A DNA stretch of 32,000 nucleotides, from the NCBI GenBank assembly GCA_004284765.1, contig NQJD01000003.1, positions 30,001-62,000 of the forward strand, written 5' to 3'. Source of the DNA: Candidatus Electronema aureum. Its GTDB lineage: Bacteria > Desulfobacterota > Desulfobulbia > Desulfobulbales > Desulfobulbaceae. Of this stretch, positions 1 through 32,000 are shown in pieces. The notes beneath the pieces were generated by a model. It made no database searches, was not told where the DNA came from, and saw only the letters and a list, made by a program, of their open reading frames with translations. The position numbers were made by a program, and so were the translations under genes. Within the stretch, counting starts at the first letter, position 1. Each line of letters begins with the position of its first letter.

Positions 1-212
1 GATCCAATCTATGCTGCTTGATTGCAGCACCACCGAATCTAAGCAGGAAAAAGCAGAGTTTGATGAGCTTCAGGTTAGTTCTCTGTGAGAAGCAGAGGGA
101 TGAGCCTGTTCGTTAATTCTCTTGCGATCTTTCGCAGGCGCGGTATAGTTCCTTGTTCATGCTGAAGAAAAACGATGCAGCAGCATATCCAAATACATAC
201 AGGAACGCACAA

Positions 213-350
213 ATGAGCGAAAAAAAGTCACCCACAACCAATCCGCCGCGCCCAATCCCGCAGCAGAAGCAGCAAAAGCAAGGGCAGAACAAGGGCTACA
301 ATGCGCCTCCTCCTCCCAAGCCGCAAGTGCCGTCAAAGAAAGGCCGATAA
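213..350 (+). CDS. hypothetical small Pro/Gln/Lys-rich protein (45 aa from ATG 213; frame is open from TTG 153)
   Basis: ORF track 153..350. The sequence MSEKKSPTTNPPRPIPQQKQQKQGQNKGYNAPPPPKPQVPSKKGR is low-complexity. AGGA (201-204) lies 8 nt before ATG 213. I recognise no family. Confidence 0.25.
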   Translation: MSEKKSPTTNPPRPIPQQKQQKQGQNKGYNAPPPPKPQVPSKKGR

Positions 351-469
351 GTACAAGGATGGGGCTTTTTGCTTGATACAGTTGACGTTATCAACGCATT
401 TGCCCCACCATCATTTCAATAGGGAAGTTTATGTTTTGATTGCGCGAAAGACCGCTCTTGTCGATTCCA

Positions 470-1210
470 ATGAACCTACAGGAAGACCCGATAAAACCCG
501 GCGAAGGCCATCGTCAACGGTTACGTGACCGATTTCAGGCCCAAGGCATGGACGCTCTGACCGATACTGAGGTCATTGAACTGCTGCTGACATTCGGCAC
601 GCCTCGTTCCGATTGCCGTCCTTCAGCGGAGGAAGCCATGCAGCGGTTCAAAACACTGCCGGAAGTTTTAGACGCGCATCCAACAGCCTTGGAAAAGGTC
701 AAAGGCATGGGGCCAAAAAACATCTTTGCTCTTCAATTCATTCAAGGTGTGGCACGGCGTTATCTCCGCCAGCGAATTCAGAAAAAGAACTACGTCACCT
801 CATCTAAAGACGTGGCCGATTATCTCATTCATGCCCTGCGCAGTCTGCGCCGCGAGGTTTTCATGGCCGTCTATCTTGATGCCTCGCACGCAGTCATTGA
901 CAGCGAAATTCTCTCTGAAGGCACCATCAACGTCAATACCGTTTATCCCCGCGAATTGATTAAGGCAGCACTGTCCCGCAATGCTGCCGCCTTGGTCATC
1001 GCCCACAACCATCCGTCGGGTAGTCTCCAGCCTTCGGCGCAGGACGAACAGCTCACCCGCACACTCTTCCTGATGTGTTCTTTCATGAATATCAACTTGC
1101 TCGATCATCTGATTATCGGTGCGGGCGAGACCGTCTATAGCTTTGCCGATCAAGGTCAGATGGCTGCTGTCCGCAACGACTGCGCTGCCCTTCGCTCTCG
1201 GCTGGCCTGA
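470..1210 (+). CDS. radC: RadC-like JAB/MPN-domain protein (UPF0758 family)
   Basis: ORF track 440..1210. N-terminal segment PIKPGEGHRQRLRDRF..LTDTEVIELLLTFGTP and a helix-hairpin-helix GMGPKN. C-terminal JAMM motif AHNHPSGSLQPSAQD. ATG 470 fits homologue N-termini better than TTG 440. Confidence 0.85.
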   Translation: MNLQEDPIKPGEGHRQRLRDRFQAQGMDALTDTEVIELLLTFGTPRSDCRPSAEEAMQRFKTLPEVLDAHPTALEKVKGMGPKNIFALQFIQGVARRYLRQRIQKKNYVTSSKDVADYLIHALRSLRREVFMAVYLDASHAVIDSEILSEGTINVNTVYPRELIKAALSRNAAALVIAHNHPSGSLQPSAQDEQLTRTLFLMCSFMNINLLDHLIIGAGETVYSFADQGQMAAVRNDCAALRSRLA

Positions 1211-1309
1211 GTTTAATACAGCTAACATGGTGGATGATAAGACAGAGGCAAGAATTTAGATGAATTACGGTTCATCTATTACCCTTTAGCGAGCGGAATT
1301 TGGAACGAG

Positions 1310-1422
1310 GTTTGCGAAGAAGTGCGCCCCCGGTGAAGGGGGCGCGGTTGTCGGTTCTCGTGATGAGCAACCTTATATGGTCAAAACGTGTTTCAATCCA
1401 CGCACCCACAAAGGGGAGCGAC
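1310..1422 (-). CRISPR. orphan mini-array or array remnant: two degenerate type I-C-family repeats flanking one 41-nt spacer
   Basis: Minus strand 1422->1390 reads GTCGCTCCCCTTTGTGGGTGCGTGGATTGAAAC, against the recalled canonical I-C repeat GTCGCGCCCCGCACGGGCGCGTGGATTGAAAC. Minus strand 1348->1310 reads ACCGCGCCCCCTTCACCGGGGGCGCACTTCTTCGCAAAC, with a perfect 8-bp GC stem and a diverged tail. No cas genes occur in the window. Confidence 0.45.
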
Positions 1423-1662
1423 TTTTGCTAAATAAGGCTTCAGCAGACCTTCTTCAGGGGGGACAGAAGTTACCTAATGAAGTATCTAAGGACTTCGATC
1501 AGTGTTGTTGCCGTGATGCTGGCTAACACTGACATCCAAAACTCTTCCATCGTACACCTCTCTTGGTTCGTGGTTATAAGCAGTTGGACATAATTAACCG
1601 CTTGCCTTAGCCGTAAGAAGAGGGTATTCTGTTATAAACAGAACCACTCTTACTGTGGTGTT

Positions 1663-1713
1663 ACGCGCTGAATCGAATGCCGCCAAGCAATTTACGATTC
1701 AGCGCGTTTTTTT
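1663..1713 (+). terminator. rho-independent terminator with no annotated gene upstream
   Basis: A 13-bp stem ACGCGCTGAATCG (1663-1675) / CGATTCAGCGCGT (1695-1707), a 19-nt loop, and a T7 run at 1707-1713. The T-tract is present only on the plus strand. Confidence 0.7.
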
Positions 1714-1848
1714 ATTTATACAGATAGGTTGTATGGTTTTGAACCTCCTTTTTCGTTGTGAAATAGTTAGCTCCAAGCTGAAGATGGCTATTTATACATC
1801 TCGATTAAGAGCTTTGCAAGGTAAATCTTTATTCACCTGCTGGCAACA

Positions 1849-1888
1849 TATATGTCATAACGTAAACGGATTTACGTTATGACATATA
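1849..1888. repeat. perfect 18-bp inverted repeat with a 4-nt spacer
   Basis: TATATGTCATAACGTAAA (1849-1866), CGGA, TTTACGTTATGACATATA (1871-1888). The arms are exact reverse complements. Confidence 0.9.
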
Positions 1889-2066
1889 CATTCACATCAG
1901 CATGGATGTTGGGGTTCGCTGCGTTTACCCGCAACTTGCTAGCCTCTGTAGCGCAGATGATTGAACTGGCAAACAGCATCCCCCTAGTCGGTGCCCGACT
2001 CCAAGACCATGCCCAAGCCTGGATGCAAGATTTTCCCTTCCTGCACAGGGTTCCTGCATAAATTTT

Positions 2067-2095
2067 TTGTCTTTTTGCCAAGCTGCCGGTATATT
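2067..2095 (+). promoter_or_regulatory. candidate sigma-70 promoter for the RNB ribonuclease / K+ channel genes
   Basis: TTGTCT (2067-2072), a 17-nt spacer, then TATATT (2090-2095), about 110 nt upstream of ATG 2206. Confidence 0.3.
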
Positions 2096-2205
2096 CCACC
2101 TGTTCTTCCGCGTGAGGAACACTGATCGTTCGCCGCCCCGGCCAGCGTAGATGCGGGGCAAGCCTGCATCCGGGCCTGCTCCTCAACTTTTGAAGAAATC
2201 GCATC

Positions 2206-4212
2206 ATGACCTCTCCTGGAAGCATTGTTGAATATCTGGATGCTGGCCGCTTCATCTGCGGTCTTGTCCTTCAGGACAGCAGCGGCAAGCTGCGTCTGAT
2301 TAATCAGAATGGCCGGGAGATCGTGCTGCCCGCCTCGCGGGTGCTAACGGTTTCCAAAACCCGGCATCAGATCGAAGGCAGCCGCGAAGACCGCATGGCT
2401 TTGCTCAAAGGCATGGCCGAGAACCGCGCCGCCCTTACCGGCGCTATCCCGCTAGAGGAAATCTGGGAGTTGGCTAGTGCAGAAGAGCAATCCGCTTTCC
2501 CAGCTGACTTTCTGGCTGGACTCTTCTTCGGTGGCAGCTTGAACGATGACCAATCTGCGGCCTTCCTGCGGGCGGTGTTTGAAGACCGCCTGTTCTTCAA
2601 ATTCAAGAATGAGCTGGTCAGTGTTCATAGCCCGGAGCAGGTGGAGCAACTGCGTCTTCAGCGGCAACGCGAGCAGGAAAAGGAGGATTTGCTGAAGACT
2701 GGCGCGGCTCATCTGGCAGCTCTCTCGCAAGGCACGCAGATTTCAGCCGAACAATGGCCAGAGCGTGAGCGCGTTCTCTCTTGGCTGGCTGACTTTGCCC
2801 TCTTTGGCAGCGAGGCAGTGAACTGTGATCTCGAGTTAGTCCGCCAATTACTCAAGAACGCTGGGTTAAATCGACCCAGCGATCCTTACCGAGTACTGGT
2901 ACAGGCGGGTTACTGGCAGCCAGATGAGAACATCGCCTTGCTTCAGGCAGAACAGCCAGTGGAATTCAGTCCAGAGTTGCTGGCTCATGCGAACAGCATC
3001 ACCGAACCAACTGCCGAAGAGTTGCTGGCTAATCCCAAGCGCAAGGATTTCCGCGAGCTGGATATCTTCACCATTGATGGTGCCTCCACCCGCGACTACG
3101 ACGACGCGCTGCACGTTGAGCAGCAAGAGGACGGCAGTCTTTTGGTAGGCATCCATGTCTCTGATGTCAGCTACTTTATCAGCCCGAAAGACCCGCTGTT
3201 TGTCGAGAGCTTAGAGCGGGCAACCTCGCTCTATTTCCCCGAAGGCCAAGTGCCGATGATGCCGCGCGAGCTGTCGCAAGGCGTGTTCAGCCTGATTAAA
3301 GACCGAGTGCGGCCAGCAGTGAGCTGTCTGGTCAAAATGTCACCAAAGGGTGAAATCCTCAGCAGCAAGATTGTTCTTAGCATCATCCAGGTTAAGCGGC
3401 AGCTCAGTTACAGCGAAGCTGACCGGATGGTGGAGGAGGACAACAGCCTGCGCCTGCTCAACCGGCTTCAGCTTCAGCTCCGTCAGCAGCGGGCCGGACG
3501 CGGTGCTCTGCTGCTCTCCCTACCGGACGTGAATGTCTATGTTGAGAACGGCAAGGTTTCGGTTGTGCTCACGCCTTCGGATACCCCGGCCCGCAGCATC
3601 GTGGCCGAGTGCATGATTCTTGCCAATGGCATTGCTGCTGACTACCTTGCTGCCCAGGAAGCACCAGGGCTGTTCCGCTCTCAACCGCCACCCAAGAAGC
3701 GGCTGATCGAGGGCGTGCATAACAGCTTGGCTGACATCGCTTGTCAGCGACGCTTTCTTGCCCGTGGCGAGCTGACTGCTAACCCCAAACCGCATTCTGG
3801 CCTTGGCCTCAACTGCTACACCACCGTAACCTCGCCAATCAGGCGGGTCTTAGACACAGCGATACAGCTACAAATTACCAACATGATCAGCGGCAAAGGC
3901 ATCCTCTTCTCCATGGACGAATGCCGAAAATTTGTCGGGATCATTCAGGAGAAGCTCTCCCGTGCCAACAAGGTGCGCCAGCAACGGCACCGTTACTGGA
4001 TACTGCGTTGGCTGGAAGAGCAGGTCGGCAAAACTCTGCCTGCCTTGGTGGTCAACAGCGGCCCGCAGCGAGTCAGTGCCTTGCTCTTGGATTGTCTCTT
4101 TGATGTTGATCTACCTGTTCATCCCTCGTTGCAGGCCGAGCCAGGCGATGAAGTCAACGTCCGCATTGCCAAGGTGGATGCGTTGGAGAACACGCTGCGG
4201 GTGGAGTGGTAA
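2206..4212 (+). CDS. RNB-domain 3'-5' exoribonuclease (RNase II/R family)
   Basis: 668-aa ORF. RNB catalytic motifs [17 protein letters not shown] and [12 protein letters not shown]. The C-terminal S1-like tail ends [12 protein letters not shown]. Confidence 0.85.
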
Positions 4213-4221
4213 TGTCGGGCG

Positions 4222-5259
4222 ATGCGCGACAGTTCCTTGCTCGCTCGACTGCGCAAGCGGATTGATACAGCATTCCGCAAATATATCCTCCCAGCTTTCC
4301 CACTGCTGCTCCTCCTCGTGGCCGGGCCGCTTGGCTACGAGTTGCTGGAGGGCTTCAGCTTCCTTGAAGGGCTGTATCTGACTGCGATCACCATCACCAC
4401 GGTTGGTTACGGCGACCTTGCGCCGAAAACCATTGGTGGTCGCCTCTTCACTATCCTGCTGATTTTCTCCGGGGTAGGCTATGTCATGTACCTGTTCAGC
4501 CAGATCACCGAGGCAATGATCGAAGGCGGATTGCGGCATATCGTTGTCAAAAGACAAATGCAGAAAAAGATAACTAAACTGCAAGATCATTACATTGTCT
4601 GTGGTTTTGGCAGAATTGGCCAAGAAATTTGCTCTATCCTCAAGGAGAATAACCGCTCTTTTGTAGTGATTGAAAGCGACGAAGGTGTGATTGATTCGAT
4701 AGATCGACTCGGCTACCCAGAATTAAAAGGAGATGCCTCTGATGATGATATTTTGCTGGCCGCTGGGATTAAGCAAGCACGCGGTTTGGTGACTGTCGTC
4801 TCGTCAGATGAAAAAAATGTTTATATCACGCTCACTGCACGGGAGCTGAATCAGAAATTGTTTATCCTTGCCCGTTCCAGCGGGATGCACGGTGCAGCCA
4901 AAAAGCTGGAGCGAGCTGGAGCCAGCCGAGTGATTTCGCCTTACTGCATCGGCGCGCGCCGGATGGCCCAGCTTATTGTTCGACCTACAGTGGTTGATTT
5001 CCTTGATTTAGCCACGCAAGCAGGTGATTTAGGTCTGCGCATGGAAGAACTGATGGTGGGCAAGCAAGCCGCTTATGTCGGTAAAACCCTGATGGAAACC
5101 GGGGTTCGACAAAAATACGGCATCATTGTCGTAGCAATCAAACGGGAAGATATGCCTATGATCTTCAACCCTGGCTCAGAAACCAAAATTATGGCAGGCG
5201 ATATCCTGATTGTGCTGGGGGAAAGCAGCCATATCTCTGCCCTATCCGAGACCTTGTAG
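4222..5259 (+). CDS. two-TM potassium channel with cytoplasmic RCK/TrkA domains
   Basis: K+ selectivity filter TTVGYGD between two hydrophobic helices. Rossmann motif VCGFGRIGQEI (TrkA-N) and a C-terminal TrkA-C-like segment. It starts 9 nt after the RNB gene stop. Confidence 0.85.
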   Translation: MRDSSLLARLRKRIDTAFRKYILPAFPLLLLLVAGPLGYELLEGFSFLEGLYLTAITITTVGYGDLAPKTIGGRLFTILLIFSGVGYVMYLFSQITEAMIEGGLRHIVVKRQMQKKITKLQDHYIVCGFGRIGQEICSILKENNRSFVVIESDEGVIDSIDRLGYPELKGDASDDDILLAAGIKQARGLVTVVSSDEKNVYITLTARELNQKLFILARSSGMHGAAKKLERAGASRVISPYCIGARRMAQLIVRPTVVDFLDLATQAGDLGLRMEELMVGKQAAYVGKTLMETGVRQKYGIIVVAIKREDMPMIFNPGSETKIMAGDILIVLGESSHISALSETL

Positions 5260-5319
5260 ATACTCTGAAAATTGCTGCTGGCCGCTGTTCTCACTACCAG
5301 CCTGCATCTTTCGCTTTTC

Positions 5320-5347
5320 TTGACTTGCAGGGCAGCCGTCATATAGT
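5320..5347 (+). promoter_or_regulatory. candidate sigma-70 promoter for the SH3-hslV-hslU unit
   Basis: TTGACT (5320-5325), a 16-nt spacer, then TATAGT (5342-5347), about 85 nt upstream of ATG 5431. Confidence 0.45.
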
Positions 5348-5430
5348 GTAGCCTGATAGCTTTTCAGTGTTACAAGAGCCGAGCGTCGGCAGAGTCAAAG
5401 TAAGATCACCGCCAACAGAAAACCAGAAGG

Positions 5431-6045
5431 ATGACAGCTTCCATGAATAGGGGTAATTGTGCCGCACATCTTTTTTTAGAACGCGCTGTTTTGACGGCTG
5501 GGCCACGCCGCCTGTTCCCGCTGCTTGTTGCAGCTGCGCTCTTAATGCCTGTTTTGGCTGTAGCAGAGAACCTTTTTGTCTCGGCCAACATAGATGTGCC
5601 GGTGCGAAGAGGGGCTGGGGAACAGTACAAGATCATCAAGATGGTTAAAGTCAGTGATCGAGCCGAACTCATAGAGGAAAAAAATGGCTGGGCCAAAGTG
5701 CGGTTTCAGGACGGCGTGGACGGTTGGTTGCCCAAGTTGCTCTTGACTCCTATTGCTCCGCCGGTTGAGGATATTAAAAAACTGCGAACAGAAAATGAGC
5801 AAATCCAGCGAAAAAATAGTGAGTTGAGTATGGAACTGAGTGCTCTCAAAGAACATCAAGACGGCGAAGGTGACAAATTAGCTGCCTGTATTAGCGATCA
5901 AAACGCGATCAAGGCCGAGCGGAGAGCGGCGGAGGATGCGGGTAAAGCCCTTTGGTTCCTGTCTGGTGGCGGCGTGCTGTTGCTCGGCTGGCTGCTCGGT
6001 CGCCTTTCTCACAGTCCGCAGCGCAAAAAAAGCAGTCTCCGCTGA
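5431..6045 (+). CDS. SH3-domain membrane protein (YgiM/TIGR04211-like)
   Basis: N-terminal signal/TM segment. SH3_3-like core ([35 protein letters not shown]), a coiled coil, and a C-terminal TM ([18 protein letters not shown]). Confidence 0.7.
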
Positions 6046-6064
6046 TCACTTTTCTAACGAAGAT

Positions 6065-6619
6065 ATGAAACAGATACGTTCAACAACTATTCTTGCGATC
6101 CGGCACAAAGGCGAAGTAGTCATGGCCGGAGACGGCCAAGTTTCGCTCGGCCAAACCGTAATCAAGCACAATGCCCGTAAAGTGCGCAGACTGCATCAAG
6201 ATCGGGTAATCACCGGCTTTGCTGGATCCACCGCCGATGCCTTCACGCTTTACGACCGGTTGGAGCAGAAGTTAGAGCAGTTCAACGGCAACCTGATGCG
6301 GGCCGCTGTGGAGTTAGCCAAAGACTGGCGCACAGACAAGATGCTCCGTCGCCTTGAGGCGATGATGATCGCGGTTGATAGCAAATATTCCCTGCTTCTT
6401 TCCGGCAGCGGTGACGTAATCGAGTCTGACGACGGTATTCTCGCTATCGGCTCCGGCGGAGCTTTTGCCCAAGCTGCGGCAACGGCCTTGGTCGCTCATT
6501 CCAATTTAGATGCGGAAATGATTGCCCGTGAGTCTATGAAGATTGCCGCTTCTATCTGCGTATATACCAATCACAACTTGATTGTGGAAAAGGTGCAGGC
6601 CGCTCCCAAGGTTGAGTAG
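6065..6619 (+). CDS. hslV: ATP-dependent protease subunit HslV
   Basis: The ORF track frame 5936..6619 contains [29 protein letters not shown], with the catalytic N-terminal Thr region. ATG 6065 gives a typical length of about 184 aa. Confidence 0.92.
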
Positions 6620-6650
6620 AGACTGAAAATCTTAGTCCCTACTGGCCTCA

Positions 6651-8069
6651 ATGACGAACAAAATATTTATGAACCCATTGAATTCTCTCACCCCTAAGCA
6701 GATTGTGCAGGAGTTAGACCGCTATATCATAGGTCAAAATGAGGCCAAACGCTCCGTGGCCATCGCTCTCCGCAGTCGCTGGCGGCGGCAGCAGGTGCCG
6801 CCTCCTTTGCGCGAAGAAATTGCGCCGAAAAATATCATCATGATCGGCCCTACTGGGGTGGGAAAGACAGAAATCGCCCGGCGGCTGGCTCATCTTGCTC
6901 AGTCGCCCTTTCTCAAAGTCGAAGCCTCTAAGTTCACCGAGGTTGGTTATGTAGGTCGCGATGTGGAGTCAATGATTCGTGATTTAGTACAGTTAGCGGT
7001 CAACATGGTGACGAAGGAGGAGGAGGAAGGCGTGGCGGCCAAAGCTGCCGTTGCTGCGGAAGAGCGGCTTCTTGACCTACTTCTGCCGCCGCTGCCCGCG
7101 AAAAAGCCAATCAATGAGGACGAGGTAATTGTCTTGCCGTATGACGAGGGCGGTGAAGAGAGTAATCTGCGCGGCAGTATGGAGAAAACTCGCGAAAAAT
7201 TGCGCCGGATGCTCCACAGCGGTGAGTTAGATGATCGCTTAGTTGAGTTGAAGGTAGCCACCGGCAAGCCGCAAGGTCCGATTGTTGAGGTTTTTTCTAC
7301 CTCCGGCATGGAAGACATGCAGTCCTCGCTGCAAGAGGCGTTTTCTAAAATTTTCCCCGGCCAGAAGCAAGAGCGCAAAGTCAGGGTGCCGGAAGCTCTC
7401 GAATATTTGAAGAAAGAAGAGGCGCACAAACTGGTCGATACTGAAAGCGTAGCAGAAAAGGCCGTGCGCCGTACCGAGCAGACTGGCATTATTTTTCTCG
7501 ATGAAATCGATAAGATCGCTTCACGCGGCGGTGGTGGCCACGGCCCAGATGTCTCGCGGGAAGGCGTACAGCGCGACCTTCTGCCCATTGTTGAAGGCTC
7601 GACCGTAACCACCAAATACGGCCCAGTGCGTACCGATCATATTCTCTTTATCGCTTCCGGCGCCTTTTATACTAACAAACCCTCGGATTTGGCCCCAGAG
7701 CTGCAAGGCCGCTTCCCTATTCGGGTGAATCTGAACGCCCTTGGTGAAGAAGAATTTTTCCGCATCCTTACCGAGCCAAACAACGCCCTGATCAAGCAAT
7801 ACATCGCGTTGCTGAACACCGAGGGGATCGAGCTGAAATTTGACGAAGCGGCGATTCAAGAGATGGCGCGGATTGCGGCAGAGGTTAATCGCAAGACCGA
7901 GGATATCGGCGCGCGGCGGCTGCATACCGTGATCGAATGCGTTTTAGACAAACTTTCCTACGATGCCTCAGAGCTGGACGAGCAGTTGTTCACCGTGACA
8001 GCGGAATATGTCCGGCAACAGCTTTCTGTTATTTCAGAAAATGAGGATTTGAGCAGGTATATTCTGTAA
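6651..8069 (+). CDS. hslU: ATP-dependent protease ATPase subunit HslU
   Basis: [34 protein letters not shown], Walker [16 protein letters not shown], Walker [11 protein letters not shown], and an I-domain insertion. An alternative start is ATG 6669. Confidence 0.93.
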
Positions 8070-8102
8070 TGCGGTCAGATTATCTTTGTTCATGAGTATG
8101 AT

Positions 8103-8126
8103 AGAGGTAAAGGCTCTTTCCTCTTT
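8103..8126 (+). terminator. possible hslU terminator hairpin
   Basis: AGAGG(T)AAAG, loop GCT, CTTTCCTCT: 9 bp with one bulge, followed by only TT. The U-tail is weak. Confidence 0.3.
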
Positions 8127-8129
8127 GGT

Positions 8130-8795
8130 ATGCAATCAGTTTATCTTGGGCAGCTGATGAAAAAAAAGCAGAAGATTCTGGCAGGATTTGTCGTGGTCAT
8201 GTTTTTGATCATGGTCAGTCTTTCTGGAATTAATCTGCTCATCAACAGCTCTGCGCAATACACCTTTGACAACATTAAAGAGTTACAGCCTGTGTACTGT
8301 GCCATTCTTTTAGGCACCTCAAAATGGCTGGGGGAAGGGAAAAAGAATCTCTATTACCAATACAGGATAACAGCAGCGATAGAGCTGTATCAGAGTGGTA
8401 AATGCAGAAAGATCATTGTCTCAGGAGATAACAGCACTCTTCAGTACAATGAGCCGATGACCATGAAGCGAGACTTAGTTAAAGCAGGAGTGAAAGAAGA
8501 AAATGTGATCTGCGATTATGCTGGATTCAGAACATTAGATTCTATCTTGCGCTTTAAAGAAATTTTTGGTCAAAACAAAGGCATTGTTATATCTCAAAAA
8601 TTTCATAACACAAGAGCAGTATATATCGGCAGACAATACGGGATTGAACTATACGGCTACAATGCTCGTGACGTAACTTTGCATTGGGGTTTAAAAACAC
8701 GGATTAGAGAGTTTTTCTCTAAAGTTATGTGCTTTGTTGACGTGTATTTTTTTCATACGCAACCAAAATACTTAGGCGATACAATTATCATTTGA
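8130..8795 (+). CDS. sanA: SanA/DUF218 family inner-membrane protein
   Basis: N-terminal TM, then LGTSKW, YYQYRITAAIELYQSGK, SGDNS..YNEPMTMKRDLVKAGV and DYAGFRTLDSILR, which parallel E. coli SanA as I recall it. The likelier start is ATG 8157 (MKKKQKILAGF). The gene is visibly AT-richer than its neighbours. Confidence 0.85.
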   Translation: MQSVYLGQLMKKKQKILAGFVVVMFLIMVSLSGINLLINSSAQYTFDNIKELQPVYCAILLGTSKWLGEGKKNLYYQYRITAAIELYQSGKCRKIIVSGDNSTLQYNEPMTMKRDLVKAGVKEENVICDYAGFRTLDSILRFKEIFGQNKGIVISQKFHNTRAVYIGRQYGIELYGYNARDVTLHWGLKTRIREFFSKVMCFVDVYFFHTQPKYLGDTIII

Positions 8796-8800
8796 GCTAT

Positions 8801-9019
8801 TACCGATACCGATTTGTTATACCGGTTTTGCATTCAAGGTACCTTTCTACCAAACGTAGCAGCAAGATACATGGGTAAAAAATATCCATTACAGTTTTGT
8901 AAACTGAGAAAAAAGTATCCACTACCGAAAAGCCTATAATAAAAACCTCTTCTTCAAGAGAAACACCTCACCGAAAGTACCGGTTAAAATTGGCGTTTAT
9001 GAATCATATCGTTTCGGTA
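8801..9019. promoter_or_regulatory. cluster of TACCGA/TACCGG motifs (candidate upstream activator sites)
   Basis: The hexamer occurs at 8801, 8807 and 8820 (TACCGG), 8923, 8969 (CACCGA) and 8978 (TACCGG), and inverted at 9014-9019. All copies lie in the AT-rich gap upstream of the sigma-54-like promoter. Confidence 0.3.
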
Positions 9020-9027
9020 CAGTGAAT

Positions 9028-9043
9028 TGGCATGGCATTTGCT
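9028..9043 (+). promoter_or_regulatory. sigma-54 (-24/-12) type promoter
   Basis: TGGCATGGCATTTGCT matches TGGCAC-N5-TTGCW, with GG at 9029-9030 and GC at 9041-9042 (12-nt offset). It lies about 65 nt upstream of ATG 9109. Confidence 0.5.
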
Positions 9044-9108
9044 TGCACCACAATGGAGGATATTTCAATCCTGTAGAAGCGGTCCTTTCCTCAACAAAGG
9101 AGCTGTGA

Positions 9109-9234
9109 ATGGGTGCAGAGTGCAGTGATTGTTCTTGGTTTGTCGTTGTGGCATTTTTTGGCGTAGTGCTGATCGCTGCCCTGACTGTTGTGACAGCGTT
9201 CTGTAAGGCAGAGGACGAGGATAAAAAGGATTGA
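9109..9234 (+). CDS. 41-aa single-TM hydrophobic peptide (hypothetical)
   Basis: Below the ORF-track size cut-off; I translated it by hand as MGAECSDCSWFVVVAFFGVVLIAALTVVTAFCKAEDEDKKD. SD AAGGAG (9097-9102) lies 6 nt before the ATG. A sigma-54-like promoter lies upstream and a strong terminator downstream. Confidence 0.5.
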   Translation: MGAECSDCSWFVVVAFFGVVLIAALTVVTAFCKAEDEDKKD

Positions 9235-9296
9235 GCAGCAAGAACATGCTGCAAGTAGGAAAAACGTAAGATTTTTTCTCGCCGCCGTAAGCATAT

Positions 9297-9340
9297 ATAT
9301 CAAGGGGACTGGCCACAAGGCGGTCCCCTTGATATTTTTT
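9297..9340 (+). terminator. rho-independent terminator
   Basis: ATCAAGGGGAC (9299-9309) / GTCCCCTTGAT (9323-9333), a 13-nt loop, then A + T6 (9334-9340). Confidence 0.75.
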
Positions 9341-9516
9341 CGCGGTGCGGAACTCTGAAATAGCAACAGGCGGCCCTCCTGTGAACCTTGCCCTTGCAAA
9401 GAAAGGCCGTGCAAGGTACATTCAGCGACAAAGACAGTCCTTAATACAATAATCGACCGCTGTTCCGGGCCGACCGGCTGACAGCAGACTGAAAGATTTT
9501 GCACAGGAGATGAGGG

Positions 9517-10269
9517 ATGTTGAATCTGAAGGGGAAAGCAGCATTAGTTACCGGAGGATCGCGCGGCATTGGACGGGCTATTGCCCTGCGGCTGGCGGAG
9601 CATGGCGCTGACATTGTGGTGAATTATGTTCGCCACCGCAGCGATGCTGAGGGGACTGCGGCAGCGGTCGAGCGGCACGGGGTGCGCTGCTTGGTAATCA
9701 AAGCCAATGTAGCAGAAGAAAAAGACGTGCTGGCGATGTTCGAGCAAATTCGCGCCGAGTATCAACGGATAGATATTCTGGTCTCGAATGCGGCTTCCGG
9801 GGTACTAAAACCGGTGATGGAGCTGACCCAGCGGCACTGGGACTGGGCAATGGACATTAATGCGCGAGCCATGCTCACATTGACTCAGCAAGCAGTGCCG
9901 CTGATGGCACCCGGCGGACGAGTACTGGCTATTTCCAGTCTCGGTGCGGTGCGAGCAGTGCCTAATTACACGGTGGTCGGAGCCTCAAAAGCAGCCTTGG
10001 AATCGTTAGTGCGCCATCTGGCAGTGGAACTTGGCCCAAAAGGCATCACAGTCAACACTATCAGCGCAGGCGTTGTTGATACCGATGCCCTCAAAAAATT
10101 TCCCAACCGCGATGAGATCATCCGACAATCTTTAGAGCGCACACCCTTGGGTCGCCTGACCACCCCCGAAGATGTGGCTGATTTGGCACTTTTTCTATGC
10201 AGCGAAGGAGCGGCTATGATTCACGGCCAAGTGCTGGTGGTGGATGGAGGCTATGCGGTACAAGGCTGA
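9517..10269 (+). CDS. fabL: enoyl-[acyl-carrier-protein] reductase, FabL-type SDR
   Basis: TGGSRGIGRAIALRLAE, VVNY, NAASGVLKPVMELTQRHWDWAMDINARA and YTVVGASKAALE closely track B. subtilis FabL as I recall it. SD AGGAGA lies upstream of the ATG. Confidence 0.8.
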   Translation: MLNLKGKAALVTGGSRGIGRAIALRLAEHGADIVVNYVRHRSDAEGTAAAVERHGVRCLVIKANVAEEKDVLAMFEQIRAEYQRIDILVSNAASGVLKPVMELTQRHWDWAMDINARAMLTLTQQAVPLMAPGGRVLAISSLGAVRAVPNYTVVGASKAALESLVRHLAVELGPKGITVNTISAGVVDTDALKKFPNRDEIIRQSLERTPLGRLTTPEDVADLALFLCSEGAAMIHGQVLVVDGGYAVQG

Positions 10270-10295
10270 AATGCTGTGAAGTCTAAATTAAATTA

Positions 10296-10328
10296 TGCCG
10301 ACTGCGGCAGTGGCAGTGGCAGTCGGCA
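10296..10328. terminator. hairpin between convergent fabL and the glycan-cluster genes
   Basis: TGCCGACTGC (10296-10305) / GCAGTCGGCA (10319-10328). The stretch 10306-10323 is GGCAGT x3, spanning the loop and the start of the right arm. Only a weak T-run follows on the plus strand. Confidence 0.45.
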
Positions 10329-10372
10329 GCTGCTTGTTGAATTTTTATGAAATCAAGGTGCAGTCTTTTTCC

Positions 10373-11800
10373 TCAATACGCGCCTTTGCCACTAACCATG
10401 CAGCCGATGGTTTTGATAATGATTTTTAGATCACAAAGTAACGAATGGTTGAGGACATACCAGTCGTCTAACTCCACCCGCTCCTGATAGTTCTCGGTAT
10501 CGCTACGTTTCGTCACCTGCCACGGCCCAGTAATGCCTGGCTTCATCGACACATAGCGGCCTGCGCTCAACTCGCCGCTGCCTTTGTAGTATTCCTCCAG
10601 CTCTCTGCCGACAATAGGCCGTGCGCCAACCACGCTCATTTCACCCTTGAGAACGTTGATAAACTGGGGAAATTCATCTAAGCTGGTGCGGCGGAGAAAG
10701 CGACCCATGCGGGTGATGCGGGGGTCATGCTTCAGCTTGAAATTGTGCTGCCATTCCTCAGCTAAGGCAGAATCGCCAGCCAGCAGCTCATGCAGCTTCT
10801 TGTCCGCATCGATGACCATGGTGCGAAATTTCAAACATTCAAATTCCCGCCCAGTAGCCATAATCCGTCGGTGTTTATAGAAAATTGGGCCTTGGCTATC
10901 GAGCTTGATCAACAGCATGATCAGCAGCATCAGCGGCGCGGTCAGCAGGAGAATGCAAACGGAGAAAACAATGTCAAAAGTTCGTTTCCAGCCGGAATCT
11001 GGGTTGAAACTAAGAACCAAGGTTTCGCCGATGGACTGAATTTCCGCATGATGCAGGCCGAAAATATACAAATCTGGTACGAGATAAAGCTGCGCTCCTA
11101 AGTCACGACATTCCCGTAGTATCCAGAATATTTTGCGTTCGGCCCGCATAGGTAAGGCGATATAAACATAGTCGATATTGTTGGCCATCAGATATTCGCG
11201 TAACTCGCGAATTCTGCCGAGCAAAGGCTTGTTGACCGCAGCGGGGCCATTTTGTTCCAGCCGATCATCGAAAAAGCCAACAACCTCAATGCCTGCCCAA
11301 GGAATAGATTCAGTCTGTTGAGCCATGCGCACGCCCAACTCGCCTGCGCCGACAATGACTGCATGGCGGATATTTTTGCCTTGCGCACGGTAATACCTCA
11401 GGGTTTTGCGTACTGACAAATGCGCGAGAAAAATTAGAAAAGGTGTGGTGAACGACCAGAGTATGAACACCATTCTGGAATAACCTTCAGAGACTTTGAA
11501 GGCAAAGAAATAGAAAAGCATGAAGCCAATTACCGCCGCCCATGCTCTGAGTATAACGAAGAATTCAAGATAGAGCTTCCAACCCCGCCACGAGCGGTAC
11601 AGCTGGAAATACTGAAAGCTGACAAAGCAAACCGCAAAAACAATCAGTTCCAGCCACGTGTAGTAACGACTCCACGGTACCTTATAAAATAGGACTAAGA
11701 GGCCGAGATAGCCGCAGACCAGCGAGCAATCGAGAATGTGCAGAAACTTATAGATGGCGGAAGTGCGCTGGCGCAGATTCCAAGACAGGGCAGGTGACAT
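10373..11800 (-). CDS. polyprenyl-phosphate hexose-1-phosphate transferase (WcaJ/exopolysaccharide priming glycosyltransferase family)
   Basis: N-terminal multi-TM region, central VIVGAGELG Rossmann-like domain, and a C-terminal bacterial sugar transferase domain (FKLKHDPRITRMGRFLRRTSLDEFPQFINVLKGEMSVVGARP..KPGITGPWQV). Confidence 0.85.
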   Translation of the reverse strand: MSPALSWNLRQRTSAIYKFLHILDCSLVCGYLGLLVLFYKVPWSRYYTWLELIVFAVCFVSFQYFQLYRSWRGWKLYLEFFVILRAWAAVIGFMLFYFFAFKVSEGYSRMVFILWSFTTPFLIFLAHLSVRKTLRYYRAQGKNIRHAVIVGAGELGVRMAQQTESIPWAGIEVVGFFDDRLEQNGPAAVNKPLLGRIRELREYLMANNIDYVYIALPMRAERKIFWILRECRDLGAQLYLVPDLYIFGLHHAEIQSIGETLVLSFNPDSGWKRTFDIVFSVCILLLTAPLMLLIMLLIKLDSQGPIFYKHRRIMATGREFECLKFRTMVIDADKKLHELLAGDSALAEEWQHNFKLKHDPRITRMGRFLRRTSLDEFPQFINVLKGEMSVVGARPIVGRELEEYYKGSGELSAGRYVSMKPGITGPWQVTKRSDTENYQERVELDDWYVLNHSLLCDLKIIIKTIGCMVSGKGAY

Positions 11801-11803
11801 AGG

Positions 11804-12739
11804 TTACACTGTCCAGCCTTGCCAGCGAGGATTCATGCTCAATTTTTTTGCCCAGCTGCGGGGCAGTTGTCGGTATCGTTTGCCCATGTTGTAGGCGATG
11901 AATTTGCCCAGATTGCGGAGAAACCATTCTGGCAAGAGATGATATTGCTGTCGTTCCAGCAGTAAAGTCAGTTCGGAAAGCACGTATTTTCTGCCGGTTC
12001 CACCGGGGCCACCGAACTGCATCAGTTGCGCCTGCTGTTCTGTATGAAAAACACCGATGTCGAAATAGCGTTGCACATCCTGCCAGATGGAATAATTGTG
12101 CGAATGTCGGACAACAGCCTCGCTGACATACTGTACATGATAGCCGTTCTCAATCAGTTTTGCCAGAGCCAAGGTATCTTCGCCAAAGAGTAGTTGCTGC
12201 GGAAAATAGCCCTGCGCTGCTAATAGCTCCCGTCGCCAAGCAGCAAACGAATTGGAAATGAAAATAGTTTTGAAACCAAAGACAAGCGCATCCCCACGCC
12301 GACGAAGCTGCGAGTGTTCAGGATAATTGAAGCGACGCAGATGCTCGCTGAAAAGCGTAGCATCTAAGGCCGGAAGCTGCCTACCATACGTCGCGGCGAG
12401 CTGTTTGTTGTCTTGAAAAGGCCGGATGAGGAATTCAAGAGCGTTGTCCGCTGCTGGAATTGCATCTTGAGTCATATAGACCAGAATCTCGCCCGTAGTC
12501 TGCTGCGCGGCCCAAGCTCTGGTGCCACCGTGATCAAAGTCGTGCTGCTTGATTTCCAACAGACGAATGCGGGGGTTTTGGCCAATATGCCGCTGGACTA
12601 TGGCAAGCGTGTCATCGGTGGAGCCGGAATCAACCAGCACAATTTCATCGGGCAACACCGTCTGTCGTGCCAGCTGGGTCAGCAGCTCGTTAAGCCATTT
12701 GCCGCCGTTCCAAGTGGGAATAATGAGCGAGATGGTCAT
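11804..12739 (-). CDS. family-2 glycosyltransferase (rhamnosyltransferase-like)
   Basis: SLIIPTWNGGKWL...IVLVDSGSTDDT is a GT-A fold N-terminus. It starts 2 nt after the upstream GT2 stop. Confidence 0.8.
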   Translation of the reverse strand: MTISLIIPTWNGGKWLNELLTQLARQTVLPDEIVLVDSGSTDDTLAIVQRHIGQNPRIRLLEIKQHDFDHGGTRAWAAQQTTGEILVYMTQDAIPAADNALEFLIRPFQDNKQLAATYGRQLPALDATLFSEHLRRFNYPEHSQLRRRGDALVFGFKTIFISNSFAAWRRELLAAQGYFPQQLLFGEDTLALAKLIENGYHVQYVSEAVVRHSHNYSIWQDVQRYFDIGVFHTEQQAQLMQFGGPGGTGRKYVLSELTLLLERQQYHLLPEWFLRNLGKFIAYNMGKRYRQLPRSWAKKLSMNPRWQGWTV

Positions 12740-12740
12740 G

Positions 12741-13562
12741 TTACACTCTCAGCCAGCGAACAGCGGCATATTTCAGCAAGGCCCAAAGGATATACGGCGA
12801 AGGATGCCTGCGATAAAGCAGCACTTCGTTCCTCGCTGCAATCACGCGCAGACGTGCTGGCATAGCCTTGCGGTCGCTCTGCCAGCCTCGGCAATGATGA
12901 ACAAGAATCTCCGGTAAGTAAACGATCTGCCAGCTTTTCTTTCGCAGTCGTAGGCAAAGTTCGATATCCTCTTTGTAGAGGAAAAAGGCTGGGTCAAACA
13001 CGGCCCCAGCAGACAAGGCTGTCTGCTTCAACGTCTTGTTTCGACAGACAAGAAAGGCTCCGCAGATTGCTGGAACATCTTCTCTCGCGCTATGCTGGCT
13101 GTTGTCTATCTGTCCTTGATCACGATCATGCCAGCGGCCATACCACGTTCTGAATACGCCGGTGGAATCAAGCAAGCCAGTGGGTTGACCGTTGTCAGAA
13201 TCAAAGCCCAGTAGCCTGCCACCAATACCGCCGACATTTTGATTTTCAACGAGAAAGGCGCAGGCCAGCTCTAAGCTGTTCCGTGCAGGAAAAGCGTCCG
13301 GGTTGAGGAAGAGGACGGCCTCTGCTTCCTGCCGCACCGCCTGCCAGCCGAGGTTGTTGGCCCGGCTGAAGCCGATATTCTCTTGCAAAGAAACCGTGAA
13401 GTTGGCACGGCTACGATACGGCTGCAAATAGCTTGTGTCCTCTGAGCCGGAATCAACTAAGGCAATGGCATCTGGCGGCACAGTCTGCTGTTCCAGTGCG
13501 GCGATGCAGCGGCCCAGCACTGCTTGGGAATTGTGGGTGACAATAATAACAACGATCTTCAT
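12741..13562 (-). CDS. family-2 glycosyltransferase
   Basis: MKIVVIIVTHNSQAVLGRCIAALEQQTVPPDAIALVDSGSEDTS. The ORF track extends to 13616, but ATG 13562 gives a canonical GT2 N-terminus. Confidence 0.8.
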   Translation of the reverse strand: MKIVVIIVTHNSQAVLGRCIAALEQQTVPPDAIALVDSGSEDTSYLQPYRSRANFTVSLQENIGFSRANNLGWQAVRQEAEAVLFLNPDAFPARNSLELACAFLVENQNVGGIGGRLLGFDSDNGQPTGLLDSTGVFRTWYGRWHDRDQGQIDNSQHSAREDVPAICGAFLVCRNKTLKQTALSAGAVFDPAFFLYKEDIELCLRLRKKSWQIVYLPEILVHHCRGWQSDRKAMPARLRVIAARNEVLLYRRHPSPYILWALLKYAAVRWLRV

Positions 13563-13634
13563 GCTTGCCTGAGCAGCGAAAATCTGGCAGAATCGTGTTG
13601 CAGCACCATCGTTCACTTCCCTCCTGAGACCGCT

Positions 13635-14729
13635 ATGCAGATCGAACGCAAAACCCTTCCGAGCGTCCAGCCGAAATCCTTTACGGCGGTTTTCTTGCTG
13701 TCCATCTTGCTGCTGGGTTTGGTGCTGTCACCCTTCTGGCAACTCCTGATTCTCGCCTTTCTGCTCTCCGGCATCTTCCGTCCGGTCTACAGCTGGCTGC
13801 GCCGCTGGGTCTCGCCGTGGATGGCCTCTGCCCTGACCTGCGCCTTAGTCGCCTTGATCATCTTTGTGCCGCTGACCTTCTGCATCACCGCCCTGTCCTC
13901 AGAGGCCTTGAGTATATATCAATTAGGCCGCGACAGCAACCTGCTCCTGAAGATACAGCAGGCCATTCAGAACAGCACATGGATTGCGGAAGCGCAGAAG
14001 ATGCTGCTGGACATGGGCATCAACTTCCAGCCCGCAGACCTGACCAACCTGCTGGCTGATCTGAGCAAGAACGCCGGGCTGTTCATCTACGGCAAGGCAT
14101 CGGCATGGGCGGCCAACATCATGAGCTTCGTGGCCCAGTTCGCCTTTCTCATCCTGATCATCTACTTCCTGCTGATGGAGATGGATGCGCTGCTCCGTTT
14201 CCTTATCCGGCTCTCGCCGCTCACGGACGAGCAGAACACGCTCCTCCTCAGTAAGTTCCAAGAGATAGCTGGTGTGATCCTAATCGGCAACGGCATCAGC
14301 GGCGCGATTCAGGGCGTTGCGGGCGGCGTGCTCTTCGCCCTGCTGGATATCGGCTCGCCGGTGCTCTGGGGCGGGGTGATGGGCATTCTCGCCTTCCTGC
14401 CCATCGTCGGCATCGGCACCGTGCTGGTGCCTGCCTCAGTGCTGATGCTGATAAACGGCACTCCGGGCAACGCGACGATCATCTTCATGTTTTATGCGAC
14501 CGTCGCCTTGCTGGTGGAATACCTGTTCAAGACCAAGTTTGTTGGCAGCCAAGTCAAGATGCACACCTTGCTGGTGCTGCTGGCTGTCCTCGGCGGCATG
14601 GCCGTCTTCGGCGTGCTGGGCATCATCTACGGCCCGCTGATCGTCACTGCTTTCCTCACGCTGACCGAGATTTACTTCCGGGAATACAAGCCGCTGCCTG
14701 ATGATGAACTTAGGCAAGAGCTTGCCTGA
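13635..14729 (+). CDS. AI-2E (PerM/UPF0118) family transporter
   Basis: Polytopic membrane protein of about 365 aa with the family-typical layout (the [23 protein letters not shown] loop and the GIGTVLVPA region). ATG 13635 lies within ORF track 13524..14729. Confidence 0.75.
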
Positions 14730-15933
14730 TCCGCTCCAACGCCTTCACCACATTCTCACGCGAGTTGAAGGCAGACAGCCGGATGTAGCCTTGCCCGCAT
14801 TTGCCAAAGCCTGCGCCCGGCGTGCAGACCACGCCTGCCTTGTTCAGCAGCATGTCAAAGAACTCCCACGAGTCACGCTTGCAGCGTATCCAAACATACG
14901 GCGCATTGGCCGCGCCGATGTAATCAAAGCTCAGCTCCTTGACTGCTGCTGCGATCAGGTCGGCATTCTCCAAATAGCCGCTGATCAAAGCCTTGCACTG
15001 CGCCTTGCCCTCGTCTGAATAGACCGCCTCAGCTGCCCGCTGCACGGGATAAGACACGCCGTTGAACTTGGTGCAGTGGCGACGGTTCCAGAGTGGATGA
15101 ATGAACTGCTTATTGCCCGCGCTGTCGTAGGCGGCGCATTCCTTGGGAATTACGGTGTAGGCGCAGCGGGTGCCGGTGAAGCCTGCGCTCTTGGAGTAGG
15201 AGCGGAACTCGATGGCCACTTCCCGCGCCCCTTCAATCTCATAGATCGAATGCGGCAGAGACTCATCCCGGATGAATGCCTCGTAGGCCGCGTCAAAAAG
15301 AATCAACGCCTTGTTCGCCTTGGCGTAGTCCACCCACGTTTTCAGCTCTGCCTTGCTGATGGTTGAACCAGTGGGATTGTTGGGAAAGCAGAGATAGATC
15401 AGATCGACTGGCTCGTTGGGTAGCTTAGGCACATAGTTGTTCTCCGCTGTGGAATCAAGATAGACCAGCCCTTGATAACGGCCATCGGCAAACGCACCCG
15501 TGCGCCCGGCCATGACGTTGGTGTCTAAGTAAACCGGATACACGGGATCAGGAATCGCTACCCGCGCCTCGCTGCTGAACAGTTCTTGGATATTGCCGGT
15601 GTCGCACTTCGCCCCGTCAGAGATGAATATCTCGTCCGCGCTGATCTCTGCGCCGCGAGCTTGAAAGTCGTGCTGGGCAATGGCTTCACGCAAGAAAGCG
15701 TAGCCTTGCTCCGGGCCGTAGCCACGAAAGCTGCTGTCCACAGCCATCTCATCTACAGCCCGGTGAAAGGCAGCGATACAGGCGGGTGGCAAAGCCTTAG
15801 TCACATCGCCGATGCCAAGGCGAATGATGTTCTTGTCCGGGTGAGCGTGCTGGAAGGCGGCTACCCGCTTGGCGATGTCGGAAAAGAGATACGAAGCCTG
15901 GAGCTTCAGGTAATGCTCGTTGATTTTCAGCAT
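14710..15933 (-). CDS. dapL: LL-diaminopimelate aminotransferase (DapL)
   Basis: [38 protein letters not shown], and [13 protein letters not shown] with the PLP lysine. The length is 407 aa. Confidence 0.9.
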
Positions 15934-16060
15934 AGTATGTTCTGTTGAGGTACGGGCGTTTTTTATTGACAGGTTGTTCGTTGCAACGTTAAAGAAAGGT
16001 GCTGGATATTACATGATGCAGGCGAAAAGTCAAGCTGCTGAGATTGACCGGAGGGACAAG

Positions 16061-17095
16061 ATGGCTGACGAAGACAAGAAAAAGTCGTTCTGGGAGACGC
16101 TGCCGGGAGTTATTACAGCAGTAGGCGGACTTCTTGTAGGTGTTGCGGCGGTGATTGCCGCGCTGAATGAGGGGGCTACTAAGGAGAATACGCCGAAAGC
16201 AGAGCCTCTGGCAGTGCTGACTGCAAACGATGCTGCGGAGAAACGGGCCGCTGAACTCGAACGGCAACTGGCTGAGTTCGCCTCTGCTAAGGAGCAAGCC
16301 CAACAAGAGGCTGATGCTGCCAAAGCTGAATTGGCACGGGTGAAAGCAGCTTCGGCTCAAGTACAAGCGAAAGCAGAGCTAAAGCAGGGCGATAGTATGA
16401 ACGATGACGCAACCGGCATGAAATTAGCCTATGTGCCGAGTGGCTGCTTTATGATGGGTTCATCCACAGATGATGAAGGTCATGAAAATGATGAAGGCCC
16501 GGTGCATAAGGTCTGCGTGGACAGCTTCTGGATGGGGCAGTATGAAGTCACGCAAGGGCAGTGGGAAAAGGTTATGGGCGCAAATCCATCCGAGTTCAAG
16601 AAGGGTGGCAACTATCCCGTGGAGCGTGTCTCTTGGAACGACGTGCAGGACTTTATCAAGAAACTGAACAGCAGCAGCACTGGCAACAGCTACCGCCTGC
16701 CCACCGAAGCGGAATGGGAATACGCCTGCCGGGCAAACAGTTCCAGCAGATACTGCGGCGGCAATGATGTGAATGCAGTCGCGTGGCACGGTGAAAGCAT
16801 CAGCGATGGCAGCACTCATCCGGTTGGCGGGAAGCAGGCGAACGGCTTCGGCCTGTATGACATGAGCGGCAATGTCTGGGAGTGGTGCGCTGACCAGTAC
16901 GACAGCGGCTATTATGCCTCCAGTCCGCAGAGCAACCCTGTCGGCTCTGAATCCGAATCGTACCGCGTACTTCGCGGCGGCGGCTGGGGCAGTATGCCCA
17001 GGGACGTGCGTGCAGCGAACCGTTGCGGACCCACGCATAGCATCTACGGCAGCGGCGTAGGCTTCCGCCTTGTTCTACCCGTTAAGGCACTGTAG
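16061..17095 (+). CDS. membrane-anchored coiled-coil protein with a formylglycine-generating-enzyme (SUMF1/EgtB/PvdO) domain
   Basis: TM helix WETLPGVITAVGGLLVGVAAVIAAL, then an Ala/Glu/Gln coiled coil. FGE domain motifs: FWMGQYEVTQGQW, VERVSWNDVQDF, YRLPTEAEWEYACRA, GNVWEWCAD, RVLRGGGW, GFRLV. SD GGAGGG lies 5 nt before ATG 16061 (ORF track starts at 15920). Confidence 0.85.
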   Translation: MADEDKKKSFWETLPGVITAVGGLLVGVAAVIAALNEGATKENTPKAEPLAVLTANDAAEKRAAELERQLAEFASAKEQAQQEADAAKAELARVKAASAQVQAKAELKQGDSMNDDATGMKLAYVPSGCFMMGSSTDDEGHENDEGPVHKVCVDSFWMGQYEVTQGQWEKVMGANPSEFKKGGNYPVERVSWNDVQDFIKKLNSSSTGNSYRLPTEAEWEYACRANSSSRYCGGNDVNAVAWHGESISDGSTHPVGGKQANGFGLYDMSGNVWEWCADQYDSGYYASSPQSNPVGSESESYRVLRGGGWGSMPRDVRAANRCGPTHSIYGSGVGFRLVLPVKAL

Positions 17096-17134
17096 GGGCA
17101 CCTGCCCTTGTTCAATCTACGTGTCTGCCCCGCC
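17091..17134 (+). repeat. GC-rich hairpin repeat, degenerate unit A
   Basis: TGTAGGGGCACCTGCCCTTGTTCAATCTACGTGTCTGCCCCGCC. It shares CTGTAGGGGCA..TGCCCTTGTT and GTGTCTGCCCC with the units at 17453 and 27939. Confidence 0.6.
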
Positions 17135-17419
17135 TTCTGCGAGCGAGGCGAAGTATTCGCGGATGGCTTCGATACCTTGTTTGGCAAGCTCATAAGGAGG
17201 AGAGGTAAGGGGGTTATCGTCAAGCCAAAGCTCTTCTAACTTGGTGAGCTGGACAATCTCTGGCGGCAGGCTGGTAAGCTGGTTGTCGCCAAGCGTCAGG
17301 TTCGTAAGCTGAAAGAGTTCGGGCGGCAAGCTGGTTAATCCTAGCCTCCAGAACTCAAGCTCCGTTGCCCCTGTCTCCGCAGCCTCTTTAATTAGCTGCA
17401 ACGCTTCTTCTTTGCTCAT
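17117..17419 (-). CDS. 100-aa leucine-rich-repeat protein, probably a truncated remnant of a larger LRR protein
   Basis: [85 protein letters not shown] lies 7 nt before ATG 17419. The last codons and the stop lie inside repeat unit A. Confidence 0.55.
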
Positions 17420-17452
17420 CGCCTGTTCCTCCGTGGGTGTTTTTGCCGTAAA

Positions 17453-17540
17453 CTGTAGGGGCAGAGACCCCCCTGTGTCTGCCCTTGTTTGCATCAGGCA
17501 CCAGCAGGGCAGGGTGGCCACAGGGGGCCGCCCCTACGAG
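17453..17540. repeat. GC-rich hairpin repeat doublet (units B1 plus-oriented, B2 minus-oriented)
   Basis: B1 (17455-17484) is GTAGGGGCAGAGACCCCCCTGTGTCTGCCC. B2 (17512-17537) read on the minus strand is GTAGGGGCGGCCCCCTGTGGCCACCC. Confidence 0.7.
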
Positions 17541-17558
17541 GCCGCCGCGAGACCTGTA

Positions 17559-17660
17559 AATACTGTTGTCCGCGTCAAGCACCATGCCGGGCCGGATCGA
17601 ACATTCTGCCTATTTAAGGACACCGATGGCATCCGGCTCTCCTTGTATGAGGAGAGTTAT
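17559..17660 (+). pseudogene. C-terminal remnant of a VOC/glyoxalase-family gene
   Basis: The frame of ORF 17412..17744 encodes ..VRVKHHAGPDRTFCLFKDTDGIRLSLYEE, which resembles the terminal beta-strand motif (F.DPDG..iEL.E) of glyoxalase/bleomycin-resistance proteins. No N-terminal part is present, and upstream sequence in this frame is repeat-derived. Confidence 0.3.
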
Positions 17661-17711
17661 ATTCCAGTTGCGATAAATCTCAATCGGAATATAAATGATA
17701 GTTCATCATAC

Positions 17712-17742
17712 AAGGGGAGGATGCCCTTGTGGCTACCCCCTT
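17712..17742 (+). repeat. GC-rich hairpin repeat, degenerate unit D
   Basis: AAGGGGAGGATGCCCTTGTGGCTACCCCCTT aligns with minus-read B2 (GTAGGGGCGGCCCCCTGTGGCCACCC). Confidence 0.45.
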
Positions 17743-17792
17743 AAAGAGACCTATTTATCAACGTAGTGTTGCATCAGTCCTAAAGGAAAGTA

Positions 17793-18698
17793 ATGACCAA
17801 ACAACGTTCAACCAACTGGCTCAAGACAAGCCTCAGTTGCCCTGAAACCGCCGTAGAAGCCGTCACTGATTTGATCGGCGTGCTCAGTGGTTCCGCAGTG
17901 GAGCAGACTCCGGTCAAAGACGGCATGAGTCAAGTGAGCGGCTTCTTCCAGTTCGAGACTCCAGATGAGCAGGAACAGCAGCGTCGCCACCTTGAGGTAG
18001 AACTGACCGAACTTTTTGCTGTATATAACCTTCCTACGCCGCAGTTAGTGTGTTCAATCATCGATGATGAGGATTGGGCTACGTCGTGGCAGCAGTTTTT
18101 TACTCCGTTTGCAATTGTGCCTAATCTCATTATCAAGCCCAGCTGGGAAAGCTATATCGTCCAGCCCGGCGAGCAGGTAATTGAAATAGACCCAGGTATG
18201 GCTTTTGGTACGGGCCAGCACGCTTCGACTAAGTTAGCCCTCGGCTTAATCCAAAGCTGCTTTCAGGATGGCTTACCGCAAAAAGTTTTGGATGTCGGTA
18301 CGGGCACGGGTATTCTGGCAATGGCAGCTACTCTGTTTGGCGCAAAAGAAGTAACTGCTATTGACAATGATCCAGAGGCAGTGACAGTGGCAGTAGAAAA
18401 TGTTACTCGCAACCAACTTGCAGATAGGATTGCCATCTCAGCAACTGATCTTACCGAGATCACCGGGAGCTTTGATTTAATCTGTGCGAATATCCTCCAC
18501 GATGTGCTGGTGGAAATGGCTCCGACCATTACCCAACGGTTAGTGGCCAAAGGAAAAGTTGTTTTAGCTGGCATTCTACGTGGGACGCAGGAAGAGAACA
18601 TTATCCGCGTCTATGGCAAGCTGGGCCTGAGCGTGGAGCGCGTTGCCTATGAAGACGAGTGGGTTGGTCTCTTGCTGACGGCCTCAGCAGAGGCTTGA
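17793..18698 (+). CDS. prmA: ribosomal protein L11 methyltransferase
   Basis: IDPGMAFGTGQHASTKLAL, the SAM motif LDVGTGTGILAMAA, and AIDNDPEAV. Confidence 0.9.
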   Translation: MTKQRSTNWLKTSLSCPETAVEAVTDLIGVLSGSAVEQTPVKDGMSQVSGFFQFETPDEQEQQRRHLEVELTELFAVYNLPTPQLVCSIIDDEDWATSWQQFFTPFAIVPNLIIKPSWESYIVQPGEQVIEIDPGMAFGTGQHASTKLALGLIQSCFQDGLPQKVLDVGTGTGILAMAATLFGAKEVTAIDNDPEAVTVAVENVTRNQLADRIAISATDLTEITGSFDLICANILHDVLVEMAPTITQRLVAKGKVVLAGILRGTQEENIIRVYGKLGLSVERVAYEDEWVGLLLTASAEA

Positions 18699-18780
18699 CG
18701 GCTATTGCTGGATGCAGTAACTTGCTGTTAGCGCAGGCGGGGTCGTTGCTTCTCCCCTCCAACCTAACAAGAGGAACGAG

Positions 18781-19674
18781 ATGAAAAAAATACGCAAAGC
18801 TGTCATCCCAGTAGCTGGACTTGGCACCCGTTTTCTGCCTGCTACTAAGTCTATTCCCAAAGAGATGCTCACGATTGTGGATCGCCCTACGATTCAGTAC
18901 ATCGTCGAGGAAGTGGTAGCTTCGGGCATCGAGGAAGTTATTCTAATCACCTCTGATGGGAAGTCAGCAATCGAAAACCATTTCGATTACAATTTTGAAT
19001 TAGACACCATTCTCAAAGAGAAGAATAAAGATGAGCTACGAGAAGAGTTAGCTCGTACCTCCAGTCTGATTGAGATTGTTTCTGTCCGACAGAAGAAACC
19101 GCTGGGCTTGGGTCATGCTATCTGGATGGCCCGCAACGTAATCGGTGATGAACCCTTTCTGGTGCTGCTCGGTGATGATTTAGTACGAAGCGAAAAGCCC
19201 TGCTGTCGGCAGATGCTTGACCTGTATGAGCAAGTGGGAGAGTCTATCGTCGCGATTCAGCGAGTGCCGATGGAGCAAACGTGTCAGTATGGCATTGTGG
19301 AAGGAGAAGCACTTGACATTGAACGTACCTTCAAGGTAAGCAGGATGGTGGAAAAGCCAGCTCCAGGTACGAGTGATTCGGACATGGCTATCATTGGTCG
19401 CTACCTGCTGATGCCTGAGATATTTGAAATACTCGGTACCACTACACCCGGCCACGGCGGTGAGATTCAGCTTACCGATGCACTACAAGCTCTGTCTCGG
19501 CAGCGAGGTATGTACGCGTATGAATTCACAGGCAGACGGTACGATGCGGGCGACAAGCTTGGTTATCTCAAGGCGATTGTCGATGTAGCCATGAGCCATC
19601 CCACGTTGGGTGAACCGTTCCGCCAGCATTTGGCCGATATCTGTCCCAGCGGTTGCAAAACCCATCAACCTTGA
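18781..19674 (+). CDS. galU: UTP--glucose-1-phosphate uridylyltransferase
   Basis: KAVIPVAGLGTRFLPATKSIPKEML, VEKP, and IGRYLL..IF. Confidence 0.92.
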   Translation: MKKIRKAVIPVAGLGTRFLPATKSIPKEMLTIVDRPTIQYIVEEVVASGIEEVILITSDGKSAIENHFDYNFELDTILKEKNKDELREELARTSSLIEIVSVRQKKPLGLGHAIWMARNVIGDEPFLVLLGDDLVRSEKPCCRQMLDLYEQVGESIVAIQRVPMEQTCQYGIVEGEALDIERTFKVSRMVEKPAPGTSDSDMAIIGRYLLMPEIFEILGTTTPGHGGEIQLTDALQALSRQRGMYAYEFTGRRYDAGDKLGYLKAIVDVAMSHPTLGEPFRQHLADICPSGCKTHQP

Positions 19675-21932
19675 TAGAAAGCAGTAGCCTTCCTTTATAC
19701 GAAGTTGCGGTTACTGCGCCAATTCCCGGCACCCTAACCTACAGCCAGCCAGAGGGAATTGTTGAGCCTTTGCCCGTAGGAAGTAAGGTATTGGCTCCGT
19801 TAGGTGGTCGGCTGATCACTGGCTATGTCCTGGCGCAGCTGCCGAATCAAGCTGAGTTCACTGGTAACGTCAAACCGTTATCTGAGTGCCTTGAGTGCGA
19901 GCCGTTCTTTCCTGCATCACTGATTCCCTTTTTCCGTTGGGTAGCTGATTATTACCATCACCCCATCGGTGAGGTAATCCGCACCGCTTTGCCCGCTGGG
20001 TTGTCATCTGTTTCTAATAGCGCAGCAGTCAGAGCAAAAACCGAAACTGTCGTCCGCCTTTGCGCTCCGCCGTCTGATCAGTCCGCCACAAAGCTCAAAC
20101 AATCTGAACAGAAAACCTTAGATATCTTCTTTCAACACTGCGGCGGGAGTCTCATCATGCCGCGCCGAGAACTGACTCGGCTGTACGCTGGCGCGAGCAA
20201 AGCACTGCATGGATTAGCTGAAGCCGGGTTGATTCGCTTGGAAGAGCGGCAGGTTTTGCGTGATCCATTCGGTGACACGTTACCCTTTTTTGATCGCCCG
20301 GAGATATTGACCGAAGAGCAGACTGCGGCTCTCAGCGCAATCACTGCTGCAATGGATGCAGGACAGTTTCAGCCTTTCCTACTCCACGGTGTGACGGGTT
20401 GCGGTAAAACCGAGATTTATCTGCGCGCGACAGAACACTGCCTTGCTCAACGAAAGAACGTGCTGGTCTTAGTACCAGAGCTGGCGTTATCCACTCAGAT
20501 TGAGGCCCATTTTTATTCTCGCTTCGGCGATACAATGGCAGTGCTGCACAGTGGGTTATCAGCAGGAGAACGCTTTGATCAGTGGCAGCGCATCATGCGG
20601 CAGAAGGTAACCATCGCAGTTGGAGCGCGGTCAGCAGTCTTTGCGCCTTTTGCCAATCTCGGTTTGGTGATCGTCGATGAGGAGCATGAGGCAGCCTACA
20701 AGCAGGATGATGGGTTGCGCTATAACGGGCGGGACATGGCTGTGCTTCGGGCGCGTTTTGCTGCCTGTCCGGTACTGCTCGGCTCGGCTACCCCCTCAGT
20801 GGGCAGCTTTTATCACGCCGAACAGGGCAAATACCGATTACTCACCCTGCACAAACGGATTGATGGCCAGAGCTTACCCTCAGTTGAAATCGTTGATCTG
20901 GGGAAAACAAAACGACCTCGTACAGACTGGTTTTTCTCTGAGCAACTCCTGACCGCCTTACGAGACAACGTAGCCCAAGGCCTGCAAAGTTTGCTCTTTG
21001 TCAACCGGCGCGGCTATGCTTCGTTCATGCTCTGTCAGGATTGTAGCTCGGTAGTCCGCTGTCGGAATTGTAAAGTTTCTCTGACGTTACATCGAGGCAG
21101 CGAGCGACTGATCTGCCACTACTGTGGTTACTCAGTCCGCCCAGATATCCTTTGCCCAGAATGCGGTTCTGGTTCGTTAGTTGGATTAGGTATCGGTTCG
21201 GAACGAATCGAAGCAGAGGTGAAGCGGCTTTTTCCTCAAGCCAGAGTAGCTCGGTTGGATAGCGATACCGCAGGCAACCGCCGGGCATATATGGCTCTGC
21301 TCCAGCAGGTACGTGAGTTGGAAATTGACATCTTAGTTGGTACGCAGATGGTGGCTAAAGGGCTTCATTTTCCGCGAATAACTTTGGTCGGTGTAGTTTG
21401 GGCAGACAGCGGCTTAGGAATGCCTGACTATAAGGCAGCAGAGCGCTCCTTTCAATTGCTGGCGCAAGTGACTGGCAGAGCAGGGCGGGGCGAGCATCCG
21501 GGCCGAGTGATTATTCAGACCCATCAGCCGGGGCATTACGTGCTGGAAGCTGCCCGTTGTCACGAGTATCAAGCGATGTATGCACAGGAGATCGAATTGC
21601 GGGCACAGCTCGGTTATCCGCCTTTTGGTAGGCTGATCAATCTTCGGTTTAGTGGGGAAGAGGAACAAGAGGTGGAAGCCGCAGCCAAGGCAGCAGCGGA
21701 TTTCTTGCGGATAGCAGCGGCAAAGGATACTACGCCGGTGGATATACTCGGTCCAGCACCGTCGCCGTTATCGCTGATTAAAAACCGTTTCCGCTGGCAG
21801 GTGTTGCTCAAAAGTGGACAACCAGAGCAGCTGCATCGGCTCTGCAATCAACTTATAACAGAGAAGAAACAACAAATTTGCCGCAAGAGCGTGAGAATGG
21901 GGATCGACGTTGACCCAGAGAACATGATGTGA
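19653..21932 (+). CDS. priA: primosomal protein N' (replication restart helicase PriA)
   Basis: Walker A GVTGCGKTE, VIVDEEHE, and a four-CxxC zinc-binding region (CQDCSSVVRCRNC..CHYCG..CPECGS). There is no in-frame ATG near the 5' end, so the start must be TTG 19653 or TTG 19671. Either start overlaps the end of galU. Confidence 0.92.
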   Translation: MQNPSTLIESSSLPLYEVAVTAPIPGTLTYSQPEGIVEPLPVGSKVLAPLGGRLITGYVLAQLPNQAEFTGNVKPLSECLECEPFFPASLIPFFRWVADYYHHPIGEVIRTALPAGLSSVSNSAAVRAKTETVVRLCAPPSDQSATKLKQSEQKTLDIFFQHCGGSLIMPRRELTRLYAGASKALHGLAEAGLIRLEERQVLRDPFGDTLPFFDRPEILTEEQTAALSAITAAMDAGQFQPFLLHGVTGCGKTEIYLRATEHCLAQRKNVLVLVPELALSTQIEAHFYSRFGDTMAVLHSGLSAGERFDQWQRIMRQKVTIAVGARSAVFAPFANLGLVIVDEEHEAAYKQDDGLRYNGRDMAVLRARFAACPVLLGSATPSVGSFYHAEQGKYRLLTLHKRIDGQSLPSVEIVDLGKTKRPRTDWFFSEQLLTALRDNVAQGLQSLLFVNRRGYASFMLCQDCSSVVRCRNCKVSLTLHRGSERLICHYCGYSVRPDILCPECGSGSLVGLGIGSERIEAEVKRLFPQARVARLDSDTAGNRRAYMALLQQVRELEIDILVGTQMVAKGLHFPRITLVGVVWADSGLGMPDYKAAERSFQLLAQVTGRAGRGEHPGRVIIQTHQPGHYVLEAARCHEYQAMYAQEIELRAQLGYPPFGRLINLRFSGEEEQEVEAAAKAAADFLRIAAAKDTTPVDILGPAPSPLSLIKNRFRWQVLLKSGQPEQLHRLCNQLITEKKQQICRKSVRMGIDVDPENMM

Positions 21933-21943
21933 AAAAGATGTCC

Positions 21944-21975
21944 CGGCAGGAAAAAAAGGAGGAGTAAACCTGCCG
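21944..21975. terminator. weak hairpin between convergent priA and a hypothetical gene
   Basis: CGGCAGG (21944-21950) / CCTGCCG (21969-21975) with an 18-nt A-rich loop and no clear U-tract. Confidence 0.25.
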
Positions 21976-22002
21976 AGACACCCGGGTTGAGCGTAATGAA
22001 AG

Positions 22003-22488
22003 TCAGGAACCTTGTGAAGAACCTGCAAGAATTCCTTTCCGATACGGGATGCCATGCTGGCGGAGCAGGCTCCCGTATTCGCCACAGAGCTGATTCCAGT
22101 CTTTCTTCAGCCCACAACTGCCCATGAATTCCATAACAATGGAAGGCAGCTGAAGCAGTAAACCAGTTTCCCGCGCTTTGAGGATCATCTGCTGGCGCAG
22201 ACTGAACAGCTCTCCAGCTATTTTAGCACTCAAGGTTGTGCTGCTACCAACTTCCCCGATCAGGGCGCAGTCCGCAGCCTGCCTTGACACCAAGTTTTTT
22301 AGCGCAGCTTTTCTTGTTTCAAGAACAAGGGCTTCTTTTTTAGCTGAAGCCTTTTGAGGAAGCAAACACAGTCCGGTTTTTGAGTCGCAGGGCTGTGCCT
22401 CCGCAGCGTACAGACCGGTTGAGGCTATAACGTTGACCGCGATAGCAGCGACAATGATAACTTTTCCCGTTTTCTGTGCAGTATTCAT
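22003..22488 (-). CDS. hypothetical exported protein
   Basis: 161-aa ORF with a signal-peptide-like N-terminus (KVIIVAAIAVNVIASTGLYAAEA). SD AAGAGG lies 7 nt before the ATG. I recognise no family. Confidence 0.55.
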   Translation of the reverse strand: MNTAQKTGKVIIVAAIAVNVIASTGLYAAEAQPCDSKTGLCLLPQKASAKKEALVLETRKAALKNLVSRQAADCALIGEVGSSTTLSAKIAGELFSLRQQMILKARETGLLLQLPSIVMEFMGSCGLKKDWNQLCGEYGSLLRQHGIPYRKGILAGSSQGS

Positions 22489-22543
22489 ACAAGTGCCTCT
22501 TACGTTCGCTTAGTCTGAGTAATGCGAAATCTGTGCCAGTTTT

Positions 22544-22573
22544 ATTATATAATGTACAGCAACCTTATGTCAC
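22544..22573 (-). promoter_or_regulatory. candidate sigma-70 promoter for the exported-protein gene
   Basis: Read on the minus strand: GTGACA (22573-22568), an 18-nt spacer, then TATAAT (22549-22544), about 55 nt upstream of ATG 22488. Confidence 0.35.
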
Positions 22574-22733
22574 TGGGAAAAATGCTTTTTTTATTTTTCC
22601 CCAGCCAGTCTGCGTAGTTGCCTTCTCTTTTCTTTGGGTAGAAATTACCCACGCGGTGGGATAATGTGAGTACAAATTACCCGACCACGGTTCCTCCGTT
22701 CAGCCACGCTGTTCTGTCCACTGCTCATACCTT

Positions 22734-24674
22734 TTGACGGGCCTCGCTGCAACGGGTACACTTGCACTGCGCTCGTTTTCCTTCCCACTGAACTCTTGCC
22801 CGACTGAAAAAGACGTGACTGAACAGCATCATTACGACGAATCCAAGATCAAGACCCTCAGCTCGCTGGAGCACATCCGCAAACGGCCGGGCATGTACAT
22901 TGGCCGCTTAGGCAGCGGCTCTGATCCCGATGACGGCATCTACATTTTGCTGAAAGAGGTCATCGACAACGCGGTGGATGAGTACATCATGGGCTGCGGC
23001 AAGCAGATCGAGATTGCTGTGGAGGCAACAGGTCGCTGTCGGGTGCGGGATTACGGGCGCGGCATTCCGCTGGGCAAGGTGGTGGAGTGCGTCTCGGTCA
23101 TCAACACCGGGGCCAAGTACAACACCGAGGTCTTCCAGTTCTCGGTCGGATTGAACGGCGTGGGCACCAAGGCAGTCAACGCCCTGTCCGCGCAGTTTCG
23201 GGTCTGCTCGTTCCGAGAGGGCCGCTACAAGCAGGCGGACTTTGTCTGCGGTGAGCTAATCCAAGAAGAAGAAGGGCAGAGCAGCGAAAAGAACGGCACC
23301 TTAGTCGAATTTCTGCCTGATCAGCAGCTCTTTCCCAGCTTCACCTTTGATCTCAGCTATGTGGATCAGCGGCTTTGGCGGTATGCGTATCTCAATGCCG
23401 GGCTGCGTCTGGCTCTAACTTGCCCGGATGAGGCCGAGGGCAAGGCGAAAAAGAAGCTCTACTATTCGGAAAAAGGGCTGCCTGATCTGCTCGAACGGGA
23501 ATTGGACGGCAGAGGCATCTATCCGGCTATTCAGCATAAAGAACATGCGCTCGAATTCGCTTTCACCCATACCGATGAATATACAGAAAATTACTATTCA
23601 TTCGTCAACGGCACCTATACTTCCGAAGGTGGTACCCATCTTTCCGCCTTTCGTGAGGGTATCCTCAAGGGCGTGAACGAGTTCTCGGGTAAAAAATACA
23701 CAGGCGAGGATGTGCGCGACGGTTTAGTCGGTATTTTAGCGGTGAAAGTACAAGAGCCGGTCTTTGAATCGCAGACCAAGAACAAGCTCGGCAATACCGA
23801 TATCCGCGCTTGGATTGTCAATGCCGTCCGCGAGGCCGTGGCAACTCATCTCTACAAGCAGCCAGAGACCGCCGAGGTTCTGTTGAGCAAAGTGCAGCGC
23901 AATGAGCGCATTCGCAAGGAACTACAGACCGTCCGCAAAGAGGCCAAGGCGCAAGCCAAGAAGGTCGCCTTCAAAATACCCCAGCTCAAGGACTGCAAAT
24001 ACCATCCCCAGCGCGGCAACGCCTCCAAGCCGGGCGAAGAGAACATGGTTTTCATCACCGAAGGTCAGTCCGCTGCCGGTTCGATTGTCTCGTCACGCGA
24101 TCCGATGACGCAGGCGGTCTTTTCGCTCAAGGGCAAGCCAATGAATGTTTTTGGCCAGCGGCTTGATTTGCTCTACAAGAACGAAGAAATGTATGCGTTG
24201 ATGCAGAGTTTGAATGTCGAAGATTCGGTTGCCGATCTCCGCTTTGACCGCGTTATTCTCGCCACCGATGCAGACGTGGACGGCCTGCATATTCGCAACC
24301 TCCTGCTGACCTTCTTCCTCCATTACTTTGAGCAATTGATCAGGCAAGGGCATGTCTATATCTTGGAAACACCGATCTTCCGAGCGCGGAATAAACAGAA
24401 GACCATCTACTGCTACTCAGAGCGAGAGAAAGACGAAGCCGTGGCCGCGCTCAAGGGCGAGAGCAGTGGCAATGTGGAAGTTACCCGCTTCAAAGGTCTG
24501 GGCGAAATCTCGCCGCCAGAGTTCAAGCAGTTCATCGGCCTGGACATGCGCATCCAGCAAGTGCGGATCGACAACTTGGCTGAGGTTTATGGCCTGTTAG
24601 AGTTCTACATGGGCAAAAATACGCCCGACCGCCGCCAGTACATCATGGAGCATCTCACCTTGAGGCCGGTGTGA
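22734..24674 (+). CDS. type IIA DNA topoisomerase subunit B (short ParE/GyrB family form)
   Basis: HIRKRPGMYIG, the ATPase N-box EVIDNAVDE, YGRGIP, GLNGVG, the QTK loop SQTKNKLGN, the TOPRIM motifs EGQSAAGS and DADVDGLHIRNLLLTFF, and RFKGLGE. No ATG precedes the conserved N-terminus, so the start is TTG 22734 or GTG 22815. Confidence 0.88.
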   Translation: MTGLAATGTLALRSFSFPLNSCPTEKDVTEQHHYDESKIKTLSSLEHIRKRPGMYIGRLGSGSDPDDGIYILLKEVIDNAVDEYIMGCGKQIEIAVEATGRCRVRDYGRGIPLGKVVECVSVINTGAKYNTEVFQFSVGLNGVGTKAVNALSAQFRVCSFREGRYKQADFVCGELIQEEEGQSSEKNGTLVEFLPDQQLFPSFTFDLSYVDQRLWRYAYLNAGLRLALTCPDEAEGKAKKKLYYSEKGLPDLLERELDGRGIYPAIQHKEHALEFAFTHTDEYTENYYSFVNGTYTSEGGTHLSAFREGILKGVNEFSGKKYTGEDVRDGLVGILAVKVQEPVFESQTKNKLGNTDIRAWIVNAVREAVATHLYKQPETAEVLLSKVQRNERIRKELQTVRKEAKAQAKKVAFKIPQLKDCKYHPQRGNASKPGEENMVFITEGQSAAGSIVSSRDPMTQAVFSLKGKPMNVFGQRLDLLYKNEEMYALMQSLNVEDSVADLRFDRVILATDADVDGLHIRNLLLTFFLHYFEQLIRQGHVYILETPIFRARNKQKTIYCYSEREKDEAVAALKGESSGNVEVTRFKGLGEISPPEFKQFIGLDMRIQQVRIDNLAEVYGLLEFYMGKNTPDRRQYIMEHLTLRPV

Positions 24675-26292
24675 AGGGATACTGCTCCTCCGCCCACGCT
24701 GCCAGCTTCTCCCTGAATATCTTGGCATTGTGGCGGATATCTACCGGGAAGCCGGGATGAATGAGGAAGGTCTTGATCGAAGCGGTGAGCGAGTTGTCCG
24801 CAGCGAGCTGCCGCAGCTCGTTGAAGAGCCGCCGCTCGTCCGGCACCTTCTCCTTCAGCTCTACAATCAGCACCGGCTTTTGCGCGCCAGCTTTGCCCAC
24901 ACCCACTAAGGCCGAGCGCAGCACCTGCGGGTGCTCGTTGAAAATGGCCTCGCAGCAGATGGTGTGCATCGGCCCGGCAGCGGTGAGCACACGGTGCGCC
25001 TTGCGGCCGCAGAACCACAGTCTTCCCTGCTCGTCCACGTAGCCGACATCGCCCATGCGGTGCCAGAAGCCGCTGCCGTCCCGCACCTTTGCCAGCCGCG
25101 TCTCCGCCTCGTTGCCGTCATAAGCCCGTGTCACCACCGGCCCTTTCACCACGATCTCGCCGATCCTGCCCACAGGCAGCTGCTGCGCATCGCTCCATTC
25201 TGCCAGTGGCCCGTTGACCGGCCTGATGATCTGCACGCTCATGCCCGGCAGTGGCCTGCCCACACAAGCACCTTGGCCGATGCGCGTCTTCGGCCATGTC
25301 TCCCGCAGGATCTCCTCGCCGGTGATCGAGACCGAAGGCAGGCTCTCGGTCGCGCCATACGGGGTATAAATCGTTCCTCCCTCCGGCATAATCTGCTGCA
25401 CGCGACTGATCAGCTCGCCAGAGACCGGCGCGCCTGCCATCAGCACTTTCTTAACCGGCAGAGTGATGCCCGCAGCTATGCAGTGGCGGCTGACCACGTT
25501 CCAGATTGCCGGAGAGCCAAAGGAATACGTCACCTGCCAGTCGAGCATGGAGCGGACGAACTTAGCCGGGTTGACCTGCGCCGGCCGCGTGGGATCCATG
25601 TCCGGGATCACCGCCGCTGCGCCGAGGGCCGCTGCAAAGAGGCCGAAGAGCGGGAAGCCGGGCTGGTCGATGTCGCCTGACCCGATGCCGTAGTAGTCGC
25701 GGATCAGTTTGAGCTGATTGAAGAAAATGCCGTGGGTGTACTGCACGCCCTTTGGCGGCCCGGTCGAGCCGGTGGTGAAAATAACAGCGGCAAGCTCGTC
25801 CTCGGTAGTCACGGCGGGGCTGAAATCTGCGCTCACACGCTTGCAGGCCGCAGCCAGCGTGCTGCCGCCGAGGCCAAAGGACGGCCCGACGCAAACGCGC
25901 CGCCGCACGGTTTTGAATGGCTTGGGAAAAAGCCGCGAGAAGAGCTGCGCCGCTGGAATGCCGATCAGTGCTTCCGGCTTGACCGCGCCGATGCAGCGGA
26001 GCAGGTTCCGGTAGCCCATGCCCGGATCGATGAGGATCACCACCGCGCCGAGCTGGAACAGGGCAAAGGTGAGGGCGATGAAGTCCAGCGAGGGCCGCAC
26101 CATGAACATCACCCGCTGGCCGCGCTCCACGCCTTGCCCTTGCAAAGCGTTGGCATAACGGCAGCTTGTCTCCAGCAGCTCGCGGAAAGTCCACTGCTCG
26201 TACTGTCCGTTCTTGCCAGTGACTAAGGCGAGCGCGTCAGGCCGCGCTGCGGCGGATTCATGCAAGGCCGCGCCGATGTTGCAGTTAGTCAT
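24655..26292 (-). CDS. AMP-dependent synthetase/ligase of the OleC-like (olefin beta-lactone synthetase / fatty-acid-CoA-ligase family) type
   Basis: MTNCNIGAAL.., MVRPSLDFIALTFALFQLGAVVILIDPG, FTTGSTGPPKGV, VIPDMDPTRPAQVNP, YGATE, HRMGDVGYVDEQGRLWFCGRK and FPVDIRHNAKI. These match the Xanthomonas OleC pattern as I recall it. ATG 26292 lies within ORF track 24655..26373. Confidence 0.8.
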   Translation of the reverse strand: MTNCNIGAALHESAAARPDALALVTGKNGQYEQWTFRELLETSCRYANALQGQGVERGQRVMFMVRPSLDFIALTFALFQLGAVVILIDPGMGYRNLLRCIGAVKPEALIGIPAAQLFSRLFPKPFKTVRRRVCVGPSFGLGGSTLAAACKRVSADFSPAVTTEDELAAVIFTTGSTGPPKGVQYTHGIFFNQLKLIRDYYGIGSGDIDQPGFPLFGLFAAALGAAAVIPDMDPTRPAQVNPAKFVRSMLDWQVTYSFGSPAIWNVVSRHCIAAGITLPVKKVLMAGAPVSGELISRVQQIMPEGGTIYTPYGATESLPSVSITGEEILRETWPKTRIGQGACVGRPLPGMSVQIIRPVNGPLAEWSDAQQLPVGRIGEIVVKGPVVTRAYDGNEAETRLAKVRDGSGFWHRMGDVGYVDEQGRLWFCGRKAHRVLTAAGPMHTICCEAIFNEHPQVLRSALVGVGKAGAQKPVLIVELKEKVPDERRLFNELRQLAADNSLTASIKTFLIHPGFPVDIRHNAKIFREKLAAWAEEQYPFTPASR

Positions 26293-27779
26293 GAGCGTTT
26301 CACCGTGCTGGCGGCATTGACCGTTCCTTGCTCCCGCAGCTTGGTGCGAACAGCCTTCAATATCTCGCGCCATAATTCCAGATCAGGGTGTTCAAGCTGC
26401 GTTCCAAGCTCCACAGCTCGGCTGAGGTATGGTTCAGCCTTGACCAGCTCGCCTTGCTCTGCGTAAAACCAGCCTATATTCTCGCTCGTGACTGCCTCAC
26501 CATCTTTGTCGCCAATCTCCTGTGCTATTGCCAGAGCTTGTTCATACTGCTTCAGAGTGGCAAAATAATCTCCTTTAGCATAACAAATAGAGGCAATATT
26601 GTTCAAGGTTACGCCCTCGCCTATCCGGTCGCCGATTTGCCGAGTGATCCCCAAGCTCTGCTTTGCATACTCCCAGGCAGCATCATAGTTTTCTTGGACA
26701 TCATAAACTGCACTAATGTTATTCAGGCACGTGCTTTCCAACCGCTTATCCTTGATCTCGCGGGCAATAGCCAAAGCCTGATTATAGTATTGCAGGGCCG
26801 TTGCATAGTCGCCATGCGCATCATGAATCATGCCGATGTTATTTAGTACCGCACCTTCACCTTCCTTGTCGTGCATCTCCCTTCGCAGCGGCAGGATTTG
26901 TACAAAAAACTTTAATGCCTTGGGGTAATCGCCCTTGTCATAAGCAAGCGCAGCGATATTATTCATGATCGTGCATTCGCCTTTCTTGTCGCCAACTTCC
27001 GTGCGTATAGTCAGGCTTTGCTCCAGATAGTCTAAAGCTTTGCCATAGTCACCTTGGGCATTGTAAATCTGGCTGATATTATTCAGCGACATGGCCTGTC
27101 CTTTGCGGTCGTTGATTTCACGGCGTATGGACAAACTTTGCTCATATAATGGTAGTGCCTCTGCATAGCAGGCAATATTGTCAAGGTCATTCCCAGCTGC
27201 ACCAAGATACTCCGCCCGTTCCTTCTTGTATCCTTCAGGCAGGGCCGCAGCAGCCTCTTGGAAATACTGGGCAGACTTTTCATAGCGATATTGCAGCCGT
27301 TGCAAGTCAGCTTGTTCCACACAGCTTTGCGCTTCGGAAAGCTGCCGCTTCTCCAGCGCGGCCTGCTGTTCGGCCAGGCTTGCTTTCAACTTGGCAACAG
27401 CGGCCCGGTCGCGCTCCTTCGCTTGGTTCAACAGCGCATCCGCCTGGTCATATTCGCCATTCTCAATCGCTTGCTTGGCCTGCTCCTTCAAGGCTTTAAC
27501 CTGCGGATCATCCGACGTGACCGCCTCAAAGCGCAGCAGCAATTCCTTATAGCGGAAGGCTATTTCCCGCAGCTTGCTGTCCAAATCGCCACGGGAAACC
27601 TGCTGCTCTTCCAGAATTTTGAAGAAGCTGGCAAGAGCCGAGTCCGTCACGCCAAGTTCACGCACATACTGCGCAAACACTTCCGGCTGAATGCCGTAGT
27701 TGTTGACCTGCTTGCCAATGGCATGATCGCCCTGCGCGATGTTCTGCTCGCCGCCGTTGCTGTGGAACTGATTGTCCAT
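26289..27779 (-). CDS. tetratricopeptide-repeat protein (about seven 42-aa TPR_12-like modules after a helical N-terminal region)
   Basis: The module G(D/E)..GE...LNNI...Y...GDY..AL.YY.Q.L.I.RE. recurs from about residue 190 to 470. SD GAGAGGG lies upstream of the ATG. The stop overlaps the ligase start (ATGA). Confidence 0.85.
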   Translation of the reverse strand: MDNQFHSNGGEQNIAQGDHAIGKQVNNYGIQPEVFAQYVRELGVTDSALASFFKILEEQQVSRGDLDSKLREIAFRYKELLLRFEAVTSDDPQVKALKEQAKQAIENGEYDQADALLNQAKERDRAAVAKLKASLAEQQAALEKRQLSEAQSCVEQADLQRLQYRYEKSAQYFQEAAAALPEGYKKERAEYLGAAGNDLDNIACYAEALPLYEQSLSIRREINDRKGQAMSLNNISQIYNAQGDYGKALDYLEQSLTIRTEVGDKKGECTIMNNIAALAYDKGDYPKALKFFVQILPLRREMHDKEGEGAVLNNIGMIHDAHGDYATALQYYNQALAIAREIKDKRLESTCLNNISAVYDVQENYDAAWEYAKQSLGITRQIGDRIGEGVTLNNIASICYAKGDYFATLKQYEQALAIAQEIGDKDGEAVTSENIGWFYAEQGELVKAEPYLSRAVELGTQLEHPDLELWREILKAVRTKLREQGTVNAASTVKRS

Positions 27780-27823
27780 TTTTTGCCCTCTCTTACGAAT
27801 CCGTCGGTTTCAGATTGGGTTAC

Positions 27824-27870
27824 TCAATGGGATACTCAACCTAATTGATTCGCATCGGGCATCCCATTGA
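27824..27870 (-). promoter_or_regulatory. 10-bp perfect inverted repeat in the TPR-gene leader
   Basis: TCAATGGGAT (27824-27833) and ATCCCATTGA (27861-27870), 27 nt apart and 45-90 nt upstream of ATG 27779. Confidence 0.35.
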
Positions 27871-27936
27871 CCCTGCCAAGGTGCAGAAGCTGCGGTTGCG
27901 ATTGGTTCAGTCATAGTGGTGGTGTTTATGCAGATG

Positions 27937-28010
27937 TTGTAGGAACAGACCTCTATGTCTGCCCCTTTCCTCTGAACAGAAAGGGCGACCACCTCGGCTC
28001 GCCCTTATAT
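27937..28010. repeat. GC-rich hairpin repeat doublet (units C1 plus-oriented, C2 minus-oriented)
   Basis: C1 (27939-27965) is GTAGGAACAGACCTCTATGTCTGCCCC. C2 (27981-28008) read on the minus strand is ATAAGGGCGAGCCGAGGTGGTCGCCCTT. The two-unit order and orientation match 17453-17540. Confidence 0.65.
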
Positions 28011-28044
28011 CGTTTATTTTCTCACTCGACGTTTTGAAATTGTG

Positions 28045-28075
28045 TCGCTCGACGTTTCCTAAAAACATCGAGCGA
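28045..28075 (-). terminator. hairpin just downstream of lpxD
   Basis: TCGCTCGACGT (28045-28055) / ACATCGAGCGA (28065-28075), an 11-bp stem with one wobble. No U-tract follows on the minus strand, so it may be an attenuating or processing hairpin rather than a full terminator. Confidence 0.3.
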
Positions 28076-28090
28076 TGAATTTGCACCGTC

Positions 28091-29125
28091 TTATTGCTGC
28101 CTGGTCAGCTCATTCACTTGCTTGCGGAGCTGGCGCAATTCCTTGAGCATCTCTGGCAGACGACTAAACACAGCAGAAGCTTTGCCCCATTTTTTGATCT
28201 CAATCGCAGGCACACCTCCCACCACCGCGCCCTTTTTCTGATTGTTATGTACACCAGCCAGACCCGCAACCATCACCCCGTCTTCAATGTGCAGATGCCC
28301 GCTGACCGCTGCCCGCGCTGCCAGCACGACATTACGGCCCAGAACCGTACTCCCAGCAACGCCCGCTTGGCCGACGATAATAGAATTCTCGCCGATCACG
28401 CAGTTGTGGCCAATCATGACCTGATTGTCCATCCGCACCCCGCGTTTGACCCACGTCACACCAAAGGCAGCCCGATCAACACAGGTGTTCGCCCCGATCT
28501 GCACGTCGTCATCCAAGCGCACGATTCCCACTTGCGGCTTGCTCACGTGTTCGCCAGTGGTTGGGTCTGTTGCGAAGCCAAAGCCGTCGCTGCCAATGAT
28601 GGCCCCGTGATAAAGCACCACTCGTTTACCAAGAATACAGCCGTGGGCAATCACCGCATTGGCATGAAGAACGCAGTCATCGCCGATCTCTACATTGTCG
28701 CCAATCACTACGCCTGGCTCGATCCGCACCCGATCACCGATGCGCACCTGGTTGCCGATGCAAACTAAGGGGCCGATAGACACTTGGCCGCTGATGATGC
28801 AATACCGTCCGATTGTCGCCCGCTCGTGAATGCCAGTAGCCTCGAACTCTTCAGCTAAGAGATGATTGTGGATACGAGCCGCTGCCAAATCAACGTTGCT
28901 CACCCGGATCAGGGGCAGCTCGGTATCGCTGAAATCTAAAGGAGCAATGCAGGCCGAGGCTTTGCTCGTTGCTAACTGCTTGGCCAACTTTTTGTTATTG
29001 ATAAAGGTCAGTTGTCCGACCTCGGCTAATTCTAAGCTGTTGAGGGCAGCAATAATTAAGCTGCCGTCGCCCTCCACGGTACCACCAACCAAGGTGGCTA
29101 ACTCCGCAAGGCTTGCGGTACTCAT
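28091..29125 (-). CDS. lpxD: UDP-3-O-(3-hydroxyacyl)glucosamine N-acyltransferase
   Basis: The LpxD N-terminal domain (SLAELATLVGGTVEGDG) is followed by a long left-handed beta-helix of hexapeptide repeats and a C-terminal helix. Confidence 0.92.
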   Translation of the reverse strand: MSTASLAELATLVGGTVEGDGSLIIAALNSLELAEVGQLTFINNKKLAKQLATSKASACIAPLDFSDTELPLIRVSNVDLAAARIHNHLLAEEFEATGIHERATIGRYCIISGQVSIGPLVCIGNQVRIGDRVRIEPGVVIGDNVEIGDDCVLHANAVIAHGCILGKRVVLYHGAIIGSDGFGFATDPTTGEHVSKPQVGIVRLDDDVQIGANTCVDRAAFGVTWVKRGVRMDNQVMIGHNCVIGENSIIVGQAGVAGSTVLGRNVVLAARAAVSGHLHIEDGVMVAGLAGVHNNQKKGAVVGGVPAIEIKKWGKASAVFSRLPEMLKELRQLRKQVNELTRQQ

Positions 29126-29185
29126 AGTGTATCCTGAGAAAACGTTGCAGGCAAGGGTTTGTAACTCAATGGGAATCCTTCCGAA

Positions 29186-29410
29186 TTATTCCTTCTCATC
29201 CATGCAGCAGCAGGAGAGGAACGGATCAGCACTGAAAAAGCGCGTGAAGATGTAAGGCAGAAGCAGCAGCACCGCACAGGCGACCAAGCCATCGAGCATC
29301 CGTTCAGGCAAGGTGGCTACACCTGCCTCAACTCGGATATTGATAATAAAATAAACGATGACGAGCAGCGGTCGCCACATCAATTTCTTCTTTGCATAGC
29401 AATCTACCAT
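29186..29410 (-). CDS. 74-aa two-TM small membrane protein (hypothetical)
   Basis: MVDCYAKKKLMWRPLLVIVYFIINI...LVACAVLLLLPYIFTRFF..FLSCCCMDEKE. SD AAGGAGA lies 5 nt before ATG 29410 (ORF track reaches 29440). Confidence 0.5.
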   Translation of the reverse strand: MVDCYAKKKLMWRPLLVIVYFIINIRVEAGVATLPERMLDGLVACAVLLLLPYIFTRFFSADPFLSCCCMDEKE

Positions 29411-29476
29411 AGCGTTCTCCTTGGCGTAAAATCGTGCCAAAGCAATGCACCGCTTTGGCAGGTTGTGTTGATGAGG

Positions 29477-30852
<1,376 letters not shown>

Positions 30853-30856
<4 letters not shown>

Positions 30857-31155
30857 TTGCCACCTCCCTCAGGTTTCGCTTCCTTCTTCTTGAACATCTT
30901 CAGCATCCGGTCTGTGACCATGTAGCCGCCAACCACGTTGATTGAGGCCAACGCCACGGCCAAGGTGCCGAGCAGAGCAGAGAGGAACGGGTCGCTGATC
31001 TGTAAGGAGGCGATTGCACCAATCAGCGGAATACCGGAGATGGCGTTTGAGCCAGACATCAGCGGCGTGTGCAAGGTTGATGGCACCTTAGAGATCAGCT
31101 CAAAGCCGAGGAAAATTGCCAAGACAAAAACAAATGCTAAATAGACTGGTTCCAT
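30853..31155 (-). CDS. pntA: NAD(P) transhydrogenase subunit alpha, membrane part 2
   Basis: 100-aa, 3-4-TM protein (LHTPLMSGSNAISGI.. motif). It overlaps the pntB start by 4 nt. Confidence 0.88.
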
Positions 31156-31162
31156 TTCATCC

Positions 31163-32000
31163 TCACTTATTGATTATGCTTTTGTACATCTCGCTGACAA
31201 CCTCGCCGTCATGGGTGATCAGTGCGCCCTTGATGATCTCGTCGTTGCGATTGAGATGGAAGGTCTTGGCGTTCTTGTCCCAGAAGTGCTCAACAAAGTT
31301 GCCGAGGTTGGACGAATACATCTGACTGGCGGTCTCTGCCACCCGGCCCGGCAGGTTGCCGAAGCCAATCACCCGCACCCCGCTGATTTCCACCACCTTG
31401 TCTAACTCCGAGCCTTCGACGTTGCCGCCGCTCTCCACAGCCATGTCGATCACCACCGAGCCAGGTCGCATCTCGGCGAGCATGTTGCGGTCAAGCAGGC
31501 GCGGTGCAGGGCGGCCAAAGAGCTGGGCCGTGGTGATCACCACGTCAGCACGGGCGCAGACCTTGGTCATGCCCTCTTTCTGCAACGCCAGCTGCTCCGG
31601 CGTGAGGGCTTTCGCATAGCCGTCCTTAGTCTGGCCGATCTCGCCTAAATTAATCTTGACGAACTTCGCGCCGAGCGACTTGACCTGCTCTTCCACCACA
31701 GGCCGGGTGTCGAACGCCTCGACCACCGCGCCCAGCCGCTTGGCTGTGGCGATAGCCTGCAAGCCAGCCACGCCCACGCCGATGATAAAGACCCGCGTCG
31801 GCTTGATCGTACCTGCCGGAGTGGTCATCATCGGGAAAACCTTGTCTAAATGCTCTGCGCTGAGGATCACCGCAGTGTAGCCCGCCAAGCTGGCTTGCGA
31901 GGAAAGCACATCCATCTTTTGGGCCACCGTGCTGCGGGGGATCATCTCCAAGCTGACTGCCGATATCTTCGCCCGACGCAGCAGCTCGACCAGCTCGGCT
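31163..32000 (-). CDS. pntA: NAD(P) transhydrogenase subunit alpha part 1 (dI, alanine-dehydrogenase/PNT fold); the 5' end lies outside the window
   Basis: IGVGVAGLQAIATAKRLGA Rossmann motif. The frame stays open to position 32000 (..AELVELLRRAKISAVSLEMIPR..), so the gene is partial. Confidence 0.9.
   Translation of the reverse strand, partial: AELVELLRRAKISAVSLEMIPRSTVAQKMDVLSSQASLAGYTAVILSAEHLDKVFPMMTTPAGTIKPTRVFIIGVGVAGLQAIATAKRLGAVVEAFDTRPVVEEQVKSLGAKFVKINLGEIGQTKDGYAKALTPEQLALQKEGMTKVCARADVVITTAQLFGRPAPRLLDRNMLAEMRPGSVVIDMAVESGGNVEGSELDKVVEISGVRVIGFGNLPGRVAETASQMYSSNLGNFVEHFWDKNAKTFHLNRNDEIIKGALITHDGEVVSEMYKSIINK

Follow-up and report, generated by a model that had tools for sequence, protein, structure and literature searches.

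Between the radC and RNB genes of the freshwater cable bacterium Candidatus Electronema aureum lies what is, on its sequence, a two-unit, one-spacer CRISPR-derived mini-array of the CreA/CreR class of crRNA-like regulators, denoted here psiR1-psiS-psiR2. We read this mini-array as a CreA/CreR-class module of type I-C ancestry, of which the E. aureum copy is most likely a non-functional orphaned relic, and we would give this reading a probability of roughly 0.6. The stretch of DNA analysed (the window, 32 kb in length, to which all coordinates refer) is part of chromosome OW818638.1 (GCA_942492785.1; 2,938,053 bp), and two independent Logan assemblies reproduce the junction segment harbouring the mini-array exactly. 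CreA, the antitoxin RNA of CreTA, a CRISPR-regulated toxin-antitoxin (Li et al. 2021; Cheng et al. 2021, PMC8501985), is characterised by a seed match at nucleotides 1-5 and 7-11, a TTC PAM at the promoter, divergent degeneration of its repeats and the lack of a leader (PMC8501985). CreR and other regulatory mini-arrays are described as widespread in type I systems, typically upstream of the cas genes (10.1101/2023.03.10.532045, Liu et al.; PMC10120712), and mini-arrays in cas loci target the promoters of cas or cargo genes (Shmakov et al. 2023, PMC10120712). The parts of the E. aureum mini-array, several of them delimited by alignment with L136, a metagenome contig of a close relative, are as follows.

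1390..1422, minus strand: psiR1 (unit 1), a degenerate type I-C repeat, GTCGCTCCCCTTTGTGGGTGCGTGGATTGAAAC, assigned by the family model and the L136 alignment
1390-1401, minus strand: the 3' 12 nt of psiR1, GTGGATTGAAAC, which would supply the crRNA 5' handle; 12/12 identical in L136
1349..1389, minus strand: psiS, a 41-nt spacer-like sequence, ACGTTTTGACCATATAAGGTTGCTCATCACGAGAACCGACA, which matches 1826-1863 from its nucleotide 1
1310..1348, minus strand: psiR2 (unit 2), a hairpin with a diverged tail ending GCAAAC, delimited by its fold and its conservation in L136
1292..1309, minus strand: conserved trailer after psiR2; homology with L136 stops at 1292

The first unit is identified as a genuine type I-C family CRISPR repeat by a covariance model of 52 real repeat variants, to which it is the sole strong match across the window (41 bits, E 2.5e-9). 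Compared with the I-C consensus given in the original prediction, it agrees at 26/32 positions with an alignment score of 18, the maximum among 3000 random 33-mers from the window being 5. Rfam is no useful classifier for this repeat: nothing reached the gathering score, the best model, CRISPR-DR9, standing at 14.8 bits with a cutoff of 45. Classification of psiR1 was also served by a repeat scan of genome collections, in which at least 120 stretches were listed; arrays of the family directly follow cas3-cas5d-csd1-cas7-cas4-cas1-cas2. The stem of the unit is damaged at two positions, T.T at 6/19 and C/T at 10/15, defects that occur in 1/1578 and 3/1578, respectively, of the real repeats listed. 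With these two positions unpaired, psiR1 lacks the intact stem of its family; its folding energy is -8.6 kcal/mol as against -12.0 to -17.7 in real repeats, and in its sequence context an alternative fold outcompetes the stem. The exact psiR1 variant has no other copy in 241 million metagenome records. The original prediction had recognised in 1422 to 1390 a type I-C repeat with a weakened stem and an intact 3' handle portion, and all three observations held, as did the proposed classification of the 33-mer, for which the dedicated model returned the I-C family where the Rfam models fail.

The second unit presents the opposite kind of decay. Its hairpin (about 1324-1345) is perfect, with 8 bp of GC stem, and is strongly stable (-19.9 kcal/mol, z -5.1). 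The hairpin is identical in L136, where the surrounding block is 92-97% identical, and psiR2 is counted in the mini-array because it is conserved there together with the handle. Of what had been claimed for this unit, the perfect GC hairpin and the diverged tail were thus found again, but its likeness to the repeat by sequence alone is weak (7.3 bits, E about 6, in the same family model). The pair of units, psiR1 with an exact handle and a decayed 5' part and psiR2 with an exact hairpin and a diverged tail, shows the complementary degeneration of CreA/CreR repeats. The sequence between them is abnormally long for the type I-C repeat family, since of 1402 family spacers 98.3% measure 32-37 nt and 0.14% measure 41 nt or more. 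Comparison of psiS with phage and plasmid databases gave no meaningful match, and no exact 20-21-mers of it occur in viral contigs.

A third unit had been proposed one period further on, at the hairpin 1258-1277. The fold itself is real (z -3.7), but it has neither repeat similarity nor a family-model match and is situated outside the conserved block, in DNA specific to this genome, and it was rejected as a unit; the family model finds no further decayed repeat units in the window. The putative leader side, which had been noted as AT-rich, is only mildly so (44% GC vs 53% for the window), and its likeness to real I-C leaders, with 10/11 positions shared with the end of one of them, is non-significant (p 0.11); the leader hypothesis was set aside. 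The features of an immune array are accordingly wanting: there are two units only, a 41-nt spacer, a non-significant leader likeness and no cas gene within ~38 kb.

What the surroundings of such a module look like beside cas genes can be seen in L136, the one relative from which it was recovered, the allele comparison being therefore one of two alleles. The flank DNA of this contig is 93% identical to that of the window, and its RNB protein falls in the same cluster, of at least 90% identity, as the RNB protein of the window. On the minus strand upstream of RNB it carries, in order, the mini-array, an fn3 gene, cas3, a PIN pair and cas5d, such that the mini-array lies 1.3 kb upstream of a type I-C cas3 on the same strand; it again comprises two units only, with a 39-nt spacer. 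Apart from the identical handle and psiR2 hairpin, the trailer is shared at 92% (1292-1317 matches L136 4972-4997, with nothing similar below 1292), whereas the spacers are unrelated and the 5' part of psiR1 has diverged. The L136 psiR1 is still found by the family model (19.7 bits, E 6e-4), having lost its stem and kept its handle exactly. Since the fn3 gene and a terminator-like hairpin stand between mini-array and cas3, the module is situated at the edge of the cas locus and not inside it, and because of the same terminator-like hairpin an autoregulation of cas expression by the L136 module is unlikely. Conservation of both units in a relative, suggested earlier as a check, is thereby observed, and where a normal long array at this position in a relative would have pointed to a merely decayed array end, L136 has its two units only.

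The region between the mini-array and the RNB-upstream block contains the remaining parts of the presumptive module.

1826..1866, minus strand: putative psiS target, consisting of a PAM-like TTT (1864-1866) and the protospacer-like sequence after it, located by the psiS alignment
1837..1900, no strand assigned: large palindrome whose 18-bp arms, 1849-1866 and 1871-1888, are perfect (z -6.5)
1791..1819, minus strand: promoter-like TTGCAA-17-TATAAA, 9/12 in a relaxed hexamer scan
1743..1758, minus strand: conserved Shine-Dalgarno block, CAACGAAAAAGGAGGT, from the collinear alignment with L136
1663..1714, plus strand: 13-bp hairpin followed by T7, intrinsic-terminator-like, read from the sequence
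1470..1550, minus strand: 26-codon ORF, MEEFWMSVLASITATTLIEVLRYFIR, preceded by a GAGG Shine-Dalgarno, read from the sequence

In the window, psiS matches its own site in register at nucleotides 1-5 and 7-10, directly after the TTT, and the gapped alignment of 27/35 (score 27) is the best match of psiS in the window. The significance of this score depends on the null, with p of 0.004 for shuffles of the segment, 0.03 for real 41-mers compared with their own flanks and 0.09 window-wide; for the match beyond the seed p is 0.02. Taken on its own the match appears modest, and its PAM, TTT, departs from the canonical TTC. The L136 spacer likewise matches a site upstream of it, here with a score of 46, the null being 20.8 +/- 2.3 and 0/500 shuffles reaching 46; this match starts at nucleotide 1, after TTC, and 32/36 positions agree in gapped alignment. 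In register, the L136 seed comprises only nucleotides 1-4, followed by an indel of 1 nt, which makes Cascade binding doubtful in that genome, where shared ancestry instead of present function could account for the homology of spacer and target; no other site combining an in-register seed with a PAM was found in L136. When spacers and targets are compared across the genomes, scores of 10-13, that is background, are obtained, as against 27 and 46 for the own pairs, and on this comparison of two alleles only, spacer and target co-vary between E. aureum and L136.

The location of the target is similar in both genomes. In each, it lies about 0.5 kb upstream of the spacer and ends just before a promoter-like -35 box, the hexamers starting 6-9 nt after the protospacer. 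In the relaxed scan TTGCAA-17-TATAAA is the joint best candidate of the segment's minus strand, although a strict scan rejects it (the last base is not T), and its position corresponds to that of TTGACT-17-TATCAT in L136, a promoter which the strict scan does find; the promoters of both genomes are predicted from consensus matches. Downstream of the conserved Shine-Dalgarno block, L136 has ATG mini-ORFs, led by this block and containing the rare codons AGA and ATA, whereas in E. aureum no ATG follows and such mini-ORFs are absent. The palindrome overlapping the E. aureum target carries TTT and the seed match in both of its arms. It has no match in metagenome or viral collections, and the idea that its arms are phage or mobile-element sequence was dropped for want of viral matches.

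The two boundaries of the module in E. aureum are of different kinds.

1211..1291, no strand assigned: breakpoint zone, from the radC stop codon to the edge of the conserved module, holding the AT-rich hairpin 1258-1277
1976..2205, plus strand: start of the conserved upstream block of the RNB gene, the module's other boundary, defined by identity to L136 and sp. PJ

Neither L136 nor any other relative has sequence homologous to the breakpoint zone. The RNB-upstream block is 93% identical to L136 from 1976 and 90% identical to sp. PJ from 2026. The ~765 bp between radC and 1976 are not present at that position in the loci of ten other relatives. A hemN-like gene directly follows radC in relatives. 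Since this radC-hemN adjacency is broken only in E. aureum and the genes upstream of RNB are different in every relative, the radC/RNB site is, on the evidence of gene order, a rearrangement hot spot.

The question then is whether the genome retains any Cas machinery that could use the mini-array. That no cas gene occurs near it had been stated from the outset, and this was upheld: Pfam and tblastn searches find none in the 32-kb window, none is present in the 7.8 kb further upstream, and tblastn detects no cas pseudogene remnants in the window. The matching cas operon that adjoins CreA/CreR modules is therefore missing in the window but present in L136 (I-C cas3, 1.3 kb). With the L136 Cas3 as query, neither the 120 best homologues, which reach down to 57% identity, nor the six closest clusters contain an entry from the E. 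aureum chromosome; the search does find sp. PJ, Electrothrix and others, and E. aureum proteins are in the collection searched. E. aureum thus appears to lack an orthologous Cas3, a statement read from one protein family that would miss a divergent or pseudogenised system, and from the same single family we infer that I-C effectors are probably absent genome-wide.

We propose that in this lineage the module would consist of the mini-array, a promoter on the same strand about 0.5 kb upstream, a PAM-flanked target immediately before the -35 box and small ORFs between promoter and mini-array, these ORFs being candidate toxins, and that it would be located next to cas3, at the end of a type I-C cas operon. 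Where a relative has kept the cas genes, the mini-array transcript would mature into a crRNA-like guide, and I-C Cascade loaded with this guide could bind the partly complementary target without cleavage. The bound Cascade would then repress the module's own promoter, providing an autoregulated, CRISPR-dependent circuit, for which we infer transcription and processing of the psiR units, Cascade binding, repression and toxin function. In E. aureum a rearrangement would have placed radC ~20-100 nt past psiR2 and eliminated the cas operon at this site. The E. aureum copy is most likely a relic because Cas3 is apparently lacking, the PAM is TTT, psiR1 has two stem defects and there are no ATG mini-ORFs. 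The original prediction of a CreA/CreR-like unit was hence right in kind, as the position beside I-C cas genes in L136, the promoter-abutting targets and the co-variation indicate, but 'Cas-less' as a working state found no support: with the adjoining operon apparently lost and no orthologous Cas3 among the homologues listed, a relic is likelier than a working regulator.

Among the alternatives, the one that fares best, though we consider it unlikely, is that of a still-working crRNA-like regulator employed in trans by an I-C or compatible effector from elsewhere on the chromosome, repressing the promoter on the side of the palindrome or another target. The intact handle and perfect psiR2 hairpin, the kept promoter-like hexamers and an in-register seed (1-5 and 7-10) better than that of L136 would all be expected of such a regulator, yet it would have to operate from a TTT PAM, with a psiR1 whose two defects are nearly absent from real repeats and whose stem is outcompeted by an alternative fold, in a genome from which no orthologous Cas3 emerges among the best homologues listed, to 57% identity; nor does the psiR1 variant have a second copy in the 241 million metagenome records. 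A related reading, also unlikely, is that the mini-array outlived its cas operon and remains active, either as a trans guide for an I-C-compatible effector with genes elsewhere or as a Cas-independent RNA controlling the small hydrophobic ORF of the same transcript. If that were so, a crRNA-like regulator would have been exapted for a role without an adjacent CRISPR-Cas locus.

The sober alternative named at the beginning was the eroded trailer of a lost immune array, in which the last repeat, spacer and terminal repeat survived deletion of the rest. This explanation is right in so far as the segment is the remnant of a lost CRISPR-Cas locus and lies at a rearrangement junction, and in real I-C terminal repeats, as in psiR2, decay affects the 3' end and spares the 5' end and stem. 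We nevertheless regard it as quite improbable, for the L136 unit is upstream of cas3, not downstream of cas2, and has two units only around a 39-nt spacer. The spacers of 39-41 nt are to be compared with 32-37 nt in 98% of real spacers; they differ between the genomes, and each matches its own neighbouring DNA from nucleotide 1 by a TTC or TTT. In addition, the L136 psiR1 is without a stem yet exact in its handle, and no additional decayed units exist.

Very little probability attaches to an anti-CRISPR mini-array of a mobile element, that is, a viral crRNA-like RNA of 'Cracr' type left by a degraded prophage or other element. Cas-less mini-arrays with degenerate repeats have been described on phages and plasmids, some aimed at I-C loci (bioRxiv 10.1101/2024.10.29.618823), two viral contigs have solitary I-C repeats and one a mini-array, and the GC content of the segment is below that of its flanks. 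However, Cracr RNAs reside on phages or plasmids and mimic the CreA or CreR of the host, whereas the E. aureum copy is chromosomal and the L136 copy is conserved at the same chromosomal position, beside the host's own cas operon. Moreover, Pfam detects no phage or mobile-element genes in the 32-kb window, and in phages and plasmids the repeat itself is the sole match of the junction segment.

Our preferred reading, a relic of a CreA/CreR-class module, is best appreciated from a comparison with the known systems. Like CreA, the mini-array has two divergently degenerated repeats and one spacer-like sequence, the first repeat keeping the handle part and the second the part that forms the hairpin. 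A candidate target of the spacer, flanked by a PAM or PAM-like triplet, lies at promoter-like hexamers upstream on the same strand, corresponding to the order PcreTA-creT-creA; there is no evident leader, the L136 module stands by type I cas genes, and spacer and target co-vary. CreA differs in having been characterised in I-B and I-F systems, the E. aureum module being I-C, and in lying inside the operon, whereas in L136 a gene and a terminator-like hairpin separate the module from cas3, 1.3 kb away. The toxin here is only a candidate (the hydrophobic peptide, or in L136 the Shine-Dalgarno-led mini-ORFs with AGA and ATA), the window copy is without a cas operon and has a TTT PAM, and the in-register seed of L136 measures 4 nt only. 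With CreR the module shares a degenerate mini-array beside a cas operon and a spacer with partial complementarity to a promoter close by, but its putative target is not known as a cas promoter, and the window copy has no cas genes to regulate. Similarly, it resembles orphan or isolated repeats in that a single CRISPR repeat stands at a distance from any cas gene, with the cognate system possibly missing from the genome, but differs in its ancestry, which is traceable to a cas-associated regulatory mini-array and not to an immune array or to the spurious duplication of a repeat.

CreTA-type modules have been proposed to addict cells to their Cas effectors. In this context the E. aureum locus would represent a natural case of a regulatory module surviving the loss of its cas operon, and the combination in which guide, target and promoter are kept while cas genes and ATG mini-ORFs are gone suggests a route of escape from addiction, a question made testable by the two closely related alleles. 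The module would also bring crRNA-like regulatory mini-arrays of CreA/CreR type into the I-C systems known from cable bacteria, a group for which we found no published CRISPR subtype in the literature. Cable bacteria grow in enrichment cultures only. For genome scanning, the implication is that a solitary repeat with no cas genes in its vicinity may be a fossilised regulatory mini-array and not the tail of an immune array.

Finally, the small ORFs deserve mention in their own right. The 26-aa hydrophobic peptide encoded at 1470-1550 is possibly a toxin. At the equivalent position L136 has a 41-aa hydrophobic ORF, but the similarity is non-significant (p 0.18), and homology of the small peptides between E. 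aureum and L136 was rejected. A type I toxin-antitoxin pair, in which the gene of this peptide would be opposed by a plus-strand antisense RNA ending at 1663-1714 and the repeats would be incidental, could draw on the Shine-Dalgarno sequence of the hydrophobic 26-aa ORF and on the strong plus-strand intrinsic terminator antisense-downstream of it, but is highly improbable, as no convincing plus-strand promoter for an antisense RNA was found, the peptide is without significant similarity to the L136 ORF, and the exact conservation of handle and hairpin and the spacer-target matches would be left unexplained. Read on the minus strand, 1663..1714 is an A-run plus hairpin following the Shine-Dalgarno block, and a comparable hairpin with an A-run can be read in L136.

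The layout claimed in the original prediction, a first repeat unit, a gap of 41 nt and a second unit, is borne out in all three parts by reading the sequence:

1422 to 1390, minus strand: psiR1, the first repeat unit, GTCGCTCCCCTTTGTGGGTGCGTGGATTGAAAC, read from the sequence
1389 to 1349, minus strand: psiS, the 41-nt spacer
1348 to 1310, minus strand: psiR2, the second repeat unit, ACCGCGCCCCCTTCACCGGGGGCGCACTTCTTCGCAAAC, following the spacer, read from the sequence

psiR1 aligns at 26 of 32 positions with the type I-C consensus given in that prediction (score 18; maximum 5 among 3000 random 33-mers from the window). Rfam did not recognise the unit (CRISPR-DR9, 14.8 bits; cutoff 45), and a purpose-built classifier was therefore made, a covariance model of 52 variants of I-C repeats. 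When one genome was taken per bacterial species and scanned for the pattern GTCGCWCCCCNNNNNGGGWGCGTGGATTGAAAC, at least 120 stretches matched, and the matches listed include arrays with up to 116 exact pattern matches; in two loci whose flanks reach far enough, such arrays lie directly 3' of cas3-cas5d-csd1-cas7-cas4-cas1-cas2 behind a leader of about 170 nt, which makes them type I-C. The classifier, to which the 33-mer had been proposed for submission, places it in the I-C family at 41 bits (E 2.5e-9), the sole strong match in the window, and because of this score and the adjoining I-C cas genes of such arrays psiR1 is a true member of that family. It is a damaged one: a T.T mismatch stands where 1576 of 1578 real repeats among the matches listed have T/A or A/T, and where 1486 of the same 1578 pair C10 with G15, psiR1 has C/T. 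The stem is thus weakened as claimed: the repeat folds at -8.6 kcal/mol, whereas family repeats range from -12.0 to -17.7. The hairpin of psiR2 is indeed very stable (-19.9 kcal/mol, z -5.1), but its likeness to a repeat is weak at 7.3 bits under the covariance model; the hairpin at 1258-1277, which had been counted as a third unit, is real by folding, yet shows no repeat similarity under that model. psiS lies far beyond the family range, since 98.3% of 1402 spacers among the matches listed measure 32-37 nt and 0.14% at least 41 nt, and 241 million metagenome records contain no other copy of the exact psiR1 variant.

Several single repeats were seen in passing. A truly solitary I-C repeat in a Eubacteriales MAG (L020, 3212-3244, minus strand) has 3 mismatches to psiR1 and is one of the two nearest variants among the matches listed; a single I-C repeat on L131 (2600-2632, minus strand) lies directly beside repeats of another family, GATCCGCTGAGGATACTGAAAC. 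Window 1385-1423, the repeat itself, matches the Tistrella mobilis megaplasmid at a single site (NC_017958.1, 504627-504664) with 90% identity, and a plasmid-database search with the junction segment gave no other match.

L136, a JGI metagenome contig of a close relative, was found via the member list of the 90% cluster of the protein encoded by RNB, an RNase gene; from window position 1976 onward the two share 93% DNA identity. On its minus strand upstream of RNB lie, in order, the mini-array, an fn3-domain gene, cas3 (HD and helicase), an 86-aa/PIN pair and cas5d, within which the fetched locus ends. Window 1292-1344, comprising the psiR2 hairpin and trailer, is 92-97% identical to L136 4972-5041, and one spacer length upstream of the hairpin L136 reads ...GGGTGTGGATTGAAAC. 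In pairwise alignment the 12-nt handle and the psiR2 hairpin CGCCCCCTTCACCGGGGGCGCAC are identical in the two genomes, which is conservation, in one relative, of the kind that the original prediction proposed to look for, whereas the spacers are unrelated and the 5' half of the L136 psiR1 has diverged to the point of having no stem left, although the covariance model still detects it (19.7 bits, E 6e-4). The mini-array is thus a conserved unit whose handle and second hairpin have been under selection, and it belongs natively at the cas3 end of an I-C operon rather than behind cas2, the place of I-C arrays. The pair between cas3 and cas5d (551-1218, minus strand) consists of an 86-aa protein and one with a PIN domain, and resembles a vapBC toxin-antitoxin pair. 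The stretch from mini-array to fn3 gene contains, at 4469-4692, 21-nt and 63-nt tandem repeats made from small TTGAAACG...CGTTTCAA hairpins, with no equivalent in E. aureum.

Both genomes were examined by the CreA criterion, which requires pairing between a promoter beside a TTC PAM and spacer nt 1-5 and 7-11 (PMC8501985). In the window TTT-ACGTT-A-TGACA, with TTT in the place of the PAM and a match to spacer nt 1-5 and 7-10, occurs in both arms of a palindrome at 1849-1888 (perfect 18 bp, 4-nt loop; wider arms 1837-1900; DNA fold z -6.5), which has no match in metagenome or viral collections and no equivalent at the corresponding L136 site. When the whole of psiS is aligned with gaps to the minus arm, 27 of 35 positions match, the best in the window (p 0.004 by shuffling in the segment, 0.03 for real 41-mers against their own flanks, 0.09 window-wide); taken alone, the stretch past the seed reaches p 0.02. 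The L136 spacer, GTAGTTAGGTTTATTTGTAGTTGTAGCTATAAGCAGCAA, aligns from nt 1 to GTAGAAGGTTTATTTGTGAGTTGTAGTTTAAGCAG, a same-strand site some 540 nt upstream that follows GCATTC directly, with a score of 46 against a null of 20.8 +/- 2.3 (reached by 0 of 500 shuffles). The relation is much stronger in L136 than in the window. Present-day binding at the L136 putative target is uncertain, since the in-register seed extends for only 4 nt before a 1-nt indel. Cross-comparisons between the genomes score 10-13, which is background, and each spacer matches its own site only: spacer and target co-vary between the two alleles compared. The conserved RNB-upstream block lies about 110-150 nt from either putative target, the same spacing in both genomes. 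The best promoter-scan match in L136, TTGACT-17-TATCAT, starts 8-9 nt after the protospacer, and a promoter-like TTGCAA-17-TATAAA occupies the same position in the window. Downstream of the predicted promoter both genomes have the Shine-Dalgarno block CAAC(G/A)AAAA(A/G)GGAGGT, followed 8 nt later in L136 by ATG TAT GTA TGA and by an ORF overlapping it with many AGA and ATA codons, which this genome uses rarely; no ATG follows the block in the window. Each genome has a small hydrophobic ORF ahead of the mini-array, their mutual similarity being non-significant (p 0.18).

We read the module as a member of the CreTA/CreR class of crRNA-like regulators (PMC8501985, PMC10120712), belonging to the I-C system of this cable-bacteria lineage and with a putative repressor role, directed at a toxin as in CreTA or at something else, because the minus-strand order of PAM-flanked putative target, promoter-like hexamers, small ORFs and psiR1-psiS-psiR2 is that of the known systems, the two repeats degenerate divergently, there is no demonstrable leader and the spacer co-varies with its target. 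In L136 the fn3 gene is separated from cas3 by a terminator-like hairpin, which speaks against the module's predicted promoter serving cas3. A mini-array carried by a mobile element as an anti-CRISPR would be of a known kind, virus-borne examples (Cracr) having been described (10.1101/2024.10.29.618823) and I-C mini-arrays having been found in IMG/VR contigs, but nothing mobile is present in the window and in L136 the unit adjoins the cas genes of the host itself. A type I toxin-antitoxin locus would account for the small ORF and a plus-strand terminator, leaving unexplained the conserved handle and hairpin as well as the spacer-target matches. The eroded trailer of a lost array, offered originally as the sober alternative, shares with psiR2 the 3'-end degeneracy of terminal repeats in real arrays, but is contradicted by the position at the cas3 end in L136, the presence of two units only, the abnormal spacer lengths and spacers that match their own neighbouring DNA.

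The two viral contigs, L011 and L012, carry I-C-type repeats GTCGCCCCCC(CC)GCGCGGGGGCGTGGATTGAAAC, arranged as mini-arrays or solitary repeat units of the recently named Cracr kind:

L012, 3608-3704, plus strand: perfect two-repeat, one-spacer mini-array
L012, 10910-10943, plus strand: solitary repeat
L012, 10250-10281, plus strand: weak copy
L011, 2627-2660, minus strand: solitary repeat
L011, 7999-8030, plus strand: weak copy

As to the CreTA/CreR-like module in E. aureum itself, homology with L136 ends at 1292, and 81 unrelated bases, including the third hairpin, lead to the radC stop codon, so that the part beginning fn3-cas3 is missing from this site. The sizeable ORFs of the window are all housekeeping (radC, the RNB-domain RNase, a TrkA-type channel, hslVU, priA, a gyrB/parE-like gene, pntB and others), and, as originally claimed for the vicinity, neither Cas domains nor cas pseudogene fragments occur in the window, nor cas genes in a further 7.8 kb upstream. 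The L136 Cas3 has homologues in Ca. Electronema sp. PJ, whose protein falls in its 90% cluster, in Electrothrix species at 59-69% identity, and among many others, the lowest at 57%; the collection includes E. aureum proteins, and none from its 2.94-Mb chromosome is among the homologues listed (best 120, at least 57% identity). The TTT PAM, the two psiR1 stem defects, the lack of ATG mini-ORFs and of any other copy of the repeat variant fit a stranded relic. The original CreA/CreR idea holds for the nature of the element, while a Cas-less and working array is unsupported, given the missing cas part, stem defects and PAM. A divergent I-C system may exist elsewhere in E. aureum, and hence some residual function of the mini-array. 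The chief interest is that the module would have outlived its cas operon.

The host replicon is the closed chromosome of Candidatus Electronema aureum (OW818638.1, 2,938,053 bp). The junction segment has the same sequence in two independently made Logan assemblies and so is no assembly artefact. In the first ten loci from relatives, no counterpart exists for any of the window between the radC stop (1210) and about 2025: radC is directly followed by a hemN-like gene in 4 relatives including sp. PJ, and by an adenylosuccinate-lyase-like gene in one other. Since synteny is broken, the genes upstream of RNB differ in each Electronema genome examined and GC falls to 45% (53-57% in the flanks), the feature lies at a rearrangement hot spot. 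In sp. PJ, whose I-C cas3 is on a separate 17.8-kb contig, the RNB contig breaks off 350 nt before RNB in a transposase fragment of IS200 type (Y1; L001, 1-350), at most 50 nt from the boundary where the E. aureum and L136 modules start. Upstream of radC on the E. aureum chromosome, at a distance of 4.5 kb, is a gene with an AbiTii (abortive infection) domain (L133, 3716-4723); its neighbours are non-syntenic with relatives, and radC has non-syntenic DNA on both sides. At window 1663-1714 (plus strand), 450 nt past the radC stop, a 13-bp hairpin followed by T7 forms a strong intrinsic-terminator-like site, which would end radC read-through transcripts antisense to the mini-array; a comparable hairpin with an A/T run can be read in L136 at about 5440-5500.
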